A stretch of DNA of 63,722 nucleotides, the filler included, from Globobulimina sp. (lineage: Eukaryota): assembly GCA_003354225.1 (NCBI GenBank). It is 47 parts of 47 records of this genome, joined end to end, with 100 filler letters (N's around TTAATTAATTAA, not from the genome) between each part and the next. Parts side by side here need not be neighbours in the genome. Positions count along the whole stretch, not along the records: positions 40,751 to 42,008 come from PIVH01019967.1; 46 more parts are not named here. The stretch is one strand, 5' to 3'. Shown here piece after piece: positions 1-63,722 of this stretch. The notes under the pieces are model-generated. The model was not told the DNA's origin and did not search any database. It saw only the letters and a program-made list of their open reading frames with translations. Position 1 is the first letter of the stretch; each line of letters opens with the position of its first letter. The position numbers were made by a program, and so were the translations under genes.

Positions 1-1260
1 GTGCGCAAATTGGTGCAGTATTTTGTGAGCAAATTTGTGCAGTATTTTGTGCAGTATTTTGTGTAGTATTTTGTGTAGTATTTTGTGAGCTAATTTGAGC
101 CCTGTTCTGTGCAGTATTTTGTGCAATATTTTGTGCAATATTTGCTTCATAAATGGGTGGTGGTGGTAGTCCAATGGAGGCCACACCAATCTGTTCATCA
201 TTGACTCGTGGCGTGGAAGCATTGGAAGCATTGTTACTGAGAGAATTTGCAGAAATGGTAGGCGTCATTGTGAGTGTAGGTGAACGCAATGAATATCCAC
301 GCGGTGGTTTGTAATGTGTGAGAGAGGCAGTGGGCGTATGGTTTTTCATTGGCGGCGGTGTATGTTCCGTGGTGGATGTATTCAAACTGTAGGACTTTGC
401 ATGAGTCATATTCTTCCACGCATTATCAATATCAATTAAATGATCTTCCACTACATCTCCATCCTCGTCGCTATCGTCCATGGTCGCCAATGTTAAATTG
501 GTGCGCGATGAAAAAATGCCTGAAATGCCCATTTTTTCTATGTAGAAATGCATGTGAAAACTACATAAAATATCTCAAGAAATGCCTACCTAATATCGAT
601 GTACTGCGTCTTTGTCTGTGTTTCTTCTCTTTTTTGTGTGATTGATTCACCACTTTATAAAAATCGTCTTTCTTAGGCTTGATTTGTGACTCTCTTTTTT
701 TGTGTCTTAATTTCTTATATTCTCCTCTTAATTTTTCAAATGTGATCTGCTGCGAAGATAGCTGATATTTCAAATTTGTGATTTGCTCTTTGAACAACGC
801 AATCTGTTCCTTATAATGCACCGATTCGGTCTCCATGTATTGCAAATCCTCATCGTACCTGAAATAAAACATAAACATATCACTCAAAAGCTGTGCAAAA
901 AATATACGATCTGTCAATATCAGCAATAAATACCTGGATAACATTACTTTCAACTGCTCAAAGGATGGAAAAGCATCTTCCGGATCCTGCTCTAACATAC
1001 ATAGGTCCTCTCTCAATCGCTCGTCATCTTCGTTCTCTTGGTGGATAATATGCGTTAGCTGTTGTTTCCGGATTGGCGCAGTTGAGTAGGACACGATCTT
1101 CTCGATAGTAGTCCATACATACGGTGCCTGCCTCGGTATGGTAGTCAAGCATTGCAATATACGCGTAAATTCATTTAAAAATCCATCCTCCACACAAGGC
1201 TGTTGCAGAAAAGCAAATAAATCGTTTGGATTTGAAACATCAATACCTACATATTTGTAN
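1..1260 (-). CDS. Formin-like protein fragment (FH3-like + coiled coil + low-complexity/poly-Pro region), spliced
   Basis: FTRILQCLTTIP...VWTTIEKIV resembles the formin FH3 region. GT-AG intron 520-589 joins ORF 561-1193 in frame to a frame open to base 1 containing LPPPP and QNTA repeats. Confidence 0.5.
13..143 (+). repeat. 12-bp tandem repeat (GTGCAGTATTTT variants), coding on the minus strand
   Basis: Repeated GTGCAGTATTTT/GTGTAGTATTTT; translates as QNTA/QNTT on the minus strand. Confidence 0.85.
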
Positions 1261-1359
1261 NNNNNNNNNNNNNNNNNNNNNNNNNNNNNNNNNNNNNNNN
1301 NNNTTAATTAATTAANNNNNNNNNNNNNNNNNNNNNNNNNNNNNNNNNNNNNNNNNNNN
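1261..1359. other. Artificial contig linker (first of 46; recurs about every 1358 bp)
   Basis: N-run + TTAATTAATTAA (stops in all six frames) + N-run, repeated between all contigs; contig lengths fall steadily from about 1260 to 1256 bp. Confidence 0.99.
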
Positions 1360-2618
1360 CGCTTTCGCATCGATGATTTGCCATTGTTTACTGCTAACTG
1401 AATAAATCCGATTATGTGTTAATTCTTTTTTAATAGCGCTATATTTTCGTTCAACATACATGTCGCCCAATGTACTTCTATGCACTTCATCGGCGGCGTG
1501 ATGTTTGAAAAAATGCAAACTTGAGGCGATTCCTGCGGGGTCATTATAGCGTGTGCTATTTTTGTATTGTTTGTGATAAAAAAATCTGCAGCCAAATCTA
1601 TATTGAACTGCCGATGCCGTTGTCAGTCCACGTGGCGGAACGGGTAACAAATTTGTTATTGCTCGAACACAAACGACTTAATCCATCACTCTTTCTGCAT
1701 CTATTCCTTTTCTCCATTGTTAATTTGGATATTATTGCAATCACTTTGTCTGCGCGTCGATCACCTTCCTTTTCATCATTGTTTGGGGCTGTTTTTATTT
1801 GAGAAATAATATCTTCTCTCTCATGTTCAGATAATTTATATCCAACATCAATTGTATGCAAATAATGACAATGGATACGATCGATTGATTGCAGAATTGT
1901 CATTTCTCGAATATTATTGGTAAAATATAATTGCTGATGTCTTGTTTCATTGCTCCTATCTCGATTTCGATGGTTCCTTTTCATGGCTGAACATGTTAAC
2001 AAATCACATGTGTTGTTTTTGTATATTTTGAATCTCAACAAATTATAAATTGCTTCAAATTGATGGGAATGACATTGAAGTAAATGGTTAAAATCATTTA
2101 ATACATTGACAATGTTAACCGATTGAAATATATCATCCATTTTAATATGTTTGGTATCATTGCCTGATTCTAATGCGTCAGTAAATGATTTGTATTCCAG
2201 TAAAATTTTATACACGTTTTCAAAGGCTGTACATCTAATAATTGATTGATTATTTACCAATAATCTTACAAATGTGTAAAATAAATGAGGTCTAATAACT
2301 GGTTTATATTCTCTCGATTTTACTGTGTTTATTAAGATCAAAAAGGATTGTAGTCAGTGTGCGTACTGTGGAGTTTTGCGCAAATATTGTGCCGTCACAA
2401 AAATACAAAATATTTTTTGTTGCGCTACAATAATTATTTTGTATTTTTTTGGCGCCACAGATGAATAATGGTGCGGACCGGATACCGTTTGAAATGTTAG
2501 AGTTTGCGACGATAATTGATGATGATAATTGGTTTAAATCTTGATGCAGAGCATCTGTGTCGTACTCTTCCTCTTGCAAATAATACAAAAATGATGAGAT
2601 TGTACTTGGATCAAATTG
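1360..2618 (-). CDS. Hypothetical protein of an expanded protist family, broken by frame changes
   Basis: Three overlapping ORFs (2304-2588, 1598-2341, 1360-1650) with family-like motifs EEEYDTDAL, DFNHLLQCH, IDRIHCHYLH, NKFVT and YRFGCRFFY. Confidence 0.55.
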
Positions 2619-3139
2619 NNNNNNNNNNNNNNNNNNNNNNNNNNNNNNNNNNNNNNNNNNNNTTAATTAATTAANNNNNNNNNNNNNNNNNNNNNNNNNN
2701 NNNNNNNNNNNNNNNNNNAGCGCATAAAACAAAAGGTTCGGTATCTCAATGATAGAGAATGCGTCTGCGATTTCGGTCGTGTCGACAGGTTTACCTGCAT
2801 CCATATGGTGGTTACTAACCAAACTCTCTTTATTGGCCGTAGGATCTCGCGGTTTTGAGATCACCTGAAAATCCAACGATTTACAGGCCGTAATTTATCC
2901 GCATAATACAGTTCAACCAATGCAGAATCCAATTCGCAATGATTCCAATTTTTAACAGAATTTTGAATGGAAGAAGTAATATATCCCATCATAAAATCAG
3001 GGGAACCAACTTTACATTTAACCCAAATATTAAATTGATTACACATTTTATTATTTATTTCATCACCAAATAAACGGCCCTCGTTGGAGGGATAGAGTGT
3101 ATACTATATGTTATTTGATTTGAAAACAGATTGCTTTTG

Positions 3140-3198
3140 GAGGGACCATTTATGAAACAGATTGGTTTTAGAGGGACGCTTTTCATAAATGGTCCCTC
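3140..3198. repeat. Perfect 18-bp inverted repeat overlapping a ~26-bp direct repeat
   Basis: GAGGGACCATTTATGAAA (3140-3157) / TTTCATAAATGGTCCCTC (3181-3198); direct repeat TGAAA(A)CAGATTGnTTTTRGAGGGAC at 3121 and 3153. Confidence 0.9.
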
Positions 3199-3298
3199 TC
3201 GGAAACATATACAAATCATAAATATCCCTCTAAAAAGTATACTACAAAGCAAAAATAAACACAAAAAAAAAACTAAAAAAAAAAAACTTGAAAAAACA

Positions 3299-3360
3299 GT
3301 GATGATTGGGATTTGAACCCAAATCTTCTTCAAAAGATGCTCTCATTGAGCTATCATCAC
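3299..3360 (-). ncRNA. Miniature tRNA-like RNA, copy 1 (62 nt, truncated anticodon arm)
   Basis: Minus strand reads GTGATGA TA GCTC AATGA GAGC A TCTT TTG AAGA AGAT TTGGG TTCAAAT CCCAA TCATCAC: 7-bp acceptor stem, D arm, canonical T arm/B box, followed by TGTTTTTT. Confidence 0.75.
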
Positions 3361-3379
3361 AAAATATTTTGGTGAAAAG

Positions 3380-3800
3380 CTGCATCGATTATATGCACCC
3401 CCACGCTCTCTTTCATAAAATACAGCATCGATGATACGGCACTTTTCTCTTAATACGGGCATCGATCGATGCTTTTCTCTCTAAATACGGCACCTATAAA
3501 ACGGTGCTATGGCACCTCGCCAAAATAACGCATCGATCGATGCCATCTCTCTCCACATTGCACCTATAGATCGGTGCTACGGCATCTCGCCAAATAACGC
3601 ATCGATCGATGCCATGATTGCCATCCCATAATACGCTGCAGTTTGATCGGTGCAGAGCACCTCATACAATCCCATATAATACGGCATCGATCGATGCATT
3701 CCCACTCTCAGTCTCTCATAAAATACGGCATCGATCGATCGGTGCTATGGCACCTCGTAAAATACCATAAAATACGCCATAAAATGCAGGCATAAAATAC
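3380..3800. repeat. Irregular array of palindromic GCATCGATCGATGC / ATACGGCA repeats
   Basis: Several full and partial copies of the 14-bp palindrome GCATCGATCGATGC, usually preceded by AATACG. Confidence 0.85.
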
Positions 3801-3878
3801 ACCATAATAACGCCATTGGGCACTATATAGCCCATAATAACACCATCGGGCACTATATAGGCCCTCATATATCACTCT

Positions 3879-3977
3879 ATAATCCGCGGCGCTCTCATCG
3901 GGCCGCAGGCCCTCATATATTCACATAATCCGCGGCGCTCTCATCGGGCCGCAGGCCCTCATATATTCACATAATCC
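3879..3977 (+). repeat. 46-bp tandem repeat
   Basis: ATAATCCGCGGCGCTCTCATCGGGCCGCAGGCCCTCATATATTCAC starting at 3879 and 3925; third copy starts at 3971 and is cut by the contig end. Confidence 0.95.
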
Positions 3978-4077
3978 NNNNNNNNNNNNNNNNNNNNNNN
4001 NNNNNNNNNNNNNNNNNNNNNTTAATTAATTAANNNNNNNNNNNNNNNNNNNNNNNNNNNNNNNNNNNNNNNNNNNN

Positions 4078-4258
4078 CATAGTTTCGAACAGTTTCTTGA
4101 ATCAATAATTCTTCTCCAGTTAATTGCGAGGATAAGTTTAACGCATCGTCGACATTAAATATTGAGAAATTGGTCGCTTTGGATTGTAATAATCTCTGTT
4201 GAGACAGGAATATATGCTTAGTCTTAGCACCAAGCTTAGAACAAAATGCTTTCTGCAT
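4078..4258 (-). CDS. GCDH: Glutaryl-CoA dehydrogenase, N-terminal fragment with mitochondrial-type presequence
   Basis: FNVDDALNLSSQLTGEELLIQETVRNY matches the GCDH N-terminal pattern (F.W.DPL.L..QLT.EE..I...RY) after a basic presequence. Confidence 0.75.
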
Positions 4259-4312
4259 TCACTGTACAAAGGTTTTTTGTTTTCAAAAGTTGGACATTCT
4301 GTAATCTACACC

Positions 4313-5336
4313 ATGAGCACCCATAAATCAACATCAATGCAACCACACTCAAAGACCCAACCAAAATGGGTAATTAACGATCATATGGTAAAAAATCAAT
4401 TTATTCAGAAAACACATACCATTTCATGGACAATCGATTATCAATTAAAGAAAGCAATGAAATCCAGTTCAAATAATGAAGTATTTCGAAGTATTAGCGA
4501 CGAAGAACAAAAAAGCGATGATGTAATGTTTGTGATTGTTGCCAAAGCATCCAAGCAAATTTATTCCCATCCCGACATACAGTTTTTCATTGCAATCAAT
4601 AATCACAATTTAAATCTTAACATGGCATCAGTTGAAGTGCAATATACTTTAAAATGTTGGGAATTAAATATTAATCAAGCAAATAAAATTATTTTTGACC
4701 AAAACCATTTGGACTCATCGACTCAAAAAACTATCCGCAGAACGAAACTGCATAAATGCAAAGCAAATACCATTACAATACACGCTGAAATAGAAATAAT
4801 TAATGTTAACGAAGAAAAACAAAATACCAAAGATACCCGAAAAACAATTGACAAACAATGGGATAATAAAACGTGCAATGACGAATATGAAAAAATGAAA
4901 AAACGATTGATAGCAATTGGTTTTATCAACGACACGCACAGAAATTTTCCACGAGATATTAAAAATTTATGTTTTGGCTATTATTTTGATGGCTTGCTAC
5001 CAATACCAAATATAATACAAAATACAATCAGAATTAGCTGGATTTTGGACGATGAAAAATTAATTCGATGTATAATATCTTCGCCAAACGGAATGTTTTG
5101 AAATCACAGTCAATCCATGCATGCAATATTGACTGGCGATTGTTTTTATTCCCAAATGGGAGAAATGGAAACGATGTGGGATCGTTTGTATTGGTGGTCA
5201 AAGCATGTGATATTCCACAGCGATGGACAGCTGTTACAATGTGTATCACTGCGCAATGTCAGCAAACTATGTCTAAATATACAAGTATTGTCACCTTTGA
5301 CCGTCTAACCGCCGCTGAATATGATATTATTGGTTT
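4313..5336 (+). CDS. MATH/TRAF-like beta-sandwich repeat protein with an apparent 1-nt frameshift near 5092
   Basis: Two ISW-x-[IL]D segments; after the frame change, WRLFLFPNG...GSFVLVVK is MATH-like. Confidence 0.5.
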
Positions 5337-5436
5337 NNNNNNNNNNNNNNNNNNNNNNNNNNNNNNNNNNNNNNNNNNNNTTAATTAATTAANNNNNNNN
5401 NNNNNNNNNNNNNNNNNNNNNNNNNNNNNNNNNNNN

Positions 5437-5573
5437 TTGATCTTCTCTATAAACCCTTGAGAATATACTTCGTATATCTTCTCAAGGGGACTCAAGGGGA
5501 TAATTAAAAATGATTGATCTTCTCTATAAACCCTTGAGAATATACTTCGTATATCTTCTCAAGGGGATAATTA
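5437..5573. repeat. 77-bp-period duplication of a long hairpin
   Basis: CCCTTGAGAATATAC TTC GTATATCTTCTCAAGGG at 5454-5488 and 5531-5565. Confidence 0.9.
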
Positions 5574-7220
5574 CATCAACTGACTCATTAAACTGAATTT
5601 GTTTCAATGCTTTCTCAAATTTTGGCTCAAAATATAACTGCAAACAATGGCCGAGCGCTGGACAAATTTGAAATTTGTCGTTAGCTGGCACAAAAGACAT
5701 CAGATTATTGATTCTCATCATCATCATTCGATCTCCGTAATTGTCCTACATAATAATATGATTATTAAGGCATTTTTCTTTATATTTCAGTTTTGATTTC
5801 TTTGTATTATGATATTTAATATTAAGCGCACTGTGTTTTTGTTGCAACTCTTTATTCTTCACAGTTTTTTGTTGTAACTCGTCAATTTTAGCATGTAATG
5901 CTTTCTGTTGCTTGCGGAACGCATATCGATCATCCATATAATGGACTGGTTCACAACAACCAATATCTAACTCTTTTGGAGCTGCACTCAATTTATTCGT
6001 AATCCACGATAACTATATGGTATTATATAACAAAATTATATTATGCACAAACACGGAAACACAATTTTATTACACGCAAAATGTATATATTAACCTGTTG
6101 CAACACAGTACGATTGAACTCAGAATTTGTGTGTTGAATATTGTTGGTGTTGTTATTATTTGTGTTGCTTTCAACTTCTTGCTACTTCTCCTCTGATGAT
6201 ATTTTATCCGCGGCAGCTGTTTTTATTTTAATTATACAGTCTGACAATACAGTGTTGGTATTATTATTTTCTGTTTTAAATTGGTCATAATTAATATCTG
6301 CGAACGCTTCAAAGTCCAATTTCTTTCCTTTTGCTGTACTTTTTAAAAAATCCAATGCTTTTGCAACAGAATTATAGCGGGATACCCGTTTTAAATTATT
6401 ATTTTTGTAGTTATTATTTGATACTTGATATCTGTTTACGCTCTTAGTAAGATCTGTAATATGCAGGTTCATAGCCTGTACTCTCGGAAATATTGTTATG
6501 GGTTTGGCGTTACTTATTGGTGATGAACATTCTGATTCATCTGTGGCGGCATCAGAGTGACTTTCAGACATCTAATGGCGACTACAGGAGAGTGATTTGC
6601 CCAGAACTGGCTGCAAGTCGTCAAATTATTTAGGTTAAATTCCTTGTTTTTGGTTATTTTTCCAAATGTGCTCATTATTTCAATACAAATATAGTNNNNN
6701 NNNNNNNNNNNNNNNNNNNNNNNNNNNNNNNNNNNNNNNTTAATTAATTAANNNNNNNNNNNNNNNNNNNNNNNNNNNNNNNNNNNNNNNNNNNNCGATG
6801 CAAATTCAAAATTTTATTCTGTAGCTTTAACATTGGTTATTTTTTTGATGTGTTAATTAAATATGTTTGTTTTTTAATGTCAAAACGATGTTTTTTAAAT
6901 ATGTTGGTTTTTTTTTTTAGTAGAAAATCTACTTCAAACTAACAGATTAAAGATTATAAACAATATAAATGGATGTGAGAAAAGGATATTTTTATTGTGA
7001 CCGATTAAAGCAATTTTATTGTGATGGATGTGAGAAAAGGATATTTTTGGTATATGTATGGGTGCAGAGAATGTGATTTCCAATTTTTTTTTTGATGTTG
7101 AAAAAATGTGTTAATGACAAATATTAAAATTATATAATTAACTTGACTTCAAAAATAAATTGAAAAAATTGAAAAAAAAGGTATAAAGAAAAAAAATAAA
7201 CAAATAAATAAATTAATATG

Positions 7221-8054
7221 TTATGCTTTATTATTATTATTATGGATGTTTTTATTAAACACAATCACTGCACAAACACACACGAAAAACACTGCAATCA
7301 TTAACCCGAATTGCACCCACACATTATCTGCAGCTGCGATACGGACAGATATTACTTCCTTATTTGTAGCAGTTTGAGGGTTACCACCAAACACATTTGC
7401 TTCCTCCGCAACATTAACTGCTTTAAATATTTCGTCACTCGATTCGTCACTCCATTCATATTTTCGTTTTTTGACTTTTTTCTTTTTATAAACTCGAGAA
7501 TTAGACGAAGATTCATATGAATTAGACGCAGAATCAGAATCAGAATCAGAGGCAAAATCAGACGCAGGTTCTACCGCAATATCTATGGATGGTACATGCT
7601 ATAATCACTGCAGCAATATCATAGTACGAGGTGTTTCCAATCGCAACCTCATAATCAAATGTTACGTTAAACGAATCTTCAGCAATATCCTCACATCGCT
7701 CTTGCGCATCTGGTCCCGGCACATATGTAATTGTTCCATTTCCATAATTTATCACAAAACCTGTTTCTGGCGAACCAAGCGATACAAATTCAAACGAATC
7801 TGCCAATAAATCGTTTTCAAATAAGTCTATAGTTTGTGATGTAAATTGATCAGTTGACGTTGCGTCATTTATTGCAAATTTTGGATCACAGCTAATGGTG
7901 ATCCATAATCGAACACTAATATCAAAAAGAAAATTTGAATCTTGTTCTCCACAGCCACCATTTACTGATCTTGATTTCAAGATAGAAAATTCCAATGGCC
8001 CATCAATTGCAGGTAATTGATAATCTGAGATGCATGGCGCAAATGTATCACACA
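7221..8054 (-). CDS. Surface protein C-terminus: cadherin-like/bacterial Ig-like repeat, Ser-Asp linker and C-terminal TM helix (frameshift near 7590)
   Basis: AINDATST...IDLFEND...GNGTITYVP...TFDYEV is the Big_9/cadherin-like pattern; the +1 frame continues to FGLMIAVFFVCVCAVIVF and TAA at 7221. Confidence 0.6.
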
Positions 8055-8154
8055 NNNNNNNNNNNNNNNNNNNNNNNNNNNNNNNNNNNNNNNNNNNNTT
8101 AATTAATTAANNNNNNNNNNNNNNNNNNNNNNNNNNNNNNNNNNNNNNNNNNNN

Positions 8155-8840
8155 GGTTCTGTACATTTAGGCATCGCTACCTCATAGCGTTTTTGTTCAG
8201 GTACAAACCGAATGTTTTTATGAAAGTCGGCCCTGGCTAATTCGTCATCGGTTGTAAAAGGACTGTCAAAAATACCGATATTTTCGAGTTTGCAAAAATT
8301 TTCCCAATTTGTATTTTCGACATTTTGGGCCAAATTGGCATGATAAATGTTAATCGGGTTGACCTGTAAGGTAGGTTCAACTTCGATCGATCCACAAGTT
8401 AACCATCCCAGTTTAGATGGAATGAGAAATACATTATTGTCCAATTTAATGGATTTGGCTAAATCCAGAAATTCCCAGCAGGCATCAGCTCCCAACAGAA
8501 TATGTACATCGACATCTTGTACTGTATCAGTTAGGGGTTCAGCCAGATGCAAGCCTTTTAACTTATCTTGATATCCTGATAAGTCAAGGGGATATTTCAG
8601 GATTGGTCTGGTGATATCCTCAGACACATTAGCTTGGATTTTAATGTATTCTCCACTGAGTGTTTTGATACTAAAGGAAACGAGTGGATACGATACAGTT
8701 TTGGCCTCTTTTTGACCAAAAGTCGAAATCGAGAAAACGTTATTTTCGATAGGCACTAATTTCAATTGATCGGATAAATTAGTTTTCATAAAAGTCTTCA
8801 CTAGCCATATCGAATAAAAGCCGAGCTCTCATTGAAACAT
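8155..8840 (-). mobile_element. BEL/Pao LTR retrotransposon polyprotein fragment (aspartic peptidase region), degenerate
   Basis: RARLLFD...KTF, ISTFG, LAEP...VHILLGAD, SKLGW..G, LENIGI and RYEVAMP are hallmark Pao motifs; frameshift just after the catalytic Asp. Confidence 0.85.
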
Positions 8841-9513
8841 TAGTTTCATCATCTACTTATACATGCGTCGGCGGTTAGTCTGTCCTTCCGTCTGAGGTCT
8901 ATACAAATCGTCAATTTGAGAGTTAGCGATTTAATTCTTTTTTTATTAAGTTCAGTATACTTCACAATCCAAGCACTCGACATTAGTTTTTTAAATTAAT
9001 GCTTAAATTAAATTAAATTAAATTAATTATTTGTTGATAACCGCGGATTACCGCAGTATTACCGCTGATTACCGCAGTTTACCAATTTTTTGCCCGCAAC
9101 GCCAGCAATTTACCAATTTTTCATTAAAACGAATAGGCGCAACACCGCTTTTTACGCTGTTAAAACAACGCCCGGGATACTGTACGTGTAATACGCGATG
9201 AGAACAGCGCCCGAACGTGAAATACGTTGCTGAACTGCTCCGAGCATAGGGCTAAAGATAAAAATTCGACAAATTAAATCACTTTAAAGTAAAATTCACG
9301 AAGCGACAACTTTATTAAAGAGAAAAAAGAAATTAAACACACAACACAAACGACACTTACATTATATGGTACTTAATATGTGCTTAATATTATCGACATT
9401 TTTTCGCCATCCTNNNNNNNNNNNNNNNNNNNNNNNNNNNNNNNNNNNNNNNNNNNNTTAATTAATTAANNNNNNNNNNNNNNNNNNNNNNNNNNNNNNN
9501 NNNNNNNNNNNNN

Positions 9514-10497
9514 ATACCAGTTTTACTCCGACCATATGCTGCCGTTTCAGTGGGGATTAGTTTTCAAGAATATCTTGATGTTATGTTAGAAGCTGGATTT
9601 ACGACCGTGCCGTTTTCGTATGGCATTGAATGGAATAAAGAGGATGGATGGAAAACATTCAATAATCCGTTAATATTTAAGCCATTTAAAAATTTTGCCT
9701 CGGATACTTTTCCAGTTTGTTACAAGTTTACGATGTCACCGTATATTGAACTTGTAATTGGAGTGATATTTTATGAGATTGTGGATGTCTCAGTGGCACC
9801 AACCATTTATTTAATTCCTCAAATTGAATTTCCAGCAAGTTGTGACTCAATGGATCAATGCGATCATTCACCATATTTGAGTAGGTTTAGTATGCAGTTG
9901 CAATTCAAAATATTTCTGCGATTGCAAGTTAAGAGAATTCGTCGTCGTTCAAATTTACCAACAATCGAGTTATCAGTGCAATTATTGTCGTTATCTGCTG
10001 ATTTATTTGATACATGTTTCGCGATGCCATCGTTAGGAGCTCCGTGCTGTGACACGTCAGGATTTACTACAATTTATGAGATGGCGTTTGATGATGCCTC
10101 AGCGGATTGGAATATTGACTTTGGGCAAATTAAAATTGTCCTGTCCTCTTTGCATTGCCCTTTAGAGTCTGGCGTCTGTTGGGAGTTAACAGCGCCGTCA
10201 CAAACAAGTACTAGTGTAGCAACCATCGGATTTCATGATATTCAAATATTGATTGATGTAAATTCTATTGGTGCAAATATTTTATGTTTCATTAAATATG
10301 GAACAAATGCTACCAACGATAAATTAGAATATCTCGCGCAAAATGGCAATAATGGTCCATTTATAGATAAAAGATTATTGTTATTTGGAAATATGTATAA
10401 CGACGCAATGTCTCTTAATATAAAATTAGGAGCGGGAGGCGGCTCGAATAATTATTGTTATTTTGCTAATATGCGAATAATCGGTCAATCCAATTAA
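9514..10497 (+). CDS. Hypothetical extracellular protein, C-terminal part
   Basis: 315-aa open frame from the contig start, with Cys-linked beta-rich segments; no family recognised. Confidence 0.6.
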   Translation: MPVLLRPYAAVSVGISFQEYLDVMLEAGFTTVPFSYGIEWNKEDGWKTFNNPLIFKPFKNFASDTFPVCYKFTMSPYIELVIGVIFYEIVDVSVAPTIYLIPQIEFPASCDSMDQCDHSPYLSRFSMQLQFKIFLRLQVKRIRRRSNLPTIELSVQLLSLSADLFDTCFAMPSLGAPCCDTSGFTTIYEMAFDDASADWNIDFGQIKIVLSSLHCPLESGVCWELTAPSQTSTSVATIGFHDIQILIDVNSIGANILCFIKYGTNATNDKLEYLAQNGNNGPFIDKRLLLFGNMYNDAMSLNIKLGAGGGSNNYCYFANMRIIGQSN

Positions 10498-10872
10498 TTT
10501 TATTTTTTGTACCTACATATTCCACTTTGTACTGATGTTTTGTGTGATTTTATGAGGCTGGGCGTTCTAAATAGTTACAAAATAGTTACACCTAACTATT
10601 TTCTAACTATTTTCGTGTCGTTGAGATCAAAAAGCAGTCTTCGTGTTGTTACATAAAAATGTATACAGCCAATGTTATAAATATAATAATTAGTCAAAAT
10701 CGTTTATAGTTTTATATAATTTTATTTGTAGTTTTATTTATACGTTTTTTTTTTATTATCTACCTTATTATCNNNNNNNNNNNNNNNNNNNNNNNNNNNN
10801 NNNNNNNNNNNNNNNNTTAATTAATTAANNNNNNNNNNNNNNNNNNNNNNNNNNNNNNNNNNNNNNNNNNNN

Positions 10873-12131
10873 AAAAATAGAAGAATAGAAGTGGTAAAGA
10901 TCCCTATTATCTAGATGCTAGCGGAGGCAATATAACATTTCATATTGGTGGAGATATGGCGCATATTGGGCCACATTTTAATATATGGCATCGAGCATTT
11001 ATTTTAGCATTCGAAAATTCATTAATTTCAATCGATTCCGCAATTAAAGGCTTGCCATACTGGTTTGTATACACTTTAACGATATATTCAGATAAATAAC
11101 ACGCCACTGTTTCCAATAAATACTCCGTTTAACTCAGGGATTTTCGTAGAGATATCATTGAACAAAACAGTAGCTTTGACTTATCGAACAGTGTTATTTT
11201 CAGTGATAAATATTTTGGCGATTATTCGACGCAAAATGACGAAACTAACTTTGCTGTCAGAAACGGGAAATTCGCGTATTGGCCAATTAATTCGTCCCCG
11301 GCAGAACTAGGCTGCTCTTCATTTTATCAAAATGCGTTTGGTTTATTACGTTCCAGAGATAACATAGAAAGTAATCCATATGTCACAAGATATGGTGGTA
11401 ATGTATGTGGCGATGAATTTAGTATTGGTGTGCTTGAAACATATGATTACTGTTTAAATAATATGACAGATTATACGGAGTTTTTTTATTGTTATAATTT
11501 TGATGTTCATAGCCGTGCTCATATTGGTGTTGGTGGCTCCAGACTGGCATTTATTGATCAGTTTAATGCCCCTTTTCCAGACTGTGTTGCCTGGCATTCT
11601 GGAGCATGGACGAAGGAAGTTAATGATATCAGAAAATGGGCGCAAATGTATGGTTGTTTTACATGTCCAACACCAGGGAGTTGTGAATATGATTCGCATT
11701 CTGATTCATATGAACTTTTTCAATGCGCAAGTTGTAATTTGACAGATGGCGATAATATGTGTGATATTGAAGGATATGAGAAGATGATAAGCGGTGTACG
11801 TGAATATCAACAGATTATTGGCGATTTTGTAGATCAAGGCACGAGTGTCAATGATCCGATATTTATGTTTCATCATTCAAATATGGATAGATATTTAATG
11901 GAATGGCAATTAAGAAATTATGAGCAAAGGCCGTATTATAATTATCCACTTACTGGCTTTCAATATGGAGTGCGTTTAAATGATATTATTTCTTACCAAG
12001 TGCCCTTTGCAAACTTGTTCGACGATGGTGTCGATATTGCATATACGATCAGGGATATTTGGGATGCGACAACTTTCATTGATGCACCGTACGCATATGA
12101 TACAATTTTAGATTTAATAAAACAGAAAAAA
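10873..12131 (+). CDS. Tyrosinase / type-3 copper protein (partial), intron 11063-11137
   Basis: CuA motif AHIGPHFNIWHR...LPYWDF (W split by the GT-AG intron); CuB motif HSRAHIGVGG...DPIFMFHHSNMDR. Confidence 0.92.
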
Positions 12132-12362
12132 NNNNNNNNNNNNNNNNNNNNNNNNNNNNNNNNNNNNNNNNNNNNTTAATTAATTAANNNNNNNNNNNNN
12201 NNNNNNNNNNNNNNNNNNNNNNNNNNNNNNNTGCTTTTTTTTTGGGAATTAACTGAATATAATATAGAGACTGGTAGGTTTTTTTTTGGCGAAACAGAAT
12301 CTATACAGACATGTTAAACTATAATGAATGGATTAAAAACGTATATTACAATTAAAAAGAAA

Positions 12363-13490
12363 TTATTGTTGATAGTTATTATTTTTGTTTCGACGATATT
12401 GCAATTGATTTGTTGCTCTAACATTCATTCTGTTGCTATCACAATTGTTATAATAGCATTCTAAACATAATAAAACGTTTTCGTATGATTTCATTTGTCG
12501 AACGGGAAAGGAATTTCGACAAGAAACACAATCCCCAATTTTTATTTTTATATCTTTTATATAATTGCCATTATCTCCATTCTTAGCATCATTATTTACA
12601 TTATTATTATTATTCTTATTGTAACCATTATATCCATTAACATTGACATTAATATTATGGTCCTTGCAATCTTCCAATTTTTTATTTTTTTTCGAATTCT
12701 GAACACAATCTTGCTGTTTATATCGCTGATGGTTTGCTTTCTTTCTACCGCCTAATTTGTATTGATCCACAATTATTGATTCAATGTCACGCATTTCCTT
12801 CGCAGTGATACCGTTTCTTTGCTGAGTGATAAAAACACGGCAACAATTCACCGCTTTCTTAACCTTTGGATCATCATCGACATACAGCACATTCTCAGTC
12901 AATACGTTATATTTGCTGCACAACATTTGAATCATTCTTTCTTTCGAATATCGCTGACCATTCTTCTTCTGCTTATTTACATAATTCACAATCTCACATC
13001 CATGGTACAGCACAACATCAAAATAATCGCTCATATTCATATTAATGGCACCAAATAATTTCTGCAAACTTTCTCTCGAATGAAATGTATGCAAAACCAC
13101 ACCCAAACCGGGCTTACATTTCCTCAACGCATTGAAATGATTCTTTAATGGCTTAATTCGCTCCAACTTCCAACCAATCCGTTTGATGTCTTCGTAACTT
13201 AACTCGCAAATATATTCATGCGGGTTTTCTTTTCTTTTACTACATTCTCGGTACAATCGCTGCGCATACACCGTCCCATCAAAATCATAAATGACAAAAT
13301 GAGTGCGGTCCTTCCCACGTACACGTACACATTGATTATTTCCATCAACTTTGTACTCTGAAAACACTGACTTTGAGTTTGAATTTGCCTTCGAATGAGT
13401 TACTGACACAGCCTTTGGCAGCCTCCTGTTCTTCAGCTTATTGTCATAAACATTCCATATCACAGTCCATAACGCCTTCTCCTTCCAGCC
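12363..13490 (-). CDS. HAD-superfamily hydrolase-like protein with Asn-rich tail and Cys motif
   Basis: Motif I VIYDFDGTV, motif IV LYVDDD; C-terminal CxxC...CxxC. Confidence 0.7.
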   Translation of the reverse strand, partial: GWKEKALWTVIWNVYDNKLKNRRLPKAVSVTHSKANSNSKSVFSEYKVDGNNQCVRVRGKDRTHFVIYDFDGTVYAQRLYRECSKRKENPHEYICELSYEDIKRIGWKLERIKPLKNHFNALRKCKPGLGVVLHTFHSRESLQKLFGAINMNMSDYFDVVLYHGCEIVNYVNKQKKNGQRYSKERMIQMLCSKYNVLTENVLYVDDDPKVKKAVNCCRVFITQQRNGITAKEMRDIESIIVDQYKLGGRKKANHQRYKQQDCVQNSKKNKKLEDCKDHNINVNVNGYNGYNKNNNNNVNNDAKNGDNGNYIKDIKIKIGDCVSCRNSFPVRQMKSYENVLLCLECYYNNCDSNRMNVRATNQLQYRRNKNNNYQQ

Positions 13491-13590
13491 NNNNNNNNNN
13501 NNNNNNNNNNNNNNNNNNNNNNNNNNNNNNNNNNTTAATTAATTAANNNNNNNNNNNNNNNNNNNNNNNNNNNNNNNNNNNNNNNNNNNN

Positions 13591-14197
13591 AAATGAATGG
13601 ATTCATTATGGAATGAAGGCAGTTAAGAAAGAGAATAAGCGGTATGGTTTCCACCGCACTCTAAATAAATGGACGAAGTACAGAAATGGTCGAAACAGAG
13701 TGGCAAATAAACAGTTGTCGCTGAGCCAGAATTTGATAGACTGGAAGATTGGATATCATTATGCATATAAAATCGAGATGGATCGCATGTATAGATGGCA
13801 ATGGTGCATTCTTACGCAGTTACGATGTGGGCACAATTGCCTCAATGCACAGAAAAAGTATGGATATGCGACGAAAAATTGTGAGCAGAGTACGTGCATC
13901 GATGAGGAGGAGAATTTGGAGCATTTTATTATGAAATGCGAAAGATTTAAGAGTCAAAGAGAGGAAATGTTAGAATCTATGGATGGAATATTTGAAGGAG
14001 AGTATGGAATCAGTCTCGTTCAGATCGGTTATGATAAATTGATCAAGTTTGTGCTATTTCCATTTCAAAGCGAGTTAATGGAACAACACATCAGAATGGA
14101 TAAGACAGCAAGAGATAGTATGTTAGAAAAAAGAATGGAAATATTGAGGTATTTATGTGAATATGTTAAAAATACAGAGAGATTTGCTCTGAAATAA
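13591..14197 (+). mobile_element. Non-LTR retrotransposon ORF C-terminus (CCHC-type zinc finger)
   Basis: LTQLRCGHNCLN...C-x4-C...ENLEHFIMKC..F...R is the typical LINE C-terminal pattern. Confidence 0.8.
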
Positions 14198-14454
14198 CCT
14201 AGTAAGTTGAACACTTGCTTTGAACTTTTATTTAATTTATGTTTTTTATTTTGTGATTGATTGAAATTGTTTTTGTTTTCGGGTTTGCAGTGTGGTATGT
14301 ACAACTTTGCAATGGATTTGTTTGTTATTGCTGTTTTCAGCGATTTACCTTTGTGATACAATCTTTCTTTTGTGTTGTATTATATCATAGTATTTAATTT
14401 AATTACAAGATACCAAAGTTTTGTTTTCACGACGAACATTGCAGTGATTGGAAA

Positions 14455-14848
14455 ATGCAAATAAAAGGTTATAAGACGGTGGCAATGAAGAAGAATGGAT
14501 ATGGTAAGGTATTGATACTAATACGTAATGGTATACACCACGAAAGAATTAATATTAACTTTAAGCACAACAATGACATCGATAAACAAATTAAAGCGTT
14601 GGAACCATCATTGGCGGACTTCGAGATTCTGAGAACGAATCTGTTAATGTCAAAATTGTATACTGTGACATTAAAAATCTATAGCAACGACATGGGACAG
14701 TCTTATGTCATTAATACGTATTATCGGCCACAAAATGGAGGACTGGGAGGGTCCGACATAAATTTGATAACAGAATACTTGGATTTATTAGCCACAAAAC
14801 CGAATATTATAAAGCATCCGATTTGGACGGGAGGCGATTTTAATGCAC
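14455..14848 (+). mobile_element. Non-LTR retrotransposon apurinic-type endonuclease, N-terminal fragment
   Basis: IKGY...GKVLILIR.GI, INTYYRP and GGDFNA are APE/EEP motifs. Confidence 0.8.
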
Positions 14849-14948
14849 NNNNNNNNNNNNNNNNNNNNNNNNNNNNNNNNNNNNNNNNNNNNTTAATTAA
14901 TTAANNNNNNNNNNNNNNNNNNNNNNNNNNNNNNNNNNNNNNNNNNNN

Positions 14949-16206
14949 GTCCAATAGTCTCTCTAAATACGTTGTATGCTGAAGCGTCCAATGCGCTCAA
15001 CATTATAAAAGGGCTCTCCACGGATAATTCAACATCCGTCTTTTACAAAAAAACCGCCACACGTTCAAATCCGGAAATTGTTAATGTTACGAAATTCAAT
15101 GGATATGATTATGGCTATGGAACCACTGCATTTGATTACTCACACAAATCGGATTTAACACAGGTCTTCCTGAAGAAAATCAATATTGGCACCACCCTTA
15201 ACCCTGATGCCGCTTCTGTTATTGATGTGGGGGTAAACCAGTTCAACTTATCAGTAAACTCAGATACGCATGACATTACCTTTGAAGTTGATTTTGGAGA
15301 TACGAATAAAACGTCTCTGGGAAAAATGGCGGCCGCAATTAATGACGCTGAAACCGGAATAGCGGCAAGCGTGTCCAGCGTATCATCAGATACAATCTAT
15401 CTTAAGCTCAGTGACCAGACCGGTTCATCAAACCCGTTTTCTTTAAAAGATGCAACCGGAAATGCTGTCAGCAGTACCCATGATTATGACAACACAGGTT
15501 CTGACTCTTCATATGAATTTGATATTTCACAACTCGCCAGAGAACAAATCAATAAAGGGACGTTTCTTGACCCGGATGAAAGTTCCGACATTAACACCGG
15601 TACAAATCAATTCACAGTGACGGTAGGATCGAACAGTCATACAATCTCCTTTGCCGTAGATTCAGGAGATACCAATGAAACCGCTTTGGGTAGAATGGCA
15701 GCGACGATAAATGATGCTGACATCGGTGTAACAGCAGGTGTGTTCAATCTATCTGACGATGCCATTTATCTTAAGCTTGTCGGCCGGACCGGTTCGTCAA
15801 ATGCATTCGTATTATCAGACATAAGCGGAAATGCTGTCAGCATTACAGATGCCGACGATATAAGCCAATCTGTTGCGGATTCAAGTTTTACGTTAAACAA
15901 TACTTCATTTACCCGGGAAGATAATCGTGTCTATCTAAAGGATGGGCAGCTGGCAGTCAGTCTTGAAGATACACGCAAAGCCAATGTGACTGTCAGTCAC
16001 GACACCCAATCCAGAGGAGCGTCCATCTCGTCACTGGTAGATTCAATAAATACAATCAGCTCATTTCTTGAATCTGATACGGATATATCACGCGATTTCA
16101 AATCAGACTGGTTTCAGCTTGTTTCAGATTCCACATCGTCTTTGGCCAGATACGGTATTGAAATGGGGCCCGACAGGCAGTTGAGTCTTGATATGAAAAA
16201 GTTAAA
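14949..16206 (+). CDS. Bacterial FliD-like (flagellar filament cap) protein fragment with duplicated ~100-aa domain
   Basis: YEFDISQLAREQ, MAAAINDA..GI.ASV, YLKL...TG, FTLNN..F.R..N and LARYGI...L.LD.KKL are FliD-like; no introns; higher GC than the eukaryotic contigs. Confidence 0.7.
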
Positions 16207-16387
16207 NNNNNNNNNNNNNNNNNNNNNNNNNNNNNNNNNNNNNNNNNNNNTTAATTAATTAANNNNNNNNNNNNNNNNNNNNNNNNNNNNNNNNNNNNNN
16301 NNNNNNGAGTGATTTCGGTGGTCCAAAGGTGTTCCATGCTTTGGATATATTTTTCAAAGTAAAAAAATAGTGCAGTTACTAGTAATC

Positions 16388-17340
16388 ATGGCAGCACTTT
16401 GTAGCGTTTTTAGAAACGATTTATTCGACGGTAAAATAGCAGTTGTAACTGGTGGTGGTTCAGGAATAGGTTTGGTATTCACAAAAATTAAAGTATTACT
16501 ATTTTTTGCCAATAACCAATATTAATTTTTGAACGACAAAAAGGTTTTGCGATTGCAAAAGAGTTGGCATATTTAGGATGCACTGTAATCATTGCCAGCA
16601 GATCCAAAAAACAGCCAAACAAATTGCCAAACGCTGCAAATAAAATCAATGAATTTATAACAGCAACAAAGCCAAACGGTAATAATAAATGCATCGCAGT
16701 AAAATTAGATGTTCGATCCAGCCAATCCATCGAAGATTTTTTCCAAATATTAAGCACCAAACATAATATAAAAATGATTGACTTTTTAATAAATAATGCA
16801 GGCGGACAATATCCGTCGTTATTGCACGATATATCGGAAACAGGATGGAAAACAGTGATTGATTTGAATTTAAATGCAATATTTTTATTATCCAAGTATG
16901 TATTGAAGAAATTTTGGAAAAATAATAGAAACAACAATGATAAAGTGATCATAAATATAACCGCCAATTCTTTCAATGGCATGCCGATGATGGGACATTC
17001 CTCTGTGGCGAGAGCAGGCGTTGAGAATTTGACAATGGTTATGACACAGAATTGGAGTAAATATGGTGTGCGAATCAATTGTGTGGCTCCGGGATTTATT
17101 AAGTCTTCGGGGCTACGGACATATCCTACGATGGTTAGACAACTGATGGGCATCCATGTTAAGGACAATTATCTGTTTAGGTATGGGAGTGTAGAGGAGG
17201 TTAGTAATGCTGTCGTGTTTTTATTATCAAATGGCGCCTCATTCATTACAGGGACATCATTGAGAGTGGACGGTGGCGAGTCGATATATAATCCGTTGTT
17301 ACCACCACATAAACCTTTGTATAAACCATCCAAACTATGA
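16388..17340 (+). CDS. PECR: Peroxisomal trans-2-enoyl-CoA reductase-like SDR, intron 16470-16543
   Basis: SVFRNDLFDGKIAVVTGGGSGIG|FAIAKEL, LINNAGGQ, GHSSVARAGVENLT, FITGTSLRVDGG, and C-terminal SKL (PTS1). Confidence 0.88.
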
Positions 17341-17664
17341 TGGCAGTATTTATATTCCTAAGTCGGTGCATTTTAATTTAAAAAGCATACAAATATACAT
17401 GCAAACTCAGAGAGGTTGTTTTGAATCATCGTGTACATTATCATTAACATTATGAATTCTTTTAACAGCGTTGTCATCCATACTGGCAGTATAATTTGCA
17501 ATTAATTCACAAATCGTCTCATAATCTTCATTTTGAACTACATCACCTCCACTGCCTAAAATATNNNNNNNNNNNNNNNNNNNNNNNNNNNNNNNNNNNN
17601 NNNNNNNNTTAATTAATTAANNNNNNNNNNNNNNNNNNNNNNNNNNNNNNNNNNNNNNNNNNNN

Positions 17665-18272
17665 TTTGTTTGTTGTTGCACCCTCTGCATTAATCCAAGG
17701 GCGTTTATTCATATCAAAAACATTGGGCAAGCCCGAAATACAATTCGTGGAATGAATATATATCGTCATACCGTACAATGCCATTTTAAATTTTTCAAAA
17801 AATTTAATTTCTTTTCGCTCCTCCTCCTCAAAATTGTAATACCTGGACATGGTCAAACAATGTAAGATTATATATTGCCGAAAATATTAAATATAGACAA
17901 AATGAAATGTACTCAACATGAATTTAGCTGCGTTTCCGAAACATGTGACTTTATTCTCATCGTTTAATATTAATTGTGTTTTGGTCTTCTTCCTGGTGGT
18001 GGCCCTTGAATTAGATTTTTGTGTTTGCCCTCTCCATTGATTATAAATAATTACTTTACCGTCATAGGCAAATCCAAGACCTGTGGCATACAAATACGTA
18101 TTTTGCATTGATCGAACATCACAAACATACCACATCCGTTAGTACCAAAATCGATAGCAACATGTAATTTAAATTTGCTCTCTCGGACTTCGAATGGTTT
18201 CTTAATTTGCTGTTCCTCTGCAATTTGTGGAAACTCTTGATATTTCTGTTCAGGTTGGGAGGATCCGCCCAT
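17665..18272 (-). CDS. HSPA12-like atypical Hsp70, N-terminal part, spliced
   Basis: MGGSS start; VAIDFGTNGC|GLGFAY, KTKTQLIL, FGNAAK and FFEKFKMALY across short introns. Confidence 0.8.
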
Positions 18273-18343
18273 TATTGTTTTGATCGGTGAGTCAAGTTTT
18301 AAACAAAAGAAGAAGTTATGGGTCTTATGCCGTGTCAAAAAAC

Positions 18344-18922
18344 TCAAAATTTTTCCATATTTGGTCGCAAATCCAACTCTTGGACCCATGCACTTGGCGG
18401 CTGTTGATGTACAAAATTATACGCATCAGCAATGTCATTTGGATTCATCCATGTCCCATTATCATTTCTTACAATTTTCTCCTTATCATTCATGATCCTT
18501 CCATCCAATATAAAATGTGCACAGTGCACTGCTTTCGGTCCAAATTCTCGCGCTATCGATTGAATTAATGCACGTAATGCAAACTTGGTTGATGCGAATG
18601 AGCCAAATTTAGCCCCTCCACGCATTGCAGCAGTTGCGCCTGTCACTAATATTGATGTTTTATTCCCATTGTTCAACATATCTGGCAACACCAATTGAGC
18701 CCAAATAAAAGCACCTTTTGCACCAATCTGAAAATCTTGTTCATAATTTTTAACATTCAAATCTAAAAAACTAGGCAATGGGAATGATATTCTTGGCGAT
18801 GCATTGAATACCAACACTTCAACACGACCCATAGTGCTTTTTTCATCTGTAATCTCTTTGAATGCTGCTTCACATTGTTCTTGATTTGAAGTATCTGCTG
18901 AACAGCATAAAGTATTTATTGT
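18344..18922 (-). CDS. Short-chain dehydrogenase/reductase, C-terminal part
   Basis: ILVTGATAAMRG...FASTKFALRALIQSIAREFGP..VHCAHFILDG...QQPPSAWVQELDLRP..EKF. Confidence 0.92.
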   Translation of the reverse strand, partial: TINTLCCSADTSNQEQCEAAFKEITDEKSTMGRVEVLVFNASPRISFPLPSFLDLNVKNYEQDFQIGAKGAFIWAQLVLPDMLNNGNKTSILVTGATAAMRGGAKFGSFASTKFALRALIQSIAREFGPKAVHCAHFILDGRIMNDKEKIVRNDNGTWMNPNDIADAYNFVHQQPPSAWVQELDLRPNMEKF

Positions 18923-19022
18923 NNNNNNNNNNNNNNNNNNNNNNNNNNNNNNNNNNNNNNNNNNNNTTAATTAATTAANNNNNNNNNNNNNNNNNNNNNN
19001 NNNNNNNNNNNNNNNNNNNNNN

Positions 19023-20049
19023 GAGTGGTGGACACCCACTTTTCTTGAGACGGTCGGTGGAGCAGTAGAGCAGAAAACATGAAACATGATTAAGTTTGGT
19101 TGTTTCAGATCCATAATATGTTTTCGTTTGATCTTGGGGCTTAGCCTTTCGTTTTTTATTCCTTTGTGTTTTGTAATATTTGGACAATATAATATTGCTC
19201 GGATGATCTACATCGTAACCGGCATACATGCCTTTCTGCATCATACTCTTTCTCACTGCATCTTTTTCGTATGTGCCACCATGATATTTCCACATTCCAG
19301 TATCATTGCCATTGTCATAAATGTCATCATCGTCATCATCGTCATCATCATTGCCATAATCAGGATCATCTTTATCATCAGGTTCCTCTTCTTCAACTAT
19401 CTCATCATCACCACTTATATCCCCTTCATTTTCAATCGGTGTTGGATGTTCAGGGAAAGGGTACTCTGTAGCCCATTGATGAGGTTCATCTGGAATATCA
19501 TATGAACCGTTTGCCAAGCAACGACTGTTCTCTGTTCCGCTACGAACAACAATATGACCCAAACGTCCCAATAGATTCCAAACCTGATGTAACTTGATGT
19601 TGTTAGTTTTGTTGCCGAAATGATCCTAAAAATGTAAATACATGTTGTATAAGTTTGTATAGCCCATGGGAACAAAGATTGATATTCTGGGAGATATCTC
19701 ACTGTTCTTTGGATGAAATGCTGTCAACAATTCCGCATATTCAAATGATACCTTGAAGCTGGTTGACTAGTTTTAGCTATCCTTATATCACATATCAATT
19801 TGAAATGTGCATATGTGTTACATTGTTGGACAAGTTCGACAAACTTACTCGAAGACTCTGTTCTGAAATGGCCACATGTTTGCTGGAACACTTCGAAATA
19901 ATGGATGCATGAAGAATAGGGCCATGTAGAACTATCCTCTTTTTATTATTCTTTTTCTTGATTGAATGAGGATGACACTTTCTGACATGTTTGAACAAAC
20001 TGTCACCCTGATAATTGCACTTTGTGCAGAATGATGATTTTCTAGCCAT
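19023..20049 (-). CDS. Hypothetical protein with N-terminal C2H2-like finger and acidic tract (probably spliced)
   Basis: CTKC...FKHVRKCH at 19795-20049; Asp-rich ORF 19023-19571. Confidence 0.4.
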
Positions 20050-20280
20050 CTGATAAATAGATCAACCTTCCGATGGGGCTAAAGTCTGAATTTGAAATGG
20101 ATGAAGAATGTCCGGATAGAACGGCGCTGATGATGTAATAAATCAAACTTCCAATCGGGCTGAAGTCTGAATTGAAATGGATGTCCGGATAGAACGGCAC
20201 TGATGATGGGATATATCAAACTACCAATTTCTCTGAAGTCTGAATTGAAATGGATGTCCGGATAGAACGTAACTGATGAT
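20050..20280 (+). repeat. ~74-81-bp diverged tandem repeat, 3 copies
   Basis: AAGTCTGAATTGAAATGGATGTCCGGATAGAACGnnnCTGATGAT recurs near 20082, 20163 and 20237. Confidence 0.9.
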
Positions 20281-20548
20281 NNNNNNNNNNNNNNNNNNNN
20301 NNNNNNNNNNNNNNNNNNNNNNNNTTAATTAATTAANNNNNNNNNNNNNNNNNNNNNNNNNNNNNNNNNNNNNNNNNNNNGTTCAATATTTTAAGCATTA
20401 GCAATAAATTAGGACAAGATTTCGAATCAAAAACATTAAAAATTATGGACACAATTATGGAAAAAAACGAAATTTTCGGCGTATCAATACCCTTAAAACG
20501 ACAAACATAATAACATATACAAATTTGGTTTAAACACACAACATAGAA

Positions 20549-21395
20549 CTACATTTCATTGATTTCAGAAGACAATTTTTCAATTCTTTGCTCTAAATTT
20601 CGAATATCCACTTCAGTTTTCCTAATATCAATATCTAACTGATGTAATTCACCATTCATCCCTTGAAATGTATTTATCATTCTTTCATATTTCTCTTTTA
20701 ATCGCTCATACGGTCCCTTTAACGCATCACATGTAAATTTATTCTTTGGTATTTTATCCACAATTAACTTTATTTGCCGCTCATATATTTTCTTACCAAT
20801 TGGAATCACAGGAATATCCACAATTAAATGCTCAAATTTCTCTTTTAATACTTTTTGTATCTGCCACGCATTCTTTTTATCCTCAAAATATTTTAAATCA
20901 TCCTCATCATCAACACGGGTCACAACAATTATCAAATGGTCCCAAAATTGCATATCAAACAAGGTTTCATATTCTTTTAACATTTGCTGGATTGTTCCAT
21001 CAATTCTATCCGCATTCGACATAACCATTACAAATGCATTAATGCCGCCACTTCCTTTCAAATATCTAATCACTAAATTCTTATGATGACTGCATATAGT
21101 TTAATATGAAAACAGTATATAATAAAATATTATTAAAGAATGAATTCGAATAACAACATAAGACTTACATAACTCATCGTGTTTTTGATCAACATCACAC
21201 GCTCCCGGCGTATCAATGACTAATAAAGTTTGTTGCTTTGACCCTCATTGGTATCTATATAACCATTAATTGTCAGACTTGACTGCGGCTCTCTTGTACA
21301 ACCCTTATCCTTTGAAGCACTGGTTTTAAATGGACCCACTTCCCCTCGATTAGATGTATCGCCACAAATTCTATTTCCCAGCGTAGATTTACCAT
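20549..21395 (-). CDS. AIG1/GIMAP-like GTPase with C-terminal coiled coil (spliced; frame change near 21225)
   Basis: GKSTLGNRICG, CT, VIDTPG, GGINAFVMV and FWDHLIIVVTRVD motifs. Confidence 0.8.
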
Positions 21396-21856
21396 GATTC
21401 GATATATATGTATATAGGTTCATTTATGGTTTATGTTCTTATGTTTTTATGGTTTAGTACTAGCTAGTTTAGCTAGCTTACCTACACCCCACACAGTCAC
21501 TATCCATAACGTCAACAAACTAAATAGAGTCGATGGAACATATGGTGTAGGAACCTATGGATTTATTTTATATAGGAACACAAAGTACATATAATATCAA
21601 ACATAAAAACACTGAGTTTATAAAATAAATACAGTAGTNNNNNNNNNNNNNNNNNNNNNNNNNNNNNNNNNNNNNNNNNNNNTTAATTAATTAANNNNNN
21701 NNNNNNNNNNNNNNNNNNNNNNNNNNNNNNNNNNNNNNATGATTTAAGTATTGGAAGATCATCCAATGATCGGGCGAACTGAATTCTCCGAAGTACATAT
21801 TAATATGGTTTCCGGACACGTGGTCGTCACCTTCATCGTTTGAATAAGCAAGCCAC

Positions 21857-21943
21857 CTGTTCGCGACAGTTCGTGCAGAGTTTGCGGACCAGTCTCTGGG
21901 CGAGTACTGCGCGTAAAGAGGCTGCCAGCAGATATGGCTCAAT
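21857..21943 (-). other. Short fragment of a bacterial GspE/PilB-type ATPase (probably chimeric)
   Basis: IEPYLLAASLRAVLAQRLVRKLCTNCRE is the GspE/PilB signature; GC-rich patch. Confidence 0.85.
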
Positions 21944-22996
21944 CTGTCGCAATTTGGTTTGGTGCTGGCGGTGCTCATCACAATTATTATATGTGGTATG
22001 TGCAATGTGTGTGTTGTATACATATATTATATGCACAGTGCTTTTAACTGCAGGATGGGTGGTAATCACGTCAAGAATTTCGCAGGTTCCTCCATTTCGA
22101 ATTTCTATGCAGATGGCGTAAATTTCCACGCTGATGGATTGGTGCATGAGCCAAAGAAATCGCATTTAATGCGATTGCATAATATTTTAGCGCAGCATCA
22201 AAGAGCTTTGTTGCAATCACCTATACAGATTGGGAAAGAAATAGATATTATACCGGTTGGGCAAACAAGGAGCGATGGCAAGACATTCGCGTATGCGTAT
22301 AATTCCACTGACGGCTCAAAAGATAAATTAATATTTGTAGTAAATATGGATAACAGACAATATACTTTGCCATATGAAGGGAAGAATTATGATGTTGCTG
22401 CAAATTCCGTATCTTTAGTTGATAATACAGGCAATGAGTTGTATAACACAGCAAAGGTAAATGCCACCGGGCTGCCCACAGAGAGACTAAATACTGTTTT
22501 ATACCGCAATATGGAATTTGAATCATATTCAGAGCCAGTACCGTTGACTGCAAATACCGGCAAGATACGTCCGGATGCAGTTATTTTCAACAAAACCCCA
22601 TTGGAACAGATTAGATTAACCAATGATACGTTTGAATATTTATATTACTCAACCAATGTTACAGTAAATAATGACATAAATAGTGGATCGTCATTGCAAT
22701 TCACAGGTTGCTGTTTAATTATGTAATTACATTTTGTTAACATTTGTTTTATTTGCAATAATACATAACAGGACAAACAACAAATGCATATATGCTATAT
22801 ATTGATAACGTATATATTGGACAAGTATGGAATGGAGAACACGTTTCTAAAACAATGGCATTTACATTGAAGATTAATGTTGGAATAAGCAAAGGGATAC
22901 ATGTTTTAACCGTTGTTAGCTCATCGTTAGGCATTGATAATTATAATGGTGTCGCGGCCGGAATGCATCCAGGTCAATGCGATAAAAAAGGGCTAA
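21922..22996 (+). CDS. Beta-galactosidase, family GH35 (internal part), introns 21996-22053 and 22707-22771
   Basis: PADMAQSVAIWFGAGGAHHNYYMW|MGGNH...DGLVHEPKKSHLMRLH, PLEQIRLTNDTFEYLYYST, SSSLGIDNY. Confidence 0.88.
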
Positions 22997-23096
22997 NNNN
23001 NNNNNNNNNNNNNNNNNNNNNNNNNNNNNNNNNNNNNNNNTTAATTAATTAANNNNNNNNNNNNNNNNNNNNNNNNNNNNNNNNNNNNNNNNNNNN

Positions 23097-23377
23097 CAGA
23101 ATGCGATGGTGCAGAAAGTCACAGATTGGTGCAGAAAGTAAAATATTTGTTAAGAAATGATTTACTTAAATATTTTAAAGTAAATTCTTTTTTATTGTTA
23201 CAAAGATTGTTAGTGATAGATGAAAATAAACGAATTAATGCATCGAACATGTTAAAACATCGTTGGTATAAAGCTTATTATCAACGATATAAACAAAGGT
23301 TAAATGAAGAAATTATTTTAGATAAAAAAGTATTACAAAATCAAATAAAAAATATGAGCAATATGCCATTTTACTGA
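23097..23377 (+). CDS. Ser/Thr protein kinase, C-terminal fragment
   Basis: Subdomain XI pattern LLQRLLVIDENKRINASNMLKHRW. Confidence 0.7.
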
Positions 23378-23727
23378 TTTTATTATAATTTATTTTTTAT
23401 TCGACAAACGGATTCATTGTTGATTTGTTTGTTTCTTACCAACAAAATATTTTTATTATATATTAATCCTCGATCTCTCCGATCCTCTCTTGTTTTATTG
23501 TTTTTCTTTTACGAGAATGTCCGTTGTAAAACATTTTACGAACATCAACATTGTATTATAATATTTGTTTGTATCATGTTGTTAATTGTTTACTCTCCTT
23601 ATCGGTAATTAATAATTTAAAGTTTATAAAACTCATCGTTGAGTTATATGCATAGTCAGGTTGAAGTTTTTTCTTTTATCAAAAATGTCAAGAATCATTC
23701 AAAGGTGATGATTTCATTTATTCCGAT

Positions 23728-24354
23728 TTGGAAATTCCAATTCTTAGTAAGGATATTGGCAAACATATTTTGAATGTAGATTTAAAAGATGTAAATAATC
23801 CTCAATTCATTTGGCCATATGGCAGTGCACGTCACAGTGGTGAATATATAGCGTATTATATCTCAAATTATGTTGGTTGGTTTCCATGGATACCACTGAA
23901 AAGGATTGGATATAATTTATTAGCATATAATCATGGTGTTGGAACACATTTGGTATATTATTTCCAATGCAAACAACCACAATGTAAAACAGAATTTGAG
24001 GTAAGAATATCATTCGAAAATGGTGTAAATCACATAAAACAATCAATTATACATATTCGGTTCAAGCACTTTGGTTGTGAACATTGGGAACATCACAGAG
24101 AAGGTACAGTAACACGATTTGATACCAAGTCAATGGATTTAAAAGGAAAAAAGGCAGATGAAGTATGGACAGCGCATTTATCGAAGATGCGTGGAACAGA
24201 AAAACAATTGTTTTGTAACACAGATGGACATTTCAGAAATAAAAAAGCAGTTGAATTTGTTTTACATAAATTAAATAAAGAAGAAATTAAAGAAGAATTC
24301 AATGTGTTTAGCAATATTGAAGGACATCCACAAACATGGATGCCCAGTGGTGCA
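23728..24354 (+). CDS. Hypothetical protein with WRKY/GCM1/FAR1-like Cys-His motif, possibly a transposase N-terminus
   Basis: YYFQCKQPQC...(about 25 aa)...CEHWEHH. Confidence 0.4.
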
Positions 24355-24454
24355 NNNNNNNNNNNNNNNNNNNNNNNNNNNNNNNNNNNNNNNNNNNNTT
24401 AATTAATTAANNNNNNNNNNNNNNNNNNNNNNNNNNNNNNNNNNNNNNNNNNNN

Positions 24455-25712
24455 AAGTTCTCGGTCAATGATGATATTGTGGCTAGTAACGAGGTTTGCC
24501 AAATTGCGAGCGGTAAGCGGGTGTTTGATGAGAAGGAGGATGATGAGAATGCAGCCGAGGATGAGGTTGAATTGCCGCTGGGATGGATAAAATCGTGGAC
24601 GCCGGAGGGGAAGGTGTATTATCAGAATTTGGTGACCAAACAAATTCAATGGACACATCCCGGTGAGTCTGGTGATGCGAAGGAGGAGTATGGCGATGAC
24701 GGCAAAGTAGCCGAGCCACAGCCACAAGTGATTCATAATGGTGTCAGGCATTGGATTGACGAGGAATCGGGATTTTTGGATTATTCACAGGATGAAACGG
24801 CTCCGCCCATTACATTTTCGCCAGGTATATGTTGAAAAACTTTTAGTGACACACTGCGAAAATGCTTTTAATAGGAAAATCTGAAAACGATTTTTGAGTG
24901 AGTCACTAGGAAAGTTTTTGAGTGTTTACTTTGTTTACTTATGAAAGGCAACAACAATTTCACATTTTCGTGCGAGATTATGTGGGAAGGCGTGATTCCG
25001 ACGCAAAAAAATTGCATATTTTCCAATAATTTGGTTGAGTTTTTCTTGCGTGGACAAAAGATTTGTGTCAAGACTTCGCAGCATAAATTGCAACCAATCG
25101 GTAATACAAAATTGCAGAAAGAGATATTTTATCATGTCAGCGTGGTATGCGAACGCAAGAAGATATTGATTGAGGATGGCAAGGACAAAGGAAAGAGGAT
25201 CGACGCCACAGAGTTTACATTGTATTTAGATGGACAGGAAGCTGGCTTGATATCCTTAAATGGGATAAGCAATTTTGATGGCCAGGGAGTGATTGGTCGT
25301 ACATTGCTGGAAGAGCCTGGATATTCGAATGGCAATTTCAATATGTTTGTGGGCTCAGCGGTGAATGTCAAAGTATTTTATAGTGATTTAAATGCGGATC
25401 AAGTATTTGCAGTGGCGCAGAATCAAAATAATCAATCTTATAAACCAGCGCGTTTATTGACCTATAAGCCAGAGACATTGCAAGTAATTATCCCAGATCC
25501 ATGGCTCATTTATAATGGTCCGATTCGTGGCAAATTGCCGCAGCAATGTCAATTTCCAAACGTCAAAGAAGCGTCCGTGTCGATTACGTGTTATGTAATG
25601 TTGCGTTCTGCAAATAGCAAACATGGCAGCGTCATTATATCCAATCGGCGAATAAGCGGTGGATTTGAGTTACTTTGTCCAATGCCCAAAACTGGTGTTC
25701 TTGGCATGAAAT
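24455..25712 (+). CDS. WW-domain + LamG/concanavalin-like protein (partial, spliced)
   Basis: LPLGWIKSWTPEGKVYYQNLVTKQIQWTHP (WW domain); FYHVSVV..., FTLYLDG, FVGSAVNVKVFYSDLNADQV (LamG-like). Confidence 0.75.
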
Positions 25713-25839
25713 NNNNNNNNNNNNNNNNNNNNNNNNNNNNNNNNNNNNNNNNNNNNTTAATTAATTAANNNNNNNNNNNNNNNNNNNNNNNNNNNNNNNN
25801 NNNNNNNNNNNNTTGATAATATGATATAATTTTATATTG

Positions 25840-27040
25840 TTATATCCAACACAGATTGTACAGGATCAGTTGTGTGGAGTGATTGGACAGAATGCAGTGT
25901 GAATATTGGTACCGGCATCCAAATGCGTTATAAAACAAAGATTGAAATTGATGAAGAAAGTGGGAAAATCGAATGCGTTCAAATATCTGAAAGCAAATAT
26001 TGCCAAATGATCGACCGTATGCATATGCTGTGTATGTTTGTTTGCATTCCATTTTTGCGACATTTTACAATATAGATTCTGCAGTAAGTATCACCACAAC
26101 ATATTCAATCGTTACTTTGTACGAAGGAGATTATAGCAATGATCATAAAGCAATTACATATTCATTGGGTGGGACGCCTAATTTTTTCGATGATAAATAC
26201 TCTGAAAAGCTAGATGACGATGACTCGTATGACAACTGTGTGGTGAAATTGGTTCTTACTTTTGATGATAATTTGGATGTATCAGCCTCGCCGGGTTAAG
26301 TATTTGCGAATAGCTTTATTCTATGAAATTAAATATGACATTTGCTGTTTGAAATAGTGTTTTTATGTTGGACCAATACGACGTTTGTTAAGTTGTATTA
26401 TAATTTATAATGCAAAATGTGTGGATATCTATATTGGCGAATATATGACAGTTGGTCCGACAAAAAGAATGTGACGATAATTGTGGAAGATAATGACAAA
26501 ATCGATGCGGAAGATCCACGCAAACGTTATATTGAAGTGGGTGAGTTGTTAAGTGTCGATCCGTTATATTCTGAGTTGAATACAGAAGCAATGCGAATTG
26601 AAGTGTTAGTGTTTGACGATGAATATTGTGATCCAGACATTTGTAAACGAGGGGAATCTGCAGCAGAATATGATGAGTTAGAGTATGAAGATAAGATACA
26701 AGAAATTGAAATAGATAACGCTGAAATTGTTGTGATTTTTGTCATCTTTTTTTGTGGGATCATGTGTTTAATCATATTGTCGATTAGAGGCCGTATTGCA
26801 GAAAAGCCTCAATTTGAATATGCATCGTTGGAGGAAAAGGAGCATAAACAAGAATTGGATAAGGAAATGGAGGAAATGGAAGAAATTGCAAAAATGGAAA
26901 AATATTTAGCCAAACAGCATGCGGAAAAACAAAAAAAAAGAGAAAAGGAATTGACAAAAAATGCAAATAGCACACAAGAGAGACAATCGTTGTTATTGCG
27001 GGACGTCTCAGACTCTGATACACAAACACAAGATTCCTGA
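25840..27040 (+). CDS. Single-pass membrane protein, C-terminal part (spliced)
   Basis: Hydrophobic IVVIFVIFFCGIMCLIILSI followed by a charged tail; upstream exons are flanked by GT/AG. Confidence 0.55.
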
Positions 27041-27633
27041 CTTTGTCGCGTGTTTTCTCTTTTATTTCCGNNNNNNNNNNNNNNNNNNNNNNNNNNNNNN
27101 NNNNNNNNNNNNNNTTAATTAATTAANNNNNNNNNNNNNNNNNNNNNNNNNNNNNNNNNNNNNNNNNNNNTCTTGTTATTTTCCTACAAAATCAAAGAAC
27201 ATATTGCCGGCCATTATATTTAGCAATCTTTATATTTATTATTTAATTTATTAAAAATATATGCTCTCTTATATGATACTCGATCGATGTCTAAACTCTG
27301 TACAACTTTTATCATGGTTAATTTGGTTAAATATTCATTGCTGGTGTCAAAATATGAAGGATTGATAATTTACCATGACAACTTTGCTGGCAGCTTGGAA
27401 CTTTCGCCAACACCGTAGTTAATCGAGCCGATTTTGTCGAGCAATAAATGATGATTTTATATTTCAAACTTATCTCCTTTCTTTCAATAATTTCGTCGAT
27501 GTCTGCTGCAACAGGAGGAGGTACGAATTCTTTTAAGTTATATAGATAGAAGTCTGCTAGCTTTAATAGCTTTTTCTACTTCGATGGGTCTATTTTTATA
27601 TTTATAGGCTTAAAATCACGCTGTAACAAAGCA

Positions 27634-28428
27634 GTGACACCATCTCTAAACATCCCTGAAATCGAGGTCCACTACTTCCGACGTACATGTTATGTGTTTG
27701 ACAAAAGGGAAAAGAAGTTTGACGATATTCAATGCAACCATTTTTCGCCCAAAGGACACTTGGCTTTATTGCCAGGTAATATTTTGATCAACAAAATCTA
27801 CGACCTCTTCAGAGAGGTGAGTTTATTGTTTCAATTGTCAGTCCAGTTTGTTTTGATGAATATTGTAAAATGTTTCCGTTATGTTAACAATATGCAAAGC
27901 AGACCGTATTCTGTACATTACATACATACCGACTCAAGGTACAGCTATAAATTGTCAATTTGCAGTTTTTCGGCACTAGTTGGACCTACATTGGTTTCAA
28001 CCGAAATGACAGTATAAAAAGTCGTGATGGGTGGTATTGGCAAGTGGACCCCGATCGACGATGGTATGCGCCAGAATACTTTACAAAATGGATCAGCGTC
28101 GAACCAGACGGGCCAGGAATGTGTGGTTTTTTGGCCGATTCCACAAAACAGGACGCCATTTGGAATGCCGTCTGCACTGTCACTATCACCTACCTATGCC
28201 AATACCGTAAGTTGTTTTTGGAAAATTTGTTCCCAATAAGAAATCATGAAAATTTATGAAACAGCTTCTGAAATTCCACCCTTAAGTTTACCTTGAACAT
28301 TTTCCAGGAGACATTGATGTTGGGTACAAAAGTGTCAAAACAGATATGCGTGGAGCCCCGAATGCCACTATTGCCGAATTTGTTCTCGACCATCAGATGA
28401 AGTGTGCCCGTGCATGTGCCTATTTAGA
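27634..28428 (+). CDS. C-type lectin domain protein (spliced), followed by a PAN/apple-like segment; animal-like gene structure
   Basis: CYVF...C...GHLA, YIGFN...W.W, W...EPD...CG...W...C.....LCQ; donors GTGAGT and GTAAGT; CARAC at the contig end. Confidence 0.75.
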
Positions 28429-28769
28429 NNNNNNNNNNNNNNNNNNNNNNNNNNNNNNNNNNNNNNNNNNNNTTAATTAATTAANNNNNNNNNNNNNNNN
28501 NNNNNNNNNNNNNNNNNNNNNNNNNNNNATATTGTACCCTAGCTATTTAATTTAATTTTTCATACAAACTGATACCCAGCATATGCAAATGTCAGATGGC
28601 GAGCAAAGGAAAAACATTCTGTCTGTTTTTTTAGAAAATCTTGCATCTTGCCAGTGTCTACAAAAGATGTAATCTTTAATCAAACTGACACTGTAAAATT
28701 GAAGTTATATTACAATACTGATCAAAAAAAAAAATTAATCGCACGCGCATGCAATAAATACCAACTTGA

Positions 28770-29147
28770 TCATGAATACGCTTCTCCATCATTGCTCTTT
28801 ACAAAAAATACAACTGCTACACAAATAAATGTAAACAGTGTGAAAACAGCACCCAATCCATATCCCAACCCAGCTATACCGCTATAACTATTTAAGGACC
28901 ATAATGTCAGTGGCAACGCAATGCAGGATATCACACCAAATGTCATACAGAAAATTGCTAATAATGACCAAAAATCATTTTCCTCCGCATCTGTTTTGAT
29001 TAATAATCCAAATGTAGGTGTTAATAAAAACGGGAATAATAAGAATAGATTACATAAATCTCCGTTTGTTGCACTGACGATCAGAAGAGTCAATGAAATG
29101 GCAGATCCAAATCCCATTAAAGCTATAACAATCGCAGTTTTCCCCAT
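28770..29147 (-). CDS. VPS55: Vps55/OB-RGRP family membrane protein
   Basis: 125 aa with four hydrophobic helices; LLIVSA, PFLLTP and VISCIALPLTL match the Vps55 pattern. Confidence 0.7.
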   Translation of the reverse strand: MGKTAIVIALMGFGSAISLTLLIVSATNGDLCNLFLLFPFLLTPTFGLLIKTDAEENDFWSLLAIFCMTFGVISCIALPLTLWSLNSYSGIAGLGYGLGAVFTLFTFICVAVVFFVKSNDGEAYS

Positions 29148-29327
29148 TATTGTGCACTAATTTTGTTTGATCTTAAGCTTGCGTACGCGTGAAATACTAA
29201 AGTATTAAATCAGCGAAAGTGCGAATTTCTTCGGTGATTTAATTATGTTTCAACAGCTACATTTCAACAACGAAGTTTTTGAGTAAAGTAAAAAGCATTT
29301 TTCTTTGGAGGCAACACATTCAAAGTG

Positions 29328-29713
29328 ATGGCAGATAAGATCTATTCAGCAGAACAAATTACGGTTCCTCAAGATTTACCAAGGATATTGAAGGGATTTA
29401 CTAAAGAGGTTATTCGATATAACCCAAACGATATTCCACAATTTGCAATTGAGTTCAGATTCATTTAAATATCCTTATATAATAAAGATACTCTAAAACA
29501 AATATGAAAAGCTATTTTACTGCAATGAAAGAAAACAGTATGTAATTTTATCCAATCCACTGAATCTAAATTAATGACAATTAACTCACAGAATTAGACC
29601 AATTTCTTAAAACCAACGATGAAGAACAGGTATTTCATCATTTTATTTTTCCGATTCAGATAAATTTGTTTTTTATACAGGAATCAAAACAAGCAGCAAC
29701 TGTTGAGAATTAA
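29328..29713 (+). CDS. 73-aa RIIa dimerisation/docking-domain protein (ropporin/Sp17-like), 4 exons
   Basis: YSAEQITVPQDLPRILKGFTKEVIRYNPNDIPQFAIDYF; introns 29453-29511, 29538-29591 and 29630-29680 give a 222-nt in-frame CDS. Confidence 0.85.
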
Positions 29714-29886
29714 CGACAAAATAAACCATTCAATATAAATATCATTGTGTCTATTATTTATTTAATAAATGTGCATATTTCATTTANNNNNNNNNNNNNN
29801 NNNNNNNNNNNNNNNNNNNNNNNNNNNNNNTTAATTAATTAANNNNNNNNNNNNNNNNNNNNNNNNNNNNNNNNNNNNNNNNNNNN

Positions 29887-30536
29887 GTGTGCACATCCTG
29901 CGCTGTAAGCTCATCGAGCTGTGGATATTTATGAAAGTGCATGAAACCTTTGCTGATTGAGCCTGGGCGACAGCGTTGCCAGCCCCATCGCCATTCGAAA
30001 TCATATTGAGATAGAATGCGCTCGATTGGGTGTCGCAGTGCTATGGCATAAATATACAATGGATTTTTTCTGAACAGTCTATCAATGGTATTGCCGCCAG
30101 CAGCGGTTTTGCCATTGTTAAAGGTCCAAAATTCTATGGAATCACGCTGCACTGAAAAAGTCGGATCATTTTTATGAATATAGCTTAAGTGTTGCAGGAT
30201 TTGAGAGGTCCAACTTCTCATCGTGCTGCCTCCTGCTTTCCTGGCATGGATCACCATCAAAGTGGAATTGTCTCCGTTATGGAATTTTTGCCAGGCCAGT
30301 TTCTTTGTTGTTGAATTTCTATATAAGTTGGATGAGTTACTGTAATTTGTGGTGGATGATGTGAAATTGTGCAATGTATGAATTGGAATGAGTGGCTTGT
30401 AGGAATTGTTGGTTGTGAGTTGAGAATAAATATTTTCCATTGAATACATTCTCATGAAATAAAATGCCGTCAGAAGCAGCGCAACAATTATTAGTATCAA
30501 AAGAATAGAAGTCCTTTGTTTTTGGTGAACAGACAT
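29887..30536 (-). CDS. Golgi-type sulfotransferase (type II membrane protein), N-terminal part
   Basis: N-terminal TM; 5'-PSB motif HARKAGGST; 3'-PB motif LRHPIERILSQY. Confidence 0.85.
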
Positions 30537-30593
30537 TTTAATTGTAATATTGTAGACCTCAAAAATTTTAGGATTTAAAAAACGTATTTCAAA

Positions 30594-31144
30594 ATGATCT
30601 CTGCAGTTCAGAATTGGTTAGGGTTTGGATCTAATTGTAACAATATACATATTGCGCATGAACCATGCAAATTATGTGACAATGAGTTTGATGATCATGA
30701 TACGGACAGCAATACTAAGGAGATGGTGACAAAAAACGACGTATGTTTGTTAGAACAATGGAGAAATTTCTGATTGCTTCATAATTACTGTATGAATGAT
30801 GATATTTAGGACACTGATGAGAACAATAAAATATTTGCATACATGCACAGCGGTGAAGGATTAAACCGACGCGAATTAGGAAGAGTGTCATGGTCATATT
30901 TGCATACACTGTCTAATTATTATCCGGAGAATCCACCATCGAAACAGCAAAAGGAAATGGTTGAGTTAATATGGTTGTATATGAAATATTATCCCTGCGG
31001 ATATTGCAGTGATATGACAATACAGGAAATGTATAGAAATCCACCAAAAGTAAAAAATAGAAAAGAATTTAGCCAATGGATGTGTCAAATACATAATGAA
31101 GTAAATGCAAGAATGGGCAAACCATTGTTTGATTGTAGTAAAAC
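30594..31144 (+). CDS. ERV1: Erv1/ALR FAD-linked sulfhydryl oxidase, intron 30741-30809
   Basis: N-terminal CKLC; ELGRVSWSYLHT...YPCGYC...WMCQIHNEVNARMGKPLFDCS. Confidence 0.92.
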
Positions 31145-31244
31145 NNNNNNNNNNNNNNNNNNNNNNNNNNNNNNNNNNNNNNNNNNNNTTAATTAATTAA
31201 NNNNNNNNNNNNNNNNNNNNNNNNNNNNNNNNNNNNNNNNNNNN

Positions 31245-31486
31245 GACACGGTTTGTTGCAATTTTAGACATAATGCACTGAATTCTGATTTACATTTTCC
31301 TTTTCCTACACAGGATATGACTACGTTGCCATAAAAGGCGTTCGCATTTGCGGTTAAGTTTAATGCGGTTGATTGTCGTTTGAAAAATTCTTTGTTTTTA
31401 TCTTTGCCTGGTGTGCCGTACTTAGCTGCTGCCTCTAATTTAATTTCTTGTGGGTTACTATCACCTGCGCAACATCCTTGACCCAT
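31245..31486 (-). CDS. Predicted N-acylated protein, N-terminal fragment
   Basis: Starts MGQGCC (myristoylation/palmitoylation pattern); open to the contig end. Confidence 0.55.
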
Positions 31487-31571
31487 TGTTAATCACTCAA
31501 AAACTGTGTATGTGTGAATTAAATGTAGTAAGCACTAAATATATAAATCACATTCATAACACATTTAAAAC

Positions 31572-32502
31572 TCACAAAAGAATTCTCGAACTAACGATAG
31601 TTCGACAAATAGGACATTGCGTCGGTTTGTATTGGTCAATACAGGTTTTACAAAAGTTATTATGTCCACACGGATTTAACACAACATTTGGTTCTCTATC
31701 AAAACATATTATACATTCCGAATCTGGATCATCCAATTCGAGCGCTAATTGTTTTGGATTTAATTTCGTTAATTCAATTTTTGATAAAACGCACCATCTT
31801 TGATGCATATCTGATTCAATATACTTTGTATCTAAATTAAATTTATTATCTCGGAAAACAAAATATAAAAAACGTTCATTTTCATTATTTAGTTTCATTT
31901 TAATTATTTTCTCGTCATTATCGATTATCCAATTTGTTAAATATTCAATATATTCATTGTCGTTCCTATTGTTATCAATCACAGACTGTGCTGCAACGCA
32001 TATCTCATATTTTATATCATCCTCATCGTCGATAAGCACATCAAACGGATTCGAGTTTGTACTCTGTTCATCTTCAAGCTGTACATTCTTATCATCACTG
32101 CCATCGCCTTGATTGCTACCCATTGTAACTAAAAACGGATTGGTTTCGCTGTTAATGTCCAGATCATCATCATCGTCAGAAATATTTATCGGATTTGAGT
32201 GAATACATTTTACCACCAATACCTTATTGGAATGGAAATTTTTAATCGTTCCATTTTCCCAAACACTCCATTTTTGATATTGATTATGGAAATTAATAGC
32301 ATTTAAAACAAAGTTTAAATTCTCAATTTCTAACACTTTCTCTGTTTTAAAATGATACAAATAATGATTTATTTGATCCGCTTTATTTTGGTTTAACCAC
32401 AACAGTGAATGACATAAATTCTTATCAAATTTATCCAATGCAATCGTAGCATCTTTCTGAGTGAAACCAGAGTTTATAATTTCTTTTATTTTTGCATTTA
32501 AC
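31572..32502 (-). CDS. RING-HC E3 ligase-like protein with UBA-like segment
   Basis: CIICFDREPNVVLNPCGHNNFCKTC...CPICR; IINSGFTQKDATIAL is UBA-like. Confidence 0.85.
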
Positions 32503-32602
32503 NNNNNNNNNNNNNNNNNNNNNNNNNNNNNNNNNNNNNNNNNNNNTTAATTAATTAANNNNNNNNNNNNNNNNNNNNNNNNNNNNNNNNNNNNNNNNNN
32601 NN

Positions 32603-33860
32603 TAGGTTCATTCATCGGCCATAACTGCTTGTCAATGTTGTCAGAATGTCACATTTTTAATTGTTTATTGTGCGTCAACCTGTTTGTTATCTATATGGGA
32701 TATTCGCAATAATGAACAAATATGCATTAAAGAAACTAGTATTGAAGCATTACCAGGCACCGCTACATACCCATTAATACAACATTTGATGCATTGTAAA
32801 CTGACATGGAATGAAAATGGTGTTATTTTACATCGGGAAAATAGATCATTTATGACTTTAGATATTAAAGCAAATAAAACATATAAAACATTTATATTTA
32901 TTGTGTGTAATATTAAAAAAGCAAAGAAAAAATCAACAGATATATCATTGTCACGCATTGGCATTGATGAAGCGTATAATTTGTCGAGATATATCAATAA
33001 ACATTCCCCAATTATCAAAAAAACCAAATCTGTAATGATGTATTCGGAGAAACAAAGTATGGAAAAATCCATACAAAATGCATTAAATACGCTTGAAATT
33101 GATATTTTAGCGCAAAACAACAATAATTTATCTTCGGATTTGTTATTACAATGTCAAGAATTACGCAATATTTTGCAAGATGCAAATGGGATAATACAAA
33201 GATTTAAACATGAGATACAATCAAAAACATTTAATAATTATTATAATTCATTAATTGCCAAACATGTGGAAGTCAATCCAAATTCCATTGTTTCTGATTA
33301 TTATAAAGATATTGAACTGGAAGAGACAAAAATAAATCCATTCCAAATGCCATTAAAAACGGGATGGGCTTTGGACCAATTAATATCAAATACGGATAAG
33401 TCAATTGTTTGTTCGTCAAATCAACGTCGAGCAGTATCAACTGCGATGATAGCATTATGGGACAGATTTAATCCGAACAGCAAAGAAAAAGTGCATTTAA
33501 TTCCATATTTGCAAGAATTAGGATATCCGCTATCTGATCATGCCAAAATAGCACAATTAGCTGTCACAGAATATGAGAAAAAATGCCACAAGTTTGATAT
33601 AAAAAAATTAAATGATTTTTATAGTAAAAAAGTAAAAATTGAAAAAGCATTGGATTTAAATAGTTTTGTGTTTGGTAAGAAATCATTTGATCAACAATTG
33701 AGATTGGAATTATTTTGTTTTTGGTCCTTTTTTAAAATAAAGAAAAATATCAAAACTATAATAATATGTGGACATAGTAATTGGTTTAATGCTTTTTTGA
33801 ATACATATTTACCAAAAAATGCATCTTTTTCGAAAGCAAAAAAAGTACCAAATTGTAGTG
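32603..33860 (+). CDS. Histidine-phosphatase-superfamily-like protein (partial)
   Basis: IVCSSNQRRAVST, PYLQE and IIICGHSNWF; the RHG motif is not evident. Confidence 0.55.
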
Positions 33861-33960
33861 NNNNNNNNNNNNNNNNNNNNNNNNNNNNNNNNNNNNNNNN
33901 NNNNTTAATTAATTAANNNNNNNNNNNNNNNNNNNNNNNNNNNNNNNNNNNNNNNNNNNN

Positions 33961-34271
33961 CATTATATAAAATGTGTCAAAGTCATGAAAACTTGGACAC
34001 AACATTTGATTTGGAGTATGCACTGAAATACATAACAAAAGCAAAAAAAATAAGTCCCCAAAATAAAGCAGTTACATTTAAATTTGATCAGATTAAAAAG
34101 TTATTAAAAATACAAAATAAGAAAGATAAGCAACAATTTAATGGATTGTTTAATAGGGGCACATTGTATGAAGATAAGGAAATAATTGAAAGCTCTAATT
34201 ATATCAAAAATCGGTGTTGTGATAGAATCGTGGCATACTGTAAGAACCGTGTTCAGTGTGTTGTGTTGTAG
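33961..34271 (+). CDS. TPR-containing protein, C-terminal fragment
   Basis: ALKYITKAKKISPQNKAV...KKDKQQFNGLF resembles the immunophilin TPR tail. Confidence 0.55.
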
Positions 34272-34329
34272 GGAAACATATATTTTACTTATTTACATAA
34301 AAAAAAAAAACTGTTTTTCGAGTGACACC

Positions 34330-35218
34330 ATGTCAGAACAACCGCATGACGATCAAAAACAGCAAAACGAAGATTCCAAATCATATTCCATAAAATTTGA
34401 TTACTATGATGAAACAGACGCTGACGCGAAGGCAGTATCCGAACTACTACAACAAGTCACAACTCACGAATCTATGTACGTTGAGCAAAATGCGTCCGCA
34501 GAAACAGAAGCAACAGCACCAACAAAAGGCGAAGAAAAACAAATTGCGCAACAAATTGAACTCAATACTATCAAAGCGGTAAAAGCAGCAAATGCTCCCA
34601 AACCAAATGCGCCAAAACCAAATCCAAATATGGAACAAATGCCATCAATGCAACAGATTTTAGGTGAGTTAAAACTTAATTTACGAGGTCAATATTTAAA
34701 TTTAGAGGTTGATGGAGAGACTGTATTATGTAAAATCAATGATATTCTAGAAAATGTCGATCCGAATATCGACAAACCTGCCTCGCGACTTAACTCACTG
34801 TCGGTGTCAACAAATCAGCCAATTACAACTACGGGCACTGCATCAACAAAACGGGAAAAACGGTATTCATATATCTTACAATTACAACTCCATATAATTG
34901 ATAAATATAATAACCCAGCAAAGGAAAAATGGACCTTTTGGTGAAAAATTCAACCAACCGATGGCTATATGTCAACGATATCGAACCCGACGGTGAAGAA
35001 AATTGTTGCGATGCATGCAATCGCTGCAGCAATGGCTGTGTGAATAAATTCATTGCCATCACAGTGATTTTGATTCAGATTGTATCGTATATCACCATCA
35101 CCTGGTTTTTAATGGACAGTATTTCTCAAGAAAAGAAAAACCGCAGTAAGTCCTGCTATGGCCCCAATTGTGACGATTGGTCAATGTTCGGTGGCGGCGA
35201 CGTATGCATAGAGATAAC
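34330..35218 (+). CDS. Hypothetical membrane protein (frame change near 34928)
   Basis: ATG at 34330; the ORF continues in the -1 frame into a Cys-rich segment and TM helix. Confidence 0.5.
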
Positions 35219-35318
35219 NNNNNNNNNNNNNNNNNNNNNNNNNNNNNNNNNNNNNNNNNNNNTTAATTAATTAANNNNNNNNNNNNNNNNNNNNNNNNNN
35301 NNNNNNNNNNNNNNNNNN

Positions 35319-36424
35319 AATTCTGTGTCCTTTGGCCACTCAAATTTACCATTTTCAATAATCTTAAAGGTTTCTTGTTGAGTATCGCCACTAAATGGTA
35401 ATTTTCCGGATAATAAAATATAACAAATAACACCGATGGCCCACATATCAGATTTCTTAATTTCCCATCCTTTTCTTTTTAATTTACATTCGGGACTTAA
35501 ATAATATAATGTTCCAACTAACTCTTTGTAATAGTTATCATCGCCAATAACATCACTATCGCCAAAGTCAATTATCTTAAGAATAGCATCCTCTTTCATA
35601 GAATCGAAGACCATATTATTTAATTTCAAATCACGATGTACAATATTTCTGCTATGCATATATTGAATTGCTAATAATATCCTATATATATATCTTGCTG
35701 CACTTTGTTCTGAAAACGATTTCATTCTCAATATACGATCTAAAAATGTTCCACCTGAACAATAACTGGTTGCTAAATAAAAATGGTCCTTTGTTTGATA
35801 TGATCCATAATAATCAACCACATTTATATTATTTTTCAATAATTTTATCACTTGAATCTCTTTTGCAAATAATGCTTCATTATATTTATCTAATTTTGAT
35901 AACTCTTTCAATGCGTATTTCTCTATTTTGTTATTCTTTTTTTTGATATTCTCGACCAAAACAACCCGACAAGTCCCACCTTTTCCTAACTGTTTTTTAT
36001 ATTTAAATATTGCTTTAATGTTTGCCACTTGTTCTACGTATAATTGCTCGTTTAATTCCAATTCGTTTTTGGCCCCGGTTACATGTACGCGGTTATTTGA
36101 TGTTTTTGAACATGTAATCACCGATGCAATACTACTGTCTTTTGGATTCGTATCAATATCGTATTCAACGTCGATTGAATCACTAATTTGTTTGAATAAA
36201 TTGTTAAAATCGTTAGTGTTATATGCACAGATCTTTTTCTTTAATTTGTATTGATTATTGCTGGTATCATTTATTTTTTCGTCCATATCAGATATTATGT
36301 TATCTAAAAAGTCATTTGTTGCTATGTTTTTTGCATTTTGTGGTGATGATTGTGGTTTGTTGTTATCTATATTTGTTGATGATGGGAGACTAAAATCCAG
36401 TACATTTCCTGTTTGGTTTCCCAT
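35319..36424 (-). CDS. CaMK/CDPK-type Ser/Thr protein kinase with MG N-terminus
   Basis: LGKGGTCRV, YALK, HRDLKLNN, IIDFG, GTLYYLSPE, SDMWAIGVICYILLSGKLPF. Confidence 0.95.
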
Positions 36425-36738
36425 GGTGAGAGTATTAAAAAAATATCTCTACATACATGTGCAAGGATGTGTAGAGCTTTTACACTGCCATCCGCAGTGA
36501 TGATAATTGTTTAATACTTAGATCGAACAGTTTTAATCGATCAATGAAAAATGATTATTTTATCTCGTTTAATACANNNNNNNNNNNNNNNNNNNNNNNN
36601 NNNNNNNNNNNNNNNNNNNNTTAATTAATTAANNNNNNNNNNNNNNNNNNNNNNNNNNNNNNNNNNNNNNNNNNNNATTACAACCAATTTTTCCATGTAT
36701 TTTGGGCCTATTATCAACATGAAAAGCGATGGATATCC

Positions 36739-37934
36739 ATGGAGAGGTTCAGCAATATCGAATCATTATCATTACAAGCAAGATATGAATGGTTTGCACC
36801 AAATAAGCGCTCCATTGCCCTGAATAATAGTAATTACAGCATGAATGCAATAAATATCCAACAGTTGCAAACAGAACTGGGTGAATCTGAGATTATTACC
36901 AAACCGTATTGTAATATGTTATATGTATTAGAGTTATTTTGTGGAAACAAACTGCGGAAATCGATCAAATCTCTAAAATTATCCATTGATACGAATTTTT
37001 TACGCATTAAAATGGATGAAAAGAAAGAAGAGGATATGTTTGCATCGAGAATGCCCTATTTTTGTAATGTAGAAAAATTAGAATTTGTCAATATGAAATT
37101 AACGCATATTTTAGATGTATTACATACGCATCAATATTGTTTAAATAATTTAGATTTATTGTCGTTAGATAATGTGCAATGTGACAGTAAGACATCGACA
37201 TGGAATGATTTGTCAATTCCGAAGGAATTATTAAAAAATATTGAGCCGCATGAGATATATTCATTAATTGACTATATTTTGAAAATGAGAAATTTAAAAT
37301 CTATCAAATTGTCTGTTTCTGAAAGCAATTACTTGCAAAATTTATATTTTGGAGCAAATATTGACAGATTATTAGCAAACAAAAAGCAAATAAGACAAAC
37401 AATGAATAAGTTAGAAACAATATATTACGAATCGCATGGAAATATCGCGGATGATGACGAGGAGTATGACGATGATCGAAAAAGACATAGGAAGAGAGAT
37501 GATGACAGAAAAGAAGATGAGAAGCCACCGCCAAAAGTATTTGCTGCCATTATTAAACACATATTAATCCAAACTTGTCATCAATTAAAGAAACTATGCT
37601 TCAAATCGGTAAATGACATGGAAATGGAATACATTTTTGATATTTTAAAAACAGAGAGCGGAAATAATAAATATTTTGCAATGGATGATAATTGCGGTTG
37701 TTATAATAACTCCATTCCATCATACTTTCGATGGAAATCATTACTTACATTATATTTGGAAGTAAATTGTTTTGAATTAGTTCCATTATTATTGAATATT
37801 TCAAAGAGCTGTTCATATAATTTAAAATCAATTGGTTTATTGCTATGGGGCAAATATTCATATTTTAATGGCTGGGAAGATATAATAAATATTGATAATG
37901 AATACGAAAAAGAGCTAAAATATAAAAAAATTTT
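36739..37934 (+). CDS. Hypothetical LRR-like protein (partial)
   Basis: About 400-aa frame with repeated LxxLxL segments. Confidence 0.55.
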
Positions 37935-38034
37935 NNNNNNNNNNNNNNNNNNNNNNNNNNNNNNNNNNNNNNNNNNNNTTAATTAATTAANNNNNNNNNN
38001 NNNNNNNNNNNNNNNNNNNNNNNNNNNNNNNNNN

Positions 38035-38566
38035 TAAAAATGAAAGAATGTTGTTAAATAAAGAAAAAAAATTACACGATTTTTATGTGAAATTAATAAA
38101 TCAAATGAAAAAAAATGAAAAGAAATTGATTGTCTGTAAAAATCATATCGAAAATGAGACAAATAATATCAAAAAAAATTTAAATATCAAAACTGCAGCG
38201 AGTGAAAATAATTTATTAGCGATTCCGGATCCAAATCGAGAGTCAAAGAAACAGAGAACGTCAGCCATCCAAATTGCGAAACAAAGAGTTGCGTCGCGGA
38301 GAGGATCGGTGGTTATCAAAACACCGCGAGGCCTAAGTACTAATTATGATGATTCCAAGGATAATGATGATTATCCGCGGCAATCGTCGCATTTTGCAAA
38401 TCAAATATCAGTGGAATTACAGATTGGGGCAAACGATGATGAGTTACCCGAAAATTTTAATCCGTTTGGAAATCAAGAAGATGATAATGACACTTCAGCG
38501 GATGATGAAGAGTCGAGTCTACGCTATTTTAATCCGGAAGATATTGATATTGATATTCAAATATAG
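38035..38566 (+). CDS. Hypothetical protein, C-terminal fragment
   Basis: Open frame from the contig start, followed by AT-rich 3' sequence. Confidence 0.55.
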
Positions 38567-40260
38567 CTTAATTGTATATTATTATTATTGTTCTTTTATA
38601 TTTTTGTTTTTGTGATTACTGTTTTTCGTTGATTCATTAATATTGTTTTGTTAATTAATATTAAGCCTTTTTTTTGTGCTTTTGAATATATGGCACAAAC
38701 CAATTGCTGCTTTAATATTATGAATGGTAAAAAGGAACATCATGATGTACAGCTCCAAAATATGATGGAATTTTGCTTCTTTGTTTCGACTTCCAAGGCT
38801 TGACGAATTCGAAAAATAATTAAGCAAAAATATTCGTCGCAGTTGTACAAAAATATAAAAATGAAGAAGTGGATATTAATAGGAAGATCTCACCATTATT
38901 GTTACTTGTTATAATGTGTAGGAAAAATGTAACCGATGGACATTGTGGACATTGATTCATTGAATGTATATTATAATCATGCTTTTCTTTTATAATTATT
39001 TCTAATGAATTTAATTAATTATTGTTTGTGTTATATATCTTCGAAACTTAAGAAATCGTTTTTTTTGTATTATACATATTCAAACTGCAGTTACTGCACA
39101 ATATAAAATAGGAAAAGCACCGTCAGTTAGATCTGTTTTATTTGGTGAGTTTGACGCATTTGAGAAAGTTATGGTCACTCCGTGAGCCTACACAAGTTAA
39201 TTAGTCACTATGTGACTATTTGTGACTATTTAGTGACAAAAACGAAAATGAGCAACTATTTAGTAATTATTTCAATACAAAAAACGGAAAATNNNNNNNN
39301 NNNNNNNNNNNNNNNNNNNNNNNNNNNNNNNNNNNNTTAATTAATTAANNNNNNNNNNNNNNNNNNNNNNNNNNNNNNNNNNNNNNNNNNNNGATAGAAA
39401 GGAACATGATAGAGTGGCTAAGCAGAGTTGTGAAGAAGCAATGCAGTCAAGAAATGAGCTTAATGATGAATGTCTTATATCGTAACCAATATAATTTGTT
39501 TTTTAACCTTAATTTTTCTAAATTGGTGTTAACTGGTTTTTGTTAATTATCTTGTACATATCCCATGAATGAATTTGAAAATTACAGGTGTCATAAATGA
39601 GACGTTTCCTGCTTTGAAATTCAAATGTTTTTTTTTTTTTTGGTTTGCAGTTTGGATAGTTTCTGCAGCACATGACAACGAGTTAATGACAACGTCCATA
39701 AACCTGATTCAACTCAATCGGAGTTAATCGATCCACGTGCAATCGATCACCACATTTTGGGCAAATCTATGTCGCGCAAATTCAGCAACAAACTCCAAAA
39801 CTTGTCTTGTTTGATTTTGTTGAAATATAATTTCTTCTCCTTTTCTCGCTGCAATATGGTCGATTTGAATGAGGCGTAAGTGTCCAAATAAGGGATGCGG
39901 ACAAAACGGTATTTCTTCCGAAACAATCTGGGACAGTCTCGCCGTAATAACATTCGCCAAATGCGAGACTCGTCCATGAACTTAAAATAATGCAATTTCT
40001 TGCAAGTCCAAATAACAAAAGATATTCTCGTAAATTGCTGCAGCGTTCAAATAGAAAATGTTGTGTTTTTGCGCAAAATAATGTCATTCAAATAGCAGCA
40101 AAAAAAGGAAGCAGTGTGCGACGAACAAGTGGACCGTTTCGAGTCTTGTTCCACTTTGAAACATTTGCCGCCTGTTACCGCGTCGTATCTCTTTCTGCTT
40201 TTATTGCATTCATAGATATTATCCAGATTCGGCTGCAGCTGTTTGTTATTGATCAGATTC

Positions 40261-40650
40261 ATGTCGTCGAAGGTTTTTTTCAATTTTCCAATACTATCAT
40301 TAGTGGTAAACACCTGTTGGAGTGTAACCTATTTAGAGTCGCAAGTATCGGGCAAATCAACTTATTATGGTGGCAATCCAAGTGGCGGAGCATGTGGTTA
40401 TGCAACAGTGGAAACAGCAACATTCCCATTTGGTTATTATTCAGCATGTGGTGGCAGTGTATTTGATGATGGTTATGGCTGTGGTAAATGTTATGAAATA
40501 ACCTGCATCGGGCCATACGATCCAAACCCATCATGCCATTGTTCCTCCAGCACACCATCAGTAATAATCTCTTGCATGGATCTCTGTCCTGAATGTGGCA
40601 GTTCCCATTTTGATTTGGACGCAGCTGCTTTTGCAAGGATTGTCGGTGCG
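40261..40650 (+). CDS. Expansin-like protein (DPBB domain), N-terminal part
   Basis: Signal-like N-terminus; TYYG...GGACGY...GYGCGKCYEITC...MDLCPEC...HFDL...AF. Confidence 0.88.
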
Positions 40651-40843
40651 NNNNNNNNNNNNNNNNNNNNNNNNNNNNNNNNNNNNNNNNNNNNTTAATT
40701 AATTAANNNNNNNNNNNNNNNNNNNNNNNNNNNNNNNNNNNNNNNNNNNNCGTAGATACTTTTATACGAAATTCCCTCGTAAAAATCATATTTAGGATTG
40801 CCAATCTAAAAGACAAGTGTAGACATTGGAGACATGAAATGTA

Positions 40844-40908
40844 ACGGTCTCGAAAATCACTTAGTTGAGTATAGTCAATTGGATGTAGGTTCGAATCCTA
40901 CGGTGAGA
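40844..40908 (+). pseudogene. Partial tRNA-Ser(CGA)-like sequence (anticodon loop, long variable arm, T arm; no acceptor pairing)
   Basis: CT CGA AA loop; variable hairpin TAGTTGA/TCAATTG; T arm GTAGG TTCGAAT CCTAC. Confidence 0.5.
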
Positions 40909-41006
40909 GGAATGGAATGGAACGAAACGCAAACGGGTGAAATCCCCAGAACTAATTATTTGAGCACATAAATGGGCGAAATCCCCAGAACTAATTATTT
41001 GAACAA

Positions 41007-41352
41007 ATGAGAGAATAAATGCCGTCATATATTAAGGCGGCGATATTGAGAGAGTAAATGCCGTCATGTATTAAGGCGGCGATAATGAGAAAGAATCCCG
41101 TCATATATTAAGGCGGTGTGAATTGGATGCAATGCCGTCACGTATTAAGGCGGCGAGAATGAGAAAGGAAGCCGTCATATATTAAGGCGGTGAGAATGAG
41201 AGAAGGAATGCCGTCATATATTAAGACGGCGATAATGAGAAAGAATCCGCCATATATTAAGGCGGTGAGATTAAGAGAAGGAATCCCGTCACGTATTAAG
41301 GCGGTGAGAATGAGAGAATAAATGCGGTCATATATTAAGGCGGCGAGAATGA
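41007..41352 (+). repeat. Nine 36-39-bp tandem units, each with hairpin (G)CCGTC-ATATATTAA-GGCGG(C)
   Basis: Cores start near 41021, 41060, 41097, 41134, 41171, 41210, 41246, 41285 and 41324; the array is bracketed by GGGYGAAATCCCMAGAACTAATTATT at 40935, 40974 and 41380. Confidence 0.95.
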
Positions 41353-41489
41353 AAAGCAACTCATTATTTGAATATCAATGGGCGAAATCCCAAGAACTAA
41401 TTATTATGAGACGGCATACGAAGCGCCGTAGAGAAAAACCAAGCGTCGCCAGAGCACCGTGGACAGCGGCCGCGTACAAATCTATTCTT

Positions 41490-41552
41490 GTGATGATAGC
41501 TCAAAGAGAGCATCTTATTGAAGAATATTTGGGTTCAAATCCCAATCATCAC
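41490..41552 (+). ncRNA. Miniature tRNA-like RNA, copy 2 (63 nt, truncated anticodon arm)
   Basis: GTGATGA TA GCTC AAAGA GAGC A TCTT ATTG AAGA ATAT TTGGG TTCAAAT CCCAA TCATCAC followed by ATTTTT. Confidence 0.75.
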
Positions 41553-42108
41553 ATTTTTAAAACAAAAGAAAAAAACAGATATCAAGGGAAAAAATTTCGG
41601 CGTCATACAATTGATTGTTATTTTTTAATGATCCCGAAATTGTTTCACCCATTCTATAGACCCGACCGCCGATGACATCATTCCCCCATTGATGATCCCC
41701 TTAATCGCCAATATAACCCTTGAAATTTCATTCTAATTTCTTTTGTTTTTCAGTTATTTAAATCAAAACTTCAGTTCAAAGTATCTCTAGAGCTACATGA
41801 TGGACTGATTACGTGTCACTTAAATTCAGATTACCTATCACTCAGACCATAGAAAGAGTAAACATGTGATTGATTTTGCAATCTTTGAAAGTACACAAGA
41901 ATGTAATATATGAATTACAAAAGAATTAAAATTGTATTCGAATTCAAAATGTAATAAGAATATAAAATATAAATATAATTATAAAGAAATAATAACTGAT
42001 TTTCATTANNNNNNNNNNNNNNNNNNNNNNNNNNNNNNNNNNNNNNNNNNNNTTAATTAATTAANNNNNNNNNNNNNNNNNNNNNNNNNNNNNNNNNNNN
42101 NNNNNNNN

Positions 42109-43366
42109 ACAACGCATGGCGCAAAATGTGGGCGTACTGAGTGCGGTGCAGGAAGATAGTGAGGACACTACGTTTACTGCGGAGAAGGGCAATGTTGGTG
42201 GTGTTGGGGTGCCAGCGCCGCCACAGATGCCTGGACCGCCTGCGTCGCCGCCACCGCCCAATGCCAAGGACATACCGGGGTTGGTTCGTGATGGTAAGGA
42301 GGATGTGGGTGCGGCTGGTTTGAGTATGCCGGGACCGCCGATTGCGGTGCAACCGCCGCCAGTGGCTGGGATGACGAAACATAAAAAGATACAGATTAAG
42401 TTTGCTGGGATGGAGGAGGAGGTTGTGGAGGTGGAGAAGGATGATGTGGGTGGAGATGGTGGTGGTGCGTCTTTGGTATGTTTTTTTTTGATAAAAATGT
42501 GTTTTTGGGTATAAATTGTATGTGTTTTTGTGGTAGGGAATTGAGAAAGATTTTATTGGAACGGCACGTGAGCCCAAAGTAGCAAACGATTCTAAGGAAT
42601 ATATGAGTGAAGAGAAGGAGAAGTATGAGGAAGAAGAGGAGGAGGATGTTCTCGGTGAGGCATTTTTGGTATGTTTTGTTTTGTTGCGTATATAGAGATT
42701 GTAGTGTTAATTTATGTGAATTTGTGTGATAGGGCATTGAGAGAGATTTTGTTGGGACAGGGCGTGCGCCCAAAGTACCAAATGATTCTAAGGAAGAAGA
42801 TGAATTGGAGGTGAATTCGTTTGGTATTAGTATTCCGACCAGTATCTATAGTCCAAATGCACAACCAAAGCAGAAACAACACGGACAAATCCAACAACAA
42901 ATGTTGCCACAAACGCAAGTTAATATCGTACATGTCCCAGAATCCCAACCTGAACCTGAACCAGAACCAGAACCTGAACCTGAACCTGAACCTGTGATGG
43001 TAGCGGTTCCTGAACCTGAGCCAGAACCAGAACCAGAACGGTTACCACAACCAAAACCTGAACCTGAGCCCGAGCCAGAACCTGAACCTGAGCCAGAAGT
43101 AAAGCCAGAGCCAGAGGCAATAATTTCAAAAAAGATAGAAGATGCAGCACAAGGCACACATGCCAATGTAGCACAGACACACACACAACAGCCACATGTA
43201 AATAATAATAATATGAATAATCATAATCAAATGAATAGAGGTGGTCATGGTCAACATAATAATCAAAATAATATGAATGTAAATAATCCAAATCCAAATC
43301 AAAGGAGATCGTATATGGGCCCAAATAGAAACAACATGCGACCACAAAATAACAAACAATTACAAA
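42109..43366 (+). CDS. Low-complexity Pro-rich/PE-repeat protein (partial), introns 42476-42536 and 42669-42732
   Basis: GTATGT...TAG introns splice in frame; (PE)n repeats and an Asn/Gln-rich tail. Confidence 0.7.
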
Positions 43367-43571
43367 NNNNNNNNNNNNNNNNNNNNNNNNNNNNNNNNNN
43401 NNNNNNNNNNTTAATTAATTAANNNNNNNNNNNNNNNNNNNNNNNNNNNNNNNNNNNNNNNNNNNNCCTGATCTTCCTTGCATTATTGTCAGTGTTCCCC
43501 TATCATACCGAAAAATTTTACTTAGCCATCGGTTATACTTTTTGCGAGATCATCAATATTAAGAAAAAAAT

Positions 43572-44495
43572 ATGGAAATCACACATCTCATTTATGTTGC
43601 AATAGCCCTTGTATTACTCTGGAAAGGCGCGGACCTGCTGGTGGACAGTGCGGCTAAAATTGCCTATACGCTAGGGATTTCACAACTTGTCATCGGCCTT
43701 ACCGTTGTGGCGCTGGGCACATCAGCTCCGGAATTTGTTGTCACTGTGAATGCTGCGTTAAGAGGCCAGCCGAACATATCTGTATCCAATATTATCGGCT
43801 CGAATATTTTCAACCTGGGCTTTATCCTGGGCGGTGTGGCCATTGTCAAGACGATTAAGACCGACAGGAAACTGGTCTGGCGTGACGGCATGGTGCTGAT
43901 TGCAGCCACATTAACAATTTTAATATTTTTGTGGGACCTGAAACTTACACGTTATGAAGGAATATTCCTTTTCGGCGGGTTGCTCTGCTATATCCTGTTA
44001 CTTTTTTTCCAAAGAGAACCTCTTGAATCTGAAGTTGAACTCACAACTGCAAAGCTCAAAGATTATGGCCTGCTTTTAGCCAGCATGGTCATGGTGGTTC
44101 TGGGCGGGCATTTTCTTGTGGAAGGGGCTGTGGGCATCGCCAAAGCGTTGGGTATTTCCGACTGGGTCATCGGGGTCACCATTGTCGCCGCCGGTACATC
44201 CGCACCGGAATTTGTCACATCCCTTATGGCTGCAATAAAAGGGCATCACGGTATTTCCGCCGGCAACCTTATAGGAAGCGATCTTTTCAACCTGCTGGGC
44301 GTTCTGGGACTGGCCGGCATCATTCGGCCCATGACCATAACCCCTCACGCCCATTCCAGCATCATTATGCTGGTCGGCATGGTTATCATCGTGGTTATTT
44401 TGTTACGTTCCGGATGGCGGCTGTCCCGTGGGGAAGGCTGTTTTCTGGTTGGTGCCAATCTTTTAAGATGGGTAATGGATTATACGTTGAGATAA
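43572..44495 (+). CDS. yrbG: Bacterial Ca2+/Na+ antiporter (CaCA family, YrbG-like)
   Basis: Two alpha repeats, GLTVVALGTSAPE...IIGSNIFN and GVTIVAAGTSAPE...LIGSDLFN; complete 307-aa ORF. Confidence 0.95.
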   Translation: MEITHLIYVAIALVLLWKGADLLVDSAAKIAYTLGISQLVIGLTVVALGTSAPEFVVTVNAALRGQPNISVSNIIGSNIFNLGFILGGVAIVKTIKTDRKLVWRDGMVLIAATLTILIFLWDLKLTRYEGIFLFGGLLCYILLLFFQREPLESEVELTTAKLKDYGLLLASMVMVVLGGHFLVEGAVGIAKALGISDWVIGVTIVAAGTSAPEFVTSLMAAIKGHHGISAGNLIGSDLFNLLGVLGLAGIIRPMTITPHAHSSIIMLVGMVIIVVILLRSGWRLSRGEGCFLVGANLLRWVMDYTLR

Positions 44496-44570
44496 TTATT
44501 GTGTCTATTCAGGGGGTATGTTCGTCTTTCAAATCCTTTATTATTTATAATTCCACAAACACATTGTAAT

Positions 44571-44677
44571 AATTGAGGAATTGCAAATTCAGGAATTTAG
44601 GAATTGATTGTATTATATCTTTTTAAAATGGAAGAATCATTTAATCCCTGAATTCCTAAATTACATAATTCCTAAAT
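44571..44677. repeat. Intergenic inverted repeat built from GAATTTAG-like short units
   Basis: ...ATTCAGGAATTTAGGAATT... opposed by CCTGAATTCCTAAATT...AATTCCTAAAT. Confidence 0.7.
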
Positions 44678-45011
44678 CTTTTATATTTTATTATCACCTT
44701 ACAATACGAAACGACAACTTTTTGNNNNNNNNNNNNNNNNNNNNNNNNNNNNNNNNNNNNNNNNNNNNTTAATTAATTAANNNNNNNNNNNNNNNNNNNN
44801 NNNNNNNNNNNNNNNNNNNNNNNNCGCCATATATCCCATAAACCACGGAAAAAGCCATTCCTGCCAACAAGTTGGCCTCATTTCCCATGATAAATAACTC
44901 ATATAAATTATTCACATTCAGTGAGATTCAAATCGAGAAAGGGTCCGTAATAAATATATTTGGTGAAATAAAATCAAACAACATACATATTATTAATATG
45001 ATTTCAAACAA

Positions 45012-46082
45012 TTGTTTAAACAAAATGATTTTCTTGGCATAGATGGCAATATTATCAATGCCACAAATGTAGATCACGGAGTATTTAATATTGAACATTT
45101 ACATATATCAACGTCCAAAATGTTAACATCAGGCGAATCTAATAAATATCTAATAAATTCACATAACTCTGAAATGAACATCTCAAATATTACAATTAAG
45201 TATTTTATTATAGAGAAACTCGTTGATAATTGTTGGAGTTTTTGGGATGTGTATGGTAAATGTATGTATATGGATGGAGCGCTGTTTGATCTTAATAATT
45301 TGCCAAATTTCACTGTTAAAAGCCTGCAATTTATGAATACTGACATGCTTAATTTCACACAAGTGCTTGAATATGCGTGCAATATACCAATACCATTTAT
45401 AAACAGTGCATCAAGTGTGCTAAGTTTAAATTCAATCATTGTAACAAATGATGTTACTCAAACAACATTGAACAGTGTCAAAAAACAATTGACACAACGC
45501 ATACCATTGAATTGCGTTAGTGATATCATTAATGTCTCAACATCGATCAGGTATTATCAAGGAGGAAGCATAAAGTATGAGGCGGGATTTATAACCATTG
45601 ACGGTGGCGATTTATCATTGGATAACTTACAATTGCATGGCGTTGGAATAAATAGTCTAATAATATTGCAAAGAGGTGAGAGTTATGTTAAATTATCCAA
45701 AATCAAATCATTTTATGCTGAAAACGATTGCAATAATATGTGTAACTTTGATCCATATGCGCTTAACGTGAATATGTTTGTTTTAAACGGTGGTGGGACG
45801 TTGATAATTAGTAATAGTTATTTGTATGGTGCAAAAGGTATTATTTTACAACTTGACGCAGGCAATAATTACATTTTAAACTGTTCTTTGCTATATGCGT
45901 TTGCTGCAATTTATTCAACACATAATACACAATTAATAAAAATGATGGATTCTGCGTTTATTAATGTCGGTAGATATTACGTAGCCACATTAGCTGCCTA
46001 TGAAGTATTACAATTCATTTCCGCAGACTCTATCACGTCTCGGCAACTTCCATTATTATTTGCTGCCAAAAATGTATGGATG
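45012..46082 (+). CDS. Large hypothetical protein fragment, right-handed beta-helix-like
   Basis: Asn/Ile-rich repeated beta segments (GTLIISNSYL, ILNCSL, MMDSAFINVG). Confidence 0.5.
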
Positions 46083-46363
46083 NNNNNNNNNNNNNNNNNN
46101 NNNNNNNNNNNNNNNNNNNNNNNNNNTTAATTAATTAANNNNNNNNNNNNNNNNNNNNNNNNNNNNNNNNNNNNNNNNNNNNTAGATGGTCAGTAGTTTG
46201 GACTAAACAAGAGGACTAACTCGAAATTAATGTTGAAATAAAAACACTGTCAGAAGTAGAGAAACCGCGTAATTGTCCGTTTTTTAGAATACTGAATACT
46301 GCAAAGAAACGAACACAACAAAAGGCCTAAATGAGTCATACACAGACTTATTATTGAAAATGG

Positions 46364-47077
46364 TTATTGTTGGTTTTCATATTTGTCTGAATGAATCAAT
46401 ATAAAGCATATAATACAAGTTTCATCAAATATATTTTTCCACGCATGATTGGTAGCTCTTTGCACCACAAAATCGCCGGCTTTGATAAGCGTTTCTGAGT
46501 TATCTAAAACCATTACAATTTTACCATATAGACATATGGCATAGTCAATGGACTGCGTACGGTGCATAAATGGATGTTTTTTATTGGATTTATCATATAC
46601 ATTGCCATTGCCATCATTGTTGACTCCAAAATCTTTCCACGCTTTGTCAATAATATCAATTGCTGTATCATTGTATAACTGTTTATATTCTGCCGTTTCT
46701 GGCTTAAATTCGACAATGCGGAAATTTGAACCATTTTCATTTGGCTCCAATGGTATTTGGTTTAATTTATCACATAAATCTTCCAAATCTGCATCATTAG
46801 CTTTGTTTGCTTCATTGTGATTTAAACATCTTCAGATATTATACACATTGATATTCACTTTTTCCATTGATACTTGATTTGGAACTGAGTCACTAACAAC
46901 AACCATTGATTGGCCATGTTTATCATGTCCGGTCACAAAGCGTCTGTAATTTGTTGATTTATATTTGATGCTCTTTTTTGTCACCAAATAGCCAATGATA
47001 AATCCAATACCAACACCGATTCCGAGAGTGGACAATTTAGAGAGGTTATTTGCACCGTTGGAATTTGTTGTCATCAT
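46364..47077 (-). CDS. Cupin-domain protein with N-terminal TM, interrupted by one in-frame TGA at 46832-46834
   Basis: RRFVTGHDKHGQS before the TGA; GSNFRIVEF.P, MHRTQSIDYAI, AGDFVVQRATNHAWKN after it, in the same frame. Confidence 0.85.
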
Positions 47078-47617
47078 AGTTTTATGATCGGATACGTTTG
47101 GAAGTGAAAAACTTGTTTTAAATCTAAAAAACCACTGATTTTTGTCTACTGGCTGGAATCATTCTGACTCTCTAATCTGACATTGCAGCTGAATTAATGG
47201 TGAATTATGAATTGTTGTATGATAACTCTGCGCTGCCAATTCTTTTTTTAGATTCAACTGTAACTAATATTAAACAAAATGGCTCAGCCTGATCATGATA
47301 ATTCTCTCAATAAATTGGCTAAAAACGTTGGTTTGGATATTGTTGATGTTTCTTGTTCTGAAGGTATGTACAATACGTATTCATCTCCGGTTTCATAAAA
47401 TCATCCATGAAAATAATATACTAAATAAATTAAATAGACTNNNNNNNNNNNNNNNNNNNNNNNNNNNNNNNNNNNNNNNNNNNNTTAATTAATTAANNNN
47501 NNNNNNNNNNNNNNNNNNNNNNNNNNNNNNNNNNNNNNNNAAAGTACTATTTTGGTGATCGGATTTCGATTTATTATTACTTAATATTGAATAATACAAA
47601 TAATTTATTACAAACGT

Positions 47618-48797
47618 TTAATTTGTTACTTTATTTGGTGTAGGCAATGATTTGCATTGTTTGTAATATTGTTCCATTTTAGTATCATATATCGGTAATT
47701 TTATATATTGATAATATTTTGTATTATGAAACGAATTTCTAACTTTCTTTTTAAATTTCGATAATTTAATATTTTGATTATTTGTCATTACTTCCTTACA
47801 ATGGGCATGAAATCCATGTAATAACGGTCTTTGGTCGCCATATAATGCAAACCGAACATGATTTAATAATTGATCTCTATTTGCAAATGTTTTTCCACAT
47901 CGTTTCCATGCACACCGTAAAGGTGGAAGATCACCATTTGTATCGATATCATCGGGCAACAATGGATTTGTATGAATTTCTTGTAATTTTTGCATATTTT
48001 GCCTTTCAATATATATTTTATACTCAGATCTCATATTTTTAATTACAAATTTTGAATAAATATATTTTAAAACACTTTGAGGATCGTTTATTATTTGTTT
48101 TTTAATGTCATCACCAAACCATTCAACATTACCGCGGTATAATTTATTTTTGTGAAATAAAATCGAAACACAACATATTGCTCGCAATACATTTACATTT
48201 ATTTCCCATTTAATTCGTTTAAATAATAAATTTAAATCATTTGTTATTTTATTAATATCATTATATTTATGATTTTCTTTTGTAAATTCTTCACCAAACT
48301 TCTCAATATTTATCTTTTCATCATTCTCATTATAATTCATATTTGATAACGTATTAAAAAATGAATGTCCTTTTATTAAATCACGAACATCAATTCTTGA
48401 TAATATATCAATCATTAATTTCATTGTGGACCCTTTAATTTTATCCACATTCCAGTCTTGAATTATTTTGTCATCACTTTTCATATTAAAATCAATTGCT
48501 GGTTTTAATGCATTGCTAATTTCAAATAATTTCTTTTTTTTTAATAATTTTCTAGTATACACATTGGCTTTAAATTGCATTCCATCACTAACCTTACCAT
48601 CCTCCTCCTTCATGTCATCATTGCCGTCACCACAGATTAATATTTGTAACAATTTCCGATGATTCTCATCGACTTTAATTTGATTCACATCCTCCATTTG
48701 GTTTGGAGCTTGTAAATGGAACATAATCCGCAATCGATGCATAATAGCGCTCAAATAAAATTCCTGATCAAATTCAATATCTAAATTCATCAATTTA
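47618..48797 (-). CDS. Hypothetical protein, C-terminal part with C2H2-like finger
   Basis: 391-aa ORF; CAWKRCGKTF....L..H. Confidence 0.6.
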
Positions 48798-48897
48798 NNN
48801 NNNNNNNNNNNNNNNNNNNNNNNNNNNNNNNNNNNNNNNNNTTAATTAATTAANNNNNNNNNNNNNNNNNNNNNNNNNNNNNNNNNNNNNNNNNNNN

Positions 48898-49200
48898 ATG
48901 ATGAGTGCGTGTTGTATGGGTTCGGCCGGGCACAATGTGAGTGATCTATGATGAATGCGTGTTGTATGGGTTTGGCCAGGCACAATGTGAGTGATCTATG
49001 ATGAGTGCGTGTTGTATGGGTTCGGCCGGGCACAATGTGAGTGATCTATGATGAGTGCGTGTTGTATGGGTTTGGCCGGGCACAATGTGAGTGATCTATG
49101 ATGAATGCGTGTTGTATGGGTTTGGCCGGGCACAATGTGAGAGATCTATGATGAGTGCATGATGGGAAGGCCAGGGACAGTGTGAGAGATCTATGATGAA
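48898..49200 (+). repeat. 50-bp satellite, about 5 conserved copies plus a diverged copy
   Basis: ATGATGARTGCGTGTTGTATGGGTTYGGCCRGGCACAATGTGAGTGATCT at 50-bp period. Confidence 0.95.
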
Positions 49201-49327
49201 TGTGTTTGGATAAAGTACCTCGGGGTCGTTGGCTGCTTCATTACCGATCTGTATATAATATAAACAAGGCAGTACACAAGAAAAAAACAAAAAAAAACAA
49301 GCAAGTGATACAAACAGTGACACTTTG

Positions 49328-49393
49328 ATACATCCGTTTCATTACAACGCTGCCTTCACATATTATATCAGTGTTGTAATGAAACGGATGTAT
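49328..49393. repeat. Long hairpin with a perfect 21-bp stem
   Basis: ATACATCCGTTTCATTACAAC / GTTGTAATGAAACGGATGTAT, extendable inward by GCTG/CAGT. Confidence 0.9.
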
Positions 49394-50054
49394 GAATGCG
49401 TGATACAGATTGGCTGTGTTTTGTTGTGAGTGATCTATGATGAATGCGTGTTGTATGGGTTCGGCCGGGCACAATGTGAGAGATCTATGAATGCATGATA
49501 CAGTTTAAAAGGGTTTGTATCACTTTTTTGTCTTTTTAAGATATAAAGGGATGTACTGCCATACCGGTGGAACATCACTTTCTTCTGCGGCACTGCCACC
49601 ACTTTCTTCTGCGACACTGCCACCACCTCGACCTCGACCACGGCCTCGTCCTCGACCACGCCCTCGACCTCGACCACGCCCTCGACCGCGTCCACGACGT
49701 CTTCCGCGTCCACGAGCTCCACCAACGCCATCATCGTTTATCTGTATCTATGTTTTGTTTATGTTTTGTTTGATGACTAATATGAATATTACAAAATTCA
49801 AGATAAAATAATACCTGTTCTGCGGCTTCATTTCTCAATCTGCGGCTTCTGCGAACCATTGTTAAAAAATGTTGTTTGAAAGTTTTTACTGTTTTTAACA
49901 TTTATGAGCTCCAGACTGGCAAGCTGTATCATGCCGTCTGGAGCACTCACAACAAAACACGCCAATCTGTATCACGCATTCATAGATCACTCACAACAAA
50001 ACACAGCCAAACCCATACAACACGCACTCATCATAGACCTCTCACATTGTGCCC

Positions 50055-50154
50055 CGCAAAGCAACATGACATCCTACGCAAAGCAACAATGACATCCATG
50101 ATCCTACGCAAAGCAACATGACATCCTACGCAAAGCAACAATGACATCCATGAT
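50055..50154 (+). repeat. Minisatellite with alternating 22- and 30-bp units (52-bp higher-order repeat)
   Basis: CGCAAAGCAACATGACATCCTA alternates with CGCAAAGCAACAATGACATCCATGATCCTA. Confidence 0.9.
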
Positions 50155-50274
50155 NNNNNNNNNNNNNNNNNNNNNNNNNNNNNNNNNNNNNNNNNNNNTT
50201 AATTAATTAANNNNNNNNNNNNNNNNNNNNNNNNNNNNNNNNNNNNNNNNNNNNAGCTAGTATTTTAATTTGCA

Positions 50275-51174
50275 ATGGCACAACAAAATACTGACCAGCG
50301 TAATAAAAGGAAATGCATTCTATTGCTTGGTGGTTCATTTTCACCAATTCATAATGGACACATTGCAATATTAGTTAAAATAAAAGATTTTTTAGAATCT
50401 AATCATAATTATCATGTAATATCTGCTTTTTTGGTACTATCATCTGATAGATATGTTGCTGGTAAATTGAATGTCCATGGAATGGGATATGTGCAAAGGA
50501 AACAAATATGTGATATTGCAGTGTCAAACTATAAATGGATACATTCATCGCATATTGCAACAGCCAGTGCCGATTATTATGGTGAAATAATAACTCGGTC
50601 GAGAGAATATAAGAAATTTTTCAATAAAAGGAATTCGAATGAATTAGATGATACTAAACAAGAATTACGATCATTGGTTCGGATTGTTTGTATGGGCGGG
50701 GATAAACTCTATGATAACGTCCAAATGATGCAATGGTTGGCTAAATGTACTGACCGGAACGGCAAATATTGTTGTATTGGAAGACAAGGACAAGGATATA
50801 CCCACTATTTGCTTGAAAAATATAATGAATACATTAAAGATGGCAGTATTAAAAAGGATACATTTTATTTTATTGGAGAGAATGGAACATCAAAAGATAT
50901 GAGCTCTACAATAATAAGAGAATATTTATTGACAATACTTTTGCATCCACCAAATCAAATTAATGAAGAAAAAAAGGAAGAAAATAATGAACAAACAAAT
51001 ATAATTTCAACAGCGGACATTGACGGAATTCGAAAGAAAATGGAAGAGTCATTGGATGATGCTGTCATAAAATATATGCTGGATAATATTCAAAGTTTGT
51101 TTTTTACAGATGATGAAATTAAACAGTGTTTGTTAAAGAGAGGGAAAGTTGTAGCCAAGAAGGCAAATAAATGA
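50275..51174 (+). CDS. NMNAT-like / cytidylyltransferase-family nucleotidyltransferase
   Basis: LLLGGSFSPIHNGH (HxGH), CMGGD and MSSTIIR motifs. Confidence 0.85.
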   Translation: MAQQNTDQRNKRKCILLLGGSFSPIHNGHIAILVKIKDFLESNHNYHVISAFLVLSSDRYVAGKLNVHGMGYVQRKQICDIAVSNYKWIHSSHIATASADYYGEIITRSREYKKFFNKRNSNELDDTKQELRSLVRIVCMGGDKLYDNVQMMQWLAKCTDRNGKYCCIGRQGQGYTHYLLEKYNEYIKDGSIKKDTFYFIGENGTSKDMSSTIIREYLLTILLHPPNQINEEKKEENNEQTNIISTADIDGIRKKMEESLDDAVIKYMLDNIQSLFFTDDEIKQCLLKRGKVVAKKANK

Positions 51175-51202
51175 ACGTGCATCGATATCCTAAAACTGTG
51201 CG

Positions 51203-51511
51203 ATGTACTCTTCTTCTTTTGCTGACCAAAAAGAAAAAGTGTCGAAGTCAACTAATGATCTGAAGCCCGGCGATACAAATCGTACAAAAGGCTATTGGGA
51301 ACGCTATCGTGATCATTTGGAGAAGTATGCAATCAAGCTCGATCCCGCAGTGATTGCCGGGTTGATCGGTGGAGGTCTGATGCCGAAATCTTGGGCACCA
51401 GCTACTGGTGGGCGAGGCCCTCTTCTTGGTTCAGACAATTCATTGACAAGTGTTCTTCGAGGCATTGGTGTGCCGGGTGCTGGCGCAGCTGTCGTGAGGG
51501 GAGGCGCCGCA
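51203..51511 (+). CDS. GC-richer Gly-rich ORF fragment, probably bacterial (possible RHS/polymorphic toxin tip)
   Basis: Abrupt compositional shift; YWERY...PKSWAPATGGRGPLLGS recalls RHS C-termini (recollection, unverified). Confidence 0.35.
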
Positions 51512-51611
51512 NNNNNNNNNNNNNNNNNNNNNNNNNNNNNNNNNNNNNNNNNNNNTTAATTAATTAANNNNNNNNNNNNNNNNNNNNNNNNNNNNNNNNN
51601 NNNNNNNNNNN

Positions 51612-52847
51612 GGCAGTGTGAAAGGAACAATTTTAAACCAGTTCTCTTTGGGTGAGTATGAGGATGTTCTGAGGGTTGCAACCACACCAGGAAGCGGAGG
51701 GCAGACATGGAAAAACCATGTATTTTGTTTAGAGATGCGGGAAACTGGTCTGGAAGTCATCGGCAGGATTGAAGATATAGCACCTGGCGAAAAAATCTAT
51801 TCAGCCCGTTTTATCGGTACGCGAGGTTTTCTTGTTACCTTTGTACAGGTTGATCCGTTATTCACAATTGATCTGTCAGATCCTGCGTCCCCAGCAATAA
51901 TTGGGGAATTGAAAGTGCCGGGCTATTCGGATTACATTCATCCTCTCGGTGAAAACCATCTCCTTACAATCGGCAAAGACGCAGATGAACGGACCGGCGC
52001 ATATCAGGGGATGCAGCTTTCAATCTTTGATATTACTGATTTCGCAAATCCTATACTCTTGCATAAAGAACTCATCGGTGACCGGGGGACTGGGTCTGAA
52101 GCACTTTATAATCACAAGGCATTTTCATTCTGGGCTGAGAATGACCTTCTGGCTATACCGGTCAATTTATTTGAACATCAAGATAAATATTCCTCGGTGT
52201 GGGATTCAGGAAGTCATACATTTACAGGACTTTATGTTTATAAAGTTACAGTAGAAAATGGATTTAAGTTTCTCGGACGTATCAGCACCGGCCCTGCTAA
52301 CGGTTATACATACTACTACAGTAATGAGTGGACCCGTGGCATTTTTATTGACGACAATGTATATGCAGTTCAGAAAAATTGGATTAACTTTGCCGATGTT
52401 TGGAATATTGCAGATACCGTTGATTATGTCTATTTAGGAGATTTCGATTTTCCGTTTTATGATGAATCAGCAACAGAACCGGCGCCGTACGGTACGGAAA
52501 GGTGGAAAATTGTTGCATCGGCAACTGAGGAATATGGATCGTGGACTGCCGTTAAGAACGCTGATGGTTCTGTTTCAGTATCTGGAGAACTGGTTACTTC
52601 AGGTTTCGTAATGTTACCTTTTGAAAATGTACCGGCATCAGCCACAAATGGGGCAATGTCATTTAATGCTGAAGGGATAGGGAGTATTGATTTTGTGTCC
52701 TTCTCTCCACAGTATAGTCTAATCATCAGTCTAACACAGAACAAATGCGTGTATGAAATAAACATTGGATTGTTCGGAAGTTCCGCAAGTTATTCAGGAA
52801 TCGCAGCAGCAAGACGTGTTAGTGGAAGCGGGGTGACAACTGATTAA
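51612..52847 (+). CDS. Bacterial secreted beta-propeller domain protein, C-terminal part
   Basis: NQFSLGEY..LRVATT, IAPGEKIYSARF, LVTFVQVDPLFTIDLSDP, GELKVPGYSDYIHP, SEALYNHKAF. Confidence 0.9.
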   Translation, partial: GSVKGTILNQFSLGEYEDVLRVATTPGSGGQTWKNHVFCLEMRETGLEVIGRIEDIAPGEKIYSARFIGTRGFLVTFVQVDPLFTIDLSDPASPAIIGELKVPGYSDYIHPLGENHLLTIGKDADERTGAYQGMQLSIFDITDFANPILLHKELIGDRGTGSEALYNHKAFSFWAENDLLAIPVNLFEHQDKYSSVWDSGSHTFTGLYVYKVTVENGFKFLGRISTGPANGYTYYYSNEWTRGIFIDDNVYAVQKNWINFADVWNIADTVDYVYLGDFDFPFYDESATEPAPYGTERWKIVASATEEYGSWTAVKNADGSVSVSGELVTSGFVMLPFENVPASATNGAMSFNAEGIGSIDFVSFSPQYSLIISLTQNKCVYEINIGLFGSSASYSGIAAARRVSGSGVTTD

Positions 52848-53157
52848 ATCATTTTTTATAGATATGGANNNNNNNNNNNNNNNNNNNNNNNNNNNNNNNN
52901 NNNNNNNNNNNNTTAATTAATTAANNNNNNNNNNNNNNNNNNNNNNNNNNNNNNNNNNNNNNNNNNNNACGAACATATATATAAAAAAAAAGAAACCATA
53001 CAAAAACCAATTTTATCAAATAAACACAAAATAAATATTACAAAAAAATAATTTTAATGTTGACGCAACAAAATAAATAATGAAATTTAGGATACTTTTA
53101 CCCATAAAATTTTTAATGAAAAATATAATGATCGAAAAAATTGTTGCACGAATTTTC

Positions 53158-53995
53158 TCATTTATTTACTGAACCAGTTGTTTTTGTGCGCTTTGATTGT
53201 ATGACTGCGCCGTGAATACTTTTAATATGAGAGTTATATGCACTTTTCTGCCGATATGACTTGTTACAAATACAACATTTAAATGGCCTCTCGCCAGTAT
53301 GGATTCTCATATGAACATTTAAATTATGCCCAACTGTAAACCTTTTGCCACAGACCTTACATAAATATGGTTTCTCCCCGGTATGAGTTCGCAAATGGTC
53401 TTTCCAACTAAATGTTTTTCAAAATCATACAAAAAAAGTAAACAATTAAACTACAAACAACCATATTTTTTTTGAGCATCAGACTGTTTTTCCGTACTAA
53501 AATAACTCAAATTTGAAAAACTCAGAAATTTCGAACTTATGCATTTACAACAAGTACGAAACAGATTTGAAATTTCCGAAAAACCAGGATGTTGTTCCCG
53601 TTTTTTGTGCAAAAACAGTGACAAAATCGGCGTAAAATATATACACAAACATACGCGTGATGTTGCTTAAATCTTTTCGCACAAAACGTGCAAGCATACG
53701 GCGCCTCGCCTGTATGGATACGAACATGTTCCTTGTAATTGGACATTCGCCCAAACCGCTTGTTGCAATACGCACAGACCAATGCATCATCGGTATGTAT
53801 TTTTTGATGGGATCGAAAATTACATAAATATTTATATCCCTTACCACACACTGTACAGACATGCGGTTTTTCTTTGGATGAAATATGTCGGCCACGTTTC
53901 ATTGTGTGCTGGGTTATGGTTTTAGTGCCTTTTGCATTTTTGTTTTCATCTTTTGGAGCTTGTTTGGTGTCATTGCTTTTAGTATTTGCCACCAT
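53158..53995 (-). CDS. C2H2 zinc-finger protein (5 fingers), intron 53408-53654
   Basis: Tandem fingers with HTGE linkers; the intron joins FKQHHA to [13 protein letters not shown]. Confidence 0.92.
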
Positions 53996-54325
53996 TTGCT
54001 TTTGAAATGCACCGATAATGTCTCCATTTGAGTTATATACAAATTGGTTCGTTTGGTTGTTGTTGTTGTTGTTTGTTTGAATTGTTTCTGTTTTTTGTCT
54101 GAAATGTTATGGTATGTACGGTCATATGAAATAGGGTACAGATCATCAGAATGTATATAGAAAAAGATAGCGACGACTTAACTGACTATTTATATAATTG
54201 TTATAACAATTATTGTTATTCATATNNNNNNNNNNNNNNNNNNNNNNNNNNNNNNNNNNNNNNNNNNNNTTAATTAATTAANNNNNNNNNNNNNNNNNNN
54301 NNNNNNNNNNNNNNNNNNNNNNNNN

Positions 54326-55444
54326 GATCGGTATGAATTTAGCGTTGTTACCCAATATATGATGGGTGGAGTGGTGTTATTTTTACATCATACATTGCCA
54401 GCTGTCATTAAATTTAATTATGGGCAGTGGGAAATATGGACCATAAAACCATATAAATTGTCAGTATCTTTTCCATGTTACACTGGCTCAAAGTATCCCA
54501 GTGGACATTATAAAAGATTTTCAACCATCGATCAATACAATGGTTACTGGCAACATTCATTGACTGATAAACATAATAAACCAAATGGATTTCATTGGAT
54601 TTTTATCAAAATACAAAGTTCTGTATATGTTTATATGTATAAATTAGATTTACTGCATCGCAAAGAAAATGGATATATTAACTATGGCTCAATCCGTTTA
54701 GGTGGCTATGTTTGTGACGCGAGCGCTTATTCGGAGGATGGAAGAAATAAAATTGTATGTTTAGTCCGGCGATATGCAAACGAGAAACAAGGCGTAGCCG
54801 AAGGATATCAAGTGTCTGTGGTTGAAAATGATGATAAATTATGCAGTAATTCAAAATTAATATGGAGTGTTGACAAAGATCAAATCCCTCAACAATGTGG
54901 TCGTGAATGTATATCACCGAAAGGACGTTATGTTGCCATCGCAGGAAGGACCAAAGCAAGGGAAAAATCAAACTTTAATTCGATTCTTATTTATGATATT
55001 TATAAGAATGAAATTATGGCTCAAATGGATTTGAATGCATATGTTGCATATTGCAGAATGGATTATGTATATAATACTAATAATTGTCCGTGTTTATTAG
55101 TTAATTCTGTAGCAAATTTTTATTGGATTGTTATGGATACAAAATTGTATGAAAATGTATTGTTGGAGTTTTTTCATGGAATTGCGGAAATTGTAGATAT
55201 TGTGTTGTTGTATATTGAATGTTCAGTGATTGAAGTTAAAAATGATTTTTCCAATGGTTTCAAGCATGATAAATATGATAAAGTGGTGTTTTGGAATGAT
55301 AGATTTGTTACCAATGTACGTAATAGTTATTCGATTAAATTTTTAAAATATATTAGAGCTTTTAGAAACATTTTGGATTTACAAAGAGGCATTTTTTATT
55401 TACAAAAAGAAAAAACAAAAAGCAAGCTTGAGTCATTTCGTTGA
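54326..55444 (+). CDS. Hypothetical protein (beta-rich, possibly propeller)
   Basis: 361-aa ORF; ISPKGRYVAIAG...ILIYDI is WD-like. Confidence 0.55.
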   Translation, partial: DRYEFSVVTQYMMGGVVLFLHHTLPAVIKFNYGQWEIWTIKPYKLSVSFPCYTGSKYPSGHYKRFSTIDQYNGYWQHSLTDKHNKPNGFHWIFIKIQSSVYVYMYKLDLLHRKENGYINYGSIRLGGYVCDASAYSEDGRNKIVCLVRRYANEKQGVAEGYQVSVVENDDKLCSNSKLIWSVDKDQIPQQCGRECISPKGRYVAIAGRTKAREKSNFNSILIYDIYKNEIMAQMDLNAYVAYCRMDYVYNTNNCPCLLVNSVANFYWIVMDTKLYENVLLEFFHGIAEIVDIVLLYIECSVIEVKNDFSNGFKHDKYDKVVFWNDRFVTNVRNSYSIKFLKYIRAFRNILDLQRGIFYLQKEKTKSKLESFR

Positions 55445-55908
55445 GGCAGTACCGCTAACCAATGCTATTCTTTTTTTTGTACCAATTGGTATCTCCTCTG
55501 GTCAGACATCGTTCGTACAAACCAGATTCATTGAATGTTTCCCCTTCCTTCTTCCTAAACATATGAAGATATACAACACAAANNNNNNNNNNNNNNNNNN
55601 NNNNNNNNNNNNNNNNNNNNNNNNNNTTAATTAATTAANNNNNNNNNNNNNNNNNNNNNNNNNNNNNNNNNNNNNNNNNNNNAATGAAGAAAGCAATGAA
55701 TCATCTGATTGATTAATTGAACAACTCAGATTCTCATAGATTGTTTATTCAATATTTTTATCTTCCAAAAAAAAAACACAGTCAAAATTAAATTTAAGAA
55801 TAAACATCGCTTAATTTTTCCAACAATATTTGCATTTCACTTACGATTGTTATTAGATTTAACAACCTAAAAAAAAACAAAACAAACAAACAAACAAAAA
55901 AAAGAAAT

Positions 55909-56939
55909 TTAAACCATATTAGTAGATAATAGGATATTATTTAATTTCAATACATTATGCGTCGGACCATTATGATCCATACATAATGAATGTAATATAT
56001 TTGTTTTGGTATTAATTAATTTTGATTTTAGTAAATTGACAATATTTATATTCTTCATACAAAAATATTTCTTTTCTTTCATCAAATCGATACAACAAAC
56101 TTGTTGCCTCTCAGAATAAAATATAAATAAAATATGCTCAAATCCTAGAATCGCATTATATTTATTGGCATTTATATCTTTCTCGAATGCCAATTTTATA
56201 TTAAATTTGTACCATTTGTATTGATGGAATGTCTCATTATGAACACAGTAAAAAATATTATCCCGACACTGCTCCCCACCAAAAATATAAATTCGTTTCT
56301 GTTTCTTCACATAAAACATATATTTTATATGCTGGATATTCTCGTTTTGAATGCTCGCCAACTCAATAAATCGGTGTTTGCGTCGATTGTATCTCAAAAA
56401 CCTGCCACAAGAATAAATGTGCAAATTGCATTCAATCACAATACATTTCACATTCTCCATATTCAACGCAAACGGTATTTTATATTTGCTTAAATCCCGG
56501 CGAATGTCCCATATTTTGGCTTTTAAATTCAATATCAACCATTGTCCAAACAATCCCTTCCCACCAAACAAATGCAACTTATGCTGCGTAGAATCGATGG
56601 CCATTCCCATGGAATTCGCATATACTTTGTCGGGGAATGAACACAAATATTCCAACTGTGGCTGCGTGGACAGTGCTGGCGATATCATATACAAATAAAC
56701 GCCCGATTTATAATTGCTATTAAACATATGATGGCCGGTACAGCAGACTGCAAATTCAATATTGCGGTTCAAATCATTCCAATACAATAAATGCTTGGCT
56801 GTGGCGGGTAATAATGGTGGATCCGACATAGATATTAACGTTTCTTCTTGTTTTTTATCGCTATGATTCTGATTCGGATTGTCCTCAATCACTGCACTTA
56901 CTTCGCTTAATGTGGACTCTATAGATTCGCGAATCTCAT
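55909..56939 (-). CDS. Kelch-like beta-propeller protein
   Basis: LHLFGG and IYIFGG...IFYC...W.K motifs. Confidence 0.65.
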
Positions 56940-57322
56940 NNNNNNNNNNNNNNNNNNNNNNNNNNNNNNNNNNNNNNNNNNNNTTAATTAATTAANNNNN
57001 NNNNNNNNNNNNNNNNNNNNNNNNNNNNNNNNNNNNNNNTACTACTCAACTTATTTAAGTGTTAATTAAATCAAAAAACTTCTTTTCTCCTTGTGCTTAG
57101 AGTCTCAATTTAAGAGACGAGGTACCACACTAAATATATATATTCATTTTAGATTAATTGAATTGTGCTTCAACGAGTCTCCTAAATACTTAATTGTATT
57201 TCCCTCAAAAATTTAGATTTACTGTCTCTATCATTCTGATAATCAGTTTTATCACTCACCGTTGTACTTTTGCACAACATCAAAATATACGTCTATTTTA
57301 TTAGCGTTACCCGAAATATACG

Positions 57323-57817
57323 ATGTCTGGCAATGGCAATTCACCATTGAATTATCAGCGACTTTCCCAAAATTATCCACATAATAATAACAAAAACAAA
57401 AATAATAATTCAAGAAAGAGAAAATATAAATCGCCACCATCAAAAAGGTTGAAATATAACGACGACTTTAATCGATTATTTATTGATAATAACAATTATA
57501 AACCGTCGAATATCGCTGAATTAACAGATATTTTAACTAAATCATCGACTAAATTACATCGCCTATTTATTACATCATTGAATGTGATCAAAAAATTGAA
57601 TGAAAAAATAATTAAAATCAGAATTCAAGTCAAAAAACGTGATTTTGAAATGCAACTCCTTCAAAATGTCGATAATTATGATAATTGTGCTTTGAATATC
57701 CATTGGTTTACTAAATCAATCAATAAATTGCAATTACACCATCCTATCGCGCAAGAAACATTTGATGGTAATCTACGTTTATTAGATATGATTACAGCAC
57801 AAATTACGTTCATATGA
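57323..57817 (+). CDS. Unknown 164-aa protein with basic NLS-like N-terminus (circle ORF1)
   Basis: ATG-initiated ORF; SRKRKYKSPPSKRLKY. Confidence 0.6.
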   Translation: MSGNGNSPLNYQRLSQNYPHNNNKNKNNNSRKRKYKSPPSKRLKYNDDFNRLFIDNNNYKPSNIAELTDILTKSSTKLHRLFITSLNVIKKLNEKIIKIRIQVKKRDFEMQLLQNVDNYDNCALNIHWFTKSINKLQLHHPIAQETFDGNLRLLDMITAQITFI

Positions 57818-57893
57818 AAGCTCCTACAAATTATTAGACGGCGAGAATTTTGTTACAATCTCAAACGAAGAATGGGAGGTTTCCAGGTGCCTT

Positions 57894-58196
57894 ATGTTAA
57901 ATGTTTATGATTTTTACATTGAATTTTCAAGCAAATATAATGAAATATGGCAATTAAAAAATGAACCGGGATATTGGTCATTTACTAATGGTTTATATGA
58001 CATTATTAATAACAAAACGTATCCAAAGATTGCAGTCATTGGAGCATTACACAAAATTCATAAAGGAATGCCTTTTTCGTGGCGTCCAGTACTTTGTTTA
58101 GGTGGTCATCCAACAAATTTCTTCCAATCTGTACTCAACAAAAAGTTAAAAGGCTATCTTGCATTATTTCTTCCAATTACTACTCAACTTATTTAA
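57894..58196 (+). CDS. Unknown protein (circle ORF2; frame open from about 57792)
   Basis: 100 aa from ATG; the stop lies within the terminal repeat. Confidence 0.55.
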   Translation: MLNVYDFYIEFSSKYNEIWQLKNEPGYWSFTNGLYDIINNKTYPKIAVIGALHKIHKGMPFSWRPVLCLGGHPTNFFQSVLNKKLKGYLALFLPITTQLI

Positions 58197-58525
58197 GTGT
58201 TAATTAAATCAAAAAACTTCTTTTCTCCTTGTGCTTAGAGTCTCAATTTAAGAGACGAGGTACCACACTAAATATATATATTCATTTTAGATTAATNNNN
58301 NNNNNNNNNNNNNNNNNNNNNNNNNNNNNNNNNNNNNNNNTTAATTAATTAANNNNNNNNNNNNNNNNNNNNNNNNNNNNNNNNNNNNNNNNNNNNAGTG
58401 GATGATCGGATTTCAACTTCACCCCTTACAGTTTCCATTTGATGATTTTTTGGAGAAACGGTTTTCAGTTTTTGAGTTTTCAGTTTTTTAGTTTTCCAGT
58501 TATTTTAGTACGTTATATTGCAATC

Positions 58526-59653
58526 ATGCCCATAAGAAAAGAGGAGGATGAACTTGAAGATAGGTATATGTTTGATGGTGATTCAAGTGATGAAGAAGAA
58601 TCTGGAGATAATTCTGATTCGGAAGAGAGCGGATCAGACAGCTCTGATAGTGAAGAAAGTGGCAGTGGCAGTGGCAGTGATAGTGATAGTGATAGTGATA
58701 GTGACAGTGACAGTGACGATGACGATGACGATAGGTTTCTCTATAAATCTCCATTCAATTTCTTCACTTTTACGCAATTCTTACCAGTGATTCCGATGAT
58801 GACAGTGGATCTGGATCCGGATCTGGGTCAGATAGTGATGACTCTGATAAAAATAAAAAGGAAAAAAATGATAAATCCGATGATCAAAAATCAGAAGAAA
58901 GTGAATCACCACCAAATACAATCTATAAATTGCGTCAAATATCGAGCAAATTATCAGTGCTCTTAGATGATATCCACAAAACATTCAAACCGAAATCTGT
59001 TCCACAAATTGACCCAAAAAAAGTATTCCCATATCCATACGAACCAATACCGCAATACTCGCCACATTCTAAGCATTATAAATATAAATCTAACCATGAT
59101 GTTGTAATCCACAGCAGCCACCACCTCAAATCACCGATAAGTTCTCCAATACGCCATGGAAATAACATTGATCGCGGAACTGGAGGGAATTACATATTTC
59201 CTTCGTATGCTGCACCGCCATCAACAAATAGTATTAATTTTTTTCCGATGTAAATATGTATACACAATGTAAACATTTGTATTTTTGTAGAAATCGCAAT
59301 AAAATTGTATCAGAATTACAGCGACACTGAGAAGGTAAAAATCGCAGACAATCAAAAAAGAGAACGTCTGAGAAAGTTTTTATTTTCACGGAAATCACCA
59401 AACGACGAATCTAGTAAAAGCGACAGCAATTTATGGGAATACAGTGATTTTGCTGACGAATTTATTGCAGCTTCGAGGAATCAACAAAACCAAAAAATAG
59501 GTATTTCTTCAAGATTTAAATTATTTGCCAAAAAGAGAGAGAGAGAGAAAGAGAACAAAGAGAATATTGACGAAGCAACAATGCCGCATACATTTGATGA
59601 ATTATATAAAAATTATGATCGCCAAAAAGCATTAATTCAACAAAAACAACAAA
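58526..59653 (+). CDS. Ser/Asp-rich hypothetical protein (spliced, partial)
   Basis: MPIRKEED start, SD repeats; GT-AG introns near 58734-58787 and 59250-59290. Confidence 0.6.
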
Positions 59654-59753
59654 NNNNNNNNNNNNNNNNNNNNNNNNNNNNNNNNNNNNNNNNNNNNTTA
59701 ATTAATTAANNNNNNNNNNNNNNNNNNNNNNNNNNNNNNNNNNNNNNNNNNNN

Positions 59754-59855
59754 TACCACTGGCCGAGGCCCGCATTTTTCTACACAATTCAACCCCGCTC
59801 ATTCCGGGCAGATTCCAATCCAAAACGATCAGCCGGGGTTTTTCCTTTTCAAAAC
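59754..59855 (-). other. Bacterial-type response-regulator receiver fragment, in frame with the ISG12-like ORF
   Basis: EKPRLIVLDWNLPGMSGVELCRKMR. Confidence 0.8.
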
Positions 59856-59859
59856 ACTG

Positions 59860-60324
59860 CGTTGGATTTAAATCAATAAAATCTCCACAAATAACCGCTG
59901 ATGCAACAAATGTAGTGATGGCCATTGAGCCAAACATTGAAACTCCTCCCATTGCTCCTAAACTTTGAAGAGTAGCAAATATTGTGCCCGCTCCAACATT
60001 GCCTAAGAAACTTTGTGTTACGGCTGCAAAACTACCAGCGGCTATTCCCGAACTAGTAAATCCAGTCAACCACAACAAGACATTTGTGCTGATAACAGTC
60101 ATTGATGATGCCCATACTGCACAGTATCCAGTGGAGTATATTTCATCTAAAGTTTGTTTCCACTCACCACCATCCATAGAATGCGTAAAGTTATTCTCGT
60201 GAGTTGTGTTAATACATTGCGGATAAATTGGATATTCATTTGTTTCTGATTTAAAAATCTCTCCTTCAGATGCGATCTGATGTAAAAGAAGAGCCAAACT
60301 ACTTACAATAGATACAGCTGACAT
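59860..60324 (-). CDS. IFI6/IFI27 (ISG12)-like membrane protein
   Basis: GFTSSGIAAGSFAAVTQS..GNVGAGTIFATLQSLGA is the ISG12 motif; signal-like N-terminus. Confidence 0.85.
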
Positions 60325-60402
60325 TTTAAAAAGTTTTCAGTTGATTTTCAGTAACTACTTAAAAAACTAAAGTCTGTCTGAATTCAAAGTCACCAGTGGA
60401 TA

Positions 60403-61010
60403 ATGTACGTACAACCTCAAGGATATGCTGTGGTACAACCTCATCAAATACAACCTGTACCCCAACAACACCAATATCAACAAAGAATGGCACAACAACA
60501 ACCATATCAACAGATTCCACAGCAAGTAGCAGGATTTGAGCCTGGGCAAAATCAAGTTTGATATGTCCCTTTAATTATATTTCCGACATCAATTATGTAT
60601 ATTTCCTTAATAGTACTATTATTATTATGTAGGGTGTGAAGGACAGTTAACAGACATCTGTCCCACACAACAAATGATTCAACATACAAACATTGAAGAA
60701 GGAAAAATGAATTATCAAGCATGTGGTGGATCGCTATCTTCACCAAAACTAATTGAAGACGCATTGTTGAAGGAGGCACCAACGAGCCCAGCCTTACTAT
60801 ATAACTCACGCAATAATACATATTCAATGCCAGTAAGAAATATTGAAATCTCTGCACAATTTTACATTGCCACCGCCTTTATCTCAATGAACATTACATT
60901 TGCAAATACTTCAAATTCTAAAGTAAATACGTTGTTTATTTTGCCCTGTACCGGCACTGTAACGTCGACAAAAGTAAATATTAATAACGGTGCAAGATAT
61001 TTGGATACGA
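60403..61010 (+). CDS. VIT (vault/inter-alpha-trypsin) domain protein, N-terminal part with a probable Gln-rich first exon
   Basis: MPVRNIEISA...AFISMNITFAN...LFILP..GTVT is VIT-like; upstream QP-rich frame from ATG 60403 (splice junction not resolved). Confidence 0.55.
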
Positions 61011-61110
61011 NNNNNNNNNNNNNNNNNNNNNNNNNNNNNNNNNNNNNNNNNNNNTTAATTAATTAANNNNNNNNNNNNNNNNNNNNNNNNNNNNNNNNNN
61101 NNNNNNNNNN

Positions 61111-62000
61111 GGTGTTAGCTGCTGAAACTTAAAAATATATACAATACCAATACTGCTTTCAATCCGATTTATTCCACAATACATTGATGTTAATATATTA
61201 GCAATGGCCATACCATACGTATCATGAAAATGTACGCCTAACATATTTGCATCAATATTATGACACTCAGTGAATATGGCATCCAATAATTTATATATTG
61301 AATGACTCGCAGCAATGCCAATTGTGTCGCACAAAAATATATTCTCAATTTTAAATCCTCTCAAATTGAAATCATTTGATAACTGTTTGATTAGTTTAAC
61401 AATCTGTGATGGTTCGATATATCCTTCATATGGACAGCCAAAAGCGCACGCGATGCCAATTCGGACCACAATATCAATCTTATTCTCACATACTGTGTGT
61501 AATATATTCATCAATGATTCATATGATTTATGCATGCCACAGTTCATATTTTGTAATGAAAACGAATTTGATGCGGATAAAACATAAATGACTTCTTTTA
61601 CATTGCACTCAATTGCTCTCTGCAATCCTTTCTCATTCAATATCAATGCAACATATCTTGTACTTTTATCCATATTTAATGTATCAAAGACTTGCTGGGA
61701 ATTCGCCATTTGAGGCACGGCTTTTGGTGATACAAAGCTCCCGCACTCAATCTTTGTCATTCCAGATGCGATTAACTTATTTATTAATTCGACCTTGATC
61801 TCGCATGGAATAATATTACCGTTACAATGTTCATTCTGTAATCCATCGCGAGGGCCAACATCCGTAATTTCTGCTTTTAATGGTAATGGTGCAATCCATG
61901 AGAATTTTGTATGCAATTGTTCATTTAAAGCAGATGATAACCAGTATTTTGGTAAATTAAACAAGCACTGATGCCTTCCAATTCGGAATGGTGACGCCAT
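61111..62000 (-). CDS. HMGCL: Hydroxymethylglutaryl-CoA lyase (mitochondrial), partial
   Basis: DVGPRDGLQNE, SFVSPKAVPQMA, AFGCPYEG, LCDTIG, VHFHDTYGMAIAN. Confidence 0.95.
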
Positions 62001-62056
62001 GGTTGTAGTGGCTTTTCACAGTTTATTTTCTGTGACGCGGCAGTTTAACTTGCTCT

Positions 62057-62366
62057 ATGGGTTGTTGTTGTGCACGAGCTTCAAAACTGACAACACTGGC
62101 AGTGACAGGTAGTAGTGATTCTGATCAAAATGATGGCAGTGATATAAATATTGCATATGCCAATGATGCCACTGGCACTGTTGAAGAAAGTGGAAGATTG
62201 TTAGACTTAGAGTCAGACAATGAAAAAGAAACTCAAGAGTGTGGACACTTTCTAAGAGATTTTCATTCTGTGGGTCAGCAACATGTTGACCATGTTGTGA
62301 ATTTTGTTCAACATGTAATCATTTTAAGAGTTTCTATTGTAACTTTAGAGATACAACATGTTGAAC
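62057..62366 (+). CDS. Predicted N-acylated protein, N-terminal fragment
   Basis: Starts MGCCC; open to the contig end. Confidence 0.6.
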
Positions 62367-62555
62367 NNNNNNNNNNNNNNNNNNNNNNNNNNNNNNNNNN
62401 NNNNNNNNNNTTAATTAATTAANNNNNNNNNNNNNNNNNNNNNNNNNNNNNNNNNNNNNNNNNNNNCAAGCATTACAATCTTTCAAGTCACAAGAGATGA
62501 ATCTGGTTCAGATTCAGACTCAGACTCTGAAGATATTTTTATCCCATGGATTATA

Positions 62556-63713
62556 TTGGACGAAGCAGATGAATCAACTTCAGAGTATGATTCGTTTGGA
62601 TTCAGTATCCAGCTAACATTTTCAGCAGCAAAACAGAGATATCGTCGTAACATACTTAAAAAGTTATTTTTATTATCAAAATCAGTCAAATACGAAAGTA
62701 TTCCCGGCCTCAATAAGAGACGTAGGGTTGAATTAACAGATCCAAGTCAGTTGAATAAGATGGAAGACAGGATGTTTTATTGTTGTCCACAGGTCAGACA
62801 TGTTCAAAATTCGCGAAACAAACATGGTAGAACTACGGATCAATTAACCAAACATAAGGAATCAAGTAATTCATCGCGAAACAAAAAAGGAAGAACTAGG
62901 AAACAAAAAATTGCTCATAAAATATCAAGAAATGCTGCGCGAGATCAGAGACGTGCCCAACAATCAGGCAATGGTAATTTTACAGACGCGACTGTTTTTC
63001 CGAGCGATGAACAAATTAAAACACTTAGACTGCAAGACGTCAATATAGCGATGGCTACGTGTTGTATGCTCAGTAATCAATATAAGACAGATCAAGAAAA
63101 AACGCAGCAATTAGATTTTAATATTAACAAAGAAGAAATTCAAGAGCAATGGAAATCTGCAATGGGACACTTACACGAAAATATCCGCAGCAATTTCCTT
63201 CCACCCAACCAACAATACGAAGAGAGCATCACAAAAATCATTACTGATTATTTAATACCAAACCCTGGCTCGGAACAGAGAGAAGAAGAATTTAATGATG
63301 CGTGTGTATTTTGTCTACACAGAATGCAATTATATGATAGAGAGAGTATCAGAGAGGAATCGAGACACGAAAAATTGAAATTTAACAAAGGATATAATTG
63401 GTTTTAAAAGATGGTTAATAAGAATTTGTCATGTTATTCATGTAAATGTTTACATTTATCTATAATGACAAAAGCACAAGCCATCCAAAAACATAAAATA
63501 TTACGAGGTTGTGATGATTTCTTCAAAACATTGATATACAGAGGACAAAGTGCCTATATTGTAAGAGGAAATTCATCCTATGGAACAGATACATATTTTC
63601 GTGTTGACGAGATTCAAGCAAAAGTTTTCATTTTAGAACAAACCCTAAAGAAAAAAAGACAATTGCAAGAAGCCTCAGAACAATTAATAACCAAAAAACA
63701 AAAACTTTTGTAA
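62556..63713 (+). CDS. Hypothetical protein(s): two ORFs in the same frame separated by a single TAA (63405-63407)
   Basis: ...TGG TTT TAA AAG ATG...; 283 + 100 aa; CxxC motifs on both sides. Confidence 0.45.
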
Positions 63714-63722
63714 ATCATTGTA

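Follow-up and report, generated by a model that had tools for sequence, protein, structure and literature searches.

Transfer RNAs share a conserved elbow (G18 and G19 of the D loop, together with T54-Psi55-C56) and a conserved discriminator base. Genes of the Pol III type 2 class contain an internal B box, GGTTCGANNCC, and an A box, TRGCNNAGTGG. Among tRNA-derived SINEs, the 'simple' ones, such as the rodent ID elements, consist of little beyond the tRNA-related head, and the t-elements of plant mitochondria are tRNA-like substrates of RNase P and RNase Z that stay outside translation. The mascRNA and menRNA of vertebrate MALAT1 and NEAT1 appear, in the available parts of the sources, as tRNA-shaped and non-decoding RNAs of ~58–63 nt with a reduced central arm (PMC8457004; bioRxiv 10.64898/2026.01.19.700226). 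GUT15 of Arabidopsis is presented as a tRNA-like molecule in the part of the source at hand (PMC6152437). In Entamoeba, according to the accessible part of the report, tRNA genes form arrays in which complex short tandem repeats separate one gene from the next (PMC2652664). For another foraminiferan, the sections of the source that were available describe ordinary tRNA gene clusters and many tandem repeats, and nothing like the elements presented here (PMC3079666).

The two elements of this work, W1 and W2, are members of a large, dispersed family of tRNA-derived elements of 62–64 nt, which we call type A; no earlier description of such a family was found in the literature searched. In the way it would work, we think that type A comes closest to a tRNA mimic or to a simple Pol III repeat derived from a tRNA. 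The resemblance to mascRNA seems to be one of shape only. Both have the tRNA shape and the reduced central arm, and both are found where a longer conserved unit ends on its 3' side. However, mascRNA is described in the available parts of its sources as single-copy, cut out of a Pol II lncRNA by RNase P and RNase Z and placed behind a triple-helix element, whereas type A has hundreds of copies with a T run directly downstream, and no triple-helix element was seen at its loci. GUT15 and the t-elements also involve tRNA-like structures as RNase P/Z substrates outside translation, a role that is putative for type A. As far as the accessible part of the literature goes, they are not autonomously transcribed and are single or few, whereas the T runs of type A suggest Pol III units and its copy number is very high.

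The two cloverleaves of the window

The window, that is, the whole stretch of DNA that was analysed, has 63,722 bases and is formed by 47 contigs of 1256–1259 nt each, joined by N44-TTAATTAATTAA-N44 spacers. Many of the contigs contain long frames, open under the standard code, that encode eukaryotic domains (protein kinase, tyrosinase, HMGL-like), and a few with higher G+C have a prokaryotic look. From this composition, its source is treated here as an AT-rich protist assembly with some admixture. The HMG-CoA-lyase-like frame has its top EukProt matches at 67% identity.

The initial annotation had pointed to two near-identical cloverleaves of 62/63 nt on unlinked contigs, and their coordinates, stems and sequence hold. 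W1 (63 nt, 41490–41552, plus strand) is formed by a 7-bp acceptor stem, a 4-bp D arm, a central segment of 17 nt and a 5-bp T arm with a TTCAAAT loop. W2 (62 nt, 3299–3360, minus strand) lies on a different contig, has one loop base fewer and carries G at column 37. GTGATGA/TCATCAC, GCTC/GAGC and TTGGG-TTCAAAT-CCCAA are present in both, and the D loop of type A copies has 5 nt without GG (AAAGA, AATGA and similar). As had been reported, there are three internal differences between the two copies, at columns 16, 28 and 37; the discriminator differs too. The flanks are indeed not alignable, the match extending only ~7 nt upstream and ~6 nt downstream. An oligo-T run close downstream is also correct for both: in W1 the discriminator A41553 is followed by a terminator-like T5 (41554–41558), and in W2 the discriminator T3298 and G3297 are followed by T6 (3296–3291), within a T-rich trailer (3233–3298, minus strand) that is common to the loci L002 and L007.

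The likeness to tRNA is more than chance. The Rfam tRNA model (RF00005, gathering score 29) gives 49.7 bits for W1 and 50.4 bits for W2, with the deletion placed in the anticodon arm. The scanned type A copies (W1, W2 and L001–L005) score 46.5–51.4 bits, and a further copy, C740 (L011) of the metagenomic bin G001, scores 41.6 bits. The minimum free energy (MFE) fold is the cloverleaf, with z of −3.6 (W1) and −3.4 (W2), as it is in seven of the eight type A copies folded, and the T-arm word GGTTCRANTCC occurs 3 times in the window versus 0.11 expected. At gathering score, no Rfam family other than tRNA was found in three whole-contig or locus scans. ARAGORN, on the other side, reports no tRNA gene anywhere in the window and rejects every type A copy of 62–64 nt; since Rfam accepts these elements and ARAGORN rejects them, they will confuse tRNA annotation.

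With a canonical tRNA, type A shares the 7-bp acceptor, 4-bp D and 5-bp T stems, the TTCAAAT loop and a score above the RF00005 cut-off. It differs from it in being ~10 nt shorter, without G18G19, with a variable discriminator and rejected by ARAGORN. Besides, a regular anticodon loop and a variable region do not occur together: one reading of the central region has a stem of 4 bp, a loop of 3–4 nt and a variable region of 4 nt, and the other has 5 bp and 7 nt but no connectors. Type A is not a canonical tRNA, because the anticodon arm with its connectors, the elbow bases and the discriminator all fail.

Copies, conservation and the central segment

W1 and W2 had been taken for a rare conserved pair; instead, they belong to a very high-copy dispersed repeat, with hundreds of copies at least. 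Contigs from four runs (one sample, one study) were aligned on positions 41380–41700, and in run X1 201 contigs concentrate on the core alone (41488–41558) with unrelated flanks; since the run data are assembled contigs and not reads, they show many distinct junctions rather than a copy number. The summed word depth in X1 is 18,091–39,433 on the core versus 137 in the unique flank. It starts climbing at 41457, upstream of the W1 core, and decays on both sides. The loose ends before 41488–41491 and after 41551–41558 have low mutual agreement, and the sequence behind the element is T-rich.

Four further copies (L001–L004) were found by a pattern scan of metagenome contigs, all of them on contigs of one public WGS project; the pattern itself fixed columns 3–14 and 43–61, so their invariance in those columns is imposed. 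A 24-nt word of the T arm and acceptor located L005 and L006 on two contigs of bin G001, which is labelled Gammaproteobacteria; the same word has no match in viral contigs. A covariance model, as the initial annotation had proposed, was built from six copies (R1) and searched over the window and G001. It scores W1 at 97.9 bits and W2 at 91.1 bits and finds no third type A copy in the whole window. Two matches of 18–19 bits, at 27310–27379 and 40034–40101, are without D or T arm and were dismissed as chance. In G001, where 150 of 1453 candidates were scored, the model gave at least 12 matches, including at least seven type A copies (L007–L013) of 63–64 nt and 73–90 bits. L012 is on the same contig as L005 and L014 on that of L006, and the alignment of 13 copies used below represents 13 distinct loci. 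The type A copies of this bin sit on AT-rich contigs of 0.6–1.6 kb, unlike its ordinary tRNAs, which sit on large bacterial contigs of tens to hundreds of kb; hence, we regard the small contigs as mis-binned eukaryotic DNA.

In the 13-copy alignment, the acceptor, D and T stems are almost invariant, and the D loop, T loop and central segment are variable. Among the seven copies that the model retrieved, the changed cells are 3/224 in stems versus 30/224 outside them, counts in which the copies are related and the events not independent, and the variable columns are 3/32 versus 12/32. Two of the three stem changes form a compensatory pair in L012, where GCTC/GAGC of the D stem becomes GCTT/AAGC. 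The claim that changes avoid the helices is borne out by these counts, although stem conservation may partly reflect recent amplification. Many copies with mutations spread evenly over stems and loops had been named as a contrary outcome; the many copies exist, and the spread is uneven, with the helices spared. The suggested covariation analysis of type A gave just one pair with both sides changed, and a single changed pair is weak as proof because 52 of 500 shuffles reach the same count. In the sample of the window, only 41520, 41521, 41523 and 41526 show variants that reach 5% of the depth, and indels are seen at 41517, 41520, 41524 and 41544. All four bases, A, T, C and G, occur as discriminator across the type A loci. 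In a 73-nt relative (L006/L014), called 'Phe aaa' by ARAGORN, the 5' acceptor strand is preserved at all 7 bases, a match that the search had not demanded, and the D and central arms have diverged strongly.

The middle of the molecule is a different matter. The shrunken anticodon arm of the initial annotation, TCTT/AAGA, is intact in 10 of the 13 copies, but it does not behave as a conserved helix: its register is ambiguous and its 3' strand variable. Two frequent changes, 41521 A>T and 41523 G>T, fall on that 3' strand without a frequent change of the partner. Moreover, a second register, ATCTT-N7-AAGAT, is made possible by the AAGAAGAT at the end of the central segment. It places a stem of 5 bp and a loop of 7 nt directly between the D and T stems, has neither nucleotide 26 nor a variable region, and is perfect in 9/13 copies. 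ViennaRNA chooses this 5-bp/7-nt register for L007 and L009, a 7-bp/3-nt hairpin for L008 and a 6-bp/4-nt one for L013 and W2. In the copies with T at column 37 (W1, L001, L003 and L004), the 5-bp stem has a C.U mismatch and the 4-bp TCTT/AAGA register is favoured. Taken as an anticodon loop, the centre would read TGA, TAA or TCA in bodies that are otherwise near-identical, and the loop size goes from 3 to 7 nt; such a shifting candidate anticodon and such varying loops argue against decoding. Rather than a conserved miniature of the anticodon arm, the middle is a freely running hairpin or linker. What stands of the original proposal is a tRNA-derived cloverleaf family of non-decoding shape; the rare pair and the shrunken anticodon arm as a conserved helix do not.

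Hairpin arrays upstream and T runs downstream

Both copies had been placed downstream of arrays of hairpin repeats, and the same is seen beyond the two: of the 10 type A loci whose upstream sequence reaches at least 500 nt, 9 have GC-hairpin minisatellites directly upstream (W1, W2, L001, L002, L007–L010 and L013), and L012 is without one. The arrays of L007 and L008 were assessed by reading and BLAST. Upstream of W1 the minisatellite (41006–41352, plus strand) has 9.1 copies of a 39-nt unit, each with a hairpin GCCGTC-N9-GGCGGC. The block upstream of W2 (3361–3977, minus strand) has units of 70, 30, 46 and 12 nt with the hairpins GCATCGATCGATGC, GGTGCCATAGCACC and GGGCCTGCGGCCC, and its unit types recur in L002 in a different order. 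The sequence of the units differs from locus to locus; the plan in common is a GC hairpin followed by an AT-rich motif, e.g., TATTTATTATGG. The arms of the array hairpins change together, as in GGGCC-TGC-GGCCC versus GGTCC-TAC-GGACC and in GGCGGC-GAA-GCCGCC versus GGCGAC-GMA-GTCGCC. In contrast, the 600 nt upstream of one canonical tRNA-Leu gene, located on a comparable contig, contain no array of this type.

The Entamoeba arrays are the nearest parallel to this arrangement in the literature that was available in part: they also place tRNA-type genes among micro- or minisatellite-like repeats that make up a large share of the DNA. Nevertheless, they hold canonical, functional tRNAs in strict tandem units, whereas the type A elements are of non-decoding shape and their repeats are GC-rich hairpins, and contigs of 1.2 kb are too short to show a tandem unit of the Entamoeba kind for type A.

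Several loci have more than the core in common. The leader of W1 (41417–41489, plus strand), which ends in ...TACAAATCT(A/C)TTCTT, is shared with L004, L001 and L003; L004:30-169 matches window positions 41417–41558 at 89%, and the common leader of this sub-family measures 35–75 nt. W2 and L002 form another sub-family with a common T-rich trailer of ~45 nt, L002:995-1101 matching 3364–3254 of the window at 91%, and L007:581-707 matches 3366–3233 at 84%. Four loci of G001 (L007–L010) share a composite unit of ~1 kb at 73–92% identity. Its 5' region of ~300 nt, in which a CTATAAT motif occurs, is followed by the array and then by the tRNA-like element, behind which come a T-rich stretch and a 3' motif common to these loci. 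With the window, this unit has only the tRNA-like element and the T-rich trailer in common. These leaders, trailers and the ~1-kb unit indicate that the units of duplication exceed a Pol III transcript. As for neighbouring genes, an open reading frame of L001 (3–851) on the same strand stops 148 nt upstream of the element, and one in L003 starts ~270 nt downstream of it, from position 324; both use the standard code and have a nuclear look.

A T run close behind a B-box-like T arm, as noted at the outset, is seen beyond the two original copies. A run of at least four T at +2/+3, i.e., right after the discriminator or one base later, is found in 10 of 14 loci over a background of 3.8–4.1% (binomial P ~1e-11, the copies not being independent). 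It is delayed to +7 to +9 in two loci and absent in two, one of which has only 13 nt of flank. The B-box region of W1 and W2, GGTTCAAATCC, has one mismatch to the consensus, and the A-box region, TAGCTCAAAGA, matches partially. In five of the seven G001 copies, the T loop is TCTAAAT or TCCAAAT, with changes at 55/56, and the B-box region reads GGTCTAAATCC or GGTCCAAATCC. As these changes alter the core of the B-box consensus, the internal-promoter reading is weaker for those five copies.

The checks for a SINE body or tail and for target-site duplications that had been recommended were run. The common sequence stops at the T run, with no shared body and no A-rich or LINE-related tail among the flanks, which do not align. 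Target-site duplications did not exceed shuffles in 11 loci, where the longest flank repeat is 4–8 nt; three loci with too short flanks were left out. Type A shares with tRNA-derived SINEs the tRNA ancestry, the A/B-box region, the high dispersed copy number, the unrelated flanks and the sub-families with diagnostic positions. It differs in having a closed cloverleaf that includes the 3' acceptor strand, a T run and linkage to arrays. It is not a standard SINE, because body, A-rich or LINE-like tail and target-site duplications (11 loci) are lacking.

Putative transcription, amplification and related kinds

Given the B-box-like T arm and the enrichment of T runs, the simplest mechanism is a Pol III mini-gene. 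Its internal promoter would be formed by that T arm together with the partial A box, its terminator by the T run, and its product would be a tRNA-shaped RNA of ~65–70 nt. The minihelix of acceptor and T arm in this RNA could be acceptable to RNase P, RNase Z and the CCA-adding enzyme, and the RNA would be unable to read codons. The family has multiplied beside, or together with, the GC-hairpin minisatellites. Transcription, processing and the non-decoding nature are read here from sequence features, and we would place about half of our confidence in type A being a non-decoding, tRNA-derived family of Pol III mini-genes. Against this stand the varied B-box core of 5/7 G001 copies, the partial A box and duplication units larger than the transcript.

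An explanation at the DNA level has perhaps one chance in four in our judgement: a composite repeat would have the cloverleaf as its conserved end, or else the cloverleaf would be a TFIIIC-binding or boundary site, and any RNA would have no role. The very high copy number with unrelated flanks, the sub-families with diagnostic positions and common leaders or trailers, the composite unit of ~1 kb common to L007–L010 at 73–92% identity and the shuffling of array unit types between W2 and L002 all fit such a repeat. A selfish composite of this kind would consist of 5' region, hairpin VNTR, tRNA-like element and T-rich tail, spread by transposition or segmental duplication. It leaves unexplained, however, why three helices are spared on both strands and why a D-stem pair is compensated; target-site duplications above chance (11 loci) and an A-rich tail or shared body are missing, and a TFIIIC site would need the B box, which varies in G001. 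That variation, with the helices kept, suits a structural signal better than a promoter, and would agree with the idea of a processing signal, in which a Pol II transcript would start from a promoter ahead of the hairpin array and run through it, and RNase P would cut at the 5' side of the element, forming the 3' end of the upstream RNA and freeing the mini-RNA. Such a system would be similar to MALAT1/mascRNA or to the t-elements of plant mitochondria. The position of the element at the 3' end of the arrays in 9/10 loci and the conserved ~300-nt region with CTATAAT ahead of the array in L007–L010 agree with it. Even so, we find this idea rather unlikely: the T run right after the element is strongly enriched, as expected of Pol III and not of Pol II read-through, the sequence just upstream shows no stabilising element rich in A or U, and in the sample of the window the abundance of the element far exceeds that of any one upstream leader.

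Two more readings can be given little credit. An odd but working decoding tRNA would have four arms with a 5-bp/7-nt anticodon arm and no nucleotide 26 or variable region, and the copies with G at column 37 do fold in this way, with U at the U33 position and a purine at 37. Yet the loop has 6 nt in W2 and L013, L008 has a 7-bp/3-nt hairpin, and a C.U mismatch lies in the middle of the stem in 4/13 copies. The would-be anticodon differs among near-identical bodies, the discriminator is unconserved and the D loop lacks GG; ARAGORN rejects all copies of 62–64 nt, and canonical tRNA genes exist on similar contigs, which together make decoding very improbable. Slighter still is the chance that the elements are foreign or artefactual, i.e., an organellar tRNA or its nuclear copy, a bacterial contaminant or an assembly chimera. 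The AT-rich stems and reduced D loop recall organellar tRNAs, and some copies are in a bin labelled Gammaproteobacteria, but the reading frames next to the element in L001 and L003 are standard-code with a nuclear look, the copies of the bin are on AT-rich contigs of 0.6–1.6 kb unlike its large bacterial ones, hundreds of different flanks occur in the run data, and viral contigs gave no match.

Type A is not the only tRNA-like kind in these sources. Further cloverleaves have the same style of D arm, each with its own acceptor stem and central hairpin, and ordinary GC-rich tRNA-Leu and tRNA-Ala genes with normal D loops are found on similar AT-rich contigs. Kind B (L004:1061-1127, minus strand; L016; L017) has a central CTGGA...TCCAG with loops of 4 to 13 nt and may descend from another tRNA. 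Kind C (L015, L047/L054) has 6 bp and a 4-nt loop in L047, with two compensatory acceptor pairs between L015 and L047. Kind D (L050–L052) has a central stem of 8 bp with a 9-nt loop, and kind E (L049, L053) is Cys-GCA-like with an insert of ~125 nt. The contig of W1 itself holds a degenerate copy of kind D at 40859–40930 (plus strand), 580 nt upstream of W1, so that a second tRNA-like kind lies on the same contig; it reaches 15 bits only and was recognized by alignment with L050–L052. Its T arm is GTAGGTTCGAATCCTAC, its 3' strand GGTG is followed by GGAAT-like repeats, and its D and central arms are largely deleted. Comparison between kinds gives 7 compensatory pairs from three sequences, five of them from type B, in an alignment fitted to the model. 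Such compensation reflects the common tRNA architecture and does not, alone, indicate selection after reduction.

Kinds A (with a central region of 11–17 nt), B, C and D, each with its own acceptor stem, are seen in these sources. A wider and quite speculative idea, which we hold to be unlikely although worth stating, is that this protist lineage has a 'tRNA-scaffold' class of RNAs, in which the acceptor, D and T arms would be under selection and the anticodon arm would have turned into an arbitrary hairpin. Hundreds of Pol III genes, coupled to hairpin VNTRs, would produce such RNAs. As modules processed by RNase P and RNase Z, these could, for instance, tag the repeat transcripts at the 3' end or for priming, or could act as decoys for proteins that bind tRNA.

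In practical terms, type A is a marker of eukaryotic contigs placed by mistake in a bacterial MAG. If it is transcribed, it would be a very abundant natural tRNA mimic, with three helices and a free central hairpin, in a poorly explored protist genome. In that case, it would give a handle on RNase P, RNase Z, the CCA-adding enzyme and Pol III factors outside translation, and it would bear on the joint evolution of tRNA genes and minisatellites, as in Entamoeba.

Further tRNA-like kinds and possible derivatives of type A

Besides the type A family of 62-64-nt cloverleaf elements, several other tRNA-like kinds, each with an acceptor stem of its own, were located, at L004:1061-1127 (minus strand) on a metagenome contig and at the loci L016:419-486, L017:564-630, L015:541-610 and L047:9-78. 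In all of these, the anticodon arm is replaced by a plain hairpin of variable length. A degenerate copy of one further kind (type D), with the T arm GTAGGTTCGAATCCTAC, lies at 40859-40930 (plus strand) of the window, on the same contig as the type A copy at 41490-41552 and 580 nt upstream of it; it is followed by GGAAT-like repeats, and its intact relatives are L050-L052. The Cys-GCA-like tRNAs L049 (G001:C185:1070-1268) and L053 (G001:C112:636-829) have AT-rich stems, a T loop TTTAAAT and an insert of ~125 nt where an intron usually lies. Hairpins whose arms are the acceptor-stem words of type A (..TGATGATGG...CCATCATCA..), without the inner arms, occur at L004:221-258 and L004:540-575; they match the model weakly, at 10-11 bits only, and may be collapsed type A derivatives.

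The region upstream of type A elements

In the ~1-kb composite unit of bin G001, a conserved region of ~300 nt precedes the hairpin array (L007:1-100, L008:419-720, L009:1-110, L010:5-295). It contains a CTATAAT motif followed by CCATCCATCC..ACGAGACACAAACGATCGAAGAC, as well as two stem-loops. It could serve as a promoter, or it could form the 5' portion of a non-coding RNA. The array units themselves (e.g., L007:128-586 and L001:871-953) share the AT-rich motif TATTTATTATGG, which reads ..AATAAA.. on the opposite strand; therefore, in antisense, each unit presents a poly(A)-signal-like word and then a GC hairpin.

Origin of the contigs and genome make-up

G001, which is titled MAG: Gammaproteobacteria bacterium, comprises large bacterial contigs together with many AT-rich ones (0.5-2.8 kb), on which the tRNA-like families and tRNA-Leu and tRNA-Ala genes of eukaryote type are found. 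These AT-rich contigs seem to stem from the host and to have been mis-binned into a bacterial MAG. The window (1-63722) is made up of 47 contigs sorted by length (1256-1259 nt) and separated by artificial N44-TTAATTAATTAA-N44 spacers. Any ORF or feature spanning a spacer is an artefact. The window stretches 51612-52844 and 43563-44492 (both plus strand) code for a Beta_propel (PF09826) protein and a Na/Ca exchanger protein; the contigs on which they lie may have been admixed to the assembly from a prokaryote. The G+C content of these contigs is raised, at 0.42-0.45. Minisatellites stand at contig starts or ends at 1-143, 20056-20280, 48898-49199 and 50055-50154 of the window, with units of 12, 73, 50 and 22-52 nt. 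The genome appears to be rich in minisatellite arrays, which probably break the assembly.
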